Part shown: piece by piece, positions 1 to 64,000 of the stretch | Numbering within the stretch: position 1 is the stretch's first letter | How the letters are laid out: every line of letters begins with the position of its first letter | Assembly (NCBI GenBank): GCA_963777605.1 | Contig: CAVZRV010000030.1 | Coordinates: 256,001-320,000, forward strand | Reading direction: 5' to 3' | Length of the DNA: 64,000 bases | Origin: an uncultured Acidobacteriota bacterium | Lineage (GTDB): Bacteria > Acidobacteriota > UBA6911 > RPQK01 > JAPXNP01 | The notes under the pieces: model-generated | The model's database searches: none | Told to the model about the DNA's origin: nothing | Seen by the model: only the letters and a program-made list of their open reading frames with translations | Made by a program: the position numbers and the translations under genes

Positions 1-1146
1 TACCTGTTCTACGATCTGGACGCCAGGACTTTCCGTCGTTCGGATTGGGTTTGGACGTGGGGTCCGGCGATTCGATTTCTCATCGATGCGTCCAAGGTTC
101 CGGAGGTAGCCCGTCGCTATGGGGAAGAAAAGCTGCTTGCGGTGGCTCGTGAAATCGGCGACGCAAGTCTCCGCTTTTTCGTCGAGGATCCGGAGAGTCC
201 TGCCGACGGGTTGCTGATAACCCGTTTTGATCCGACGGTTCGTTACCCTCATGGGTATTCCGGATTTGCAGGTCCGGCGGACGCGTTCTTTCTGGCCGGA
301 TGGGGATACCTTCCGCTTTTCGAGGCTACTGGGGACCGGCGCTTCCTGGATGCATCCGTGCGACTGGTCAACCAGACTGAACGGCTGCTGGCCCAGGATC
401 CTGTGATCGAACAGGACTTTGTTTTCGGTTCCGGCAAGTGGAAGAACTGGACCATGGACGAGTCGGGGTTCGGCATGGAAGCCTTCGCGGAAGTGTTCCG
501 GGTGACTCAGGATCCAGCGTACCGGGAACTCGGACGCCGGTATCTTGCCAGTCTTACATCGGTTCTGGCCCGTGGAGACGGGTTATGGGACCGGACCTGG
601 CATCGCAAAGACCCGACGAGAGAAGATGACAGTTGGCCGATCGAGGGACCGGACGGCATCCCGATCCGGGTACCGACCAATGCCAATACTCGGGGATTGA
701 GCTGGGCAATGATGGGACTTCTTGCTGCCGACCGCCTTCTTCCGGGAGAGGGACACCTGGACCAGGCCAACCGGATGGCGAAGCACCTGATGGATGCCCA
801 GCATCCCGATGGTCATTGGAATTTTCTCTATGACCGTCCGGAAAGTGAAGTCGGCATCAGCGAAAAGGGGACTGCGATTTTCAGTGCGCTGTTTTATCGG
901 CTGTATCAGAAAACCCGGCATGCCGAGCACCTCGAAACGGCTCGCAAGGCATTGTACTGGTGTCTCCAACATCGGGTTTCAGAGAGCCAGGACGGTTTGG
1001 CGTGCGGAGGGATCGTGGGGCGGACACCTGCCTCGGGAGTGGTCTATCGGCGCTGGTATCCACTGATTTGCACTTACACGATGTCCTTTTACGGCAACGC
1101 GCTTCTGGCTGAGTTGGGCACCAAGAGAGAAGATCTGTCACCGTGA
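1..1146 (+). CDS. (alpha/alpha)6-barrel glycoside hydrolase-like protein (GH88/GH76/GH127-like), 5' partial
   Basis: Frame is open from base 1 (YLFYDLDARTFRRSDWVWTWG...). It has repeated helical motifs such as LFEATGDRRFLDA, VTQDPAYRELG and RGLSWAMMGL, typical of six-hairpin glycosidases. Confidence 0.55.
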   Translation, partial: YLFYDLDARTFRRSDWVWTWGPAIRFLIDASKVPEVARRYGEEKLLAVAREIGDASLRFFVEDPESPADGLLITRFDPTVRYPHGYSGFAGPADAFFLAGWGYLPLFEATGDRRFLDASVRLVNQTERLLAQDPVIEQDFVFGSGKWKNWTMDESGFGMEAFAEVFRVTQDPAYRELGRRYLASLTSVLARGDGLWDRTWHRKDPTREDDSWPIEGPDGIPIRVPTNANTRGLSWAMMGLLAADRLLPGEGHLDQANRMAKHLMDAQHPDGHWNFLYDRPESEVGISEKGTAIFSALFYRLYQKTRHAEHLETARKALYWCLQHRVSESQDGLACGGIVGRTPASGVVYRRWYPLICTYTMSFYGNALLAELGTKREDLSP

Positions 1147-2525
1147 CTGTCTCTGCCGAGTCTTCCATCCCGCAATCGCGTCTCAAGCAGTTGAATGATC
1201 GTCCCGTCCGCCCTGGGCGTTACGTTCTTTACTGGATGCAGCAATCGCAGCGGGCTGAGGAGAACCATGCCCTTGAATTCGCTATCGAACGGGCGAATCA
1301 GTGTGGCGTAGGTGTGGTGGTCATCTTCGGTTTGACGGCCGATTATCCGGAGGCCAACCGGCGTCACTACACCTTCATGCTCGAGGGTCTCCAGGATTCG
1401 GTTGAGGCACTTGCGCGGCGGGGGATCCCGATGGTCGTGCGGGTCGGAAATCCTCCCGAAGTGGCGCTTTCGCTTGCGGACGACGCCTGCATCCTGGTCT
1501 GTGACCGGGGCTACCTGAGGAACCAGAAGGCCTGGCGGCGGGAGGTGGCCGAGCGGTCGCCATGTGCGGTGTGCCAGGTCGAGAGTGACGTCGTGGTTCC
1601 GGTGGAAGTGACCTCGGGCAAAGCGGAGTACGCGGCGCGAACGATTCGTCCCCGGATTCACCGGGAGTGGGATCGATACCTGGTTGAGTTCGAGTCGATC
1701 GCATTGGAAAACCCGGTTTCTTCACCGGCAGACGGCCTGGACCTGCGGGACATCGATCGGGCGGCAGGGCAGTTGGGCCTGTCGGCGGACTTGCCTGCCG
1801 TGGGAGCCTGGTTTCGCGGCGGCACCTGCGAGGCCAAGCGGCGCTATGACGAGTTTCTGGGCGAGAAACTCACCCGGTATTCCGAACACCGCAACCAGCC
1901 CCAAACTGACGACGTCTCGGGGATGAGCCCGTATCTGCACTTCGGACAGGTCTCTCCCCTCTACCTGGCGATCGAGGCTCGACGGCGTCTGGCCGTGGCT
2001 CCTCGCGATGTGGAAACCCTCCTGGAGGAACTGATCGTACGACGGGAACTGGCCGTCAATTTTGTGGAATATACACACGACTACGATTCATTCGAGTGCC
2101 TTCCGTCCTGGGCCAGGACGACGCTCGGGAAGCATGAGTCTGATCGTCGGCCACACCTTTATTCCAGAGAAGAGCTGGTCTCCGCCCGGACGCACGATCC
2201 CTACTGGAATGCCGCAATGATGGAGATGGTCCAGACCGGGTTCATGCACAACTACATGCGGATGTACTGGGGGAAGAAGCTCCTGGAGTGGTCTTCTTCC
2301 CCGCAAGAGGCCTACCGCACAGCACTGACCCTCAACAATCGTTACTTTCTCGACGGCCGGGATGCGAACTCCTTTGCCGGTGTCGGTTGGGTGTTCGGAC
2401 TGCACGACCGACCCTGGGCCGAGCGGTCGATTTTCGGGACGATCCGCTACATGGCGGCTTCGGGACTTGAACGAAAGTGTGACATCCAAGCCTACGTCGA
2501 GAAGATCGATCGCCTGGTCGACTAA
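1143..2525 (+). CDS. phrB: Class II CPD deoxyribodipyrimidine photolyase
   Basis: Motifs YVLYWMQQSQRAEENHAL, SGMSPYLHFGQVS, GFMHNYMRMYWGKK, DGRDANSFAG and IFGTIRYM. Confidence 0.95.
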   Translation: MTVSAESSIPQSRLKQLNDRPVRPGRYVLYWMQQSQRAEENHALEFAIERANQCGVGVVVIFGLTADYPEANRRHYTFMLEGLQDSVEALARRGIPMVVRVGNPPEVALSLADDACILVCDRGYLRNQKAWRREVAERSPCAVCQVESDVVVPVEVTSGKAEYAARTIRPRIHREWDRYLVEFESIALENPVSSPADGLDLRDIDRAAGQLGLSADLPAVGAWFRGGTCEAKRRYDEFLGEKLTRYSEHRNQPQTDDVSGMSPYLHFGQVSPLYLAIEARRRLAVAPRDVETLLEELIVRRELAVNFVEYTHDYDSFECLPSWARTTLGKHESDRRPHLYSREELVSARTHDPYWNAAMMEMVQTGFMHNYMRMYWGKKLLEWSSSPQEAYRTALTLNNRYFLDGRDANSFAGVGWVFGLHDRPWAERSIFGTIRYMAASGLERKCDIQAYVEKIDRLVD

Positions 2526-4864
2526 AAGAACTGCATCGCGTACGAAAACTTCACGCCCCGGCCGATTTCCGGAGCAAGGTCCTTGATGAAGGAAACGTGG
2601 TTGCGGTAGAGCTCGTTCCCTGCATTGAAGACCTCGAACGAGAAGTGGTGAACGAAGTGCTGGGCCGGCTTTGTGTAGGAGGCCTTCAGGTTCACCACGC
2701 GGTATCCGGCCGTTCGGGTCTCATTCGGAAAAAGGTCGTCCTGGGCCGCGGCGAGGACGACCTCTGGCCGAACGCTGAAGCCGCCGTGGCGAAGATCGAC
2801 ACCGACTCTTCCTTTCAGCGGAGGAATGCGGGGGAGCGGAGTGTTCGTTTCGGTCAGCTTTGCGTCGACCATGTCGACTCCAAGATTGAGCCAGAGGATC
2901 GAGTTGAGCCCGACGTCGAGACCAAGTTCCGAGCCGATAAAGCGACTCGTTCCCTGCTCATAGTGCAGCGCCCGCAGGCCATCCTGGATGATGTTGGTCG
3001 AGGCCCCGTACACGAAGTCGCTGATGTGGTAGTAGAAGAAGTTGGCTTCACCTCTGAGCCGGTCACCGGCCTGGCGCAGCGAGAGATCGAACCCGTTGGA
3101 ACGCTCCCGGACCAGGTCGGGGTTGCCGATCTCGAAGGCGAGGTTTCCGACATGGGGACCGTAGTTGTAAAGCTCCTCGAGGCTGGGGGCGCGAAACGAA
3201 CTGGCAACGTTGGCGACGAATGCCCCATCCGTCCACAACTTGAACCTCGCTCCGGCCGCCGCCGAGAGCCCGGTGAAGCGGCGATTCGAGTAGGGAACCT
3301 GGTCGAGTACGGACGATCCGGTGGTGTCGGCGGGGCAGGTCTGGCAAATCCCGGACGGATCGTAACCCGCGTGCTCAAGACGGCCTCCGAACTGGAACTT
3401 GACGCGCTCAAGTGCCAGTTCCTCAAGGGCGAAGAGGGCCACTGTGTTCTGTTTTACCGGTGGAGACAAGGCTTCCACACCGGTTGCAGTGTAGTCGCGA
3501 AGGGCCGTGTAGACGCCGAATGTGCCACTCAGGTTGCCGGCGGCGCGCTGTTCGAGGTCTGCTCTCATCACCCATTGCTTGTTGTCGAACTGGGTTCCCA
3601 CCGATTCATCGCCGGATGGGAAAATCTCCAGTTCTCGATGTTTCCAGCGGCTGTAGCTCGAGGTAACCCGAACCGCATGGACGGGGCTGTCGAGTTCCTG
3701 GAGTCCACCGCTGAAACGGAAGCTGTGCTGGGTCCAGTCCACGTCAACGGCCTGGGGGTCCCCCTCCTGCTGAAGCGTCTGGTCTGGAGCGAGGCTGAGA
3801 GCCTGGACGGTCGAAGAAGCCGGTGTCGAAGGACCCTCGAAGGTCGTGGCGAACGGAATCCCGTAGCGCCCGTCTCTCAGGTTGTAGCCGAAGGTCAAAT
3901 AGGGTGATTTTCCGAACCAGCCGAGCCCGGCGGAACCGTTCGAGATGCGTGCCTTCGAGTTGTCGACCTTGCCTTCCGGAGTGGAATAGTCGCCCGTTCT
4001 CTGGGCACCGCTCCCGCCCCAGACCATCCAGGGACCCCATCCGTATTCCGCCGTGACCCCGGCTCCGAGGAGCCCGTTGTTGGAACCGGCGGAACTGGAC
4101 AGCTGCCCGCGGATCCCTTCGTGGCGATGCTTGTGCATTTCGTGGTGGCGGGAAATCGCGTTGACGACGCCTCCCAGCGCGCTGCTGCCGTAGAGAAGGG
4201 TCGCGGGACCCTTGACCACCTCGAGGCGTTCCAGGCTCACCGGGTCGATCGGTTCCGCATGGTCTCCGGACTGGGACCCGAGCGATCCGACGGGGAGGCC
4301 GTCTGACATTATCAGGACCCGGTCCCCGTCAAACCCGCGGATGACCGGTCGCGCGCTTCCCGGGCCAAAGCTCCGCTTGGCGACGCCCAGTTGGCCCTGC
4401 AACACTTCTCCAATCGATGGTGCGGCGTTGTCGGCCAGGGAAAAGCTGTCCATGGTCGTCACGGATTGAACCGCCTGGAACGTCGTCTCGTGGCGGTTGG
4501 AAGATGTGACGGTGACGTTTTCGTGTACTGCGGAGATCGCCAGGGAGAGTTGCAGTTGGGCCACCTGACCGGGAGTAACCTGCACGAGTTTGGCCTGCGA
4601 CGTGAGCGAAGACATATAGGCGAAAATGTCGTAACTGCCCTCCGGTACCGATTCGAAACGGAAGTGTCCGTCGTGGTCGGTTTCTACGGTCTTCCCGGTT
4701 TCCACGATCATGACGGTGGCGTGGTGGGCCGGCGTTCCATCATCTCCGAGGACGGTGCCTTCGATGGTGCCCGTACCGGCCCCCGACAGCGAACGAAGCA
4801 GGAGTAAAACCACGAAAGTAGGGACAATGCCGCTGTAAATGGTTTTTAAACAAAGCTTTATCAT
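2522..4864 (-). CDS. TonB-dependent receptor, ZnuD-like, with N-terminal carboxypeptidase-regulatory-like domain
   Basis: Plug motifs RPVIRGFDGDRVLI and DHAEPIDP...LEVVKGPATLLYGSSALGGVVN, a C-terminal Phe, and a His cluster HHEMHKHRHE. Start taken at ATG 4864 (uncertain). Confidence 0.9.
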   Translation of the reverse strand: MIKLCLKTIYSGIVPTFVVLLLLRSLSGAGTGTIEGTVLGDDGTPAHHATVMIVETGKTVETDHDGHFRFESVPEGSYDIFAYMSSLTSQAKLVQVTPGQVAQLQLSLAISAVHENVTVTSSNRHETTFQAVQSVTTMDSFSLADNAAPSIGEVLQGQLGVAKRSFGPGSARPVIRGFDGDRVLIMSDGLPVGSLGSQSGDHAEPIDPVSLERLEVVKGPATLLYGSSALGGVVNAISRHHEMHKHRHEGIRGQLSSSAGSNNGLLGAGVTAEYGWGPWMVWGGSGAQRTGDYSTPEGKVDNSKARISNGSAGLGWFGKSPYLTFGYNLRDGRYGIPFATTFEGPSTPASSTVQALSLAPDQTLQQEGDPQAVDVDWTQHSFRFSGGLQELDSPVHAVRVTSSYSRWKHRELEIFPSGDESVGTQFDNKQWVMRADLEQRAAGNLSGTFGVYTALRDYTATGVEALSPPVKQNTVALFALEELALERVKFQFGGRLEHAGYDPSGICQTCPADTTGSSVLDQVPYSNRRFTGLSAAAGARFKLWTDGAFVANVASSFRAPSLEELYNYGPHVGNLAFEIGNPDLVRERSNGFDLSLRQAGDRLRGEANFFYYHISDFVYGASTNIIQDGLRALHYEQGTSRFIGSELGLDVGLNSILWLNLGVDMVDAKLTETNTPLPRIPPLKGRVGVDLRHGGFSVRPEVVLAAAQDDLFPNETRTAGYRVVNLKASYTKPAQHFVHHFSFEVFNAGNELYRNHVSFIKDLAPEIGRGVKFSYAMQFF

Positions 4865-4965
4865 TAGACAGAACCCCAAACTCAAAAATACTAAGTGATC
4901 AAATCTTCTGGGAAACGGGCAACCCATCCACGGTTGCGCCATCTGAAACGGCATCACTTTGGGTA

Positions 4966-5307
4966 TTAGCGGAGCGTTGGAGGACTCCTCCCCAGCTGTG
5001 ATACCGGGGAGAGAATCACCTTCAAATGCTCGTCGGAGGCGGCGGCACCGAGGTGAGGAAGCGATGTGAGTAGTGTGGCCAGCGCAAGAGCCGGAAAGAG
5101 CACCGTCGAATGTGGACAGCGGTGCCCCGGTTCGGCAATGCGTTCAATGGACGCCAGCGGATCGCCCTGGGGCGCGTGCGAGTCAACCGAGAGGGGCAGG
5201 TGACCCGCAATCCTGGGACCGCTCTCCAAAGCCCACATCGACCCGAACGCCAACAGGGCGAATACCAAAAATGCAGCGCTGAGTCGGTGAATCAATTGAC
5301 GACGCAT
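4966..5307 (-). CDS. Putative leader/regulatory uORF with signal-like N-terminus and C-terminal RSPP (RAPP-like, DUF2946/CruR-like)
   Basis: 113 aa: MRRQLIHRLSAAFLVFALLAFG...GHRCPH...SQLGRSPPTLR*. Lies immediately upstream of the TBDR on the same strand. Confidence 0.6.
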   Translation of the reverse strand: MRRQLIHRLSAAFLVFALLAFGSMWALESGPRIAGHLPLSVDSHAPQGDPLASIERIAEPGHRCPHSTVLFPALALATLLTSLPHLGAAASDEHLKVILSPVSQLGRSPPTLR

Positions 5308-5429
5308 GGCCTTAGAGGCTTCGAATTGGAATGAATGTACCACAGAAGAACGTCCCCCGGCGCAGGTTGTCAGCCTTCTCTGCTACTAGTGTTGTGGAAA
5401 GGAGCGGCATCCAGAGGTCGGAAGGTAGT

Positions 5430-5744
5430 ATGGGTTTTGCGCATTCAAGTGAGGGAGAGTTCGCTCGCTTTCTTGATTTCTACCAGGTCCAGTGGCGGTA
5501 TGAGCCGATCTGTTTCCCGATCGAGTGGGACGAGTCGGGGCGGGTCGTAGCAGCATTCACACCGGATTTCTACCTTCCCGAGTTCGACATTTTCGTCGAG
5601 TTGACCACGATGAAGCAGCGGCTGGTCACCAAGAAGAATCGGAAGATCAGGCGGATGCGGGAACTCTACCCGGAGTTCCGGATCAAGATCCTCTACCGGC
5701 GGGATTACCGGAAGCTGCTCTTCAAGTTTGGGGAAATCGCATGA
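5430..5744 (+). CDS. Small hypothetical protein with PD-(D/E)xK-like nuclease signature
   Basis: SE..FARFLD...WRYEP..F...FTPDFYLPEFDIFVELTT. GAAGG precedes the ATG, and the stop overlaps the hpt start (ATGA). Confidence 0.75.
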   Translation: MGFAHSSEGEFARFLDFYQVQWRYEPICFPIEWDESGRVVAAFTPDFYLPEFDIFVELTTMKQRLVTKKNRKIRRMRELYPEFRIKILYRRDYRKLLFKFGEIA

Positions 5745-6291
5745 GCGTCCAGGGGGTGATGGTCCCTTCCGGGATACCGCCGATTCGGGATACGGTTCTG
5801 GATCGTGCAACGATTGCGCGGCGAGTTTCCGAGTTGGGCCGGGAAATCAGTGCCGACTACCAGGGCAGGGAAGTCGTCCTGGTTGGAATCCTGAAGGGGG
5901 CATACCTGTTCGCGAGCGACCTGGCCCGGTCCGTTTCCGTTCCCTGCCAACTGGAGTTCGTTTCCATCAGCAGGTACCGTCGGTCAACCGGGTTCAAGGA
6001 AGTGCGTCTCATCAAGGATGTAGACCTCGATCTTTCGGACCGTCACGTGATCCTGGTAGAGGACATCGTTGACACGGGCTTGACACTGCGTTACCTGGTG
6101 GATGAACTTTCCGGCCGATCCCCCGATCAATTGAGATTTGCAGCCTGCTCGATCGTCCTGACCTCCGTCTGGCCGACATTCCCTTGCGTTACGTCGGTTT
6201 CAACGTCAGTGAAGAGTTCCTCGTGGGCTACGGACTCGACTTCAGAGAACAGTACCGGGGACTCCCCTTCATAGCCACCCTGGACCTGTAA
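5741..6291 (+). CDS. hpt: Hypoxanthine phosphoribosyltransferase (frameshift in C5 run at about 6120-6124, probably a sequencing error)
   Basis: VGILKGAYLFASDL and the PRPP loop VILVEDIVDTGLTL. The C-terminal CSLLDRP...EEFLVGYGLDFREQYRGLPFI continues in another frame to TAA 6289-6291. Confidence 0.9.
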
Positions 6292-6350
6292 AGCCATCGT
6301 GTCTTCCCTCTGCCGATCGAGACCTCCCGGTCCGTCCAGTTTTACCAAGT

Positions 6351-6514
6351 CAGCCCCGCCCGCGCCTTCCGCGGATCGTTCAGACAGTGAAACTTCCACG
6401 AGTGGTTTGAACCGCAAGGACGCGAAGGCGCTAAGAAATCTCTTGTTTTCAACAATAAAGCGCTTTGCGATCTTCGCGTCTTGGCGTTTCAACTCGATGT
6501 TTTGCAGATGAAGT
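6351..6514 (+). repeat. Dispersed palindromic intergenic repeat family R1, copy 1
   Basis: CAGCCCCGCC...GTGAAACT...TTGAACCGCAAGGACGCGAAG...CTTCGCGTCTTGGCGTTTC...ATGAAGT; matches 6913-7087, 24079-24245 and 25938-26105. Confidence 0.85.
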
Positions 6515-6585
6515 CTCGGGAAGCCGCCGTCCAGGTTTTCCAGTCCGTCCAGGCTACCATCCCGCAGCGGCTATAATTCGAGGTC

Positions 6586-6830
6586 ATGGACTGGCGGTTC
6601 TATCTGGGGGCCTGGGCGTTTTTTTCATCTTGCTTGGAGTTTTCTACGCCGTAGCCTGGTCGGTACTGCTCCAGATCCGGGAGAACTACTATCGGTACTT
6701 TCAGAAGGCAGACCTCCAGTGGACCGGGCCGGAGAGCCGGTTCCCGCGCAAGCGAATTCGGGTGGTCCCTCTCGTGGTCATCGCGATCGCCAGCGCATGG
6801 CTGGTTGTGCACCTGGTGATTCGTCCTTGA
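6586..6830 (+). CDS. Small two-TM membrane protein (apparent -1 frameshift in G5 run at about 6606-6610)
   Basis: ATG 6586 (MDWRFYLG) joins GLGVFFILLGVFYAVAWSVLL...VVPLVVIAIASAWLVVHLVIRP* if one G is added. TATAAT at 6572-6577. Confidence 0.5.
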
Positions 6831-6912
6831 GTGGGCGCTCGATGCTTTTGAACCGGTTGGGAATCGTAAGCTAAGATGGGGCAGCGATGGTGATCTCGAA
6901 CAGATACCTGGG

Positions 6913-7087
6913 CAGCCCCGCCCCCGCGCCCTGCGCGGATCCTTCAGAAAGTGAAATTCGCCATGAGGGTTTTGAACCGCAAAGACGCCAAGGCGCTAAG
7001 AACTCTTTTCTTTTCAACAACAAAGCCCTTCGCGATCTTAGCGTCTTTGCGTTTCGATTCAACATCTCTCAAATGAAGTTTCAGGTT
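6913..7087 (+). repeat. Repeat family R1, copy 2
   Basis: Co-linear similarity to 6351-6514. Internal inverted repeat CGCAAAGACGCCAAG...CTTAGCGTCTTTGCG. Confidence 0.85.
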
Positions 7088-8419
7088 GGCGTGGCATTGT
7101 GGGCGGTCCTGATCATTGGTGCTGCCTCCCCTCAGCAGGCGATCCAGGAGGGGGATCGGCTGCTGAAGCAGGGCAAGGTGGAAGCGGCGCTGCGTGCCTA
7201 TGACGAGGCAAAACAGTCGAACCCGGCGAAGCTCGAACCCTATTTGAAATCGGCCCAGGCGCTTCTGCAGGACAAGCGTCCACGGGACGCCGGCGTCGAA
7301 CTGAGTGGGGCGGTCCGGATTGCGCCATCGAGCGCGGTGCAGGCCCGCGAGTTGGCGGCCGCGGTTGCGGATGCCGGGAACGTTCGGCTTGCATCTGCCA
7401 TCCTCGAAGCGTGGCTCCAGCGCGGAGATCTGGATGCTTCGGGCTGGTGGCTCTTGTCGGACTATTACCTTCTGGAGAAGAAATTCGACCAGGCCCTGGC
7501 GGCCGTCGGTGAGTACGAGAAGCTGGAGGGCCAATCGGAGGATTCCAATCTTCGTCGAGCGCGAGTCCTCCTCGAGAAGGGCGATCTCGAAGAATCGATG
7601 ACCGCGTTTGAGGAGGTGACCCGCCTCGATCCCCAGTCGGCGGATGCCTATCACGGGTTGTCCAAGGTCTGCCTGTTTGGGAACAACCCAGAAGCGGCCC
7701 TGAAGATGTCGGAAAAGGCGGTCGAACTGGACCCCAAGAGCGGAATCTACCTTTACCAGCTTGGAGTTGTCCTCAAGGCCCTGGGGAGAACCGAAGACGC
7801 CATCAAGCGGCTCGAAGAGGCCAAGCATGAGGGTGCCGATGCTTTTGGACTCGCGTTCGACATGGGAGACGCCTATCGCAAGGCCGGCATGATGCAGAAG
7901 GCGCGAGAGACTTTGGCGCTTTACCAGACACTGCTCGAAAAGAAGCGGCGCGACCAGGAATCTGTGCAGTTTCAGGCCCAGGGCGACGAGCAACTGCAGA
8001 AGGGCGATGTCGCCGGGGCCCGGGAGACCTTCCTCCGGCTCCTTCCGATCGACCCGGAGAATTGGGACGCGCACAACCGCCTCGCCAAGATCGCCATCTC
8101 CTCGAACCGCTTTGACGAGGCGCTGACTCATGTCAATCGCATGCTTGAAGTGGACCCGAGAAGCGCTGAGGCGCAGTTTCTTGCGGCGCTCTGCTGGAGT
8201 GCGAAGCGGGACCGGGACCGGGCGCTGCAACATGCCGAAGAGTCTGAAAGGCTTCGGCCGGGAAACGCTCCCTTGCGCAATCTCCTGGGGAACCTATACT
8301 TTGCCGCGGGGGACTGGAAACGGTCCAAAAAAGAGTACCAGGCCGCGTCACGCCTCGAACCGGACAACGCCGTGTACCGTGCCAACCTGGAATCAGCTAT
8401 GCGCAGGGCGGGGAAGTAG
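7073..8419 (+). CDS. Tetratricopeptide repeat protein, secreted
   Basis: Multiple TPR units (DPQSADAYHGLSKV, DPENWDAHNRLAKI, EPDNAVYRANL) and a hydrophobic N-terminus. Start is either ATG 7073 or GTG 7091. Confidence 0.85.
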   Translation: MKFQVGVALWAVLIIGAASPQQAIQEGDRLLKQGKVEAALRAYDEAKQSNPAKLEPYLKSAQALLQDKRPRDAGVELSGAVRIAPSSAVQARELAAAVADAGNVRLASAILEAWLQRGDLDASGWWLLSDYYLLEKKFDQALAAVGEYEKLEGQSEDSNLRRARVLLEKGDLEESMTAFEEVTRLDPQSADAYHGLSKVCLFGNNPEAALKMSEKAVELDPKSGIYLYQLGVVLKALGRTEDAIKRLEEAKHEGADAFGLAFDMGDAYRKAGMMQKARETLALYQTLLEKKRRDQESVQFQAQGDEQLQKGDVAGARETFLRLLPIDPENWDAHNRLAKIAISSNRFDEALTHVNRMLEVDPRSAEAQFLAALCWSAKRDRDRALQHAEESERLRPGNAPLRNLLGNLYFAAGDWKRSKKEYQAASRLEPDNAVYRANLESAMRRAGK

Positions 8420-8548
8420 TCCGCGGCCCAGAGGGTCCGCTTCCCAAAGTAGTTTGCTGCCCATGGTAGCCCAGGCTGCCCAGCCTGGTGGGTCAACCGG
8501 GCCGCCGGCCCGGTTGGGGAGATGGGCGGGCCCGTCACGAGGCGCGGC

Positions 8549-8660
8549 GCCGGGCACGGCTGCCCGGCTGACATTCCAGGCAGGCTGCCGGGAGTACTCT
8601 TCGCGCCGGGCAAGGCTGCCCGGCTGACATTCCAGGCAGGCTGCCTGGACTACTCTTCCA
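8549..8660 (-). repeat. Two tandem 56-bp units of repeat family R2
   Basis: GCCGGGCA(C/A)GGCTGCCCGGCTGACATTCCAGGCAGGCTGCC at 8549 and 8605; reverse complement of the module at 10613, 25870 and 51570. Confidence 0.8.
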
Positions 8661-8685
8661 GGCAAGGATGGCTGGAGTACTTTGC

Positions 8686-9057
8686 CTATCCCTTCAGTCG
8701 GTCGATTTCTCTTCGGTCCCGTTTGGTTGGGCGTCCGGCGCCTTTCTCCCGTTGTTCCGTGCCCGACTGCATGATGCGGTCGATTGGGTCCAGGCGGCGG
8801 CGCGGAGGGCTGAGGTCAAGATAAAGCTCGCGGGCCAGGGCCTTTGCCACCGGCTTGTCTCTCAGTTCCTTGACGACCAGTATCCGCGTCCAGTCTCCCA
8901 GCTTGACTTCTATTCTGTCCTCCAGCAGGAGGTCTCGGTGGGCCTTCGCCGTCTGTTCGTTGACCCGGACACGGCCCAGGGAGCAGGCCCGGGTGGCCTG
9001 CGTGCGCGTCTTGAAGACACGGGCAACCTGAAGCCACTTGTCCAGGCGGACGGTCAT
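8686..9057 (-). CDS. hslR: S4-domain ribosome-associated heat shock protein Hsp15
   Basis: VRLDKWLQVARVFKTRTQA and C-terminal GRPTKRDRREIDRL. Confidence 0.92.
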   Translation of the reverse strand: MTVRLDKWLQVARVFKTRTQATRACSLGRVRVNEQTAKAHRDLLLEDRIEVKLGDWTRILVVKELRDKPVAKALARELYLDLSPPRRRLDPIDRIMQSGTEQREKGAGRPTKRDRREIDRLKG

Positions 9058-9188
9058 TCCCGGCTCCGGATCTCCGCCAGGCGAGCCGCTGCCCTCCTCA
9101 GATGGGGAAATGTCGGGTTCTCTGAGTCGAAGATCAGCGGGTTCATCTTCTCCCTGAATTCTTCGAACGCGTCCTGCGTCGGGCTCAT
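9054..9188 (-). pseudogene. 44-codon ORF resembling an internally deleted carboxymuconolactone decarboxylase/AhpD-family gene
   Basis: MSPTQDAFEEFREKMNPLIFDSENPTFPHLRRAAARLAEIRSRE*. It has ATGA overlaps with both the glgA stop and the hslR start. Confidence 0.5.
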
Positions 9189-10423
9189 TTTCGAGCGTCC
9201 TTCATCTTGAATTTCCGTGACACCTCGTCATAGAGATTGAGGGTGCGCTCCGCGATCGCCGGCCAGGAAAAGTGTTCTTCCACGCGCTTGCGGCCGGCCT
9301 TGCCCATGGCATTGCGGCGTTCCTTGTCAGCGAGGAGAGCGTTGACGGCATCGGCCAGGTCCCGCGAAAAACGTTCCGGGTCCCGAGGTTCGAAAGTCGG
9401 TGCTCCGAGACTTTCGAAGGGCACCAGGACACCGGTTTCTCCATCCGCGACTGCCTCGGGAATCCCTCCGACGCGGCTGGCCACAACCGGGCACCCGGCC
9501 GCCATTGCTTCGAGGTTGATGATCCCGAACGGTTCGTATATCGAGGGACAGACAAACAACTGGGCTCCGCTGTAGAGTCGGACGAGGTCCGGGATGGGGA
9601 CCATTTCGCGGACCCAGTGAACCCCCTCGCGGTGTTCCTGGAGGGCTCGAACGGCGGCCTCCATTTCCCGGCCGATCTCGTCGGTATCGGGTGCCCCGGC
9701 GCACAGGACAGCCTGGACATCGGGCGTCACGTGCTGCAGTGCCCGAACCAGGTGGACGACCCCTTTCTGACGAGTGATTCGTCCAACGAAAAGGATGTAG
9801 GGCCGGTCGGTCGGAATGCCGAAACGGGCCAGGGCTGGTCCGGGATCCCGGGGACGGAACTGCTCGATATCCACTCCGTTGTGAATCACGTGAACGCGTT
9901 CAGGATCGGGCGAATAGACCTCCAGAATTTCATTGCGGGTACCCTTGGACACGGCAATGATGGCATCGGCGGCGTGAATCGCCGTGCGCTCAATCCAGCG
10001 CGATAGGTCATACCCCCGGCCGAGTTGCTCTTCTTTCCAGGGGCGAAGAGGCTCCAGCGAGTGCGTCGTCAGGACCAGTGGAATCCCGTAGAGCAACTTG
10101 GTCCAGAGTCCGCCCATCATGCTGTACCAGGTGTGGCAGTGAACCACGTCGGCATCCACAGGCAAGGCTGCGGCCGCCAGGTTGACGCCCAGTGGACTCA
10201 GTGCCTTTCGGAGACGGGGATCGGTCTGCTCGAGGGCCTGGTCCCAGGTGCCGAGTCCCGTGACTTTGGGGCTATCCGGTCCCCCGGACTCCTGCTGGTC
10301 TCCAAAGGAGCGGACCTCCACTTCTGCAAGACGAGCCATTTCAGCCGCCAGGTGCTCCACGTGGACACCGGCTCCGCCGTAGATGTAGGGAGGGAATTCG
10401 CGCGTCAGGTAAAGTACTTTCAT
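9185..10423 (-). CDS. glgA: GT4 glycogen synthase, Corynebacterium/GlgM type
   Basis: MKVLYLTREFPPYIYGGAGVHVEHL, HSLEPLRPWKEEQLG, FVGRITRQKG and YEPFGIINLEAMA. Confidence 0.9.
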   Translation of the reverse strand: MKVLYLTREFPPYIYGGAGVHVEHLAAEMARLAEVEVRSFGDQQESGGPDSPKVTGLGTWDQALEQTDPRLRKALSPLGVNLAAAALPVDADVVHCHTWYSMMGGLWTKLLYGIPLVLTTHSLEPLRPWKEEQLGRGYDLSRWIERTAIHAADAIIAVSKGTRNEILEVYSPDPERVHVIHNGVDIEQFRPRDPGPALARFGIPTDRPYILFVGRITRQKGVVHLVRALQHVTPDVQAVLCAGAPDTDEIGREMEAAVRALQEHREGVHWVREMVPIPDLVRLYSGAQLFVCPSIYEPFGIINLEAMAAGCPVVASRVGGIPEAVADGETGVLVPFESLGAPTFEPRDPERFSRDLADAVNALLADKERRNAMGKAGRKRVEEHFSWPAIAERTLNLYDEVSRKFKMKDARK

Positions 10424-10612
10424 TGGAAAGGAATCATACCATCGGCGGCTATGACCCGACCGCAGCGTCCCGATACGGCCGGGGGCGGGCCGGGCTCGAA
10501 ACTCAGGGTAGGACACGCTTCCAGCTTGTCGCCGTGACCGAAGCCACCCAACGGGAAACTTCATCCCCGGATGGACTGGAAAAACTGGAAGAACTGGCGC
10601 AGGCGGGTGCGG

Positions 10613-10755
10613 TGTAATCCGGGCAGCCGTGCCTGGTATGTCGCCCGGGCAGCTTGCCCGGCGATTTGAACTGCAGTTGAAGACCTGGAACTGAAACGCG
10701 AAGTCGTGAAGGACGCCAACGTCCCTTTGTTTTGGAAACAATAGAAGGCTTTTCG
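10613..10755 (+). repeat. R2 module followed by partial R1 module
   Basis: GTAATCCGGGCAGCCGTGCCTGG...CCCGGGCAGCTTGCCCGGCG, then TGAAACGCGAAGTCG...GGAAACAA. Confidence 0.65.
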
Positions 10756-10757
10756 TC

Positions 10758-12452
10758 CTACCGAAGGGGTTCCTCCTGGAGTTCGCTGCCTTCGGTCAAG
10801 CGATAGTGGTGGTCGGCGGGAACATCACGAAGGGTCCGGACCTTGCCATCCGGCCATCGGATATGGATCGCCTCGACACTGCTGCAGGCTCCGAGCCCGA
10901 AATGCGCCCGCGGGTCACTCGCCGAATAGATGCCTACGGTTCGTTTGATCTCCCAGACCTGTGAAAGGCCATCGCATTTCAGATCGATTCGGGCTCCGAT
11001 GGCGTCCCGGTTGGATGAGGTCCCATTCAGCCTGAGCATGATCCAGTGGTTGGAATCGGTCCGGTCGGCTCTCAGGAGGCGGGGTGAGCCGTTCAGTTGG
11101 GCAAGGAGCAGGTCGATGTCGCCGTCGTTGTCGTAATCCCCGAAGGCGGCGCCGCGGCCCACCATCCGGGTTTGGAAGTCGGGGCCGACCTGGCTGGAGA
11201 CATCCTGGAACGTTCCGTCCTTCTTGTTGAGATAGGCTGAGCAGGGCATTTCCAGCACCTCGGCCTTGTCGGAGTGAGCCAGGTATGGGTAGACATGGCC
11301 GTTGGAGTGGACGATGTCTTTCCATCCGTCGAGGTTCACGTCAACAAAGCGGGTTCCCCAGGCAACCAGAAGCCACTCCGGATCTTTCAGTCCGGCCAGG
11401 GCCGAGACGTCGGTGAACAGCAACTCACCTTCATTGTGATAGAGCGTGCTGTAGTCCGACGCGAAGTGGGTCATGAAGAGATCGAGGAGGCCGTCGTTGT
11501 CGTAGTCGGCGGCATCAATGCCCATGCTGGCCTGCTCATTGCCGTCGCCGCTGACGGCAACGCCGGAGATGAACCCCATCTCCTCAAAGTGGCCGCTGCC
11601 GTCGTTGACGTAGAGGTAGTTGGGGGTGGCATCGTTGCCGACGACCAGGTCCGGATCGCCGTCATTGTCGAGGTCGGCCCAGACGACCCCAAGGCCGAAG
11701 TAGCGCCCGCGATCCCGGACGCCGGCCGCATCGGTGACCTCCTCGAAAGTGCCGTCTCCGCGGTTCCGAAAGAGGTGGTCCTCGGCCCCCCGAAGTCCGC
11801 GCGGGCCGCACAGAACCGGGACACCCAGGTAGGTGCAGTCGGCGGTCTTTGGCGGCAGCCGGGTCGGGTCGTAGTCGAGGTAGGCGGCCACGTAGAGGTC
11901 CAGGTCGCCGTCGCCGTCGGAGTCGGCGAATGCCGCCGAGGTGCTCCAGCCGTCGGCCTGGATACCCGCCTTCGCGGTGACATCGGTGAAGGTGCCGTCA
12001 CCGTTGTTCCGGTAGAGTCGGTCGGGACCGAGTTCGGTCAGGTAGACGTCCGGATCGCCGTCGTTGTCGTAGTCACCGAAGGTGACTCCCATCCCCCAGC
12101 GGTTCGAAAGGCCCGAACCGGCGGAGACGTCTTCGAACGTACCGTCGCGCCGGTTCCGAAAGAGGCCAGGTCTGACCGTCTTTCCGGCCAGGTAGTCGGC
12201 CACCGTGGAACCCTGAACGATCAGAATGTCGAGCCAGCCGTCACCGTCGTAATCGAAGAAACCGATTCCACCGCCCTTGGTTTCGAAGATGTAATCTTTC
12301 TGATCGGCTTTCCCGCTGACGTGCTGGAACCGGATTCCGGCCTGCGCGGTGACGTCAACGTAGCGGGGTATCCCGTCAGTGGAGGCTGAAGCGGCGATGG
12401 CGAGAGAACAGTACAAGAATCCCAAGAAGGTAGCAGTAGACACAAACCTCAT
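10758..12452 (-). CDS. CRTAC1/ASPIC-UnbV family FG-GAP repeat protein, secreted
   Basis: Signal peptide, repeated DYDNDGDxD calcium-binding motifs, SNRDAIGARI and a C-terminal AHFGLG...IRWPDG. Confidence 0.92.
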   Translation of the reverse strand: MRFVSTATFLGFLYCSLAIAASASTDGIPRYVDVTAQAGIRFQHVSGKADQKDYIFETKGGGIGFFDYDGDGWLDILIVQGSTVADYLAGKTVRPGLFRNRRDGTFEDVSAGSGLSNRWGMGVTFGDYDNDGDPDVYLTELGPDRLYRNNGDGTFTDVTAKAGIQADGWSTSAAFADSDGDGDLDLYVAAYLDYDPTRLPPKTADCTYLGVPVLCGPRGLRGAEDHLFRNRGDGTFEEVTDAAGVRDRGRYFGLGVVWADLDNDGDPDLVVGNDATPNYLYVNDGSGHFEEMGFISGVAVSGDGNEQASMGIDAADYDNDGLLDLFMTHFASDYSTLYHNEGELLFTDVSALAGLKDPEWLLVAWGTRFVDVNLDGWKDIVHSNGHVYPYLAHSDKAEVLEMPCSAYLNKKDGTFQDVSSQVGPDFQTRMVGRGAAFGDYDNDGDIDLLLAQLNGSPRLLRADRTDSNHWIMLRLNGTSSNRDAIGARIDLKCDGLSQVWEIKRTVGIYSASDPRAHFGLGACSSVEAIHIRWPDGKVRTLRDVPADHHYRLTEGSELQEEPLR

Positions 12453-12509
12453 TTAGATGACTATTCTGGGAAATTTCCCCTGTTCCGCGCAAGTTCTGCG
12501 CTCCGAGAC

Positions 12510-12792
12510 TTGGAGAGCGGAAGCGAGAGCTTCCGCTCTTGAATCCTGGCCCGCCTGGGAAACGAAAGTTTCCCCCGTGCTGACGCAGGGCGGGAAAATT
12601 CTCCATCCGTTTCACCCGACCGCCCCCTCGTGTGGGAATTTCGAACGTCGAATTCGAATCTCGAAGTTGAAGTTCGTTACCGAAGTGCGAAGTGCGAACG
12701 GATGGAGGCAACAGAAGCTTTCGCTTCCTGACCCCGACCGGCGCCGACCCTCGACCGGCAAAAGCGGAAGCTTTCGCTTCCGGCACTCCAAA
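12510..12792. repeat. REP-like palindromes (family R3) and heptamer repeats
   Basis: AGAGCGGAAGCGAGAGCTTCCGCTCT, AAAGCGGAAGCTTTCGCTTCCGGCACTCCAAA, and CGAAGTG/TTCGAA iterations; related to 29175-29260. Confidence 0.65.
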
Positions 12793-12797
12793 ATAGG

Positions 12798-12828
12798 AAA
12801 GGCGCCGGCGGCAAGCCGGCGCCTTTTT
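12798..12828. terminator. Intrinsic terminator downstream of TBDR copy B
   Basis: AAAGGCGCCGGC-GGCAA-GCCGGCGCCTTTTT. Confidence 0.8.
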
Positions 12829-12851
12829 AAGAGCAGGTTTCAGGCTGAGGC

Positions 12852-15800
12852 TTAGAAGTCGTACCTCAGGCCGAACTGCATGACCCGCGGCGAGCCCTGA
12901 ATTTCGACGATGTTCCCAAAGGAAGGAGCCGGGGTCCCGATCTGAGGATCGGGTTGCGTGCCCCACCCGTCGCGGGAGTAATTCGGGGCACCGAGGCGCT
13001 GGGTGTTCGTCGCATTGAAGACTTCCCACCGGAAGGTCAAAGCATGACCCTCCGCGTAGGGCATGACGAATCGCTTGTGCAGGCCGAAGTCCAAAGCGAA
13101 GTAACCCGATCTGCGCAGAACGTTCCGGTCTCCCGTTTCCCCTGCCATGGGATCCCGGTAACTGTTGTAAGTGTACTGGGGATCGGGTGTTATGTTCGGA
13201 TGGGCCCCGGACTTGGTGGGATTGATCTTGGGGTCTCGGAGCCGGACATTAAAGCTCTGGACATTCCAGTTGGTCGACCACTTGCTACCCTCAATGGGCG
13301 AATCGATGGGCAGTCCTGAATTCCAGCGAAGGATCCCACTGAACCCCCAGCCGCCGAGAATGGCATCGGCCACACCGGACATGTCCGATCCAAAGGCGCG
13401 TCCCCTGCCGAACGGCAGCTGCCAGAGCCAGTTTGCGTTGAAGATGTGCTTGATGTCGAAATCGGACACCGAATAGCCGTCATCGATTCGGAGAGGATTC
13501 AGCACCAGGGCCCCGTAGTTGTAGCCGTAGGTGTTCTGCAACCCCGAGGCGTTGTCCATCGACTTGCTGAATGTGTAGTTCACGTCGAAGGTCAACTGGT
13601 CCTTGAACCGCTGCCTAAATGACATTGCCATCCCGTGATAGTCGGATTTCGCGATGGTGCTCCAAGTCGAGAGCGCTCCGTATTGCGGGTGGAAGAACAT
13701 GTTCGGATAAATGCCGTCGTAATTCAGAATGTACTGGTTGAAGGTCCAATCGACAGAATCCCAGCCGTCACGAGCTGCCATACAGTAAACGTTTTGCGTC
13801 ACCGTCAGGTTGGGATCGCACTCCCACGTCGCATAGGGGAAGAGGTTCTCGAAGTAGGGGATCATCGGTGCCTGGTCGATCGGGGACATCATGGATCCGC
13901 CAGTCGTAGAGCGTCGCGGCCGCCGTGTACCAGTCGGTACCTGATTTCGGGTCAACCATGTTGTTGAAATGCATCACGTCCCGCGTGGCCATCAGGTCGC
14001 GAGCCTTACGGCCAATGTAGGAGACTTCGAAATACATTCCTCCCGGCAAATCCCGGCCAACCGATGAGGTTCCAGTTGTAGTTGACCGGCGTCGTGATCG
14101 TTGAATCAAGCGACTGCTCAATCTGAAGGCTGTCATCCTCCGGCCGGGACAGCGGAAATGAAACTGAATCGGTCAGATCCATCCGGGGAAGGTCCCGAAT
14201 GTTCTGGTCGAAACCGGTAAAGAGGGGTCCGGGCCGATCGGTGCCATTGAAAGTGTTCGGGCCGATGTTGGAGGAATAGACGAAACCGAGCGTGTTGTTG
14301 AGGTCCCAATTTACCGCCATGGCACTCCCAACACGGTCGTACATCATGGAAAATCCGCCGCGAATGACGGACTCGCCATTCGCACCGAAGATCTTCCTCA
14401 GGATCCCATCTTCGAAGGACGGAGTGTACGCAAAGGAAATCCGTGGCTGGAAATTATTCCAGTCGGTGTCATACCATCCCTTGCGTCCGTAATAGGGTCC
14501 CGCGAGATCCACTGAGATCGGATCATTGTAAGGGATGCCTGCCTTCATGCCCTTAACTCGGAGGTCGAAGAATTCACCCAGGGGCAAAGTGGGCGCGACC
14601 TCGTATCCGCTGGTCTCATTGACCGGCGTGTTGAGGCTCCACCGCAATCCAAGGTTCAGAGTCAGTTTGTCGGTGGCCTGCCAGGTGTCCTCAAAATAGA
14701 GTTCGTATTCTTCCGTCGCGAACTGCGCGACCGGTAGGAGTCCCACTTGGCAGGATCTTCCCGTCAACGCCATACGTTCCGTAAGCAGAGTACTGGGTAT
14801 AGCGCCCCAGGAGATTGGTGAACGCGGTACGAATCGCGTCGCGGAGACCGTTCTCGTAATCGCCGATCACATCCATCGCATCCCCTGAATTGGCATAATA
14901 CGAGTTGATTCATAGAGGCATTATCGTAAGCACTCGCATAGCTTTGCCGGTTGTTGTCGATCAGCCTGATGTTGGTTCCGAATTGGAAGGTGTGATTGCC
15001 GACGATCCACGAGGTGTCGTTGGTGATGTTGTGAAGCGGCGTCGTCCGGGACAGCGTGGTGGATTCACTGGTCGGGTAGTAAACGAACCGGAAGATGATG
15101 TCATTGCCGAACAGGTCACCGCCATTCGTGAAAGCCTGGCGGGTGAGCCCGTACCTGAAAGTATTGATCACCGTCGGCTTGAGATTCCAGGTGTGGCCGA
15201 CAGCGAATGCCGATGGGATGGGTCCAGAGCTGCAGGAGAAGCGGTGTCGGGAAACCACTGGGCTTGGGCTTCCCGGTCCCACTGATAATTCGCGCGGATG
15301 AAGATGGAGTGCCTGTCATTGGGGAGGATGTCCATCTTGGCGATGTAAGTGTTGAAATCGAGAGGCAAAGCAGCGTTGAATCGATACCCGCCGGTGTTGA
15401 GCCCGTCGCCCTCGCCACTGTCATTTGCGGGATAGCGCGCCGCGGCGTCGCGCAGAGCGGCAACAGCGTAACGGATTCACTCCGCCCAGTTCAGGGAAAA
15501 GTGCCTCGATGTCGGCGGGACCAAGCTCAATAAGTTCACCCGCCGAATTGCGGTAGCGCATCTTTCCCTCGCCCATATGGGCAAGCGGGACAACCTGCAG
15601 TTGCGTCTCCTGCTTTCGGTCCTTGCGTCCCTCGTAATTGAAGAAGAAGAACACTTTGTCCTTCTTGATTGGACCGCCAATGGTGCCACCGAACAGGTTC
15701 CGAATCAGAGCGGGCCGTTCCTGACCGATGCGGTTGTTAAAGAAGTCGTTGGCGGTGGTGACGGTGTTTCGGTGATACTCGTAGGCCGACCCGTGAAACT

Positions 15801-16521
15801 CATTGGTTCCGCCCTTGGTCACCAGGGATACCTGGGCCCCGGATGAGCGGCCCTGAGAGCCCGTCGGGTTGGAAGTAGTGACACGGAATTCCTGGACCGA
15901 ATCGGGCGTCACCCGCAGCACCGACTCGAACGCCGTTCCCTGCTGCTGCTCGTTGACGTCGATTCCATCGAGCGTCAGGTTCGACTGGTCGCTTCTTGCC
16001 CCAGACACGTAGCCGGCCTCGGTAACGCCGGTCTGAAGGCTCAACAATGAATAAACGTTTCGAGCGTTCAGTGGGAGATCGACGATCTGCTCGGTGTTGA
16101 AGGCATTTCCAATTGAGCCGTCAATTTCGTTCATCAGCTTCTGGGTCGAACCCGAAACCGTGATGATCTCAGAGACTGAACCCAGTTCCAGCTGCAGCGT
16201 GAGCGAGCGCGGCGTGTCCACCTGCAGGCGGATGTCGTTCTGTTCCAAAGTCTTGAATCCCGGCAACTCGGCTCTGAGGTTGTAGAGTCCGGGCGGCAGC
16301 ATGAGAAACCGGAAGCGACCTTCGCTGTCGGTCACGCCTGCACGTTCGTTGCTGTTGGCCTGATTGGTCAGCGTAACATCGGCACCCGGAACCACGGCTC
16401 CCTGCGGGTCGACGAGGACGCCGGTCAATTCTGTGGTTTGGGCCAGCAGCGGGGATTCTGCGAGTAATGCCAGGAAAAGCACCACCCCCAACAGGACCAG
16501 TAACTTCTTCGAACCAGTCAT
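12852..16521 (-). CDS. Oar-type TonB-dependent receptor copy B (about 7 apparent +1 frameshifts; sequencing errors or pseudogene)
   Basis: The fragments align co-linearly with paralog 16704-20364: carboxypeptidase-like N-terminus, SVQEFRVTTSN, GRSSGAQVSLVTKGGTN and C-terminal PRVMQFGLRYDF. Confidence 0.85.
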
Positions 16522-16645
16522 AATCTCCTCCACCCTTCCGGTTGACAGTTTCGAAAAGTCCGAACTTTTGAATAAAAATCTTTGTTGGCAATGATTTAAC
16601 AGGTCTTGGGGAAATTATCAATAGTTTTGATCGAACACTCCAAAC

Positions 16646-16678
16646 AAAAAAAGGCGCCGGCTGACAGCCGGCGCCTTT
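16646..16678 (-). terminator. Intrinsic terminator downstream of TBDR copy A
   Basis: AGGCGCCGGC-TGACA-GCCGGCGCCT hairpin with a U-tract on the minus strand. Confidence 0.85.
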
Positions 16679-16703
16679 CTGGAAACAGGTTCGAAGGTGA
16701 GGC

Positions 16704-19700
16704 CTAGAAGTCGTACCTCAAGCCGAACTGCATAACTCGCGGCGCACCCTGGATACTGGTGATGTATCCGAAAGTGGGCGCGATGGCTCCAATCTGGGGA
16801 TCCGGTGCGGTGCTGTAGGCACCCTCGGACCCGGACGGGAAACCCAGCCGCTGGGTATTGGTCGCGTTGAAGACTTCCCATCGGAACGTCATCGAGTGAC
16901 CTTCGGCATAGGGCATCCGGAAACGCTTGCTCAGGCCGAAGTCCAGCGCAACGTATCCCTGTCTCCGGAGCACGTTGCGGTCTCCGCTTTCACCGGCCAT
17001 GGCGTCACGGAAGCTGTTGTACGCGTACTGCGCATCCTCGAAGAAGTTGGGATGATCGCCGCTCTTGGTCGGAGAAACCTTCGGGTCGCGAATCCGGGTA
17101 GCATAGCTGCTCAGCTGCCAGTTGGTGGCCCAACGGCCTGCCTCGGACGGGCTGCTCACGGGCAGGCCCGAGTTCCAGCGGAAGATGCCGTTGAATCCCC
17201 AACCGCCCAGGATGGCATCGGCCACACCCGACATGTCGCTTCCCCAGGTCCGGCCGCGGCCGAAGGGCAGCTGCCAGAGCCAGTTGGCATTCAGCATCTG
17301 CTGAGTGTCGAAGTCGGACACCGAATAGAAGTCATTCAGCCGGAGCGGGTTCAGGATGAAGCCTGAGCCGTACGCCCCTTCGTTTTGGAGCCCTGAAGCG
17401 TTGTCCATTGACTTGCTCCAGGTGTAGTTCACGTCGAAAGTGAGGGAATCGCGGAAACGCTGTCGGAAGCTCACCGCCAAGCCGTGATAGTCAGACTTCG
17501 AGATCGTGCTCCAGGTGGAGAGGGCTCCGTACTGAGGCTGGAAGAACATGTTGGGATAAATCCCATCATAGTTTAGATACGACTGCAGATAGGTCCAGTC
17601 CAGAATGTCGTAACCATCGCGAGATACGAAGGAGAAAATATTCTGGGTCGGAGTGAGCGTGTCGTCCCAGTACCAGGTGGCATAGGGGAACAGGTTGTCG
17701 AAGAACGGGATGCTCGACATCTGATCGATCGGCGTGTTGTTGACCCGGTTGTAGTACAACTGGGCCGCCGCCGTATAAAAGTCAGTTCCCGATTGAGGAT
17801 CGACCAGGTTGTTGAAATGCATGATGTCCCGGGTGGCCATCAGGTCCCGAGCCTTCCGGCCGATGTAGGAGGCTTCGATGTACATCCCACCAGGGAGATC
17901 CCGCCCCACAGAGAGGTTCCAGTTGTAGTTGACTGGCGTGGTAATCGTCGAATCCAGAGAACTTTCAATAAGCAGTCCATCATCGGCAGGCGCCTGCAGA
18001 GGAAAACGGACTGCGTCCGGGAGCGACGCCCCTGGGAGGTCCCGAACGTCCTGATTGAACCCGGTGAACAATGGGCCCGGGCGGTCTGTCACGTTGAAAG
18101 CGTTCGGCGATGTGGTGTCACTGTAGACGAAGCCGAGGGCGTTGTTGAGGTCCCACGTAACTGCCATGGCACTCCCGATACGGTCATACATCATGGCAAA
18201 GCCGCCCCGGATCACCGACTCGCCCTTGGAACCGAAGATCGTCTTCAGGATTCCCTCTTCGAACTGGGGCGTGTAGGCAAATGAAACCCGGGGAGCGAAG
18301 TTGTTCCAGTCGGTTTTGTACCAGCCCGGACGATTGTAATAGGGTCCCGACAAGTCAACCGACACGAGCTCATTGTACGGAACACCCTTTTTCATACCTT
18401 CGACGCGACGGTCAAAATAGTCACCGAGGGGTACGGTCGGCGCGACCTGGAAGCCAGTGGTCTCGTTGACCGGGGTATTGACGCCCCACCGAATTCCGAA
18501 ATTCAGCGTCATCCGGTCGGTAGCCTGCCAGGTGTCCTCCATGTAAAGGTCGATATTCTTGGGTGGCAAACTGGCGATCGGTGGGAGTTCCACTCCCCAA
18601 GAGGTCGCCGTTAATACCGTATGTGCCGTTGGCGCTGTATTGAGTATAACGCCCCAGCAGGGCCGTGAATGCGTTCCGGAGCGGGGCCTTCAAGCCCGAT
18701 TCGTAATCATCGAGTACGTCCGTCGCGCTCCCTGAACTCGCATAGTAAGAAGGGTTCGTCGTCGCGTTATCGTAAGCGGATGAGTAACTCCGCCGGTTGT
18801 TGTTGATCAGCCGGATATTGGTCCCGAACTGAAGCGTGTGATCACCGACGATCCAGGAAGTATCGTTGGTGAAGTTCTGCAGCGGCGTCGTCCGTGAAAG
18901 ACTGTAATCGGCGTTGTTCTCATAGTAGACATTCCGGAACGAGATGTCGTTGTCAAACTGGTCGCCGCCATTGGTGAATCCCTGCCGGGTGATTCCATAA
19001 CGAAACGTGTTGATCAACGTCGGGGTGATGTTCCAGGTGTGGCCGACTGCGATCCCAATCGGGTGCGTCCAGAGGCCGGGCGAGACGGTGTCAGGCCAGT
19101 ACTGGGCCTGGCTCTCGTGGTCCCACTGATAGTTAGCCCGGATGAATAAGGAATGCTTATCGCTCGGGAGGATGTCGATTTTCGCGATGTAGGTGTTGTA
19201 ATCGAGCGGTAGCCCCGCGTTGAAGCGGTAGGCGCCGATGTTCAGGTTGTCGCCGTCACCGGTGTCGTTTGCCGGCAGGCGAGAGGCGATGTTCTTAAAT
19301 GCTGCCGCGGCCAGGGGGTTCACGCCGCCTACGTCGGGAAAGAGCGCCTCGATGTCTGCTGGGCCCAACTCGATCATTTCGCCGGCGCTATTCCGGTAGC
19401 GCATCTTCCCCTCACCCATGTGAGCCAGGGGAACAGTGTGAAGCTGGGTTGCCTGCTTGCGGTCTTTGCGGCCCTCGTAATTGAAGAAGAAGAAGACCTT
19501 GTCCGTCTTGATCGGCCCGCCGATGGTGCCACCGTACAGGTTTCGGATCAGAGCGGGGCGATCAACTCCAACGCGATTGTTGAAGAAGTTGTTGGCCGTC
19601 GTGACGGTGTTCCGGTGGTACTCATAGGCCGAACCATGGAACTCGTTGGTCCCGCCCTTGGTAACCAGCGAAACCTGGGCGCCGGAAGAACGGCCCTGCG

Positions 19701-20364
19701 AACCGGTGGGGCTCGAAGTCGTCACGCGGAATTCCTGAACCGAGTCCGGGGTTACGCGCAGGACGGATTCAAAAGCGGTTCCCTGCTGCTGCTCGTTAAC
19801 GTCGATACCGTCGAGCGTCAAGTTTGACTGGTCGCTTCTGGCACCCGACACGTAACCGTCTTCGGTAACACCGGTCTGAAGGCTCAGCAATGAATAAACG
19901 TTTCGGGATTCCAGGGGGAGATCGACGATCTGTTCGGTGTTGAAGGCATTTCCGATTGAGCCGTCGATTTCGTTCATCAGCTTCTGGGTCGAACCCGAAA
20001 CCGTGATGATCTCAGAGACTGAACCCAGTTCCAGCTGCAGCGTGAGCGAGCGTGGCGTGTCCACCTGAAGGCGGATGTCGTTCTGTTCCAAAGTCTTGAA
20101 TCCCGGCAACTCAGCTCTGACGTTGTAAAGTCCGGGCGGCAGCATGAGAAATCGGAAGCGGCCTTCGTTGTCGGTCACGACTGCACGTTCGTTGCTGTTG
20201 GCCTGATTGGTCAGCGTAACATCGGCACCCGGAACCACCGCCCCCTGCGGGTCGGTGAGGACCCCGGTCAGTTCCGTGGTCTGGGCCATCAGCGGGGACC
20301 CCGCCAATAAGGCCAGGAACAACCCAGCCCCCAACAATACGAGTACCTTCTTCGAACCAGTCAT
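16704..20364 (-). CDS. Oar-type TonB-dependent receptor copy A (one +1 frameshift at about 18552)
   Basis: ORFs 18421-20376 and 16704-18593 join at ATQEY/DLYMEDTWQ. GGAGGA RBS and C-terminal YDF. Confidence 0.9.
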
Positions 20365-20512
20365 AGTTTCCTCCACCCTTCCAGTTGACAGTTTCGAACA
20401 GTTCGGACTCTCCGCTGAGAGTCCTGAGAATGATCATCTAACAATTCGTGGGCAAATTAGCAACACCCTATAGCTAAACATCGCAGGCAAGAAACTACCC
20501 CCACCAAGCTCC

Positions 20513-20528
20513 TGCAATATCAGTACCA
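20513..20528 (-). promoter_or_regulatory. Sigma-54 (-24/-12) promoter for the TBDR genes
   Basis: TGGTAC-TGATA-TTGCA on the minus strand, about 150 bp upstream of the ATG at 20364. Confidence 0.65.
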
Positions 20529-20836
20529 GCACTCTTGGTGTGAGCAGTTAAGCGTTGATTGCGTATACACTTACAGTACTTTCCCTGGAAATCTTCTGGC
20601 TTGGTGGAAGAGCCTTGATTCAAAAAGTCGAATCAGCCGCTTCAATTCTTTGAATTCAGACTTTTTGACCTTTCGGTTGCCGAACCGACGCACCGTGTGC
20701 CGGGGACTCGTGGACAGAGGCGGGGCCTTCGCTGAGGTCGATCAAGGGCCATTTTTGGCATGGTCGAGCGAATGGTTGATATACTCTATAGCCACGCCAC
20801 TTCGAGGCGTAGAAGCACTGTTTTGAGAGATCGCTC

Positions 20837-22477
20837 ATGAACCTGATCATGCCCGGGAGCCTTGCGAAGTGGTTCCGACGTCCCGTCCTTTGTGTCGTCC
20901 TGGTTTTCCTCATGCCGACATTTGCGGCGCTGCGAGCTCAAGACAAGAAGAAGGACTTGCGGCAAGAAGAATCTGTCGATTACTACGACAAGTGGCTCAA
21001 CGAGGACGTCGTTTACATCATCACCCCGCAAGAGCGGGAAGTTTTTGAAAAGCTCACGAATCCCGAAGAGAAAGAGCGCTTTATCGAGCAGTTCTGGTTT
21101 CGGCGGGATCCCGATATGTCCACGCCGACAAATGAATACAAGGAAGAGCACTACCGTCGGCTGGCCTACGCCAATGAGCGGTTCAAGAGTGGCGTTCCCG
21201 GGTGGCGGACCGATCGAGGGCGCATCTACATCATTCACGGGGCCCCTATCGAAGTTGAATCGCACAAGATGGGCCAGAGCTACACGCGCCCGACCAATGA
21301 GGGCGGTGGCCAGACCGTCACTTACCCGTTCGAGATCTGGCGCTATCGCCACATCGAGGGTCTGGGGGACGATATTCAAATTGAGTTCGTCGATCCCGGG
21401 GGAAGCGGTGAGTTCCGAATCGCCCTGACTCCCTGGGAAAAAGACGCGCTGCTGAATATTCCGAATTCAGGCCTGACAATCGCGGAAGAGCTCGGGGTGG
21501 CGACCCGCCGGGATCACCCCTATTTCAGCCCCGGCAACTACGACAGCTATTTTGGGATGCATACGACCATCAGGGACGATCCCTTTATCCGATATGAGAC
21601 GCTGGCCAAGCTGCAACAGGCTCAGCCGATCAAGTACAAGGATCTGAAGGAACTCGTTGATGTCAACATCAGCTACGACCAGGTTCCGTTTCAAACGCGG
21701 ACCGACTATTTCCAGTTGAGTGACCGGCAGGTGTTGAGTTCAATCAGCGTGGAATTACAAAACAAGGACCTTTCCTTTGCCCTTGAAAACGGCGTTAATG
21801 TTGCGCGGGTGGCGATCTACGGTATGGTGACGAGTATTTCGAATCATGTGGTCACCGAGTTCGACGACGATGTGGTTGCGTCGTACACCCCTGCCCAGTT
21901 GACCGCCGGACTTCAATCGCGTTCCATATACCAGAAGGTCCTCCCCCTGGATCGCAAGCTGCGGTACCGGCTGGATCTCATCATTAAGGACCTGGCATCG
22001 GGTAAGGTGGGCCACAAGCGAATCGGGCTGATTCCGCCTGGCGAAACCCCCGACAGGCTGGCGTCGAGTTCGGTGATTCTGTCTGATTCCCTGCAGGAAC
22101 TGGATCGCGTCCCGGAAGTTGACGAAATGTTCCTGCTCGGAAACGTGAAGGTCCGTCCGGTGCTCGACAAGACCTTCTCGGAGAAGGATCCGTTCTGGAT
22201 CTACTTTCAGCTCTACAACGCTCAACTCGATCAGTCGAACCTGACCCCGTCGCTGAAGGTGTCGTACCGGATCAATCACGAAGGGCGGAAGGTCGCGGAG
22301 TTTGTTGACCAAAGCGGGGAGAGCGTCCAGTTCTTTTCCGGGCAGAGGATTGTCCTGATCAGCCGGTTCCCGATCAACGGGTTCAAGGCCGGGACTTACG
22401 AGTTGGAGATTGATGTCGAAGACCAGCTCAGCGGGCAGTCCCTGAGTCTTCGGGATACCTTCAAGGTTTCGAGTTGA
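20837..22477 (+). CDS. GWxTD domain-containing protein
   Basis: WLNEDVVYII, FWFRRDP, EEHYRRLAYANERF and GWRTDRGRIYIIHG; signal peptide. Confidence 0.92.
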   Translation: MNLIMPGSLAKWFRRPVLCVVLVFLMPTFAALRAQDKKKDLRQEESVDYYDKWLNEDVVYIITPQEREVFEKLTNPEEKERFIEQFWFRRDPDMSTPTNEYKEEHYRRLAYANERFKSGVPGWRTDRGRIYIIHGAPIEVESHKMGQSYTRPTNEGGGQTVTYPFEIWRYRHIEGLGDDIQIEFVDPGGSGEFRIALTPWEKDALLNIPNSGLTIAEELGVATRRDHPYFSPGNYDSYFGMHTTIRDDPFIRYETLAKLQQAQPIKYKDLKELVDVNISYDQVPFQTRTDYFQLSDRQVLSSISVELQNKDLSFALENGVNVARVAIYGMVTSISNHVVTEFDDDVVASYTPAQLTAGLQSRSIYQKVLPLDRKLRYRLDLIIKDLASGKVGHKRIGLIPPGETPDRLASSSVILSDSLQELDRVPEVDEMFLLGNVKVRPVLDKTFSEKDPFWIYFQLYNAQLDQSNLTPSLKVSYRINHEGRKVAEFVDQSGESVQFFSGQRIVLISRFPINGFKAGTYELEIDVEDQLSGQSLSLRDTFKVSS

Positions 22478-22677
22478 ATCTTGCTTTCGGTTTGGTATTG
22501 GGAGAGATTGCATCTGTCTTGAGCCCAGGCGGTTGCTGCTGTAATTTGTGTGGTTAAGAATATTGGATTGAGATGGTCGGCGAAGTCCCACGGACAGTGG
22601 TTGTTGAGGGATCAGGGCTGCGAGATGTTGTTTGAGTCCACGAAGCTGACTGCTTGAAAGGGAGAGGGGAAGTACCA

Positions 22678-24006
<1,329 letters not shown>

Positions 24007-24040
24007 GTCAACCGTTAAGATCTGCGATTTGTGATGAGCG

Positions 24041-24075
24041 AGGGGGCAGCTGGTTTTCCAGTTGCCCCTTTTTTT
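24041..24075 (+). terminator. Intrinsic terminator
   Basis: GGGGCAGCTGG-TTTT-CCAGTTGCCCC followed by a T7 tract. Confidence 0.85.
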
Positions 24076-24078
24076 GTG

Positions 24079-24245
24079 GACTTGAAACTGGAATTTGCAG
24101 GCGTCGAATTAAAACGCAAAGGCGCGAAGGCCGCCAGGGGTATTTTCGTTGAAAACAAAAGAGATCTTAGCGACTTAGCGGTTCAAGCCACCCGTGGGCC
24201 AGTTTCATGTGCTGAATAGTTCGCGCAGGACTCAGGTGCGGGGCT
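24079..24245 (-). repeat. Repeat family R1, diverged copy
   Basis: Reverse complement similarity to 6351-6514 (AAACGCAAAGGCGCGAAG, GTTGAAAACAAAAGAG, GCGGTTCAA, CCAGTTTCA). Confidence 0.75.
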
Positions 24246-24337
24246 AGATGAAGATCTCAAACGACCTTAATGCCGTCCCCCTTCCTATAGGTCCCACGGG
24301 TCCCATACGTCCGCGGGTTCCGCGCCAGGAGACACCC

Positions 24338-25690
24338 TCAGGGATGGTCGTCCTGCCTTTCGAACGGCCACTGGTGCGTGCCGCGGGCCACTGCCAGGAA
24401 AGCCAGCACCCCGATCGCCAGAGTTCCCAGGCCGAAAAGGATGAAGTGCAGGCCAAGGGACGAAAACACGTACAGGTATCCCACCAATGAGATCACCACC
24501 GGCAGTGGATAAAACCACATCTTGAACGGCCGTTCGATGTCGGGACGCTTGCGGCGGATAAGGACCACAGCGATCGCCTGGGCCGTAAACTGAATCACGA
24601 TGCGGGCGGCCATCAACCCCAGGATCACGTCCTCGAGCGAGAAGAAACTGGCGATCACTGCCCCGATCCCGATCAGGAGGAGAGACCGATGTGGGAATTC
24701 CTTGGTCGGGTGGAGCTCCCCGAGCCAGCGAAAGAATATGCCGTCCTGGGCTGCCGCATAAGGCACTCGGGAATAACCGAGGAGCAGGGCGTAAATCGAC
24801 GCGAATGCCGTGACTACGATTAGACCTGCCAGGACGTATTGTGCCCATGGCCCGTATACTCGGCCCATGAACAGCGCGCCGATCGACTGCGACGTCATGG
24901 CTTCGTCCCAGGGAACGACCCCGATGAAACCGAAAGAAATAACGACGTTGATGATGGCAACTGCGACAACTGAAAGAACCACAGCCCACGGAATCGTCTT
25001 GGCCGGGTTGCGGACTTCAGAGCCGAGATAGCAGACCTGGTAGTAACCAAGGAACAGATACAGGACGTTGGCCGTGCCTTCTCCCAATCCCTGGAAAAAG
25101 TGCATGTTGACCGTCAATGCGCCGGGAGGAAGGTTGAAGGCAATCGACGGGTCAAAATTGAAAATCCCGGTCAGCATGACCCATCCGGTCGTGACGATCA
25201 TGGTGATCCACAGCCCGAGCATGATCTTGGCGATGTCGGTGATCTTCCGGTAGAGGGCGAAGATCAGAAAGACCCCAATCCCGGCCGCCATAAACTTCAT
25301 CTGAAGGACGGTCATGGTCGGCCAGAACACCTTCAGGTATTGGACCAGCCCGATATTTCCACTCGCGATTTCAAGCGGGCCGGCAAAGAGGATCTGCCAC
25401 ACGAAGAGGAAAGCCATGAGCCTTCCCCACTTGCGGGGGCCGTAACCCTCTCTGAGAAAGACATAGGTTCCGCCGGATGCGGGAAGCGCCGCCCCCAGTT
25501 CCGAAACCAGGAGCCCGTCGGCCAGGGCGATCACGACTCCGACAATCCACGCGATGTAGGATTGAGGGCCTCCGAGGGTCGCAATGATAAGTGGAATCGC
25601 AATAAAGGGGCCGATTCCGACCATGTTGGACATGTTGATCGTGGTCGCGTTCAGGATTCCCAGTCGTCGATGCAAGGCCGGTTGAGACAT
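24338..25690 (-). CDS. APC-family amino acid permease
   Basis: NMVGIGPF, ELGAALPASGGTYVFL and about 12 TM segments. Confidence 0.9.
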   Translation of the reverse strand: MSQPALHRRLGILNATTINMSNMVGIGPFIAIPLIIATLGGPQSYIAWIVGVVIALADGLLVSELGAALPASGGTYVFLREGYGPRKWGRLMAFLFVWQILFAGPLEIASGNIGLVQYLKVFWPTMTVLQMKFMAAGIGVFLIFALYRKITDIAKIMLGLWITMIVTTGWVMLTGIFNFDPSIAFNLPPGALTVNMHFFQGLGEGTANVLYLFLGYYQVCYLGSEVRNPAKTIPWAVVLSVVAVAIINVVISFGFIGVVPWDEAMTSQSIGALFMGRVYGPWAQYVLAGLIVVTAFASIYALLLGYSRVPYAAAQDGIFFRWLGELHPTKEFPHRSLLLIGIGAVIASFFSLEDVILGLMAARIVIQFTAQAIAVVLIRRKRPDIERPFKMWFYPLPVVISLVGYLYVFSSLGLHFILFGLGTLAIGVLAFLAVARGTHQWPFERQDDHP

Positions 25691-25810
25691 GGCCCATGAG
25701 GCTATCACAGCTCTTGGGCGGAAGCGATGCCGAGAGCGGAGAAATTGAGGGGTGAAGAGTGGATGGTTGGGACCGCTTCCGGCAAGGTCTTGCTCCAGGG
25801 AGAGGGGCGC

Positions 25811-26105
25811 GAACCTGAAACTTCATTTTGGATGAGTTTCTGGTTCCTGGTTTCTCGTTCCCGGTGGAGAGTAATCCAGGCAGGCCCTGCCTGGGATGGC
25901 GCCCGGGCAGCTTGCCCGGCGTTTCCCGTTCCCTAAGCTGCAGTCGCCGACGTCGAATTGAAACGCGAAGTCGCCAAGATCGCCAAGGGCATCATTGTTG
26001 AAAGTAAGAGATTTCTTTGCGCCTTAACGCCTTCGCGGTTGAAAACACTCGTGGCCAGTTTCACTTTCCGAATGATCCGCGGGGGGCGCGGCCGGAGCGG
26101 GGCAG
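25811..26105. repeat. Composite R2 (25811-25921) plus R1 (25938-26105, minus)
   Basis: ACCTGAAACTTCATTTTGGATGAGTTTCTGGTTCCTGGTTTCT...GGGCAGCTTGCCCGGCG is closely similar to 51510-51620, and is followed by an R1 reverse copy. Confidence 0.85.
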
Positions 26106-26180
26106 ATTTGAAAGGAATGCCCAAAAAGGTTAACCTAGGATGTAACAATCCAATCATTATTGCCATTGGAGGATAATCAA

Positions 26181-26864
26181 ATGCGACGAACCTTTCCTTT
26201 CATCATAGTCATAGTTTCTCTATTTTCTGCCGCTCTGGCTTCAAACGCGACGACGGATTCCAGGGATGCCGGGATCCTGGGCGATTACCTGGAAGTGAGG
26301 ACCGCCGACGTCTGGACGGGACCCTGCTTTGCGAACGGTGAGGTGAACCTGGTGGGCAAGGAGGCCTTCATGGCCTGGCGCGTCCAATCGGGATCTTGGG
26401 ACGGGGTCAGCCTGGACGGGCTCAAGGTAGTGGCGGTGCTTCGGTCGAATCGTACTTTGGGAGACCCGTTTGCCCGAAACATGAAGACACGTTCCCTGCT
26501 TCTGGTGGATGATCGAGCCTCCAGGGAACAGACAGATGCGCTCGTCCGGTTTGCCCGGACCATGGGAGGCGAGTTGCTCGACGACGTGGCAGGGGTCGAG
26601 TCGGTGCCGATTAACATGGAAATCGTTGCCGATAGCGGGATGGCATCGCTCAAGGCAGGTGGTATATTGGATATGCAAACGCGGGCGCTCAACCATCACG
26701 ACATTCATTGCGGCAACGAAGCGGTTTACTACCCGCCCTTGGCCGCGACGACGTCCGCGAAGCCGGCGTTTGCTTTGGCAAACCGGTTCAGCGGGGATGG
26801 TCTGGGCGTGACGTGGAGTTGTCCGAGCAAGCGAAGTGCCTTCATTGGCACATTTGCCCGTTGA
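26181..26864 (+). CDS. DUF1326-like secreted protein
   Basis: GDYLEVRTADVWTGPCFANGE, HCGNEAVYYPPL; signal peptide and GGAGG RBS. Confidence 0.7.
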   Translation: MRRTFPFIIVIVSLFSAALASNATTDSRDAGILGDYLEVRTADVWTGPCFANGEVNLVGKEAFMAWRVQSGSWDGVSLDGLKVVAVLRSNRTLGDPFARNMKTRSLLLVDDRASREQTDALVRFARTMGGELLDDVAGVESVPINMEIVADSGMASLKAGGILDMQTRALNHHDIHCGNEAVYYPPLAATTSAKPAFALANRFSGDGLGVTWSCPSKRSAFIGTFAR

Positions 26865-26907
26865 TCTTGAGCTAGAGCGTTCTAAGGCAGGACGCAGGAG
26901 GAATCTG

Positions 26908-27555
26908 ATGGTTCGACAATTTGGTCTGGCGGTGCTTCTGGTGATGGCGAGCATCTCGTTCGCTGTGGCTGCCGATGTCACGGTAACCAAAGGGGATGCT
27001 CAGTTGCCCGATCAGGTGCCGGAATCGGTGAAAGCCCTCATGCAAAGCGAGGCCATCACGGTTTCCATCGATGGAAAGCCGCTGGCCCATTTCTGGGTTC
27101 GGTCTGAACTGCCGAGCGTTGCTTCCCCGGGTAGTGCACTGGGAGTTAACTTCACCAAGGTCCAGGAAGGTGGGCTGCTCGGCGTGGTCCAGTTCGTTGC
27201 CGATTGGAGTGACTACAAAGAGAATCCGATTTCTCCAGGCGTCTACACCTTGCGTTACGAGCATCTTCCGTCGGACGGCAACCACATGGGCGTGGCTACC
27301 TACCGTGATTTTGTGTTGCTGGTCCCGGCTGCCGCGGATACCGACCCCAACCAGTCCATGGCCTACGAGGACCTGGTTGCCGCCAGTGCCGGCGCGACCG
27401 GCGTGCCGCACCCGGGTGTGCTGGCCCTGTTTCCGATCTGGGATCAGGTGGATGGCCCGACGATCGTCCAGAACGACATGGATCAGCCCACCCTGGCAAT
27501 CAAGATCGGCGACACCGTGATCGGGTTCGTGGTCGAGGGCCACGGAGAGATTTGA
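26908..27555 (+). CDS. Conserved hypothetical secreted protein
   Basis: Signal peptide, PGVYTLRY..P.DGNHMGV..YRDFVLL, and AGGAGG RBS. Confidence 0.75.
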   Translation: MVRQFGLAVLLVMASISFAVAADVTVTKGDAQLPDQVPESVKALMQSEAITVSIDGKPLAHFWVRSELPSVASPGSALGVNFTKVQEGGLLGVVQFVADWSDYKENPISPGVYTLRYEHLPSDGNHMGVATYRDFVLLVPAAADTDPNQSMAYEDLVAASAGATGVPHPGVLALFPIWDQVDGPTIVQNDMDQPTLAIKIGDTVIGFVVEGHGEI

Positions 27556-27613
27556 GGCTTCCGATGGGTCCGACTTGTCTGCCAAGTCGGACTGGTTAGG
27601 CTGGAGGTTCAGG

Positions 27614-29053
27614 TTAGCCCCGGGGGGGTGATACCAGTCGGTCGGCAAGAAGCCCGACACCCACGGTGGTCGAAGTCCCGATCAGGACGTACCAGGTCCA
27701 GGCCAGGGGCGTGAACCAACCGATCCCGACCAATGCGAGCAACCCGGCAATCATTCCTGCCAGGCCGGCGGTTTCGGACGGGCGCCGGCTCAAGGTGCCG
27801 AGCAGGAAGATTCCGAGAACGCTGCCCATCGTGAAACTGGTGATGGTCAGGCCTGCCTGAAGAACTTCTCCCCAATTACGTGCCAGGAACGACACTAGAA
27901 TGAGCGCAATCCCCCAGCCCAGTGTGAAAAAGCGGGATGCTTTGAAGTAGTGCGATTCTTCTCTGCCGGGACGGATGAAGTTGCGGTAGAAGTCGTTGAC
28001 CGAAGACGAGGACAGGGAGTTGAGCGACCCGCTCAGCGTTGACATGGCGGCTGCAAAAATCGCCGCGATGATGAGGCCCGAGACGCCCGGCGGCATTTCC
28101 TCAACGATGAAAATGGGCAGGATCCGGTTGACCTGGTCAAGGTCCTGGTTCAGCGGGTGATGCTGGTAAAAGGCGTAGAGCATCACGCCGATCAAGAGGA
28201 ACAGGAGGAACTGGAAGATCACCACCACTCCGCTCACGATGAGGGCGATCTGACTCCGTTTCTTGTCACCGCAGGCCAGGTAGCGCTGCACCATCAGTTG
28301 GTCGCTGCCGTGGGTGGCGAAGGTCAGGAACGCCCCGCCGATCAGCCCGGCAAAAATGGTGTAAGGTTCGACCAGGTTCCAGTTCAGGTCGAAGACCCGG
28401 AACTTGTCGGAAGCGGCGGCGACGGTCGTGACTTCGGCCCAGCCCCCCGGGATCCGGCCGAGGATCATGAAGAATGCAAGAATTGCCCCGCCGATGTAGA
28501 CCGTGAGTTGGATGACGTCGTTCCAGACTACCGCCGTCATACCGCCGTAGAAGGTGTACAGGATGGTCACGCTCCCGATAATGATGACCGCCCAGATATC
28601 CGATATCTGGGTGACCACCGAAAGAACGAGTGCCGTCGCGAAAAGCCGCACGCCGTCCGCAAGTGCGCGAGTGATCTGGAAGATCAGGGCCGACAGGTTG
28701 CGGACCCGTCCCCCGAACTGGTGGTTCAGCAGTTCGTAAGCGGTCTGCAGTTCCCCACGGAAGTAGCCGGGGATCAGGATGATGGCGACCAGGATCTTGC
28801 CGAGCAGGTAGCCGAAGGTTAGCTGGAGGAAGGTCAGATCTCCCGTATACGCAATCGCCGGGGCGCCGATGAAGGTCAGCGTGCTGGTTTCGGTTGCGAC
28901 GATGGAAAGGGAGATTGACCACCACGACATGTGGCGTCCCCCGAAGAAGTAGTCGCGGGTGTCTTTCTGGCCCCGCCCCAGCCAGGTTCCGAACGCTGCC
29001 GTGGCGATCAGGTAGATGGTGAGAATGCAGTAATCGAGAACGGTGAATCCCAC
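27614..29053 (-). CDS. Sodium:solute symporter
   Basis: SIVATETSTLTFIG, GGMTAVVWNDVIQ, DQLMVQRYL and AAAMSTLS. Start is GTG 29053 or ATG 29074. Confidence 0.92.
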   Translation of the reverse strand: MGFTVLDYCILTIYLIATAAFGTWLGRGQKDTRDYFFGGRHMSWWSISLSIVATETSTLTFIGAPAIAYTGDLTFLQLTFGYLLGKILVAIILIPGYFRGELQTAYELLNHQFGGRVRNLSALIFQITRALADGVRLFATALVLSVVTQISDIWAVIIIGSVTILYTFYGGMTAVVWNDVIQLTVYIGGAILAFFMILGRIPGGWAEVTTVAAASDKFRVFDLNWNLVEPYTIFAGLIGGAFLTFATHGSDQLMVQRYLACGDKKRSQIALIVSGVVVIFQFLLFLLIGVMLYAFYQHHPLNQDLDQVNRILPIFIVEEMPPGVSGLIIAAIFAAAMSTLSGSLNSLSSSSVNDFYRNFIRPGREESHYFKASRFFTLGWGIALILVSFLARNWGEVLQAGLTITSFTMGSVLGIFLLGTLSRRPSETAGLAGMIAGLLALVGIGWFTPLAWTWYVLIGTSTTVGVGLLADRLVSPPRG

Positions 29054-29174
29054 TGGGCGAGAATCATAACCCATCCGGGGGAGGATTGCGCGGTGAAGGC
29101 GCAAACTCAGTTTCACCTCTTTGACTTATCCGGCGGCGCCGGGGGATGTCTCCGACAGTTTCCTGCCAGCTTCG

Positions 29175-29260
29175 AGTCCAGAGAAGCTTCCGCTTCCCGC
29201 GGGTCAGTTGCTGCCTACCCGGAAGGGCAAGAAGCGGAAGCTTTCTCTTCCATCTCCAAA
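29175..29260. repeat. REP-like palindrome family R3
   Basis: AGAGAAGCTTCCGCTTC...GAAGCGGAAGCTTTCTCT. Confidence 0.6.
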
Positions 29261-29265
29261 TTTGG

Positions 29266-31212
29266 CTATTCCTCTTCGGGGATCCATACTGTCATTTCTC
29301 CCTTGCCGCGGTTTGCCCAGGCGTAGTAGGGAATCGCCGTGATGCGGACTGCCCTTGAGTCGGTGCCCTCGCCCTGGAATCCATTGCCGGATATCTCGAC
29401 AACGCCATTCAGGAGATCACCTCGGTAGGAGTTGGTTAGCTCCGGGTTCCGGGCAAGGCGAAAATTCAATACTTTCCGGCCCGGGTTGTCGGGCCACTCG
29501 AGGCAGTAAACCAGCGGCCCACGCTGGATGGCGGCCTGTCCGCGATCGGCTTCGACCTGCGGGTTGGCCAGGACTCGCCGAACGGGCATCGGAAGGTTGA
29601 CCTCGACCTGGTCCCCCGGTTTCCAGGTCCGGCGGAGCAGGGCGTAACCTTTGTCCAACTGGTATTTGGCAGTCGTTCCGTTGACCTTGACGACGACCGG
29701 GGAGGTTGCCGGGGTCTCGAAACGGTAGAGGTCGCTCGGGATCGCATCCTGCCCCGTCCAGCCGGGTACCCGGACAGCGAGTTCGAACTGTTGCGCCTGC
29801 TTGGGTTCAACAGAGATCGTGATGTCGCCGTCCCAGGGGTAGTTGGACGCTTGACTGAGATGAAGCTTGCCGCCGGCAACGTCGAGGTCGGTACTGCCGG
29901 CAATAAAGAGGTTCACGTAGACCCTGTCATCTTTATGGGCGTAGACGTAGCCAGGAATCGAGGGGAGAAAGCGGGTCAGGTTGCTGGGGCAGCAGGCGCA
30001 GCCAAACCAGGCGCTCCGTTCGTCCTTTCCGGTCGACTGGAGCCGGTTGGGGTAGAAGAACCGGTCGCCGGAGAGGCCGAGACCGGAAAGCACCCCATTG
30101 TAGAGCGTACGCTCCAGGACATCGACATAACGCGCGTTCCCGTGAAGCAGGAACATGCGCTGGTTCCAGAAGACGTTCGCGATGGAGGCGCAGGTCTCGC
30201 AATAGGCGGTCAGGTTGGGTAACTCGTAGTCACCGCCGTAGGCCTCTCCTGATGAAGTCGAACCGACTCCGCCGGTCAAGTAGATCTTCCCGGACACGAC
30301 GTTGCTCCAGATTCGATCGATTGCCTGCACATAGGCACGCTCGCCGGTCAGCGCCGCAACGTCGGCCATTGCGGAATACATGTAGTTTGCCCGGACCGCG
30401 TGCCCGACGGCCTCGGTCTGGTCGAGCACCTTGAGGTGAGCCTGGTTGTAGGAATCGCCACCCGGGCCCCGGACGTCCAGGAAGAACCGCGCCAGGTCCA
30501 GATATTCCTGTCGACCTGTGATCCGGTAGAGCTTGGCCAGGCCGATCTCGACTTCCTGGTGTCCCGGGTAGTCCTCCCGCTTTCCCCACCCGAACGTGCG
30601 GACGAGCAGGTCGGCGCTCCTGGTGGCAACATCGAGCAGGGAACGCTTGCCGGTGGACTGGTAGTGGGCGGCCGCTGCCTCAAACAGGTGGCCCAGGTTG
30701 TAGAGTTCATGGCTCAGTTCATGGACCTTTTCCCATCGGTGTCTGCCGGCCCACTCGTGGGCATTGACACCCATGATCGTGCGATTCGTATAAAGGTAGC
30801 CGTCGGGTTCCTGGGCCGCGGCAATCTTGGAAATAACCCTGTCGAGATAGGCATCGAGTTTGGGGTCGGGCACGGTCTGAAGCGAGTAGGATGCTCCCTC
30901 GATGATCTTGTAGACGTCCGAATCGTCGAAGGGGTAGATGGAGCAGAAACTGCCCTGGATCTGCCCGGCGGCGATCTCGAAATTCTTGATCCGACCGGTC
31001 TCCTCACTCTGCTCGAAAGCGTATGGAATCGTCTTGGTGTGGTTTAGGCGAATCCGAGGTGCCCAAAACTGGTCGGTCACCTTCACGTTGCTGAAAGGGA
31101 CCGGAAGGACCGGGTAGTCGTGCGGAATCGTTTTCGGACTGGACTGTGCGGCAGATGCCGAACAGAAGATCAAAGCAAGCAAACAGGCGGGCAACAGACG
31201 GTCAGAGCGCAT
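29266..31212 (-). CDS. GH127 beta-L-arabinofuranosidase-like glycoside hydrolase, secreted
   Basis: HELYNLGH, GHAVRA, YCETCAS, CACCPSN and IPYYAWANRG. Confidence 0.93.
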   Translation of the reverse strand: MRSDRLLPACLLALIFCSASAAQSSPKTIPHDYPVLPVPFSNVKVTDQFWAPRIRLNHTKTIPYAFEQSEETGRIKNFEIAAGQIQGSFCSIYPFDDSDVYKIIEGASYSLQTVPDPKLDAYLDRVISKIAAAQEPDGYLYTNRTIMGVNAHEWAGRHRWEKVHELSHELYNLGHLFEAAAAHYQSTGKRSLLDVATRSADLLVRTFGWGKREDYPGHQEVEIGLAKLYRITGRQEYLDLARFFLDVRGPGGDSYNQAHLKVLDQTEAVGHAVRANYMYSAMADVAALTGERAYVQAIDRIWSNVVSGKIYLTGGVGSTSSGEAYGGDYELPNLTAYCETCASIANVFWNQRMFLLHGNARYVDVLERTLYNGVLSGLGLSGDRFFYPNRLQSTGKDERSAWFGCACCPSNLTRFLPSIPGYVYAHKDDRVYVNLFIAGSTDLDVAGGKLHLSQASNYPWDGDITISVEPKQAQQFELAVRVPGWTGQDAIPSDLYRFETPATSPVVVKVNGTTAKYQLDKGYALLRRTWKPGDQVEVNLPMPVRRVLANPQVEADRGQAAIQRGPLVYCLEWPDNPGRKVLNFRLARNPELTNSYRGDLLNGVVEISGNGFQGEGTDSRAVRITAIPYYAWANRGKGEMTVWIPEEE

Positions 31213-31412
31213 CAGGGTTTCCTCCAGCCTACAGGGAGGGGAGTCAAGAGTCCCCCTCCCCACGCGGACAAGGTTACCATCCCGGCGGAGCCTGGACGAT
31301 CCCTGAAGGGAAGTGCCGGAGAGTTTTGCCGGAGGGAACGAAACGGATTCGGCCGCCCGGCTTATTGGGCGGCCGGTCTTGTCATGGACTCTGACTCTGA
31401 GCGCGGTCTGTA

Positions 31413-32894
31413 TCAGGTGGCCAGCAGGGCTTCGACCCGGGGCCTGATTTTGGCGGCGATCATGGAGGTTGCCAGTTCGTTCATTTGCCGTGTGCGAGCT
31501 TCCGTGTCGGCTTCCGTGTAGCAACGGAACTCCGGAGCGTTGCCCGAGGGCCGCAGGTGGATGACCTCGCCGGATTCAAACGTGATGCGCGCGCCATCGG
31601 TCAGATCCAGGGCGGTCGGAGCGCCGAAGGCATCAGCAAAGAACTCGCGGGCCAGGCTCAGGCCCTGTTGGCGGAAGTGGTCGATCGTAGCCTGACCGAG
31701 TTCCGACGGATACTGACGGAGCAGGCCGCTGTCGGTGTAGCGCGGCGGCAGCTTTTTCTGCAGTTCGGATATCGGCGATCGCTCGACAACGGAGGCGTGC
31801 AGGAGGGAAAGAATCGGAACCACGGCGTCCCGAGTGGGCAACGCTGCCAGCGGTTGGCCGTTTCGGCCCGGAATCTCGGTTCCGGTCAGAAATCCGCCGT
31901 TGGCCTCGTACCCGACCACGGGTGAGATCCCCTGCCCGGTCAGCTCCTGCATGCCTTCGATCACCCAGGGGGAGCCGATCCGGGTGCGCAACACGCGTTC
32001 GAACCGGCCCGAAAGATCGACGGCGGTATTGCAGCTGACCGGAACAACCACTCCTTGGGCCTGGAGATAATCGGCCACCAGGATTCCCAGGACGTCTCCG
32101 CGAACGATGTCGCCTGTCTCGCTCACCATCAGAGGACGATCGGCATCCCCATCGGCACTAACTAGCGCATCGAGCTGGTTCGACTCGACCCACTCGGCGA
32201 GGCGTTCGCGGCCGGATACCGCCTCGGTGTCGACCGCAATGAACTGCTCCGATCTTCCCAGGGCGAGCACCTCCGCCCCCAATTTCTGAAGGATGTCCAC
32301 CAGGAGATCCCGGCCGACGGTGGAGTGCTGGTAGACTCCGACTTTCAAACCCCGCAGGCAACCCTCGGGGAAGAACTCGGTGTAGCGTGTCACGTACGAT
32401 CGGGCTGCCTCCGCCAATGGAGGGGGCAGTTGACTTGCTGGATCAGCGACGAGTGCACCGTCAGCCGTGAAAGCCTTCTCGAAGGGGGCCGGGGCCGACT
32501 TCAGGCTCTCGTAGATCTCGGTGATGCGCGCTTCGTCCGATTTCAGGATCTCCCCGTCCGCACAGTTGAACTTGATCCCGTTGCGATCTTCGGGAATGTG
32601 GCTCCCCGTAACCATGATCGAAGGGATTCCCCGGGTCATCCCAAAGTGCAGCAGCGTCGGTGTTGGGACTCGTCCGCAGTTCAGGACCCGGACCCCTTCC
32701 TGGCCCAGCGTGAAGGAGACCGCACCCAGAATGCGCGAAGTGCTCGAACGCAGATCGCCCGAGACGGCCACCTCCGGGACTGGGGATGTCTTTCTCAGGT
32801 AAAGAAGAGATGCGAGAGTGTAGCGAGCGCACTCCAGATCGGTCATCTCCGAAACCAGGCCTCGTACTCCACTTGTCCCAAATCGCAGCGGCAT
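31413..32894 (-). CDS. manB: Phosphomannomutase/phosphoglucomutase
   Basis: FGTSGVRG, TGSHIP, DGDADRP, GYEANGG and HLRPSGNAPE. Confidence 0.9.
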   Translation of the reverse strand: MPLRFGTSGVRGLVSEMTDLECARYTLASLLYLRKTSPVPEVAVSGDLRSSTSRILGAVSFTLGQEGVRVLNCGRVPTPTLLHFGMTRGIPSIMVTGSHIPEDRNGIKFNCADGEILKSDEARITEIYESLKSAPAPFEKAFTADGALVADPASQLPPPLAEAARSYVTRYTEFFPEGCLRGLKVGVYQHSTVGRDLLVDILQKLGAEVLALGRSEQFIAVDTEAVSGRERLAEWVESNQLDALVSADGDADRPLMVSETGDIVRGDVLGILVADYLQAQGVVVPVSCNTAVDLSGRFERVLRTRIGSPWVIEGMQELTGQGISPVVGYEANGGFLTGTEIPGRNGQPLAALPTRDAVVPILSLLHASVVERSPISELQKKLPPRYTDSGLLRQYPSELGQATIDHFRQQGLSLAREFFADAFGAPTALDLTDGARITFESGEVIHLRPSGNAPEFRCYTEADTEARTRQMNELATSMIAAKIRPRVEALLAT

Positions 32895-33060
32895 ATCACT
32901 GAACTCCTTCGGAGGGTCAACTCAACGTTTTCTGGAGGGTACCAGAATCGAACTCCAGCTGTCGGTTATGTTGTTTGATGAGGTAACCGATTTTGGGGGA
33001 CGACAAGGCCACCTCCCGATGCTAAGATTGTCCGGGTTAGGAGGTAAGGAGGAACCTGTT

Positions 33061-34482
33061 ATGCGAAAATTTGCCGCTCTAGTTGGCCTTTTGAGCCTTA
33101 TCTTATGCAGTTGTGGGGGGGATCCGGACCAGGAACTCCTTGAAGCCGCAAAAACCGGGAACCTGGAGAAAGTTCAATCTGTACTTCAGGGGACTGTCAA
33201 CAAAGAAGTCCAGACGCCTGAGGGGAAGACGGCGTTGATGCTGGCCGCTGAAAACGGACATGCGCAGATTGTCGAAGCCCTTTTGGAAGCTGGAGCAAAG
33301 CCCAATGTCCAGGATCGGTCGGGAAGGACCGCGCTGGCTCTCGCCGCGCGGGAAGGGAAGGCGGAAGTTGTCTCAATCCTCATTGGAAAAGGGGCCGATA
33401 TCGAGGCTGCCGATTTCGATGGATTTCCGCCCCTGATTCACGCTGCCGAAACAGGGCAGACTGAGTGTGTCAAGATCCTGCTCGACGGGGGCGCCAACAT
33501 CGAAGGCACCTGTGGTCGCGGTCGGACGGCTCTAATGTACGCTGCGGCCGGTGGCTTCGAGGAGACCGTCAGTCTGCTCCTCGATCGAGGCGCGAAAGTT
33601 GACGCCGTTGATAAGGACGGCCTGACTCCGCTGATGCACGCTGCCGTCCGAGGTCAGGGCGGAGTGATCAAGCTCCTGGTAGACAAGGGCGCCGATGTCA
33701 ATGCGACCGCCAATGATGGTCGTACCGCCCTTCTCGCCGCGGCCCAGGAAGGCCAGGCGGGAGCGATCAAGGCCCTTCTCGATGCCGGGGCCGAAGCAGG
33801 CGCAACCACCAAGGATGGCCGCACTGCCTTGATGTGGGCCGCCAACGGTGGCCACGAGCAGGCTCTGACCGCGCTTCTCGCCGCCGAGGGAACCGATGTG
33901 AACGCCACGGACGACAAGGGCCGGACGGCGCTGATGCTGGCTGCATTCCAGGGTGCCCCGAATGCGGTAAAGGCGCTGCTCGATGGTGGTGCCAAGGCCA
34001 AGGTTGCAGACAAGGAAAAGGCAACTGCCCTCATGTACGCTGCCCGTCAGGGGAACGTAGACTGCATCAAGTTGCTGCTCGACGCCGGAGAGTCGATTAA
34101 CGCCAAGAACCAGGTCGGGTGGACGGCCCTGACGGCTGCAGCATCAAACGGGCACAGTGACGCTGTGAAGGCGTTGCTCGATGCCGGTGCCGATCCCAAA
34201 GTCAAAGCCAACACGGGTTGGGACGCGCTGATCGGTGCCGCCGTCAAGGGTGATGTCGAGAGCGTCAAGGCTCTGCTGGCGAAGGGCGCCGACGTCAACT
34301 CGAAGGACGAAAATGATGTCACTGCGCTCATGCACGCCTCTATCCAGGGGCACGAAGACGTGGTCCGTGTTCTGCTCGATGGCGGCGCGGATCGTTCGCT
34401 ACAGGACTATGCGGGTAAGACGGCGGCCGACCATGCCGCTGAAAAAGGCAACCAGGCCATCGTGACCTTGTTGCAGGGCTGA
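33061..34482 (+). CDS. Ankyrin-repeat lipoprotein
   Basis: Lipobox-like ILCSC and about 13 repeats of G.TALM.AA..G....V..LL..GA. Confidence 0.92.
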   Translation: MRKFAALVGLLSLILCSCGGDPDQELLEAAKTGNLEKVQSVLQGTVNKEVQTPEGKTALMLAAENGHAQIVEALLEAGAKPNVQDRSGRTALALAAREGKAEVVSILIGKGADIEAADFDGFPPLIHAAETGQTECVKILLDGGANIEGTCGRGRTALMYAAAGGFEETVSLLLDRGAKVDAVDKDGLTPLMHAAVRGQGGVIKLLVDKGADVNATANDGRTALLAAAQEGQAGAIKALLDAGAEAGATTKDGRTALMWAANGGHEQALTALLAAEGTDVNATDDKGRTALMLAAFQGAPNAVKALLDGGAKAKVADKEKATALMYAARQGNVDCIKLLLDAGESINAKNQVGWTALTAAASNGHSDAVKALLDAGADPKVKANTGWDALIGAAVKGDVESVKALLAKGADVNSKDENDVTALMHASIQGHEDVVRVLLDGGADRSLQDYAGKTAADHAAEKGNQAIVTLLQG

Positions 34483-34504
34483 GAGTCTCAGCCGAACTGA
34501 ATCC

Positions 34505-34526
34505 GGGGGCGGCTTCGGCCGTCCCC
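34505..34526. terminator. GC hairpin between convergent genes
   Basis: GGGGGCGGC-TTCG-GCCGTCCCC. Confidence 0.55.
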
Positions 34527-34543
34527 ACCTACCATCCCCTCGT

Positions 34544-35548
34544 CTACTTGCCTGCGAGGAGTAGTTCCAGGCGGTCGAGTTGGTCTTTCTTACCGATCAC
34601 GATCAGGGTGTCTCGTGCCTTGATCTCCGTTGAAGGCTTGAGATCGGGAATCGTGCCGATTCCAGGGCGTTTGATGCCCAGGACGTAGACTCCGGTTCGT
34701 TCCCGGATCCCGGCGTCGGCCAACGTAGAACCGTCGAGCTCGCTTCCCGGTTCGAGATCCAGGTTTTCAATCATGAGGCCGATCGAGGACTTGTCATGCA
34801 AAACATCCTCGATAAACGCGACGACTTCGGGGCGAAGGATCATCTGGGCCATGCTGCGACCGCCTGTTCGGTAGGGGAGAAAGACATTGTTCGCCCCGGC
34901 GCGGATGAATTTCTCCGGGCCGTCCTCGTGGCTGACCCTTGCAACGATCGGCAGTGTCGGGTTGAGCCCGCGCGCCGAGAGCACCACCATCAGGTTCTTG
35001 GCATCATCGTCCGATGTGGCCGCCATTCCGGCCGCCCGGTCGATTCCGCACTCTTTCAGCGACTCGTCAAAGCCCGGATCACCGTGAAACACGGCGTAAC
35101 CTTCGTCACGAGCCATGCGAATAGAGTCGTCTTTCTCGTCGAGGACCACAAAATCCCGGCCCTCCCGTTGGAGTTCACGGCAGACCTCGTGCCCCATTCG
35201 TCCGTAACCGCAGACGAGAACATGGTTCTTCATCGATGCGATGATTCGTTTCATTTTTCGACCTCCCAGCAGACCGCGAAGCTCGCCGGCCACGATGTAG
35301 TTGGATATGGCTCCGAACGAGAAAGTGATGCTGGCGACCCCCAGGAGTATCAGAAGTGCAGTGAAGATTCGGCCCGCGGGGGAAAGGGGGCGAACTTCCG
35401 AAAATCCCACCGTCGTCACGGTGATGACCGACATGTAGATTGCGTCCAGCAGGGGCCACCCCTCGATGATCCGGTAGCCCAGGGCCCCTGCCGTCAGGGT
35501 GCTGAAGAATACCAGGCTGACCAGAAGAAGGCGACGCTGAAGGCTCAT
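34544..35548 (-). CDS. Potassium channel protein with RCK (TrkA-N/C) domains
   Basis: Filter TTVGFSE, Rossmann CGYGRMG and a C-terminal TrkA-C domain. Confidence 0.92.
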   Translation of the reverse strand: MSLQRRLLLVSLVFFSTLTAGALGYRIIEGWPLLDAIYMSVITVTTVGFSEVRPLSPAGRIFTALLILLGVASITFSFGAISNYIVAGELRGLLGGRKMKRIIASMKNHVLVCGYGRMGHEVCRELQREGRDFVVLDEKDDSIRMARDEGYAVFHGDPGFDESLKECGIDRAAGMAATSDDDAKNLMVVLSARGLNPTLPIVARVSHEDGPEKFIRAGANNVFLPYRTGGRSMAQMILRPEVVAFIEDVLHDKSSIGLMIENLDLEPGSELDGSTLADAGIRERTGVYVLGIKRPGIGTIPDLKPSTEIKARDTLIVIGKKDQLDRLELLLAGK

Positions 35549-35664
35549 GTCGGGCGGTTCATTGGATTATAGGTGAGACCGTGGCTTTGGGCCAGACCCG
35601 CCGGCGAAGGGAGCTGTCACGCCGGGCCGGCGGGTCCGGCCCGGACTTCCTGGATTGTCGAGGT

Positions 35665-36438
35665 TCAACGAATCTCCGAATACCGCGTCGCGGAGAGAAA
35701 GGAGGCATGGATCGAAGAAACGGAATCGATCCAGCGCTTGTCATCCTTGATCCGGTTCCAGTCGGGATTCGTCCGAAACGCAGCCCATCCTTTTTCCCGG
35801 GCTTCCATGTTGTCAAAAGCCAGCATGTAGCTGAGGTGAGGCAGCCTCTGGCCGATCAGCGCCTCGCCAAAGAAGACCGGCGCCATCTTGCAGTCCAGAA
35901 AGATCTTCATTTCTTCCTGGTTGAACATGTCGATCTTGGCAGCTGCTTTGAACGCATCCTTGGACTCGTAGGTACGCAGTTCGAAGACTCTTCCGTCCGG
36001 TGATCCCGACGGTTTTTGCACGATCGGGTGGGCGGCAAAGGCTTTCAAGAGTTGTGAGCGGTAGTGCAGGTAGGGAATCCCGGCTTCGGCGAATTCCTTC
36101 CAGGCTTTGACCCAGCTCTGGCCCGATGCAACCATGTCGGAGTTGGCCAGCAACGCCTCTGGGGAGGCGTACTGCAGCAGGAGCACCAGGGCCGGGCTGT
36201 TGTCGCCGAAGGAAACGTTGAAGGCCCCGATCGGTCCTGAAACCAGCGGCTTGAGGGCCGGCATCAAGACCGACTCTACGAAGCGGTTGAGGCGGGAAAC
36301 GTCCAAGTCGTTGCGCATCTCGTAAGTGCGAAGTTCGTAGAAAGATTGTTTTGCCGCTGCCGCCGCAAGGATTCCACCGCCGGCTGCTGCGGCGACTGCA
36401 CCACTCAGGCCGGTCTTTCCAAATTCACGTCGATTCAT
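35665..36438 (-). CDS. NIPSNAP family protein with Tat signal
   Basis: MNRREFG and two YELRTY/FELRTY NIPSNAP motifs. Confidence 0.85.
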   Translation of the reverse strand: MNRREFGKTGLSGAVAAAAGGGILAAAAAKQSFYELRTYEMRNDLDVSRLNRFVESVLMPALKPLVSGPIGAFNVSFGDNSPALVLLLQYASPEALLANSDMVASGQSWVKAWKEFAEAGIPYLHYRSQLLKAFAAHPIVQKPSGSPDGRVFELRTYESKDAFKAAAKIDMFNQEEMKIFLDCKMAPVFFGEALIGQRLPHLSYMLAFDNMEAREKGWAAFRTNPDWNRIKDDKRWIDSVSSIHASFLSATRYSEIR

Positions 36439-36512
36439 GTTACTCCTCCTATCCCGGCCCGAGGGCCGGGACCCACAGTTACCATTCAGTGAAGACAAAC
36501 GTACAGGACCAA

Positions 36513-37646
36513 TTACGGCTCGACGAGGAATCGATGCACCGTCAGTTGGTGATACTCCTCGCCGGGACGCAGGATCGTCGAAGGAAAGTCGGGTTGGTTT
36601 GGAGAATCCGGGTAGTGCTGGGTCTCCAGGCAAAGCGCCGAGTGCTGAGAAAATCCTCCGCTCGCGGGGCTTCCGTCGAGGAAGTTGCCCGTGTAGAGCT
36701 GGATTCCGGGCTGGGTCGTCCGGACCTCCATGACCCGGCCACTCTCGGCGTCCCGTACCCGGGCTGCCAGAGCCAGGTCTCCCGACTGGTTGCGCAGGAC
36801 GTAACAGTGATCGTAGCCCATCCCGACCTGGTCGATCCGCGATCCGATCGATGTCGGTTCGCGAAAATCCATCGGGGTATCGGCGACCGGCTTGAATTCA
36901 CCCGTTGGGATCAAGTTTTCGTCGACCGGGAGATAGGAATCGGCAGCGATCATCAGGACGTGGTCCAGAATCAGGCCGTTCCCGGCTCCCCTCAGGTTCC
37001 AGTAGGCGTGGTTTGTGAGATTGACGGGAGTCGCTTGGTCGGTCGTTGCCTTGTACTCCATCCTCAGTTCGTTCTCTTCGGTCAGAAGGTAGACCACCTC
37101 GACGTTCAGGTTGCCCGGAAAGCCTTCTTCCCCGTCCGGGCTGAGTCGGCGGAACCGAACTCCTGCTCCCGCATCGGACTCAATTGCTTCAGCGTCCCAG
37201 ACCACCTTGTCGAATCCCTTGATCCCACCATGGAGCGAGTTGGGGCCGTTGTTGGCAGCCAGCTTGTACGTCTCACCGTCGAGGGTGAATGACGCCCCCG
37301 CGATGCGGTTGCCGTAGCGGCCAACCGTCGCGCCGAAATAGGGATTGTGCTCAATGTACTCCTGAAGAGTGGGAAAGCCCAACGTGATGTTGTCGTTGTG
37401 ACCGTTCTTGTCCGGCACCTCGACGGCAACGATGATGGCGCCGTAGTCGGTTAGTTTCAGGACCAGTCCATTGCTGTTCGTACAGGTGAATAACCGGCAG
37501 GTCTTACCGTCTTCCGTCTTGCCGAAATCCGTGACCACAACTTGCATGGAGCCCCCCGCTTCAGGTTCGGCCGGAGGGGCGCTGCTGCTGCAGGCCGCCA
37601 GGATCGAACCCCACAAAAGTATTGAAATCGCCGTCACTGCACGCAT
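36513..37646 (-). CDS. galM: Aldose 1-epimerase (mutarotase), lipoprotein
   Basis: GRYGNRI, LHGG, NLTNHAYWNL, QLYTGNFL and CLETQHYPDSPN; lipobox LAAC. Confidence 0.93.
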   Translation of the reverse strand: MRAVTAISILLWGSILAACSSSAPPAEPEAGGSMQVVVTDFGKTEDGKTCRLFTCTNSNGLVLKLTDYGAIIVAVEVPDKNGHNDNITLGFPTLQEYIEHNPYFGATVGRYGNRIAGASFTLDGETYKLAANNGPNSLHGGIKGFDKVVWDAEAIESDAGAGVRFRRLSPDGEEGFPGNLNVEVVYLLTEENELRMEYKATTDQATPVNLTNHAYWNLRGAGNGLILDHVLMIAADSYLPVDENLIPTGEFKPVADTPMDFREPTSIGSRIDQVGMGYDHCYVLRNQSGDLALAARVRDAESGRVMEVRTTQPGIQLYTGNFLDGSPASGGFSQHSALCLETQHYPDSPNQPDFPSTILRPGEEYHQLTVHRFLVEP

Positions 37647-37693
37647 GCCGTAATTATAACTACAGCGTCCGGAAACTACAGGGGAAATCGATA

Positions 37694-37761
37694 CTAGTGT
37701 CCGAGTCTAAATTGGCACGCATCATATGAAGCCTTCAGAGCCCCGCGTGCGCGACAAGACA

Positions 37762-37765
<4 letters not shown>
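37694..37765. mobile_element. CTAG-flanked miniature inverted-repeat element, copy 1
   Basis: CTAG-TGTC...CACGCATCATATG...TTCAGAGCCCCGC...GACA-CTAG; second copy at 63224-63285. Confidence 0.75.
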
Positions 37766-39306
<1,541 letters not shown>

Positions 39307-39322
39307 CAACGGCTCCCTTTCA

Positions 39323-40465
39323 CTAACCCCGGTCGGCTGATGCCAGGACCCTGCTTTGCTCTCGTTCCAGACTCTTGATGAGGTCGTCGTAGGGATCGTT
39401 GAACTTGGCGACTCCCTCCTCCTCCAACTGCTGGGTGACTTGATCCAGGTCGATCGCGACCTCAGGCAGCCAGCCTAGCACTTGTCGAGCTTCGGCTAAA
39501 CCGCTCTCAAGACGGCTTTCGGGATCTCCGTGATCCCGGAAGGCTTCGAGGGTATCAAGTGGGACCGTGTTTACGGTTTCGGGGCCGATCAGGGATTCGA
39601 CGTATTTGACGTCCGAGTAGTCCGGGTTCTTGGTGCTCGTGCTTGCCCAAAGCAGGCGCTGCTTTTGTGCTCCCGTGCGACTGAGTTCCCTGAACCTGTC
39701 GGAAGCGTAGATCTCGCCGAAGGCCTGGTAAGCCTCCTTGGCGCTGGCTATGGCGACCTGACCCCGGATCTTTGGAACTAGTGCCGCCGTTTCCCCGGTC
39801 ACCTTGGTGCGCTTTTCCAGAAGGGAGTCAACGAGCACGTCGATGCGGCTGAGAAAGAAGCTTGCCACCGAGCGAACGCGATCGAGAGGACTGCCGCTCT
39901 CCAGCCGCTTTTCGAGCCCGGAAATGTAAGCCTCGGCAACCTCCCGGTAACGCGGGATTCCGAAGAGCAAGGTGACATTCACGTTGATACCCTCGGAAAT
40001 GAGTTGGGTAATCGCGGGTAGACCTTCTCGGGTGGCGGGCACCTTGATGAAGACGTTGGGGCGATCGAGCCTCCGCCAGAGTTCTCTGGCCTCATTGATC
40101 GTTGCAGCGCTGTCGTGAGCGAGGTGAGGATTGACCTCGAGGCTGACGAATCCGTGATTCCCGTCGGAATTGTTGTACAGGTCACGGAACAGATCCGCAG
40201 CCATCTGGACGTCCCCTACGGTCAGGTCCCGGTAAATCTCGGCGGGGCCCAGTCCTTTCCCGGTGAGTTCTCCGATCGTTTCGTCGTAGTCGTCGCTCCC
40301 GGTGATGACCTGATCGAAGATTTTGGGGTTTGAAGTGATACCTCGAATTCCGTCTTCCTGGATCAATTTGGTGAGTTCCCCGGATTGGATCATCTCCCTG
40401 CGAATGAAATCGAGCCAGATGCTCTGGCCGAACTTCTGTACTTGTTTGACTCGGTTATCGGTCAT
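39323..40465 (-). CDS. tal: Transaldolase
   Basis: GQSIWLD, GITSNPKIF, NVFIKVPAT, ASFFLSRID and LLWASTSTK. Confidence 0.95.
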   Translation of the reverse strand: MTDNRVKQVQKFGQSIWLDFIRREMIQSGELTKLIQEDGIRGITSNPKIFDQVITGSDDYDETIGELTGKGLGPAEIYRDLTVGDVQMAADLFRDLYNNSDGNHGFVSLEVNPHLAHDSAATINEARELWRRLDRPNVFIKVPATREGLPAITQLISEGINVNVTLLFGIPRYREVAEAYISGLEKRLESGSPLDRVRSVASFFLSRIDVLVDSLLEKRTKVTGETAALVPKIRGQVAIASAKEAYQAFGEIYASDRFRELSRTGAQKQRLLWASTSTKNPDYSDVKYVESLIGPETVNTVPLDTLEAFRDHGDPESRLESGLAEARQVLGWLPEVAIDLDQVTQQLEEEGVAKFNDPYDDLIKSLEREQSRVLASADRG

Positions 40466-40518
40466 GGTGGACCTCCTCTGTTCTTTTTCGGAGTTCGCGC
40501 GTGCGCTGGTCCGCCGTC

Positions 40519-40890
40519 TCAAAATGAGCGGAGACGCGGAATTTGAAGCCGCTTGACGCGAGTGTAGATGTCGGCGGTTCTTTTCGATCTTCCCTGCTGA
40601 TTGGAATCGATCCACTCTACCAGGACATCCGGGTTGTATTCGAGAACCTGGCAAACCCATTGGAAACTGCCCGGAGAGGAATCCTCGGCCGAGAACCACT
40701 CCCGGGCATCGGATTTCCAGTCGATGTCGTCATTCAGGGTTGCCCTCCTGGTTCCAAACGTATCCCGGAGAGCCTGAATCAGGATGGCCACGGCGAGTTG
40801 CCGAACAGACGCGCTTTTGCTGTGTCTCGATTTAGGGCGGAGAACATCCGCTATCTGCAGATCCATAGCCACCCGGGTTTGCTGGTGCAT
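40519..40890 (-). CDS. Small hypothetical protein
   Basis: LAVAILIQALRD...AREWF...SFQWVCQVL..P pattern; AAGGAG RBS. Confidence 0.65.
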   Translation of the reverse strand: MHQQTRVAMDLQIADVLRPKSRHSKSASVRQLAVAILIQALRDTFGTRRATLNDDIDWKSDAREWFSAEDSSPGSFQWVCQVLEYNPDVLVEWIDSNQQGRSKRTADIYTRVKRLQIPRLRSF

Positions 40891-41054
40891 CACAAAGACT
40901 CCTTGTATTGACGAAGTTGCGGTTAAAGTCTGGTTTCAGTATCCCCGGTTTGAGGCGCTTGGCTCAATCGTGCGAAATGGGGACTATGCTGCGTCGCTTT
41001 TACTACACGACGCCCCAATGTCTGCCACTTAAGGGTTGAAAAAAGGGAGCTTAC

Positions 41055-41663
41055 CTATTCCTGATCTTGAAGCGTGGGGTTGGCGATCTTGTCTTCGAAC
41101 TTGACCAGGCCATCGAAGAAGGCCGAGGAGAGACTGGGGAGTTCCCGGCTGACCTCGAGAAGGAAGGCGGGGAAGGAATCGGTGGCTTCCTGGTACGACG
41201 GCTCCGAGTCGGGAAGTTGCACCCGGACGGCGGCGAGGAAAGACTGTTCGAGGTCGTGGAAGACTTCGTTGACACCCACTCGAAAAGCGTCCAGGTCAGG
41301 AGCGAGGCGGCGTCTCGTCGTCGGGGCGATCGAACCCTCGGCACGAAGTCGGTAGAGTCGTTCGAACGCCTTCACCACGCGCTTGTCGAAATCGGATACT
41401 CTGCTCTGGAAGAACCGCAACTGCTCCTGAAAGGTAGATTGGCGATCCAGCAGGTTGCAGAGGTCATCCCGATCGGTTTCGGTAACCGCCGGCAACAGGG
41501 TCTGCAGGAAAACCGTCTCAAACTGGTGTCGGAACTCGATGCTGACGGCTTCGTAGACCCTGATGAACTCGCCATACGGCTTACGCGGTCCCTTAATTTT
41601 GAGGGCCAGAAGGCCCCCCGTGACACCGGCTCCGACGAGCTTGAGGAAGTCTTTGAATTGCAC
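41055..41663 (-). CDS. Hypothetical protein with N-terminal hydrophobic segment
   Basis: Helical ORF; start is GTG 41663 or 41711. Confidence 0.55.
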   Translation of the reverse strand: MQFKDFLKLVGAGVTGGLLALKIKGPRKPYGEFIRVYEAVSIEFRHQFETVFLQTLLPAVTETDRDDLCNLLDRQSTFQEQLRFFQSRVSDFDKRVVKAFERLYRLRAEGSIAPTTRRRLAPDLDAFRVGVNEVFHDLEQSFLAAVRVQLPDSEPSYQEATDSFPAFLLEVSRELPSLSSAFFDGLVKFEDKIANPTLQDQE

Positions 41664-41745
41664 GTCTCTATTCTGCCACGATCGGCCACCTCGGTACACG
41701 GGAATTTGCACCTGAAGACGACCGGTAATCAGTTGGGCCCGGACA

Positions 41746-43761
41746 TCAGTCCTCTTCCGGGGTCCTGATTGGGGCTTTCAGTCCAGCCGAGATGACGCGT
41801 TCAAGGGCGCCGAGGTCGTACACAGCGCCGGACCAGGTGCCTCCGCCGACGCGCTGCAGCAGGGCCCAAAGCCGGGTGTCTTCGGGCAAAAGTGGATGGG
41901 GCGCAAGTCCTGGGTGAGGCGGGCGCCGGGCCAGGACGTCGGAGGCTTCGTCGGGGGCATTGCCGGACGCATCCGACATGATCAGGTTCACGGTGCCTTC
42001 GAGGCGCTTCAAATCCAGGACGATCTCGATCTGGTCACCATCGCGAACCCGGGCGATCGGGCCGTTGTCGAGGGCTTCGGGTCCGATATGTCCGATACAG
42101 GGTCCGGTGGAGACCCCCGAGAACCTGCCGTCGGTCAATACCGAGACGGTTTTTCCCCAAGGCAGGAACTTCAGAGCGGACGTGATTTGGTAGATCTCCT
42201 CCATGCCGGTCCCCGAAGGCCCAATCCCGATGAGGACGAGGGTGTCCCCCGAAGCCACGACACCGCTTTTGATTGCCTCGATCGCGGCGGTTTCGGAGAC
42301 GAAAACCCGAGCTGGACCGGTGTGCCGGTACATCATTTGTTCATCGAGCAAGGAATGGTCGATTGAAGTGGCCTTGACCACCGAACCCTCCGGGGCCAGG
42401 TTGCCGGTGGGAAAGATCATCGTGCCCGAAATTCCTCGTGCCCGGGCGCGATCGGCTGGAAAAATGACCCGTTCCGGTTCGATCCCCTCCACTTCCCGAA
42501 GCCGTCGGCGGATCTCGCGCCGACGCGGGCTCTCCTTCCACCAGTCCAGCGCGTCACCCAGCGTCTTTCCCGCGGCGGTGACGGCTTTCCTCTGCAGCAG
42601 GCCCAGCGAATCGAGGTGGAGCATCACCTCCGGAACCCCACCCGCGGCAAATACCCGAACCGTCGGGTGATTTTCCGGGCCGTTGGGTAGAGCGTCCACG
42701 AGTCGCGGAGTCGCGCTGTTGACCCGCCTCCAGTCATCGACCGTCGGGACCTTGAGTCCGGCGGCATGGGCGATGGCTGTGAGGTGCAGGAGCATGTTGG
42801 TGGAACCGCCGAATGCCGACTGGACGATCATTGCGTTTTCGACGGCTTCCCTGGTCAGAATCCGGGACATGGTGATCCCGGAATCGGCAAGCGCTATAAG
42901 GGCGAGGGCCGAACGGTGGGCGAGATCGAGCCAGATCTGTTCCCCGGACGGGCTCAGCGCACTGTGAGGGAGGGCCATGCCCAAGGCCTCCGCCGCAACC
43001 TGGGACGACGCCGCGGTTCCCAGGAACTGGCAGCCCCCTCCCGGAGATCCACAGGCGCGGCAACCCATCTCCTGGGCGTATTCGAGGGAAATCAGATCGT
43101 GAGAGAAGCGCGCCCCAAGGGTCTGGACGGTTCCCAGATCCTCACCACCGGCAGCCGGCAGAGTAACGCCACCCGGGACCACGATTCCCGGCAGTGAACC
43201 GCTTCCCGCCAGCGCCATCAACATGGCGGGAAGGCCCTTGTCACAGCTCGCTATCGCCATCACTCCCTGTCGTCGGGGCAGGGATCGAATCAGCCGCCGC
43301 ACTACGATGGCAGCATCGTTTCGATAAGCCAGGCTGTCCATCATCCCGGGAGTGCCCTGGCTTCTGCCGTCGCAGGGATCGGTGCAGAAGGCGGAGAATG
43401 GAATGGCGCCGCGGTCGCGAATCGTCCTGGCGGCTTCCTCGACGAGAAGAATCAGTTCCCAGTGGCCGGTGTGGTATCCGAGAGCGAGGGGCGCGCCGTC
43501 GGGAGAGCGGAGTCCGCCGGACGTGCTGACGATCAAGAACTGGGGGTAGTCTGATCGAGCGGGGTCCCAGCCCATTCCCGCATTTTGGGTCAGGCCGAAA
43601 ATGTCACCGCTGGGAAGGTTTCGCAGAGACTCGGAATTCAGCGGAATCCTGCCGCCAGGCCCCGATCCTGAGAGACGTGTTGTGGAGACCAAAGAGGCGT
43701 CCCCGACCACTTCCGAGAAAGTAGGCAAAGGGCCTATCTGCCGGGGATCGGTTGGGGTCAT
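41746..43761 (-). CDS. YjhG/YagF-family D-xylonate dehydratase (IlvD/Edd family)
   Basis: [40 protein letters not shown] and [11 protein letters not shown]. Confidence 0.92.
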
Positions 43762-43770
43762 GACGGAGCC

Positions 43771-44052
43771 CTAATCGCCGTCAGATTTCTTTCGGGTTTC
43801 GGCCAGGACGACGATCTCTTCCTTGAGAAAGGACTTAAGGCGCTGCTGTACGTCCATCGGAACGTCCACCTGCTGTTCCCGAAGTTGTTGAGTCATGGTG
43901 GTGGATTTCCGAAAACTCTGCACGAAATTGATGCAGGGTGCGCATCCTGAGAGATGTTCGTCCAACCGGCTCTCAACGTCGTGGGCCAGGTTTCCTTCAA
44001 GATAGTCGGTTAGTAGCTCAACGCATTCCTGGCATTTGAAGAAGTCTTTCAT
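43771..44052 (-). CDS. zf-HC2 anti-sigma factor
   Basis: HLSGCAPC (HxxxCxxC); overlaps the sigma stop. Confidence 0.88.
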   Translation of the reverse strand: MKDFFKCQECVELLTDYLEGNLAHDVESRLDEHLSGCAPCINFVQSFRKSTTMTQQLREQQVDVPMDVQQRLKSFLKEEIVVLAETRKKSDGD

Positions 44053-44651
44053 CGCCGATTCTCAAAATAGTGAGCAAGTTTCTCCCTGACAAAGAGCCGG
44101 GCCCGGTGGATCCGGGTTTTTGTCGTCGGCTCTTTGAGTCCAAGTAATGAGGAGATCTGCTTGATCGAATAGCCTTCGATGTCTTTGAGCACAAGGGGGA
44201 CCCGGTATTCAAAGGGGAGTGACTGAACGGCATCGTACAGTTCACCGGCCAGCTCTGAATTGAGGTACACCTCTTCAGGATCGACCGACCATCCATAGAT
44301 CGCATTTTCGAACTCGCCATCCCGGGAAAAGTTGGGCAGCAGGTCGTCGAGCTGAGTCGTTCTTTCCTGCTTTGACCGGTGTTTCCGGAGCCACATTATC
44401 CCGTTGTTGATTGCGATCCTCCTCATCCATGGCCATATGTCACTTTCCTCCCGAAAAGTTTCAATTTTTCTGATTATTTTCAGGAGAGTGTCCTGGAGAA
44501 TCTCCTCAGCGTCCGATGGATTCTTGGTGTAGTTGAGGATTACCCCGAACAGTGGACGGGAATAATGATCCACGAAATCGTCGATGACGTTCGCGTCAAG
44601 GGCCTTCAAGCCCTCTACTACCTGCTGCTGATCCAATTCCTTCGACTTCAT
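44049..44651 (-). CDS. ECF RNA polymerase sigma factor
   Basis: DAEEILQD, WMRRIAIN and TTKTRIHRAR. Confidence 0.92.
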   Translation of the reverse strand: MKSKELDQQQVVEGLKALDANVIDDFVDHYSRPLFGVILNYTKNPSDAEEILQDTLLKIIRKIETFREESDIWPWMRRIAINNGIMWLRKHRSKQERTTQLDDLLPNFSRDGEFENAIYGWSVDPEEVYLNSELAGELYDAVQSLPFEYRVPLVLKDIEGYSIKQISSLLGLKEPTTKTRIHRARLFVREKLAHYFENRR

Positions 44652-44758
44652 AAGGTCTTTTTCTTTTTTAACATACACCAATTAGCCCTCTTGTCCCACT
44701 CTCCGCGGAGACAAATTTTTGCCATCAATTCCTCGGCGTTGGTAGGATCAGGATAAAT

Positions 44759-47401
44759 ATGTTGAAGACTGGGAAATGGGTTGTGCCACTGGTTTGTGCC
44801 GCCTTCCTCTGGGGAGGCTGCGATCCGGGCAGTCGACTGCTCGGGCAACGGCTTCCAGAGTACTTTCGCTCCTACCAGGCATTCAAGGAAGCGAACAACC
44901 TGGTCCGGGCCGTCCACAAGAATCGCCTCACGGTATTGATCGAAGAACAGCCCAGTGGGGAACTGGCTCTTGTTGCCACCCATTTCAAAGTTGGCCGGCT
45001 TGACGATGCCAGAGGTCTTGCGCGGATCGTCGGGGGATTGGCTGAGCAGTCTCTGGCAGAGAGCCTGGAGTCTCTCGGAGCGATGGTTACCCTTGAGGTC
45101 GGTGATCACCTGACATCGGTGGTGTCAGTGATCTCTGCCCAGGATCTTGGTGAAGCCCTGCGCGCTCATGCCGCCCTTTTCTCGCTTTCCGAGAAAGGGT
45201 GGGAGTTCGAGGAAGAGAGGGTGAGTGACGCCCGGCAGGAGGAACGTAGTCTTCCGGCCTACGAGCGGCGACATGCCCTGTTTGAGCTGGTCCGATCTGC
45301 CACCGCGACGACACCCGACGATGTGACCGGAGAAGTCGTTCGGGATTTTATTCGGAATCAACTGCGACCCGAGAACAGCATCCTCACCGTGGTGGGGACG
45401 GTCCGCCGCGAGGTGGTTCTGCCCAGGGTGGCCCGGGAACTGGAAGACCTGAAAGTCCCGCCCGTGGAGCCGATCGAGATTAAAACCAAGGCGACCGAGC
45501 CCAAGCCGGAATTTCAGTATCGGGAAGTGCGGGCAGCAGTTGCTGCGCCTTCCGTTCTGGTCGGTTTTCCGGTCCCCGGAGACGCGGATCTCGAGGAGCC
45601 GGTACTGACGCTGGTTCGGTATATGATGACGGAAGGCTACGCGTCCCTGATATCCATTCCACGCGAAGGGGACAAGGGGCGTGCTCTGTTGGCCCGGTCC
45701 GGTACCGGGACCAACCGTGAAGGGGCGCTGCTCTGGTTCGAAATCGACACCGGGAAGGCGTCTCTCGAATCGGCAGAGACGCGCTTCTTCGTGGTCCTTC
45801 GCGCTCTTGCCGATGAGGACCCGCCCGAGGCGATCGTAAACAGGGGGAAGGCACTTATGCTGACCGACTGGTACGCTTCGCAGGAGACTCTCGAGGGACG
45901 AAGCGCGGCCTTGGCAAGGAGCGAAGTCAAGGGTGATTTCACTTCCCGAGACCGCTTTCCCGACCGGCTCAAGGCGATTACCGGTCGGCAGGTGCGTGAG
46001 GCCGTGCGCCGATACCTGACCGTCGATTCGGCTTCTGTTCTGGAGTATCTCCCGAACGAGTTTGAGTCCCGTACGTTCACGGCATCCGGTTTTCTGGAGA
46101 CGCTCAAGACGTTGGTTGCCGCCCAACTTCCCGAGGAGAAAGCTTTTCTGGTCAGCCTTGGCGCTGACGGCGAGGTTGGGCAGTTTCAGGTGCCCGCTCT
46201 GCCGGCAAGCTACGGGGAAGAGCCACTCCGGAAGAGCTCGGTCTTGCGCGGACCGATGATCCTTCTGAGGGAGCGGCACTTCCTGCCCCTCGTCCACTTC
46301 GGATTCTTCTACGTCGGCGGGCGGGTTTCGGAGACTCCGGAAAATGCCGGCCTTACTGAAGTCCTTACCCGTTCCGTGCTCGAGTACCGGATGAGGACGG
46401 CGCCACTGGAGATGCTCGCTCTCGAGGCCTCCGGGGCCCGGTTTGAGCCGATCGACGAAGAGGAGTTCTTCGGGATCCGGCTGACCGTGACCTCGAACAC
46501 TCTGGATCGGGTATTCGGTCATATCGTGAACTGGCTCAGGGAGGCGGCCGAGTTCTCCGAGAGCGATATCGATTGCGCCCGGCGCAGCTTTGCGATCGAT
46601 CTGGACGAACATTGCGGAGATTCCTGCCGAAACCGGATGGAGGCCCTTCAGGAGATCTTTGCCGATCAACTGTACGGGTTTACTGCTTTGGCTCTCTCCC
46701 GGCCCCTCCAGGCTTTCCGGCCCGAGCAACTCGCAGAATGGAGGGATCGTTTCACCGTGAAAACTCTCCCCGTATTTGTGGTGTCTGGAGACGTGAGCGG
46801 AACTTCGTTTCTCGAAGGTCTGGTGTCGCGGTTGAGCGATCCGAGCTTCTCTCAGGGGAAGCTCCCGAGCCTGAAAGCGCGCTATGCCGACAAGGAGCCG
46901 GTCACCCGGCGTTGGCGGGACAGGACTCTCCTCCTTTTCGAAGGGCCAAAGGCGGGGTCCGATTACGTGGAAATGCTCGACTTGGCTTCTCACCTGATGT
47001 CCGGCAGGTCGGGACGGGTGGAAGAGAAGCTGCGTGCCGAGAATCTTGGGTTTCACTTTGATATTCGGCAGAAGAGCTTAAGTGGGGGAGGCGTGGTCGA
47101 GATCGATGTCATCTCCGCCTCTGATCATCAGGATGAGGCAGTCAAGGCGGCCCTCGCGGCGATCAGGGATACTCGGGAGAGCACTGTGCCTCCCGCTCAG
47201 TTCAGGGGCGCGCAGGTGAAAACCATTCTTCGACTGCTGGCGCGGCAGCAGGATCCCGAGACATTCCTTTCGGACACGATGAGAGCTGTGCTTGCAGGCG
47301 AACCGGCGGACTACGCAACCCGATACCGACTCAACATCCGCCAGATGAGAATGGGCGAAGTGGAAATGGCAATCGACCGATACCTCGCGGAGGATCAATG
47401 A
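44759..47401 (+). CDS. M16 (insulinase) family peptidase homolog lacking HxxEH
   Basis: M16-like architecture (N.LTVLIEE, LRPENSILTVVG, V..AVRRYL, ETPENAGL). GLARIVGGL replaces GxAHxxEH. Confidence 0.7.
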   Translation: MLKTGKWVVPLVCAAFLWGGCDPGSRLLGQRLPEYFRSYQAFKEANNLVRAVHKNRLTVLIEEQPSGELALVATHFKVGRLDDARGLARIVGGLAEQSLAESLESLGAMVTLEVGDHLTSVVSVISAQDLGEALRAHAALFSLSEKGWEFEEERVSDARQEERSLPAYERRHALFELVRSATATTPDDVTGEVVRDFIRNQLRPENSILTVVGTVRREVVLPRVARELEDLKVPPVEPIEIKTKATEPKPEFQYREVRAAVAAPSVLVGFPVPGDADLEEPVLTLVRYMMTEGYASLISIPREGDKGRALLARSGTGTNREGALLWFEIDTGKASLESAETRFFVVLRALADEDPPEAIVNRGKALMLTDWYASQETLEGRSAALARSEVKGDFTSRDRFPDRLKAITGRQVREAVRRYLTVDSASVLEYLPNEFESRTFTASGFLETLKTLVAAQLPEEKAFLVSLGADGEVGQFQVPALPASYGEEPLRKSSVLRGPMILLRERHFLPLVHFGFFYVGGRVSETPENAGLTEVLTRSVLEYRMRTAPLEMLALEASGARFEPIDEEEFFGIRLTVTSNTLDRVFGHIVNWLREAAEFSESDIDCARRSFAIDLDEHCGDSCRNRMEALQEIFADQLYGFTALALSRPLQAFRPEQLAEWRDRFTVKTLPVFVVSGDVSGTSFLEGLVSRLSDPSFSQGKLPSLKARYADKEPVTRRWRDRTLLLFEGPKAGSDYVEMLDLASHLMSGRSGRVEEKLRAENLGFHFDIRQKSLSGGGVVEIDVISASDHQDEAVKAALAAIRDTRESTVPPAQFRGAQVKTILRLLARQQDPETFLSDTMRAVLAGEPADYATRYRLNIRQMRMGEVEMAIDRYLAEDQ

Positions 47402-48456
47402 AAGCACTGATCATGGCAGGAGGCCAGGGCACTCGGTTCTGGCCGCTCAGCCTGGAAGACCGACCCAAACAATTTCTTCATCTCACTGGAAGTCGTTCGA
47501 TGCTGCAGCAGACGATCGACCGATTGGCACCTTTGATGGAGCCGTCGGACGTGTTTGTCGTGGCCAGCGGGCGCTACGTTTCCGAAATTGAACGGCAGCT
47601 TCCCGAACTCGAGGTCGATCAGGTCATTGTTGAGCCGGCTCCTCGCAACACCGCACCCTGTATCGCACTTTCCCTGATGGAAATCAGAAATCGTTACCCT
47701 GACGAAATCATCACGGTTCTACCGGCCGACCACACGATTTCCGATATTCGGGGTTTTCACCGGGCGCTGTACGCCGCGGAAGTCCTCGCCAGAAAGGGCT
47801 GGTTGGTTACGTTTGGGATCCGTCCCGGATTTCCTTCGACCGGTTTTGGATATGTCAAGCGGGGCGAATCACTCGACCTGGACCTGGGCATCCCTGCGTT
47901 TCGGGTTGAACGCTTCACAGAGAAGCCCGATCTCGAATTGGCTCGGTCTTTTGTTTCCAGCGGGAATTACTTCTGGAACGGGGGCATGTTCGTGGGAGCG
48001 ATTGAGCGTTTCTGGGAAGAGCTCAAGCGGTGGATGCCCGACCTCGTGGATGCACTGGACAAGATGTCTTCGGCGACTGATCCAGGCGAGGCCGCCGAGA
48101 TTTTCATGGGGCTGGACAAAGTCTCGTTCGACTACGGGGTGATGGAGCGGACCTCCATGGCTGCGACCGTTGTCTGTGACATCGGCTGGAATGACCTGGG
48201 AAGCTGGAAGGCGGTCGGTGAAGTGCGCCAGGCAGACTCCCGGGGAATCGTCGCAGAAGGACCTATTGAGACGGTGGATTCCAGTGACTGTGTCGTAGTC
48301 GCTGACCCGAAGAAGTTGGTGGCTCTGGTCGGAGTGTCGAACCTGGCGGTTGTCGACACCGGCGAGGCGCTCCTGGTCTGCGACCTGGAGCGCACCGAAG
48401 AGGTCAGGGAAATCGTCAGACAACTCCGCGAGAAAAAGCTGGGGCACTATCTTTGA
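47398..48456 (+). CDS. manC: Mannose-1-phosphate guanylyltransferase
   Basis: MAGGQGTRFWPLS, PKQFL, RNTAPCI, FTEKPD and WNDLGSW. Confidence 0.95.
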   Translation: MKALIMAGGQGTRFWPLSLEDRPKQFLHLTGSRSMLQQTIDRLAPLMEPSDVFVVASGRYVSEIERQLPELEVDQVIVEPAPRNTAPCIALSLMEIRNRYPDEIITVLPADHTISDIRGFHRALYAAEVLARKGWLVTFGIRPGFPSTGFGYVKRGESLDLDLGIPAFRVERFTEKPDLELARSFVSSGNYFWNGGMFVGAIERFWEELKRWMPDLVDALDKMSSATDPGEAAEIFMGLDKVSFDYGVMERTSMAATVVCDIGWNDLGSWKAVGEVRQADSRGIVAEGPIETVDSSDCVVVADPKKLVALVGVSNLAVVDTGEALLVCDLERTEEVREIVRQLREKKLGHYL

Positions 48457-49836
48457 ATCACGGTATTTTTCGCGAATACGACATCCGTGGAACTGTCGAG
48501 AATGACCTGACGGCCGAGTCGGTTGAACGGCTCGGGTGGGCAATGGGCGCTTTTTATCGCCATCGGAAGTGTTTGACGATGGCGATTGGGCGCGACGCAA
48601 GGTCCAGCTCCGAAGGGCTCTTTCAGCAGCTGGTTCAAGGACTGGTGGGAAGTGGCCTGGAGGTAGTGGATATTGGGCTCTGTCCGACCCCCGCACTCTA
48701 TTTCGCCTCCATCCGGCTTGGTTCGGACTGCGCCGTGATGATTACCGGCAGCCATAACCCTCCGAAGTACAACGGCTTCAAGCTGGTTCTCCGTCAACTT
48801 CCGGTCTACGGAGCCGAGATTCAGGAAATTGGTCAAATCACCCTGCAGGGCAAGCGCCTGGAGGGACAGGGACGGCTTACGCATCAGGCGATTCTCGACG
48901 ATTACTGTGCGGCGCTCGTCGAACGACTATCTCCCGTGGCCCGGCCGATTCGGGTCGTAGTCGATGCCGGTAACGGAACAGGGGGCATGGTTGCGGAGCG
49001 GGTTTACTCGGCTCTGGGCTGCCGGATCGTCGCTCTCTACTGCGATGTGGACGGCCGCTTTCCCAATCACCACCCCGACCCCACCGTGACGGAGAATCTG
49101 ACCGACCTCATCCAAAGAGTGAGAAGCGAGAACGCCGACCTCGGAATCGCATTTGACGGGGACGCCGACCGGTTGGGGGCGGTTGACGAGAACGGATCGA
49201 TTCTGTGGGGGGACGATCTCCTGATTCTGTTTGCCCGGGAGGTCCTGAAGGCGCACCCCGGCACACCGGTCATCGGAGACGTGAAGTGCTCCGACCGGCT
49301 CTTTGAGGAGATTCGGGCGAGGGGCGGAGTGCCGATCATGTGGAAATCGGGCCACTCTCTGATCAAGGCCAAAATGCGAGAGGTGAAAGCCCTTTTGGCC
49401 GGAGAATGGAGCGCGCATTTCTGCTTTGCCGACCGTTTCTTTGGGTTTGACGACGGAGTGTACGCCGGTGGGCGCCTGATCGAGATCTGTTCGCAAGAAG
49501 CCGAAATGCGGACTTTCGAAATTGCTCGAGGGAGGCGAGCGTTACGCGACTCCGGAGTTCAGAATCGCCTGCCTCGAGGAATGCAAGTTCGAGGTTGTCC
49601 GTACTCTGAGTGAGTTCTTTTCCGCCCGGTACGATACCATTACACTGGATGGTGTAAGAGTGAATTTCGACGGTGGATGGGCCCTGGTCAGAGCATCGAA
49701 TACGCAGGCTGTTCTGGTGACCCGGTTTGAAGGTAGGACTCCTGAACAGAGAGATGAGATTCGTGCCCGGGTCGAAGGGAAACTCGCCGAGGTAATCAAT
49801 GATCTGAATTCGGGAGATGCTGGATGCATTACGTGA
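48453..49836 (+). CDS. algC: Phosphomannomutase/phosphoglucomutase, AlgC type (frameshift at about 49495-49510)
   Basis: IFREYDIRG, TGSHNP, FPNHHPDP and DGDADR. The C-terminal YATPE...DGVRV...LVRASNTQ lies in the +1 frame (ORF 49522-49836). Confidence 0.88.
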
Positions 49837-50639
49837 TGGTGGTCAGCGATGGAACGGGAGAGACTGCTTACCGTTTGTTGCGGGCGGCAGCCCGTCAATT
49901 TGACTCTGATGTCTTGATTACGCGTTATGCCAACGTCCGGGAAAGGGAACAGATAAGGGAAATCGTTCGCGCGGTCACCCGAAGCCGAAGCCGAAGCCTG
50001 ATCGTGCACACTTTCGCTTCACAGGAGCTCAGGGAATTCGTCGGCCGGGTGGCGGCCGAAGAAGGCGCCATGAGCGTCGACGTTTTCGGTCCGATACTCC
50101 AGGAGCTTTCTGTGTTCTTCGACAAGAAGCCGGTCTCCAAGCCCGGCCTTCTCCACCAGGTTGACGATGAATACTTTGATCGGGTGGAAGCCATCGAGTT
50201 TGCGATTCGCCATGACGACGGTACGCAACTCGACGACATCGAAAATGCCGATATCGTTCTTGTGGGAGTCTCCCGCACGTCCAAGACTCCCCTCAGCATT
50301 TACCTGGCGCAGGACGGATGGAGGGTGGCGAATATTCCTATCACCGTGGGAACCCGACTGCCGGGGAAAATCTTCGAGATTGACAAGCACAAGGTTGTCG
50401 GCCTGATTGTGAATCCTGAACGGCTTGCCGAGGCCCGCAAGGTGAGGCTGGAACAGCTCGGGGTTGAGGGGAGCAGCTACGCCGACGAGGAGAGGATCCG
50501 CGGAGAGATCGAGTACGCCCGCGCGATTTTCGACCAGAATCCGTCCTGGCCGGTCATTGACGTGACCGGGAAGTCGATCGAGGAAATCTCCCAGGAGGTT
50601 CTCGACGTCGTAATCGGCCGCGGGCGCAAGCTCCAGTAG
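49824..50639 (+). CDS. ppsR: PEP synthase/PPDK regulatory kinase-pyrophosphorylase (DUF299)
   Basis: VSDGTGETA, FAIRHDDG, GVSRTSKTPLSIYLA and KSIEE. Confidence 0.93.
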   Translation: MHYVMVVSDGTGETAYRLLRAAARQFDSDVLITRYANVREREQIREIVRAVTRSRSRSLIVHTFASQELREFVGRVAAEEGAMSVDVFGPILQELSVFFDKKPVSKPGLLHQVDDEYFDRVEAIEFAIRHDDGTQLDDIENADIVLVGVSRTSKTPLSIYLAQDGWRVANIPITVGTRLPGKIFEIDKHKVVGLIVNPERLAEARKVRLEQLGVEGSSYADEERIRGEIEYARAIFDQNPSWPVIDVTGKSIEEISQEVLDVVIGRGRKLQ

Positions 50640-50657
50640 CGGGAACGCAGGTCCGTC

Positions 50658-51512
50658 ATGGCTCTGATTTTTGCTTCCAAGTACGAGGCATACGGCAACG
50701 ACTACCTGGTTCTGGGTTCGGACCAGGTTTGCGAAACTTCCTGGCCCGGCCTGACCCGGGACATCTGTACGGCTCACTTCGGAGTTGGGGCGGACGGCTG
50801 TGTCTTCCTGACGATTGCCTCGGAGGGACCAGCCGGGTTCCGGATTCTCAACCCTGACGGATCCGAGGCCGGGATGTCCGGGAACGGGTCCCGGTGCGCG
50901 GCGGCTTTTCTTCACCACAAGAAGATCGTCACGTCTCCCGCCGTTGAACTCTCCACCCGGATGGGACCCAGAACGCTGGTTCGGGTCGAGAGCGGGGACG
51001 GAGTCTGGCAGTATCGAGCGTCGATGGGCGAACCTGCCTTTGCCGCCTCCGGAATCCCATTCCTGGCGAATTCCGCTGAGACTCTCGTCAGGAAGATGCC
51101 TCTAGAGCTTGGCGGGCGGACCGTCACCATCGACGCCCTCTCCGTGGGCAACCCGCAGTGCGTCCTGATTCGGGAGACGCTTCCCGGGGATGCGGAGTAT
51201 CAGGAGTTGGGTCCGGCCCTGTCAACCCACCCGAGGTTCCCCGAAGGGACGAATGTCAGTTTCGTACGGGTCCTGGACCGGCGGAAGATCCAGATTCGGA
51301 TCTGGGAGAGGGGAGTAGGTCCTACCCACTCGTCCGGAACGGGGTGTTGCGGGGCCGCCGTGGCGGCTCTCCGGGCCGGACTGGTTGACTCTCCGGTTGA
51401 AGTCATGACCGGCACGGGGGCGCAGACCGTCGAGTGGACGCCTGGAGCTGAGATCCACCTGTCCGGGGATGTCCGGTTTGTCGCCGACGTGCACTACCAC
51501 TGGCGGGGCTGA
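50658..51512 (+). CDS. dapF: Diaminopimelate epimerase-like protein (Cys-to-Ser variant)
   Basis: GND, FGVGADG, NPDGSEA.MSGNG, GNP, FPEGTNV and WERGVG.T.SSGTG. Confidence 0.85.
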   Translation: MALIFASKYEAYGNDYLVLGSDQVCETSWPGLTRDICTAHFGVGADGCVFLTIASEGPAGFRILNPDGSEAGMSGNGSRCAAAFLHHKKIVTSPAVELSTRMGPRTLVRVESGDGVWQYRASMGEPAFAASGIPFLANSAETLVRKMPLELGGRTVTIDALSVGNPQCVLIRETLPGDAEYQELGPALSTHPRFPEGTNVSFVRVLDRRKIQIRIWERGVGPTHSSGTGCCGAAVAALRAGLVDSPVEVMTGTGAQTVEWTPGAEIHLSGDVRFVADVHYHWRG

Positions 51513-52270
51513 CCTGAAACTTCATTTGGATGAGTTCCTGGTTCCTGGTTTCTAGTTCCTGGAGGGAGAGTAATCCAGGCAGCCGTGCCTGCTTTGGCGG
51601 CCGGGCAGCTTGCCCGGCGGAAGTGAACATTCTCAATCCAGGATTCTTGATTTCCGGTTTGTTTTGAAACAGTTCGCCACCGGGACTGAATCGCACTTTC
51701 AGTGCTGCATTGCCGTCTCGGTTCCCATTCCCGGGGCGTTGCTGCCGGGCTGCAAATGATCCTGCGCCGTTGGCGCGCTCATCTGGCGATGCTTCACCAG
51801 TTTCACTCTCTGAATGGTCCGGCGCCGCCGGGGGCCCGGCTGACTTGAAACTCAATTTGGATGAACTGGAAGAACTGGATGATTTGGACGCGTTTGGATG
51901 GGAATTGAGGCGATCGGTGGAGAGCCAGGGACGTGATTATCGGCTGGATCCTGGTTCCTGGTCCGGGGCCAGACGTGGATGAGTGATGATCACAGGATCG
52001 GCGCCGGGCCGGCCCCTGAAGGGGGCCTGTTTCCAGCCCAGGCATTTGCCTGGGTTCACGGCCCACCCATCAAGAATCCCGCCCTGAAAGGGCGGCACAG
52101 CTCTCCGGACGTGAAGAATCGGCGCGACCTTACAGGCCGCGATCGCCTTGCCGGGACCCCAGACCCAGGGCAAGCCCTGGGCTGAAACCAAGGCGCCAGC
52201 GCCAGGTCCAGTTTCACTCCTTGAATGATCCGGCGCGGCCGGTGGCCGCACTGACCTGGAATTTTGATCG
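51505..52270. repeat. Cluster of intergenic repeat modules (R2, partial R1, R4 palindromes)
   Basis: R2 at 51510-51620; CCAGTTTCACTC..TGAATG.TCCGGCGC at about 51797 and 52208; GCCCTGAAAGGGC, CCCAGGCATTTGCCTGGG and CCCAGGGCAAGCCCTGGG at 52010-52185. Confidence 0.75.
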
Positions 52271-52331
52271 GAGGCTTGAGTTTTTACCGCAGAGACAAGT
52301 CCCCGGGCATCAGCGGATCGGTGTCCGGTTC

Positions 52332-53498
52332 TCAGTTTGGCGGGTTTGGGGGAGCAGCGATCAGGAGGGCGAGCAGGGCTGTCCTCTCTGCCAGTCGGTC
52401 GATCCGGATGAACTCGTGTCGGGCGTGAGCGCCTCCGCCCACGGATCCAAGACCATCCAAAGTGGCGGCAAAGGGGCTGGTGAGGTTCCCATCCGAGGCC
52501 CCTCCCGACTCACACTCACCCAGTTCGATGTCGAGCAGCGTCGCGCAGGACCTCGCCTGTTCCCAGAGTCTGCGGTTCCGGGCCGTCGGTTCGAGCGGCG
52601 GTCGGTCAATGCCTCCTTCGACGTGGATTGCAGCGCCAGGTTGGTGGGGGACAAGCCCTCTGATGACGGTTTCTACCTTCCGTGCTTCCGACAGGGTGCT
52701 GGCCCGGACATCAACCTCGGCGACGGCTTCAGCGGGTACCACGTTGGGCCGGGTTCCCCCTCGCACGGTTCCGACCGTGACTGAGACACCCTTCTGGGAA
52801 TCGTTTAGTCCACTGACTTCCTGGATGATTCGGCTCATTTCGAAAATCGCGCTGACCCCGGATTCGGGTTCGAGACCGGCATGAGCCTCCCGACCGGTAA
52901 CCCGGATGGTGAATAGTCCAACCCCTTTTCGGGTGGTCTTGATGAGCCCCTCGGGACCGGAGGCCGGCTCGGGAATCAGAACGCGCACGACCCGGCGGGC
53001 GATCCACTGGATGTTGTACCGGGAATCCTCGCTGCCCAGTTCTTCATCAGAACTTACGTAGACGATCGGAGTCACCGGCAGTGGGATGCCCAGCTCCCGC
53101 AGAGCACGAAGGGCACCCAGGACCTGCGAGAGGCCGGCCTTCATATCGAACACGCCAGGGCCGCGGAGGATCGCGCCGTCGGTCTCCAGCGGCATCGTCT
53201 CCAGAGTTCCGGTAGGCCAGACCGTGTCGCAGTGTCCGAGAAGAAGCTGCCCGGGTGCCCCCCGGAGTCTTGTTCTGGGCAGCGCGAAGAGCCGTCCACC
53301 GCTGTGCCGGCCTCGCAGGATCGTCGCGCGGAAATCGAGGTCCTCCAGGAACTCGGCCAGAAGATTGAGAATCGGCCGTTGCGACCCGGGTTCGGTCGAG
53401 GGAGACTCCAGCCTGACGAGACTGCGCAACAGTTCCAGTTGTTCGTCGAGATGCCCGTGCAGGAAATTGCTGATCCTGTTCGCTGACTTTCGGTCCAT
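52332..53498 (-). CDS. M20 family metallopeptidase (glutamate carboxypeptidase-like)
   Basis: GHCDTVW, GPGVFDMKAG, SDEELGS, AHAG, GGASDGN and GAHA. Confidence 0.92.
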   Translation of the reverse strand: MDRKSANRISNFLHGHLDEQLELLRSLVRLESPSTEPGSQRPILNLLAEFLEDLDFRATILRGRHSGGRLFALPRTRLRGAPGQLLLGHCDTVWPTGTLETMPLETDGAILRGPGVFDMKAGLSQVLGALRALRELGIPLPVTPIVYVSSDEELGSEDSRYNIQWIARRVVRVLIPEPASGPEGLIKTTRKGVGLFTIRVTGREAHAGLEPESGVSAIFEMSRIIQEVSGLNDSQKGVSVTVGTVRGGTRPNVVPAEAVAEVDVRASTLSEARKVETVIRGLVPHQPGAAIHVEGGIDRPPLEPTARNRRLWEQARSCATLLDIELGECESGGASDGNLTSPFAATLDGLGSVGGGAHARHEFIRIDRLAERTALLALLIAAPPNPPN

Positions 53499-53533
53499 AC
53501 TCCCGCTTTCCGGTTGCCTCTACTCGATGCGAT

Positions 53534-54415
53534 CTACTTGCCCTGTGATTCCCGGTACCAGCGATCCAGTGTACTGGCGAACCTGCCCGGTGCCCTGGAA
53601 TCCATCCTGAAGTAGAGAGATGGCTCAATCAGCTCCAATTCCATGACGGCGAACCGGTTGTCTGCCATTCTAACCAGATCGACCCGGCCGTACAGAGGGG
53701 TCTCCGGGAGTGACCGAATGACTTGGTCGCCGGTCTCCAGGAGGGAAGGGGCGGGCTGAACCGGCAGGATTCTCCCCCCGTGCTCCTCTTGGACCCGGAA
53801 ATCTCCGGACTCCGGGGTCTTGAGGATGGCGTGGCTGAACTCCAGGCCAAAGTAGAAAAGGGAGTACTCTCCTTCGCTGACAACGGAGGACACGAACGGT
53901 TGAGCCAGAAAGCCCGATTCGCCGTAGGCCTGACTCAGCCTGTCCAGCATTCCTGAGACCTGAGGCCGGGAAATCCGGTAGGCGTGATCCGCGTTTGCGC
54001 CGACAATTGGCTTGAGTACCAGTTCCGGGGTCTTGAACTCTTCGAAAAGTTGCTCGACCCTGTCCTTCTCGACCGCACCACACCAGGTGGTGGGGACGAT
54101 GGGCAGGCCATGGTCACGGAGATCGGCCAGGTAACTCTTGCGCAGGTTCCACCGGACAGTGTCGAGCGAATTGAAGAGCAGCGCCGACGACTGCTCGATG
54201 CGTTCCATTGTTACGAGGAAGCGGGCCGGGTCGGCCTGGTAGTCCCAGGTCGAACGGATCACAATTACATCGAATTGGTCCCAATCGACGCCAGGGGCCC
54301 GCCAGTCGCAGGTAAACAGCTGCCAGCCCAGGGCTTCGAGAGGCCGGCGTGTCAGTTCGTCGTCGCAGACGAACCCTTCGAGATCGTGCATGGTCAGGTA
54401 GAGACAGCGCATCAT
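53534..54415 (-). CDS. ATP-grasp (RimK/glutathione synthetase-like) protein
   Basis: IRSTWDY, WNLRKSYL, DFRVQEEHGG, YGRVD and MELELIEPSLYF. Confidence 0.85.
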   Translation of the reverse strand: MMRCLYLTMHDLEGFVCDDELTRRPLEALGWQLFTCDWRAPGVDWDQFDVIVIRSTWDYQADPARFLVTMERIEQSSALLFNSLDTVRWNLRKSYLADLRDHGLPIVPTTWCGAVEKDRVEQLFEEFKTPELVLKPIVGANADHAYRISRPQVSGMLDRLSQAYGESGFLAQPFVSSVVSEGEYSLFYFGLEFSHAILKTPESGDFRVQEEHGGRILPVQPAPSLLETGDQVIRSLPETPLYGRVDLVRMADNRFAVMELELIEPSLYFRMDSRAPGRFASTLDRWYRESQGK

Positions 54416-54742
54416 GTTCCCGTCGCCCGTCCTGTTTTCCTGAAACCTGCGCAATTCCTTGAAAACACCAGCCGGGCAGGTGTTGCAGGGAATGGATCGG
54501 TGCAATAAACTGAATCCGTTCAATTTCTAACACAAATTCAGGTTGCGACGGACGAGGATTGCGCGTTCGAGGGGAGCGGGTACGGCGATTTGATTGGTCA
54601 TCAATCGAGGACATAGCTTGACCCTTTAGCGTCGGGGCAGGGGCTTGGAGGTTTGCCTCTGAGTGCGCCCGACAAACCCACTGGCAGGCTGATTCGCAGC
54701 CTGCGGGGCGGCGGTCGCCGCCTGAACAAGGAGGAATTCAAG

Positions 54743-55684
54743 ATGGATAAGAAGGTCACAGTTGTAGGTGCGGGACATGTGGGAGAGGTCACGGCACAGC
54801 GGATAGCCGAGAAAGAACTCGCTGACGTGGTGCTGATCGACGTCGTCGAGGGCATGCCCCAGGGCAAGGCCCTGGATTTGGCGGAGACCGGCCCGGTCGA
54901 GAAGTACGACTCGGGGATCACCGGCTCCAACAACTATGAAGACACCGCGGGTTCCGACGTAGTAGTGATTACGGCGGGGTTGCCCCGCAAACCGGGGATG
55001 AGCCGGGACGACCTGCTGATGAGCAACGCGAAAATCGTCAAGGCTGTCACCGAACAGGTTGCCAAGTACAGCCCTGAAGCGGTTCTGATCCTGGTGAGCA
55101 ACCCTCTCGATGCGATGTGTCACGTCGCCAAGGCCGTGAGCGGGTTCCCCCGCGAACGGGTCATCGGGATGGCGGGGATCCTCGATTCGGCGCGCTTCCG
55201 CTGCTTCATCTCGATGGAACTCGATGTTTCGGTCGAGAGCACCCACGCTTTCGTGCTCGGGGGACACGGCGACACGATGGTTCCGCTGGCCCGCTACTCA
55301 ACCGTGGCAGGCATTCCGCTGACTGAACTCCTGTCGGAAGACCGGCTTGCCGCACTGATCGAACGGACCCGGGCCGGTGGTGCCGAAATCGTCAAGCTGC
55401 TCAAGACGGGAAGTGCCTATTACGCTCCTTCGGCAGCGGCGACCGAGATGGTTGAGTCGATCCTGAAGAACAAGCGGAAGATCCTCCCTTGCGCCGCCTA
55501 CCTCGAAGGTGAATATGGAGTGAATGGCCTCTACCTCGGCGTGCCGATCAAGCTTGGCAGCGGTGGAATGGCACAGATCATCGAGATCGACCTGGCCGAC
55601 GAAGAAAAGGCGGCCCTGAACAAGTCGGCACAGGCAGTGCAGGACCTGGTCGATGTCCTGAAGAAGAACGACTACCCCGCCTGA
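54743..55684 (+). CDS. mdh: Malate dehydrogenase (LDH-like)
   Basis: [30 protein letters not shown] and GGHGD. Confidence 0.96.
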
Positions 55685-55698
55685 GAGTTCAAACTGCA

Positions 55699-55729
55699 GA
55701 GCCGGGGTCTACAGAGGGCCCCGGCTCCA
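55699..55729. terminator. Hairpin downstream of mdh
   Basis: GAGCCGGGG...CCCCGGCTC. Confidence 0.55.
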
Positions 55730-55779
55730 TTTCCCCGGCCGGCGCGAGCGCTCTGGGCTTGGCAGACAGTGCCGGAGGA

Positions 55780-56142
55780 TCACTCCACGAGTCCGGCTGC
55801 CAGTTGGGAATCTCCCCCTTCCGGGTCATCGGACAGCTTGACGGCCGTACCGTACACCATCATCTCCGCGGCTCCGGATAGGATTTCGGTAGTGGTGAAC
55901 CGGGTGCCGACGATGGCATCTGCGCCGAGATCTTCCGCCTCCTCAACCATCCGGTCCAATGCCTGCTCACGGGCTTCCGCCATCAGTTTGACGTATTCGT
56001 GGATCTCGCCTCCAACGAGGGTCCGGAATATCGCCAGGATGTCTCGTCCGACATGGCGCGCCCGGATCGCGTTTCCCCGCACAAGACCGAGGGTCGTGGT
56101 AATCCTCCGGCCGGCAATGACATGAGTCGTCACGACAATCAT
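55780..56142 (-). CDS. YbjQ/UPF0145 family protein
   Basis: LGLVRGN...GRD...GGEI..Y...AREQALDRM...GADAIVG...YGTAVK. Confidence 0.9.
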   Translation of the reverse strand: MIVVTTHVIAGRRITTTLGLVRGNAIRARHVGRDILAIFRTLVGGEIHEYVKLMAEAREQALDRMVEEAEDLGADAIVGTRFTTTEILSGAAEMMVYGTAVKLSDDPEGGDSQLAAGLVE

Positions 56143-56573
56143 TTCTGCACTCCTCGGTACCGGTCGGTGCGGCTCTCCCGAACCCGTTCCATCAGGACGG
56201 AGAAGAAAACCAGGGCCAACCCGAGAAATAACCCGAAAATAAGAATTTTCTGCAGCAAGGGTTCGTTGGGAGACAGGGCATAGTGGAGCGCACCGTAGGC
56301 AGTGGTTGCGATGGACCAAACGATAAGAATGATCCAGCCCACTCCACGGGTGGCTCGTTCCAGGATGTGCTCCTCCATCTCTTTCCACTCCTCTCGCGAG
56401 GGCTGCTCGACATCCAGTTGTTCGGCGGCCGCCTTCGCCAACTGCAGGTCTTCCAAAACCTCACGGCACGCCGGGCAGGAAGCCAGGTGAAGCTCTACCC
56501 TCTGGGCATCCTGCTGGGTAAGCTCACGGTCGATGTAGCCGGACAGCTTGACTTCGATTTGGTTGCAGTTCAT
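56139..56573 (-). CDS. Membrane-bound zf-HC2 anti-sigma factor
   Basis: HLASCPAC followed by two TM helices. Confidence 0.87.
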   Translation of the reverse strand: MNCNQIEVKLSGYIDRELTQQDAQRVELHLASCPACREVLEDLQLAKAAAEQLDVEQPSREEWKEMEEHILERATRGVGWIILIVWSIATTAYGALHYALSPNEPLLQKILIFGLFLGLALVFFSVLMERVRESRTDRYRGVQK

Positions 56574-57100
56574 GAGGCCCCTGCCCGCTCCTTCAACTGG
56601 GCGGCGAGGTTTCGCCGCGCGTGGTGCAGCCTGGACATGACGGTGCCGAGTGGAATGGACAGGATTTCCGCGATCTCCACGTAGCTGTGCCCCTGGTAGT
56701 CCTTGAGGAAAATGATCTCCCGATGGTCGGGACTCAACTGCTGGAGGGCCGTCCAGACCTCTTTCCGCAGGACCGCCTTGTCCGCCCGCACCGAAGACTT
56801 GTCCGGAAGTACGGGGGAGAGTTCCTGGGTCGCTGCCCGCTGTTTCTTGCGGATGGTGTCGATGCACTGGTTTCGCACGATCGTCAGCAGCCAGGGACCG
56901 AACTTGCGGGAGAGATCAAACCGGGAAAACTTGCGATAGGCCTTGATGAAAGCGTCCTGAATGACGTCCTTGGCGTCCTCGTAGTTGTGCAGGTACTGAA
57001 AGGCGAGGGCGAAAGCCTTTTCGCGGTGACGGGTGAACACTTCTCCATAAGCGTCGGTTTGGCCCTTGCGCACGAGTTCCAACAGTTTATCCTCCGTCAT
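56570..57100 (-). CDS. ECF RNA polymerase sigma factor (SigW/RpoE-like)
   Basis: DAKDVIQDAFIKAY, WLLTIVRN and GTVMSRLHHAR. Start uncertain (57100 or 57166). Confidence 0.92.
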   Translation of the reverse strand: MTEDKLLELVRKGQTDAYGEVFTRHREKAFALAFQYLHNYEDAKDVIQDAFIKAYRKFSRFDLSRKFGPWLLTIVRNQCIDTIRKKQRAATQELSPVLPDKSSVRADKAVLRKEVWTALQQLSPDHREIIFLKDYQGHSYVEIAEILSIPLGTVMSRLHHARRNLAAQLKERAGAS

Positions 57101-57492
57101 GTCATGGAATGACTTTGACGATCTCACTACGCCCGCGCCCTCCTCCTTATTCAAGAGTGAAATCATAATGTTTGAGACCAAGGATGAAAACAGGGAATGC
57201 GAAGAGGAGAAGGCGCCGGCGCCGCTGCCAGGCGGCTCAAGCAGCCCGGCGGGCCGGGCCAGGGCTTCCACATTGGAGGGGAGGTGAGTCGGGCATGTCC
57301 GGGCAAGGCCCACCGGCTACAGCTAGTATCTATCATAAAAATTGACATTGTGGGGAAACTATTTTGGCCCAAAGTTTACGTGTGTGTTTCTTTGGCTTTG
57401 GGACCTTTCAAGTTCTCCGCGAGCCGCCAGCTACGCGCCGGTCAGCTACTTCCTGGACAAGGGCCTGCTGGTGGAGGCACTGGCAGTCTGAG

Positions 57493-58524
57493 TCAGACGG
57501 CGAGTGTCGTGACTCTCGAACGCCCCTCCGGGTGGTCGGGGTGGCCTCCCAGATGAACCGTGCGAAAGAATGCATAGAGGTGGCTGAGATGCAGCAGGGC
57601 AGCCACTTCAACCTCCGACGCAGCCAGCTTGCAGGTCTGGTTCAAGGTGAACTCGACCTGGTTCTGCAGTGACTCGGGGAGACAGGAGCCTGCAAGCAGG
57701 ACTTTTGCACCCCGGTTTCTGAAATCGGGAATCACCTCTCCCAGGAGGGGGACGTCAGCCCGTCCCGAGAACAGCCAGACAAGAGAATCGCTGTTCAGGA
57801 CGCGCTGGTTCCCATGCCGAAACTCGAATGTCTGGACTGCCAGAGCCGGGAGGCCGGTCATTTCAGTGAGTTTTAGAGCGGACTCGCGGGCAAGCGGCAG
57901 GAATGGGCCGGTGCCGAGAAAGACCACTTGCGAGAAGTGAAGTCGGGCCAGTTCCTCGATGGAGTCCGAGTGGCGCCTCAGGCTTTCAGCGATGATCCCG
58001 GGAAGCTTCCGGATTTCCCGTCCCGCACCCGCCCAGATCAGGAATGCCGCCAGGATCCCTGTGAAGGCGCGGGTCATGATGCTGCTCTCCTCCTGCGCCT
58101 CTGCTATGACTACCGGACGGGAGGACAAGCGGGCCAGGGTAGAGTCGGCATAACAGGTCACCGGGATGATCGGAAAGCCCTGGCGCTCCCGGGCCACGTG
58201 AAGCGCCCGGATCGTTTCGGTCGTCTCTCCGGTTCGGCTGAATCCCAGCACCAGCGTCCGGCGATCCTCTTCGAAACAGGATTCCGGGCGCAGCAGAAGC
58301 TCGGAAGCCGGGAACGCCCGGCAGGGGAGCCCGAGCCGCAATCGCCAGGAGTGGGCGATCGTTTGAGCCAGAAACAGGGAGGAGCCACAGCCCGTCAGGA
58401 CAATGCGTTCACTCGACCAGAGGTCCGCAGGTGGGGCAGGCCATCGATCGATGATCGGCCCGATAATTTCTCCCTGTGAAAGTATTTCATTGTAAGTAGC
58501 AAAGGAACGGTAATTCCCGGTCAT
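57493..58524 (-). CDS. SIS-domain sugar-phosphate isomerase/deaminase (GlmS/AgaS-like)
   Basis: TGCGSS, SRTGETTET, ESALKLTEM and EFRHG. Confidence 0.85.
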   Translation of the reverse strand: MTGNYRSFATYNEILSQGEIIGPIIDRWPAPPADLWSSERIVLTGCGSSLFLAQTIAHSWRLRLGLPCRAFPASELLLRPESCFEEDRRTLVLGFSRTGETTETIRALHVARERQGFPIIPVTCYADSTLARLSSRPVVIAEAQEESSIMTRAFTGILAAFLIWAGAGREIRKLPGIIAESLRRHSDSIEELARLHFSQVVFLGTGPFLPLARESALKLTEMTGLPALAVQTFEFRHGNQRVLNSDSLVWLFSGRADVPLLGEVIPDFRNRGAKVLLAGSCLPESLQNQVEFTLNQTCKLAASEVEVAALLHLSHLYAFFRTVHLGGHPDHPEGRSRVTTLAV

Positions 58525-58533
58525 TGGATTCCT

Positions 58534-59409
58534 TCAGATTTCACCAAGTACGGCCCGCAAACTGGAAGTCTCCGACAGCCGCCGCCGCGCTTCTTCATGG
58601 CCGATACCCAGCTTGATCATGGCTATCGCAGTCTTCACGCTGCGGGTTTCCCGAAGTGTCTTGTCGGCAATTTCGGCAGTGCAGCTTGTGACGGCCTGAA
58701 TGATCCCCTGTCCCCGGCAGACCAGTTTATCGTTGGTTAACTGGACATTCACCATGAGGTTCTCGTAGACATAGCCAAGCCGCACCATGACGCACGTGCT
58801 GAGCATGTTGAGAATCATCTTTTGAGCGGTGCCCGCCTTTAGGCGAGTCGAGCCGGCAATCACTTCGGGGCCGCTATCGACCTCGATCGCAATGTCCGCG
58901 ATTCTGCCCAATTCCGATCCGGGGCAACAGGAGATGCCGACAGTCAGCGCGCCGGCCCTGGAGCCGTAACGCACCGCTGCGCAGGTATATGGGGTCCGGC
59001 CGCTCGCGGCCAGTCCGACAATTGTGTCGTCGGAACCCGGATTCAACGTTCCAAGGTCTTTTTCCGCTCCTGGACCGGAGTCTTCCGACCCTTCGACCGC
59101 GTGAAAGATCGCATCGGTTCCACCTGCCAGAATTCCGGTGACGAGGCTGGGTGAAACGCCGAACGTGGGAGGGCACTCGACCGCGTCCAGGACTCCGAGG
59201 CGTCCGCTGGTTCCCGCCCCGACATAGATGAGCCGGCCGCCACGGGATAGGCGCGCAGCGATTCGGTCAACAGCGTCCGCGATCGCTGGCAGAACTTTTC
59301 CGACCGCTTCAGCGACGGTTTGGTCCTCCGTATTGATTAACTCGAGAGCCTTCAGAGTCTCAACCCGGTCGATTTGTGTCGTTCTCGGATTTCTTTCTTC
59401 TGTCCTCAT
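58534..59409 (-). CDS. murQ: N-acetylmuramic acid 6-phosphate etherase
   Basis: TEERNP, GAGTSGRLGVLDAVECPPTF and GPEVIAGSTRLKAGTAQK. Confidence 0.96.
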   Translation of the reverse strand: MRTEERNPRTTQIDRVETLKALELINTEDQTVAEAVGKVLPAIADAVDRIAARLSRGGRLIYVGAGTSGRLGVLDAVECPPTFGVSPSLVTGILAGGTDAIFHAVEGSEDSGPGAEKDLGTLNPGSDDTIVGLAASGRTPYTCAAVRYGSRAGALTVGISCCPGSELGRIADIAIEVDSGPEVIAGSTRLKAGTAQKMILNMLSTCVMVRLGYVYENLMVNVQLTNDKLVCRGQGIIQAVTSCTAEIADKTLRETRSVKTAIAMIKLGIGHEEARRRLSETSSLRAVLGEI

Positions 59410-59688
59410 TTACTGTTCCATCGAAGATCGAAGGATAACTGACCACTCATTATAGCGGTCCGGCTGTGCCAGTACGCGAATGCATATTGCCTTGCCCAGA
59501 CCTCGACCCGGGCAACGCCAGGTGGGGCGCGTGCCAGAGCTTGCATGAGAATGGCGTCGCCTCCCGGAAAAGTGGTGTGGGCAGTCGGCCGAGGAAGTCA
59601 CTTGCCACCCGGCCCCGGGACTCTTAAACTAGAATGTATTGAAAGATGCCCACGTTGATTTCTAACCACTTCTTCAGAGGAGGCACGC

Positions 59689-60825
59689 ATGGTAATTCGC
59701 CAGGATGTAAAGGAACTTTTGTCTCGTGGGAGTCGGAATGGTCAGCGTATCTTAAGTGTCTATCTGGATATTGACCAGGGCCGGGCCCTGAATCTGAACC
59801 GGGGATTCGAGGCCGTCTTTAAAAGTATGGTCCAAGGTGTCGATCGCACCCTGGACGATTCCCAGAGAAAGACCTTTGCAGAAGCGGCCCGACGGGCGGG
59901 ATCGTTTCTTGCGGCTTACGCCCCTTCGGGGAAGAGCCTCGTCTACTTCGGTGATTCCGGCGGGGAGTTCGAATGGAACCGGAGCCTGGGCGTGTCGCTC
60001 GAAAGCAAAGTCTGCTGGGCTTCTCGCCCCTGTGTACGTCCGCTCCTGGAGGCCCGGGACGAGCACGAGCGCTCGGGGATCATTCTGACCGATCGGGCTC
60101 ACGCGAGGTTTTTCACCGTCTTCCTCGGTGACATTGAAGAGAAGGAGGCGGCTCTGGCGGCGGCCGATGTCAAGAAGTTCGATGCTTCGGGCAGCGACCA
60201 GATGCGGTCGCAGATGAATTTTCAAAGGAAAGCGGACGAACACGCCCGCTGGCATCTGAAACACGTGGCTGAGATCGCCGATCGCCTGTTTGTCAGTGAG
60301 CGACTGGACCGGGTCGTTCTCGCCGGAACCCAGGAGGCGGTGAGCGAATTGAAGGGCATTCTGACCGAGCGGGTCAAGAAGAGCCTGGTCGGAACCTTGT
60401 CCCTGCCGATTGAAGTGGGAGCGACCGAGGTGCTTTCGGAGACCATGGGGCTTTTTCAAAATGCCGAGCGGGAGACCGAGAACAATCTCGTTGCGACCCT
60501 TTTGACTGCCGCGGCGAAGAACCACCAGGCCGTCAAAGGGCTTGAACCAACCCTCTCCGCCCTTTCCGAGGGGCGCATTCGACAGTTGCTCTACGGGGCC
60601 GCCCTCGAAGTCGAGGGGGGACACTGCCCGGACTGCGACAAACTGGTCGATGCCCCGGAGAAGTGCCCTGTCTGCCAGACTCCACTCGGGGCCGTAGACG
60701 ACCTTCTCGAAGCCGTGGTTTCACGGGTGTTCGAGGAGGGCGGCGAGATCGAACAGTTGAGAGGCTCTGCCTCTACCAGGCTGGTTGAAGAGGGAGGCGG
60801 TATTGGCGCGTTTCTGCGGTTCTAG
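59689..60825 (+). CDS. Bacterial archaeo-eukaryotic release factor 1 homolog (baeRF10/Vms1-like) with zinc ribbon
   Basis: LSVYLD, DRAHARFF, SQMNFQR, VVLAG, CPDC...CPVC and C-terminal GGIGAFLRF. No GGQ or NIKS motif. Confidence 0.8.
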   Translation: MVIRQDVKELLSRGSRNGQRILSVYLDIDQGRALNLNRGFEAVFKSMVQGVDRTLDDSQRKTFAEAARRAGSFLAAYAPSGKSLVYFGDSGGEFEWNRSLGVSLESKVCWASRPCVRPLLEARDEHERSGIILTDRAHARFFTVFLGDIEEKEAALAAADVKKFDASGSDQMRSQMNFQRKADEHARWHLKHVAEIADRLFVSERLDRVVLAGTQEAVSELKGILTERVKKSLVGTLSLPIEVGATEVLSETMGLFQNAERETENNLVATLLTAAAKNHQAVKGLEPTLSALSEGRIRQLLYGAALEVEGGHCPDCDKLVDAPEKCPVCQTPLGAVDDLLEAVVSRVFEEGGEIEQLRGSASTRLVEEGGGIGAFLRF

Positions 60826-60888
60826 CGCCCGCTGGCGAAGCGCCTCTATTGTGATCGTGCCTCAGATTAATTGAACTGGGAGGTTGAT

Positions 60889-61347
60889 ATGCTGCCCGTT
60901 CGCCTAATCCTGGCCCCGACCGATTTCAGCGAGATCTCGGTGAAGACGGTGGCCTCTGCCAGTGAGCTCGCCGAGCACTTCGGTGCCGACCTGTTGATCG
61001 TTCACGTGATCCCGCCGGTTCCGACCCTTCCTTCCGATCCGAATTACAGCTTCGAGGTTCCGGCTTACCAGGAGGCGCTTCGCGAAAGCGCTGAACGGCG
61101 GCTCCAGGAGGCGGTGCAGACTCAGGTCACCGGCGCCGTCCATTCGCGTACCTCGGTGAGTCACGGCGATCCCGCCCGGGAGATCGTCCGGATTGCCGCC
61201 GAGGAGTCTGTAGACTTGATCGTGATTGCGACACACGGATTGACCGGGTGGCAGCATATTGTGTTTGGGTCGGTGGCTGAAAAGGTTGTGAGGACGGCCA
61301 AGTGTCCAGTTTTGACGGTCCGTGGGGATTTGCAGGAGGAAGCCTGA
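60889..61347 (+). CDS. Universal stress protein
   Basis: ILAPTDFS, DLIVIATHG and FGSVAEKVVRTAKCPVLTV. Confidence 0.95.
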   Translation: MLPVRLILAPTDFSEISVKTVASASELAEHFGADLLIVHVIPPVPTLPSDPNYSFEVPAYQEALRESAERRLQEAVQTQVTGAVHSRTSVSHGDPAREIVRIAAEESVDLIVIATHGLTGWQHIVFGSVAEKVVRTAKCPVLTVRGDLQEEA

Positions 61348-61459
61348 TCAGGGCGGTTTTCGACTTTTAGGCTCCTGGGTTTCCATGAGGACAACGAAGA
61401 TGAAAAAGGGTGATTCAAGATACAGTCCCGGACGGCCGAATCGGCTAGTCTGGGTTCCG

Positions 61460-62155
61460 ATGAGCGCAGCCAAATTATCAATCCTGTTGCTCGTGGGGAT
61501 GCCTTTTCTCGGCGCTCAGTCCGAGAAGACCTCCCCACCTGAGGCACCGAAACAGGAAGCAGTCCAGCAACAGAAGGAACAACCGTCGCTCCTCGATCTT
61601 GCAAAGCGGGAGCGCGACCGGCGTACCCATTCGGACGAATCAGTTCCGGTCCTGCGCAATGAGGATCTCTCGCGGCTGAAGTCGGCCAGGGTCGTCACGA
61701 GTCAGGCTCCGCGTGGAAAACCGGGCCCGGGTCAAGAGGCTTCCGAAGAGGTGGCTGAGCCGGCTACTCTGGGAGAGGAGGCCGCAGCTGCTGAAGTCCT
61801 CGACCTGGATTACTGGCGGGCTGCTTTCGACGAGGCCAAGCTTGGTCTTCAGAACGCAATCAATCGCCGGATGGTCCTCGAATTGAGGATGAACAATCTT
61901 CGGAATGCCTATCTGCAGACCGCAGACGGGTCAACCCGGGAGCGAATCGAGTCGGAGCTCAACCAGACCTACCTGGAAATCGGACAGGCTCGAGAGGATG
62001 AAAAAGCAGCCCTCCAGGTGGTCCAGGAGTTGGATCGCCAGGCCAGCAAGGCCGGGCTGACCCCGGGGCAAATCCGCGATTTGGTCGGCGAGCTGCCTGA
62101 GTCCAAGTCGGTCTTCGACGGGGTTCCACAGGCGCAGATCAACCCGGAATCCTGA
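61460..62155 (+). CDS. Hypothetical secreted coiled-coil protein
   Basis: Signal-like N-terminus, SLLDLAKRER.R, NEDL and a coiled-coil C-terminus. Confidence 0.65.
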   Translation: MSAAKLSILLLVGMPFLGAQSEKTSPPEAPKQEAVQQQKEQPSLLDLAKRERDRRTHSDESVPVLRNEDLSRLKSARVVTSQAPRGKPGPGQEASEEVAEPATLGEEAAAAEVLDLDYWRAAFDEAKLGLQNAINRRMVLELRMNNLRNAYLQTADGSTRERIESELNQTYLEIGQAREDEKAALQVVQELDRQASKAGLTPGQIRDLVGELPESKSVFDGVPQAQINPES

Positions 62156-62267
62156 TCGGGAACAGGCCCCTGCAGGGTCGGGACGGTTGATTTCGGTGCG
62201 GTGAAAGCACTCAGCCTCGCCATTTGCCGGCGACGCAGGGATCCGGCCGAAGACGGCCAGGCGGGTT

Positions 62268-63245
62268 CTAGAGGTGCCTGTTGTCTTGGTACCACTGGAT
62301 CGTCTCGGGCAACCACTGTTCCCACGAACGGTAGTGGAGTCCCAGTTCGCGAGTGGCCCGCGAGCCATCGACCTGAAATCCGTGGCTGAGCAGCCGATAG
62401 TTCTCCCGTGCCAACCGTGGGGGACGACCGGTCATCCGGGAGACGAATTCCCCGGCTCCCGCATAGGCTCCGGCGACCCATCCGGGACCGATCCGCGGCA
62501 TCTTGCGGTTGGCGAGGCGACAGGCCAGGCCGAAGAACTGGGCTGTCGATACCGCCCTTTCAGAGAGGATGTAGCGCCTGCCGGGAGTCCCCTCGGTCTC
62601 CGCCAGGATGTGTCCCTCCGCCACGTCTTTCCGGTGGACGATGCTCCAGGAACCGCGGAATAGCATCGGGATTCGGCCCGCCAGTACGTCTACCAGGCTC
62701 CGCCCCGAAGGCTTGAAATCGCCGGCACCGTAGACCGCGGCCGGGTTGACGCAAATCACGGCCAATCCCTGATCGACAAACGAGAGGGCCTGGCGCTCCG
62801 CCTCGAACTTTGCCCGTTCATAGTGGCCCAGGAAGTAGCCCCGGTGGGTGGTCTTTTCGTTTCCGGTTTGCCCCCGGGGTTCCCCGATTGTCAGCGCAGT
62901 GCTGGTGTAGATGACTTTTTCGACGCCGGACCGCAGGCAGGCTTCCAGGACGGATTGCGTGCCTTCAACCTCGGTGCGCCTCAGTTCTTCCGGTTCGGGA
63001 ACCCAGAAGTCGTAGAGGGCGGCTGCGTGATAAACGACGTTGCAGTCGGCCACCGCATTGAGGACAGATTCTGCGTCAAGAATGTCGCCCCGGAAGATCT
63101 CGGCACCCAGTTGCTCCAAGGGGGAAACTCGGCTGGTAGGCCGGGCCAGCACGCGAACCTGACGTCCGCGCCGGATAAGATTTTCGACGATCGCACCCCC
63201 GACAAAACCTGTACCGCCGGTCACTAGTGTCCTGTCACGCATCAT
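62268..63245 (-). CDS. NAD-dependent epimerase/dehydratase (HpnA/dihydroflavonol reductase-like); original start probably TTG 63294
   Basis: LVTGGTGFVG, YHAAA, YTST, YERAK and NPAAVYG. Confidence 0.88.
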   Translation of the reverse strand: MMRDRTLVTGGTGFVGGAIVENLIRRGRQVRVLARPTSRVSPLEQLGAEIFRGDILDAESVLNAVADCNVVYHAAALYDFWVPEPEELRRTEVEGTQSVLEACLRSGVEKVIYTSTALTIGEPRGQTGNEKTTHRGYFLGHYERAKFEAERQALSFVDQGLAVICVNPAAVYGAGDFKPSGRSLVDVLAGRIPMLFRGSWSIVHRKDVAEGHILAETEGTPGRRYILSERAVSTAQFFGLACRLANRKMPRIGPGWVAGAYAGAGEFVSRMTGRPPRLARENYRLLSHGFQVDGSRATRELGLHYRSWEQWLPETIQWYQDNRHL

Positions 63246-63285
63246 ATGGCACTTTCAGAGCCCCGCATTCGGGCCAGGACACTAG
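63224..63285. mobile_element. CTAG-flanked miniature inverted-repeat element, copy 2
   Basis: CTAG-TGTCCTG...CACGCATCATATG...TTCAGAGCCCCGC...CAGGACA-CTAG. Confidence 0.8.
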
Positions 63286-63565
63286 TGTCTTCAACGGGGC
63301 TCCTTCCTGCAATCCTCATGTCTGACGTTCATTTCCGGGAAAGGCACCTCCACGCAACGATCAATGATGAATTCTCTTGGCGATGGAATCAACAGTTTAG
63401 GCGTCCAGTCGTCAACAGATTTTAGTTGGCCCAACACGATTGAGTCCGCCCCTGGGACTCAATGGCAGGAGAAGGGAGTTGATCGCCAGATGGTTGATTT
63501 CCTCAGCGACGTGCCAATCGCCGCGGGTGTGGAAGAGCCGGCTGTTCTCTTTGAAAGACGGCCTT

Positions 63566-63581
63566 TGGCATGGGAAGTGCT
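63566..63581 (+). promoter_or_regulatory. Possible sigma-54 promoter
   Basis: TGGCAT-GGGAA-GTGCT with canonical GG-N10-GC spacing, about 40 bp before GTG 63624. Confidence 0.5.
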
Positions 63582-63623
63582 AAAAATTTCGGGAATCATG
63601 TTGCGACTCAAGGGAGGAGAATA

Positions 63624-64000
63624 GTGGCTCAGTACAAAATTGCATGGCTGCCGGGTGACGGAGTTGGAATTGACGTGATGGAGGCGGCTCGGATCGTCCT
63701 CGATCGAATCGAGCTCGATGCCGACTACATCCACGGTGATATCGGTTGGGAATACTGGTGCGCTGAGGGGGACTCGCTTCCCGAGCGGACGATCGATCTT
63801 CTCGGACGGGTAGATGCTGCCCTTTTCGGGGCGATCACTTCGAAGCCCGCCTGGGCGGCTGAGAGTGAGCTGAACCCGGAGCTCCGGGGTACCGGGTTGC
63901 TTTACCGATCTCCGATTGTCCGGATGCGGCAATTGTTCGATCTCTATATCTGCTTTCGACCTTGCCGGGCCTATCCCGGGAACCCGCTGAACTTCCGTGA
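63624..64000 (+). CDS. Isocitrate/isopropylmalate dehydrogenase family protein, 3' partial
   Basis: GGAGG RBS, then GTG MAQYKIAWLPGDGVG...FGAITSKP...YRSPIVRMRQLFDLYICFRP. Confidence 0.9.
   Translation, partial: MAQYKIAWLPGDGVGIDVMEAARIVLDRIELDADYIHGDIGWEYWCAEGDSLPERTIDLLGRVDAALFGAITSKPAWAAESELNPELRGTGLLYRSPIVRMRQLFDLYICFRPCRAYPGNPLNFR

Follow-up and report, generated by a model that had tools for sequence, protein, structure and literature searches.

Among the described systems closest to the locus studied here is CruR (Bp2923; DUF2946/PF11162) of Bordetella pertussis, the small exported product of an upstream open reading frame (uORF) lying directly before a TonB-dependent transporter. As described in the CruR report (PMC9426467), a Cys-based CXXC motif that senses copper stands 45 residues from a C-terminal RAPP located three residues before the stop codon, and altering this spacing disturbs regulation; the RAPP is required for downstream expression, the intergenic region is long and structured, and Rho dependence was shown. 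A second counterpart, CutF of Rhodobacter capsulatus, carries CXXXC and an EF-P-sensitive PPP and turns a detoxifying oxidase on at high copper, with disulfide formation proposed as part of stall release, according to the bioRxiv account (10.1101/2025.02.05.636593). More broadly, arrest peptides of the ApdA/ApdP class are small secretory proteins or membrane proteins with R-[AG]-P-P close to the C-terminus (PMC10951233, PMC12992588). A further RAPP/RGPP arrest peptide, SLIV_16130 of Streptomyces lividans, precedes a metal-homeostasis gene, and its conserved Cys and His are predicted to make up a metal site (PMC12992588).

Several observations on this class, as given in the main text and supplement of PMC12992588, bear on how a newly found R-x-P-P ending should be read. 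In mutagenesis of ApdA, Gly at the x position was fully permissive for arrest, whereas Ser, Asp, and Pro were partially so, and RSPP in particular is listed as partially permissive in ApdA/ApdP (PMC12992588). Few tetrapeptides are avoided in bacterial proteomes as strongly as R-x-P-P, and this includes Acidobacteriota, for which the supplement gives frequency biases of 0.076 for RGPP and 0.117 for RAPP (PMC12992588). The same supplement counts 5450 downstream products named TonB-dependent receptor for RAPP vs 722 for AAPP, and the paper, dated December 2025, reports RAPP/RGPP uORFs ahead of TonB-dependent receptors as universal in Gram-negative bacteria (PMC12992588).

The window, by which we mean the whole 64,000-nucleotide stretch of soil Acidobacteriota DNA that was analysed, contains an ORF of 113 codons plus a stop (4966-5307, minus strand) that belongs to a conserved family and that we regard as a predicted arrest leader. 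Its translation starts MRRQLIHRLSAAFLVFALLAFG, includes GHRCPH internally, and ends QLGRSPPTLR*, with seven His and one Cys overall. The first 28 residues (5224-5307, minus strand) form a basic and hydrophobic segment that, from its sequence and an AlphaFold2 model, is predicted to direct export or membrane anchoring; the model places a helix at residues 2-35 (mean pLDDT of 94, 97, and 86 for the first three 10-residue blocks) and predicts no fold past it (means of 51-73 for the remaining blocks). The sole Cys sits in HRCPH (H62-R-C64-P-H66; 5110-5124, minus strand), a presumed metal-ligand motif, exactly 42 residues before Arg107 of the RSPP (codons at 4978-4989, minus strand), which in turn lies three residues ahead of the stop codon at 4966-4968. 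An extended -10-like promoter element, TGGTACATT (5334-5342, minus strand), is located 27-35 nt 5' of the leader start codon, and in 10 of 16 loci the pattern TGnTAnnnT occurs within the 45 nt preceding the leader start, compared with 11 of 1751 control 45-nt windows (0.6%) from the same loci. Our sigma-70 scan omitted this element because it demands a -35 hexamer. Given the position of the element just 5' of the leader, the leader would be the first cistron of the transcript.

Downstream on the same strand lies a gene for a ZnuD-like TonB-dependent receptor of 780 aa (2522-4864, minus strand; matches in Pfam, NCBIfam, and PDB), in which Pfam recognises a CarboxypepD_reg domain (4541-4768), a Plug domain (4166-4477), and a TonB barrel (2624-3892). 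The frame is open from 4957, and the ATG at 4864 aligns with the starts of the orthologues and opens a signal peptide, MIKLCLKTIYSGIVPTFVVLLLL; with this start, the gap to the leader is 101 nt (4865-4965, minus strand). Directly after the plug is a His-rich patch, HHEMHKHRHE (residues 240-249; 4118-4147, minus strand), and at least three His are found in the aligned 34-residue stretch around it in 25 of 26 receptor orthologues (43-65% identity), including those of three aligned loci that lack a leader. The highest-scoring family for the receptor is ZnuD (NF038289; 4RDR is the structure from Neisseria meningitidis), with which it shares the conserved His-rich stretch; the NCBIfam score of 231.3 bits is below the curated cut-off of 950, so the protein can be called only ZnuD-like, and the match to 4RDR, its top solved relative (E 1.8e-35), spans residues 115-338 only. 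Unlike ZnuD, the receptor has an additional N-terminal CarboxypepD_reg domain, and zinc is only a putative substrate. The original prediction, made from the DNA sequence, had described this arrangement in outline, and its components were all recovered: the ORF with a signal-like N-terminus, scattered His, GHRCPH, and an RSPP ending, followed by a gap of about 100 nt containing a GCAACC/GGTTGC hairpin, and a ZnuD-like receptor with the HHEMHKHRHE patch.

Comparative analysis of the receptor neighbourhood indicates that the leader is widely retained. Of the orthologous receptor loci, 28 had 300 nt or more of sequence upstream (L014 among them is from G018, an unpublished genome), and in 22 of these a small upstream ORF with an R-x-P-P ending is kept together with the His/Cys motif, which answers affirmatively the check on orthologue retention proposed with the original prediction. 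The ORF is missing at the other six loci (L004, L008, L019, and L057-L059), so the receptor can manage without a leader. Identity to the window copy is just 12-28%, and in an alignment of 19 leaders (83-122 aa, two of them cut by locus ends) the only invariant positions are M1, C64, R107, and P110, with H44 and P109 conserved in at least 90% of rows (P109 in 18 of 19). Across the 22 leaders the motif reads RAPP in eight, RGPP in eight, RSPP in three, RDPP in two, and RGSP in one, and 20 of the 21 complete leaders have it one to six residues from the stop. The family residues at x (A, G, S, and D) are thus four of the five that are compatible with arrest (A, G, S, D, and P), although RSPP is only partially permissive and the window copy may therefore stall weakly. 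The distance from Cys to Arg is 42 residues in 16 of 21 leaders, 43 in three, and 44 in the two of CxxC type, and the sequence of this spacer varies freely while its length stays fixed at 42 residues; in comparison, the distance from the start to the Cys ranges from 43 to 73 in the 17 leaders in which the Cys was placed. All differences between the leaders of L020 and L021 change the amino acid (dN 0.024, dS 0), and one database relative (P0010) is without the Cys. Judged from the sequences, this pattern of conservation is typical of a regulatory peptide.

The combination of features is also rare within the window genome itself. There, 137 of 59,890 six-frame ORFs of at least 60 aa have R[AGSD]PP within their last 14 residues, and two of these, one being the window leader, also have a hydrophobic N-terminus and a length of at most 220 aa. 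A hidden Markov model built from 16 relatives, with the window leader and its two closest kin excluded, ranks the window leader first of the 59,890 ORFs (E 2.7e-6; runner-up 0.35). It could still be argued that the ORF is untranslated, the conservation being that of an RNA element or the frames being open by chance in GC-rich 5' DNA, since few gene callers report it, the genome has a GC content of 58.8%, which lengthens random ORFs, and database searches recover little (no matches in a single-sequence word search, one protein in a full HMMER scan, and 11 with a profile). We consider this very improbable: the conserved amino acids are specified by differing codons (AGG, CGA, CGC, CGG, and CGT for Arg; all four for Pro), 22 loci preserve the frame, the length (83-122 aa in the alignment), and the placement of the stop after R-x-P-P, and no Rfam family matches. 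The 11 proteins matched by the profile, among 5.8 billion, are all hypothetical or unnamed, so the window RSPP leader and most of its relatives have escaped annotation.

A translated ORF could alternatively encode a stable small metal-binding protein, periplasmic or membrane-anchored, that aids the receptor as a chaperone or accessory, with R-x-P-P as a structural or interaction motif. Its retention beside the receptor, signal-like N-terminus, and His/Cys ligands would suit such a role, as would a faint similarity, over its full length, to LpqS, a putative copper lipoprotein (E 0.07; 2 of 19 members), but we regard this reading as unlikely given that the model shows no fold past the N-terminal helix and that the sequence between the motifs varies while its length stays fixed. 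Moreover, a tetrapeptide pattern reported as strongly avoided in bacterial proteomes (PMC12992588) is invariant here, always C-terminal, and limited at x to arrest-compatible residues.

Taken as an arrest leader, the ORF shares its overall architecture with CruR. It is predicted to have an export-like N-terminus and to be the first gene before a TonB receptor, 101 nt away on the same strand, and a structured intergenic region follows; such a structured gap of 40-125 nt separates leader and receptor in 17 of 19 loci and is longer in L006 and L028. The C-terminal motif of CruR recurs as R-x-P-P rather than as literal RAPP, and the spacing is fixed as in CruR but at 42-44 residues, where a CruR-type ruler would measure 45, give or take one or two. 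The window leader further differs from CruR in having a single Cys within HxCxH, and hence no CXXC, in ending in RSPP, and in preceding a ZnuD-like rather than a BfrG-like receptor (PMC9426467). No Pfam family, PF11162 included (gathering threshold 23.7 bits), matches it at E<=1, and in a six-frame search none of 41 related genomes contained a PF11162 match above the cut-off; weak matches were seen for 2 of 19 aligned leaders, not further named (best E 0.0031). Two orthologous loci, L023 and L026, are the only ones among 21 leaders with a CxxC motif, and together with the weak DUF2946 matches they link the two leader designs. The proposal that the leader is a divergent version of DUF2946 therefore applies to its architecture and does not extend to a demonstrated homology, as PF11162 gave no match above the cut-off, and the comparison suggests a family that works like CruR without being a DUF2946 member.

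The relation to other arrest peptides is similar. The sequence places a permissive R-x-P-P near the C-terminus of a small, exported-type upstream protein, as in the ApdA/ApdP class, whereas surveys of that class were keyed on RAPP/RGPP in annotated proteins and, in the text of PMC12992588, do not describe a His/Cys module with a 42-residue ruler. SLIV_16130 is likened by description rather than by sequence, and it differs in its Gram-positive host and in a downstream gene that is not a TonB receptor (PMC12992588). CutF has CXXXC and PPP in place of HxCxH and R-x-P-P, and because an importer rather than a detoxifying oxidase lies downstream here, the opposite regulatory logic would be expected. 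The original prediction had taken such a system to be apparently undescribed in Acidobacteriota; this no longer holds for the class, given the RAPP/RGPP uORFs reported before TonB receptors (PMC12992588), but it stands for the His/Cys family, as no paper in our literature search dealt with such a leader family or with control of a zinc-type receptor by a leader of this kind. The arrest-leader class is already known, and what is new here is a family that has no name as yet and whose sensor motif differs.

We propose that the 113-codon ORF is probably a cis-acting arrest leader of the CruR/CutF type that sets the level of the ZnuD-like receptor, a reading already put forward in the original prediction and supported, by comparison, through synteny, the conserved R-x-P-P, and the retained His/Cys. 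Adopting the stall geometry of PMC10951233, the Cys/His motif would lie some 44 residues away from the peptidyl-transferase centre at the stall, just out of the exit tunnel, where binding of a divalent metal could alter the force on the nascent chain or its fold and thereby the lifetime of the stall. The kind of receptor, together with the His/Cys ligands, would make zinc the first guess, with copper, nickel, or cobalt also possible. Because the downstream gene is an uptake receptor, the best-fitting logic would be that of CruR: a metal-free stall would keep the receptor on, and metal would release the ribosome and turn the receptor down.

The same architecture could instead serve a leader that reports on export, on insertion into the membrane, or on the redox state of the envelope, in the manner of SecM, ApdA/ApdP, or MifM for Sec/YidC, with Cys and His contributing to folding or to a disulfide. 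The N-terminal export helix and R-x-P-P are shared with localisation monitors (PMC12992588), the disulfide proposed in stall release for CutF (10.1101/2025.02.05.636593) offers a precedent, and the locus lacks an independent tie to a metal regulator or to zinc: when the 200 nt preceding each of 16 leaders were compared, we saw no recurring palindrome like those of Zur or Fur. We nonetheless judge such a monitor quite unlikely, since the gene downstream encodes a metal-type TonB receptor rather than a Sec or YidC component, the invariant Cys is flanked by His with more His upstream, and a lone Cys is unable to make an intramolecular disulfide; the fixed distance from Cys to Arg also mirrors the copper sensor CruR as described (PMC9426467). 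The most likely role of the leader is that of a metal-sensing translational switch.

If the ORF is an arrest leader, the stall could reach the receptor by more than one route. Quite possibly it uncovers the ribosome-binding site of the receptor, a site that at many loci is paired with CCUCC from the Pro-Pro codons. In the window, the minimum free energy (MFE) fold pairs the receptor ribosome-binding region GAGUUUGGGGUUCU (4870-4883, minus strand) with the leader codons for S-P-P-T-L-R, and the Shine-Dalgarno (SD) duplex with the arrest codons ranks third of 134 windows; the fold has an MFE of -40.9 kcal/mol (z -1.89; 8 of 200 shuffles equally or more stable) and, in agreement with the sequence, contains the GCAACC/GGTTGC hairpin (4919-4937). 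Reading the MFE folds by eye, we found the SD paired with the arrest codons or a few codons beyond in 11 of 19, and in 8 of 19 loci the arrest-codon window is within the top 5% of SD partners. CCU serves as the first Pro codon in 9 of 18 leaders vs 16% in receptor genes (p 0.001, with kin not independent). Against this, the bias of C over G 3' of the motif is only mild (0.34 vs 0.22), and the pairing could partly be a by-product, since the composition of CCNCCN makes it complementary to GGAGG. Nor did the SD open in general when the footprint of a stalled ribosome was imposed in an equilibrium model: the mean unpaired probability of the SD rose from 0.29 to 0.33, vs 0.27 for a control footprint, with a gain of at least 0.2 in 1 of 19 loci only and no opening at the window locus (0.26 to 0.24). 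Shielding of the transcript from Rho, by analogy with CruR, is also possible, if with somewhat less probability than uncovering, and some other route is less probable again. The intergenic region matches no Rfam family, and no intrinsic terminator was found in it.

A more specific version of the metal switch, which we put forward tentatively and think rather doubtful as it stands, is one that responds to zinc rather than copper: HxCxH would bind Zn(II) on exit from the ribosome, at a point exactly 42 residues N-terminal to the arrest Arg, and tune the stall, while the CCU-CCN Pro codons would double as an anti-Shine-Dalgarno element. Were this zinc reading true, one short sequence would be both a brake and an RNA lock, the leader would be the first zinc-responsive arrest peptide, and Acidobacteriota would have either re-invented the CruR design independently or carried it to extreme divergence.

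The candidate arrest leader is a 113-residue open reading frame on the minus strand (4966-5307) that starts with MRRQLIHRLSAAFLVFALLAFG, contains seven His residues and a single Cys, the latter inside the sequence GHRCPH, and ends in QLGRSPPTLR followed by the stop. The ZnuD-like TonB-dependent receptor lies on the same strand (2522-4864); its frame is open from 4957, and the ATG at 4864 is the start that both fits the orthologues and opens a signal peptide. Counted to this ATG, the gap between leader and receptor is 101 nt, and the sequence and its fold place a GCAACC/GGTTGC hairpin within it (4919-4937). The features named in the original prediction, a 113-aa ORF with an HxCxH motif, an RSPP end, a gap of about 100 nt and a hairpin, were all recovered. 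Its assignment of the receptor also held: the protein has CarboxypepD_reg, Plug, and TonB-barrel domains, its top NCBIfam family is ZnuD (231 bits, far under the cut-off of 950), and among solved structures the closest to it is ZnuD 4RDR. The predicted His patch, HHEMHKHRHE, occupies residues 240-249, immediately after the plug, and 25 of 26 orthologues have at least three His in the aligned 34-residue stretch around it. On the plus strand, a DNA photolyase (1143-2525) converges with the 3′ end of the receptor, and on the other side lie a divergent 137-aa ORF (5331-5744) that faintly matches Phage_endo_I (E 0.0032) and an ORF that by eye resembles a phosphoribosyltransferase (5745-6274). Because these neighbouring genes have no relation to metals, the leader and receptor alone form the unit considered here.

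Receptor orthologues were found at about 45-65% identity in related genomes, the named records being Acidobacteriota MAGs. We assessed synteny across 28 loci in which 300 nt or more of sequence precede the receptor N-terminus (25 loci together with L057-L059, with L005 and L007 left out as they had less than 100 nt upstream). A same-strand leader ORF of about 100-120 codons was present at 22 of these loci. These leaders combine an N-terminus that is both basic and hydrophobic with a His-rich central part, an HxCxH Cys, and R-x-P-P close to the C-terminus. One of them, L014 (RGPP, Cys-to-Arg spacing of 42 residues), derives from an unpublished genome and also contributes one row to our 19-row leader alignment, A1; our conclusions are independent of it. 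The comparison proposed with the original prediction was whether orthologous receptors retain an upstream ORF with R-x-P-P and His/Cys ligands, and retention at 22 of 28 loci supports, at the level of sequence, the arrest-leader reading. At the remaining six loci, the leader is absent: L004 has a radical-SAM-like gene upstream of the receptor in its place, L008 has another gene, and L057-L059 belong to a single family with a more distant receptor. The sixth, L019, carries a transposase-like ORF exceeding 320 aa at the usual position of the leader, which suggests that the leader was lost or displaced through a mobile element. At a separate locus (L030), a complete RAPP leader is followed by a receptor whose match is broken into four segments that differ in frame (query residues 11-288, 297-607, 605-720, and 715-780), perhaps through gene decay or misassembly. 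A Pyrinomonadaceae MAG record (L051) encodes a receptor of 45% identity (match at 1501) with a different small same-strand ORF approximately 250-600 nt upstream; the latter has a hydrophobic N-terminus, several Cys, and a proline-rich C-terminus, FRPPDPPFHPPRLS, directly before the stop, and could represent a further type of proline-stall leader.

Identity of the A1 leaders to that of the window is low (12-28%), and conservation is concentrated in a few columns: M1, C64, R107, and P110 are invariant, while H44 and P109 reach 90%. The C-terminal motif reads RAPP at eight of the 22 loci, RGPP at eight, RSPP at three, RDPP at two, and RGSP at one. Among the 21 complete leaders, 20 have the motif 1-6 residues from the stop, the exception being L016, in which RGPP is followed by a 20-residue tail. 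The second motif position is thus A, G, S or D across the leaders; in mutagenesis of ApdA, G is reported to be fully permissive at this position and S, D, and P partially so, with RDPP and RSPP likewise partially permissive in ApdP (PMC12992588). According to the supplement of the same survey, Acidobacteriota proteomes are strongly depleted in both RGPP (mean bias 0.076) and RAPP (0.117). The Cys precedes the Arg by exactly 42 residues in 16 of 21 leaders; three others have a spacing of 43, and the two CxxC-type leaders (L023 and L026) one of 44. The sequence between these residues is not conserved in A1, and, counted from the start, the Cys falls at positions between 43 and 73 in the 17 leaders in which it could be placed. 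AlphaFold2 predictions using A1 gave no globular fold for the leader and were confident solely for an N-terminal helix (residues 2-35), with the other 10-residue blocks at a mean pLDDT of 51-73. The near-identical leaders L020 and L021 differ by amino-acid changes only (amino-acid identity 0.95, dN 0.024, dS 0), so that by this comparison most of the peptide appears to be evolving fast or under relaxed constraint; dN/dS itself was uninformative across five pairs, with dS saturated (>1.4) in four and zero in the fifth. Taken together, the conservation pattern, the spacing, the structure prediction, and the L020/L021 pair describe a peptide constrained at a handful of positions and in one length rather than a folded protein.

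We also evaluated how readily such an ORF could arise by chance in the same genome (58.8% GC). Six-frame translation gives 59,890 ORFs of 60 aa or longer, of which 137 have R[AGSD]PP within the last 14 residues, and adding a hydrophobic N-terminus and a length of at most 220 aa leaves two, one of which is the leader. The other, on the minus strand of contig C50 (reverse-complement coordinates 21665-22093, 142 aa, ending DGRSPPRLQS), looks like a membrane-protein-like frame, the tail of a transporter rather than a leader. With the leader and its two closest kin left out of the profile, the leader ORF still came first of the 59,890 (E 2.7e-6), with the runner-up at 0.35. A single-sequence word-indexed search with the leader returned no match, and a full HMMER search of 1.84 billion representatives returned one protein (P0001, 39% identity), ending HLRGPPALDLTLV. 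The A1 profile matched 11 of 5.8 billion proteins, all "hypothetical" or unnamed and none with a Pfam domain; ten end in RAPP and one in RGPP (P0012, identical to the L023 leader), and one lacks the Cys (P0010). When 301 genomes of the phylum were scanned, the same profile hit 15, 11 of them within the window's own order. Of the four outside the order, L044 was spurious on inspection, being antisense to an efflux-pump operon, and L042, L043, and L045 were judged from their table rows alone, which show frames open for 340 and 591 aa or interrupted by internal stops.

The original prediction had described the leader as a divergent version of the DUF2946 proteins. By sequence test, the family does not belong to DUF2946: PF11162 has no match to the window's leader, weakly matches two of 19 family members (best E 0.0031), and is above cut-off in none of 41 related genomes. 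The architecture is nevertheless the same, and the CxxC form occurs at two orthologous loci, L023 and L026. Because of this shared architecture and these two loci, extreme divergence from DUF2946 is favoured over convergence, although not proven, by the sequences at hand. NCBIfam gave a faint full-length similarity of the leader to the putative copper lipoprotein LpqS at E 0.07, a PDB profile search with the family gave chance matches only (E>1), and a word-indexed search with the CxxC-type P0012 retrieved only itself. The ESM Atlas clusters closest to the leader are hypothetical proteins without names, and the nearest named one, "DUF2946 domain-containing" (0.94, 90 shared features), is a lead only.

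An extended -10 element (TGnTAnnnT) was detected within 45 nt upstream of the leader start at 10 of 16 loci, compared to 11 of 1751 control windows; it mostly lies 15-26 nt upstream of the start, and L014 and L018 have TATACT without the TG at this position. In the window the element is TGGTACATT (5334-5342). As it is placed just upstream, the leader is therefore the first cistron, and the 5′ UTR of the transcript is very short or absent. No recurring operator-like palindromes (arms of 7-9) were found upstream of the leaders among the 16 loci. Terminator-like sites were absent from 2300-5600, the only sigma-70-like site in this interval is on the opposite strand, and Rfam had no match at E≤1 over 4600-5600.

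For the coupling of leader to receptor, two copper-responsive leaders offer different models. In CutF, a copper-induced stall of the exported nascent chain is reported to melt a stem over the Shine-Dalgarno sequence (SD) of the next gene (10.1101/2025.02.05.636593), while CruR, a uORF that precedes the gene of the TonB transporter BfrG, is described as RAPP-dependent, responsive to copper, and acting via Rho (PMC9426467). We folded the RNA between the Arg codon and the receptor start at each of 19 loci and, by our reading of the folds, the receptor SD is base-paired with the arrest codons or those shortly after them at 11 loci, with two borderline and six unpaired. In the window, the S-P-P-T-L-R codons pair with GAGUUUGGGGUUCU (MFE -40.9 kcal/mol, z -1.89, 8 of 200 shuffles as good). 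The R-x-P-P segment falls within the best 5% of SD partners at eight of 19 loci, with a median of 0.096 for the fraction of segments pairing as well or better, and the first Pro codon is CCU in nine of 18 leaders compared to 16% in receptor genes (binomial p 0.001, kin not being independent). Counting against this pairing signal, CCNCCN is complementary to GGAGG by composition. Furthermore, an equilibrium partition-function model that included 60 nt of upstream leader and masked the footprint of a stalled ribosome gave no general opening of the SD across the 19 loci: mean unpaired probability moved from 0.29 to 0.33, versus 0.27 with a control footprint, with a gain of at least 0.2 at one locus and a change from 0.26 to 0.24 in the window. 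In the CruR-like alternative, the stalled ribosome would keep Rho away from the transcript; in its favour, the 60 nt after the Arg codon show a C-over-G bias (0.34 versus 0.22), a proxy for Rho sites that is mild and not decisive.

Metal-sensing arrest peptides have come to light very recently, with CruR described in 2022, CutF in 2023-2025, and a RAPP/RGPP survey in 2025, and to our knowledge copper is the sole ligand demonstrated for them so far. According to the survey, RAPP/RGPP uORFs before TonB receptors are universal in Gram-negative bacteria, and its enrichment table counts 5450 RAPP versus 722 AAPP under "TonB-dependent receptor" (PMC12992588). The leader family shares the stall motif and nearly the same ruler with CruR, but has a different ligand set and precedes a zinc-type receptor; our full-text literature searches found no paper on this leader family or on a zinc-type case. 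The class is thus already known, and the new details are the family itself, the single-Cys HxCxH sensor, the 42-residue ruler, and the zinc-type receptor. We consider it likely that a metal-tuned R-x-P-P stall of the exported nascent leader sets receptor synthesis; zinc would be a first guess for the metal sensed, and any direction of receptor control or coupling step is likewise an inference.

An order-wide leader family in Acidobacteriota offers a natural experiment for metal-sensing arrest peptides, in which the natural A/G/S/D variation at the tunable motif position and the two orthologous loci that still have the CxxC design are both useful for study. Because automated annotation misses most regulatory leaders of this kind, TonB receptors in soil Acidobacteria are probably subject to a further tier of expression control that present genome annotations do not show.
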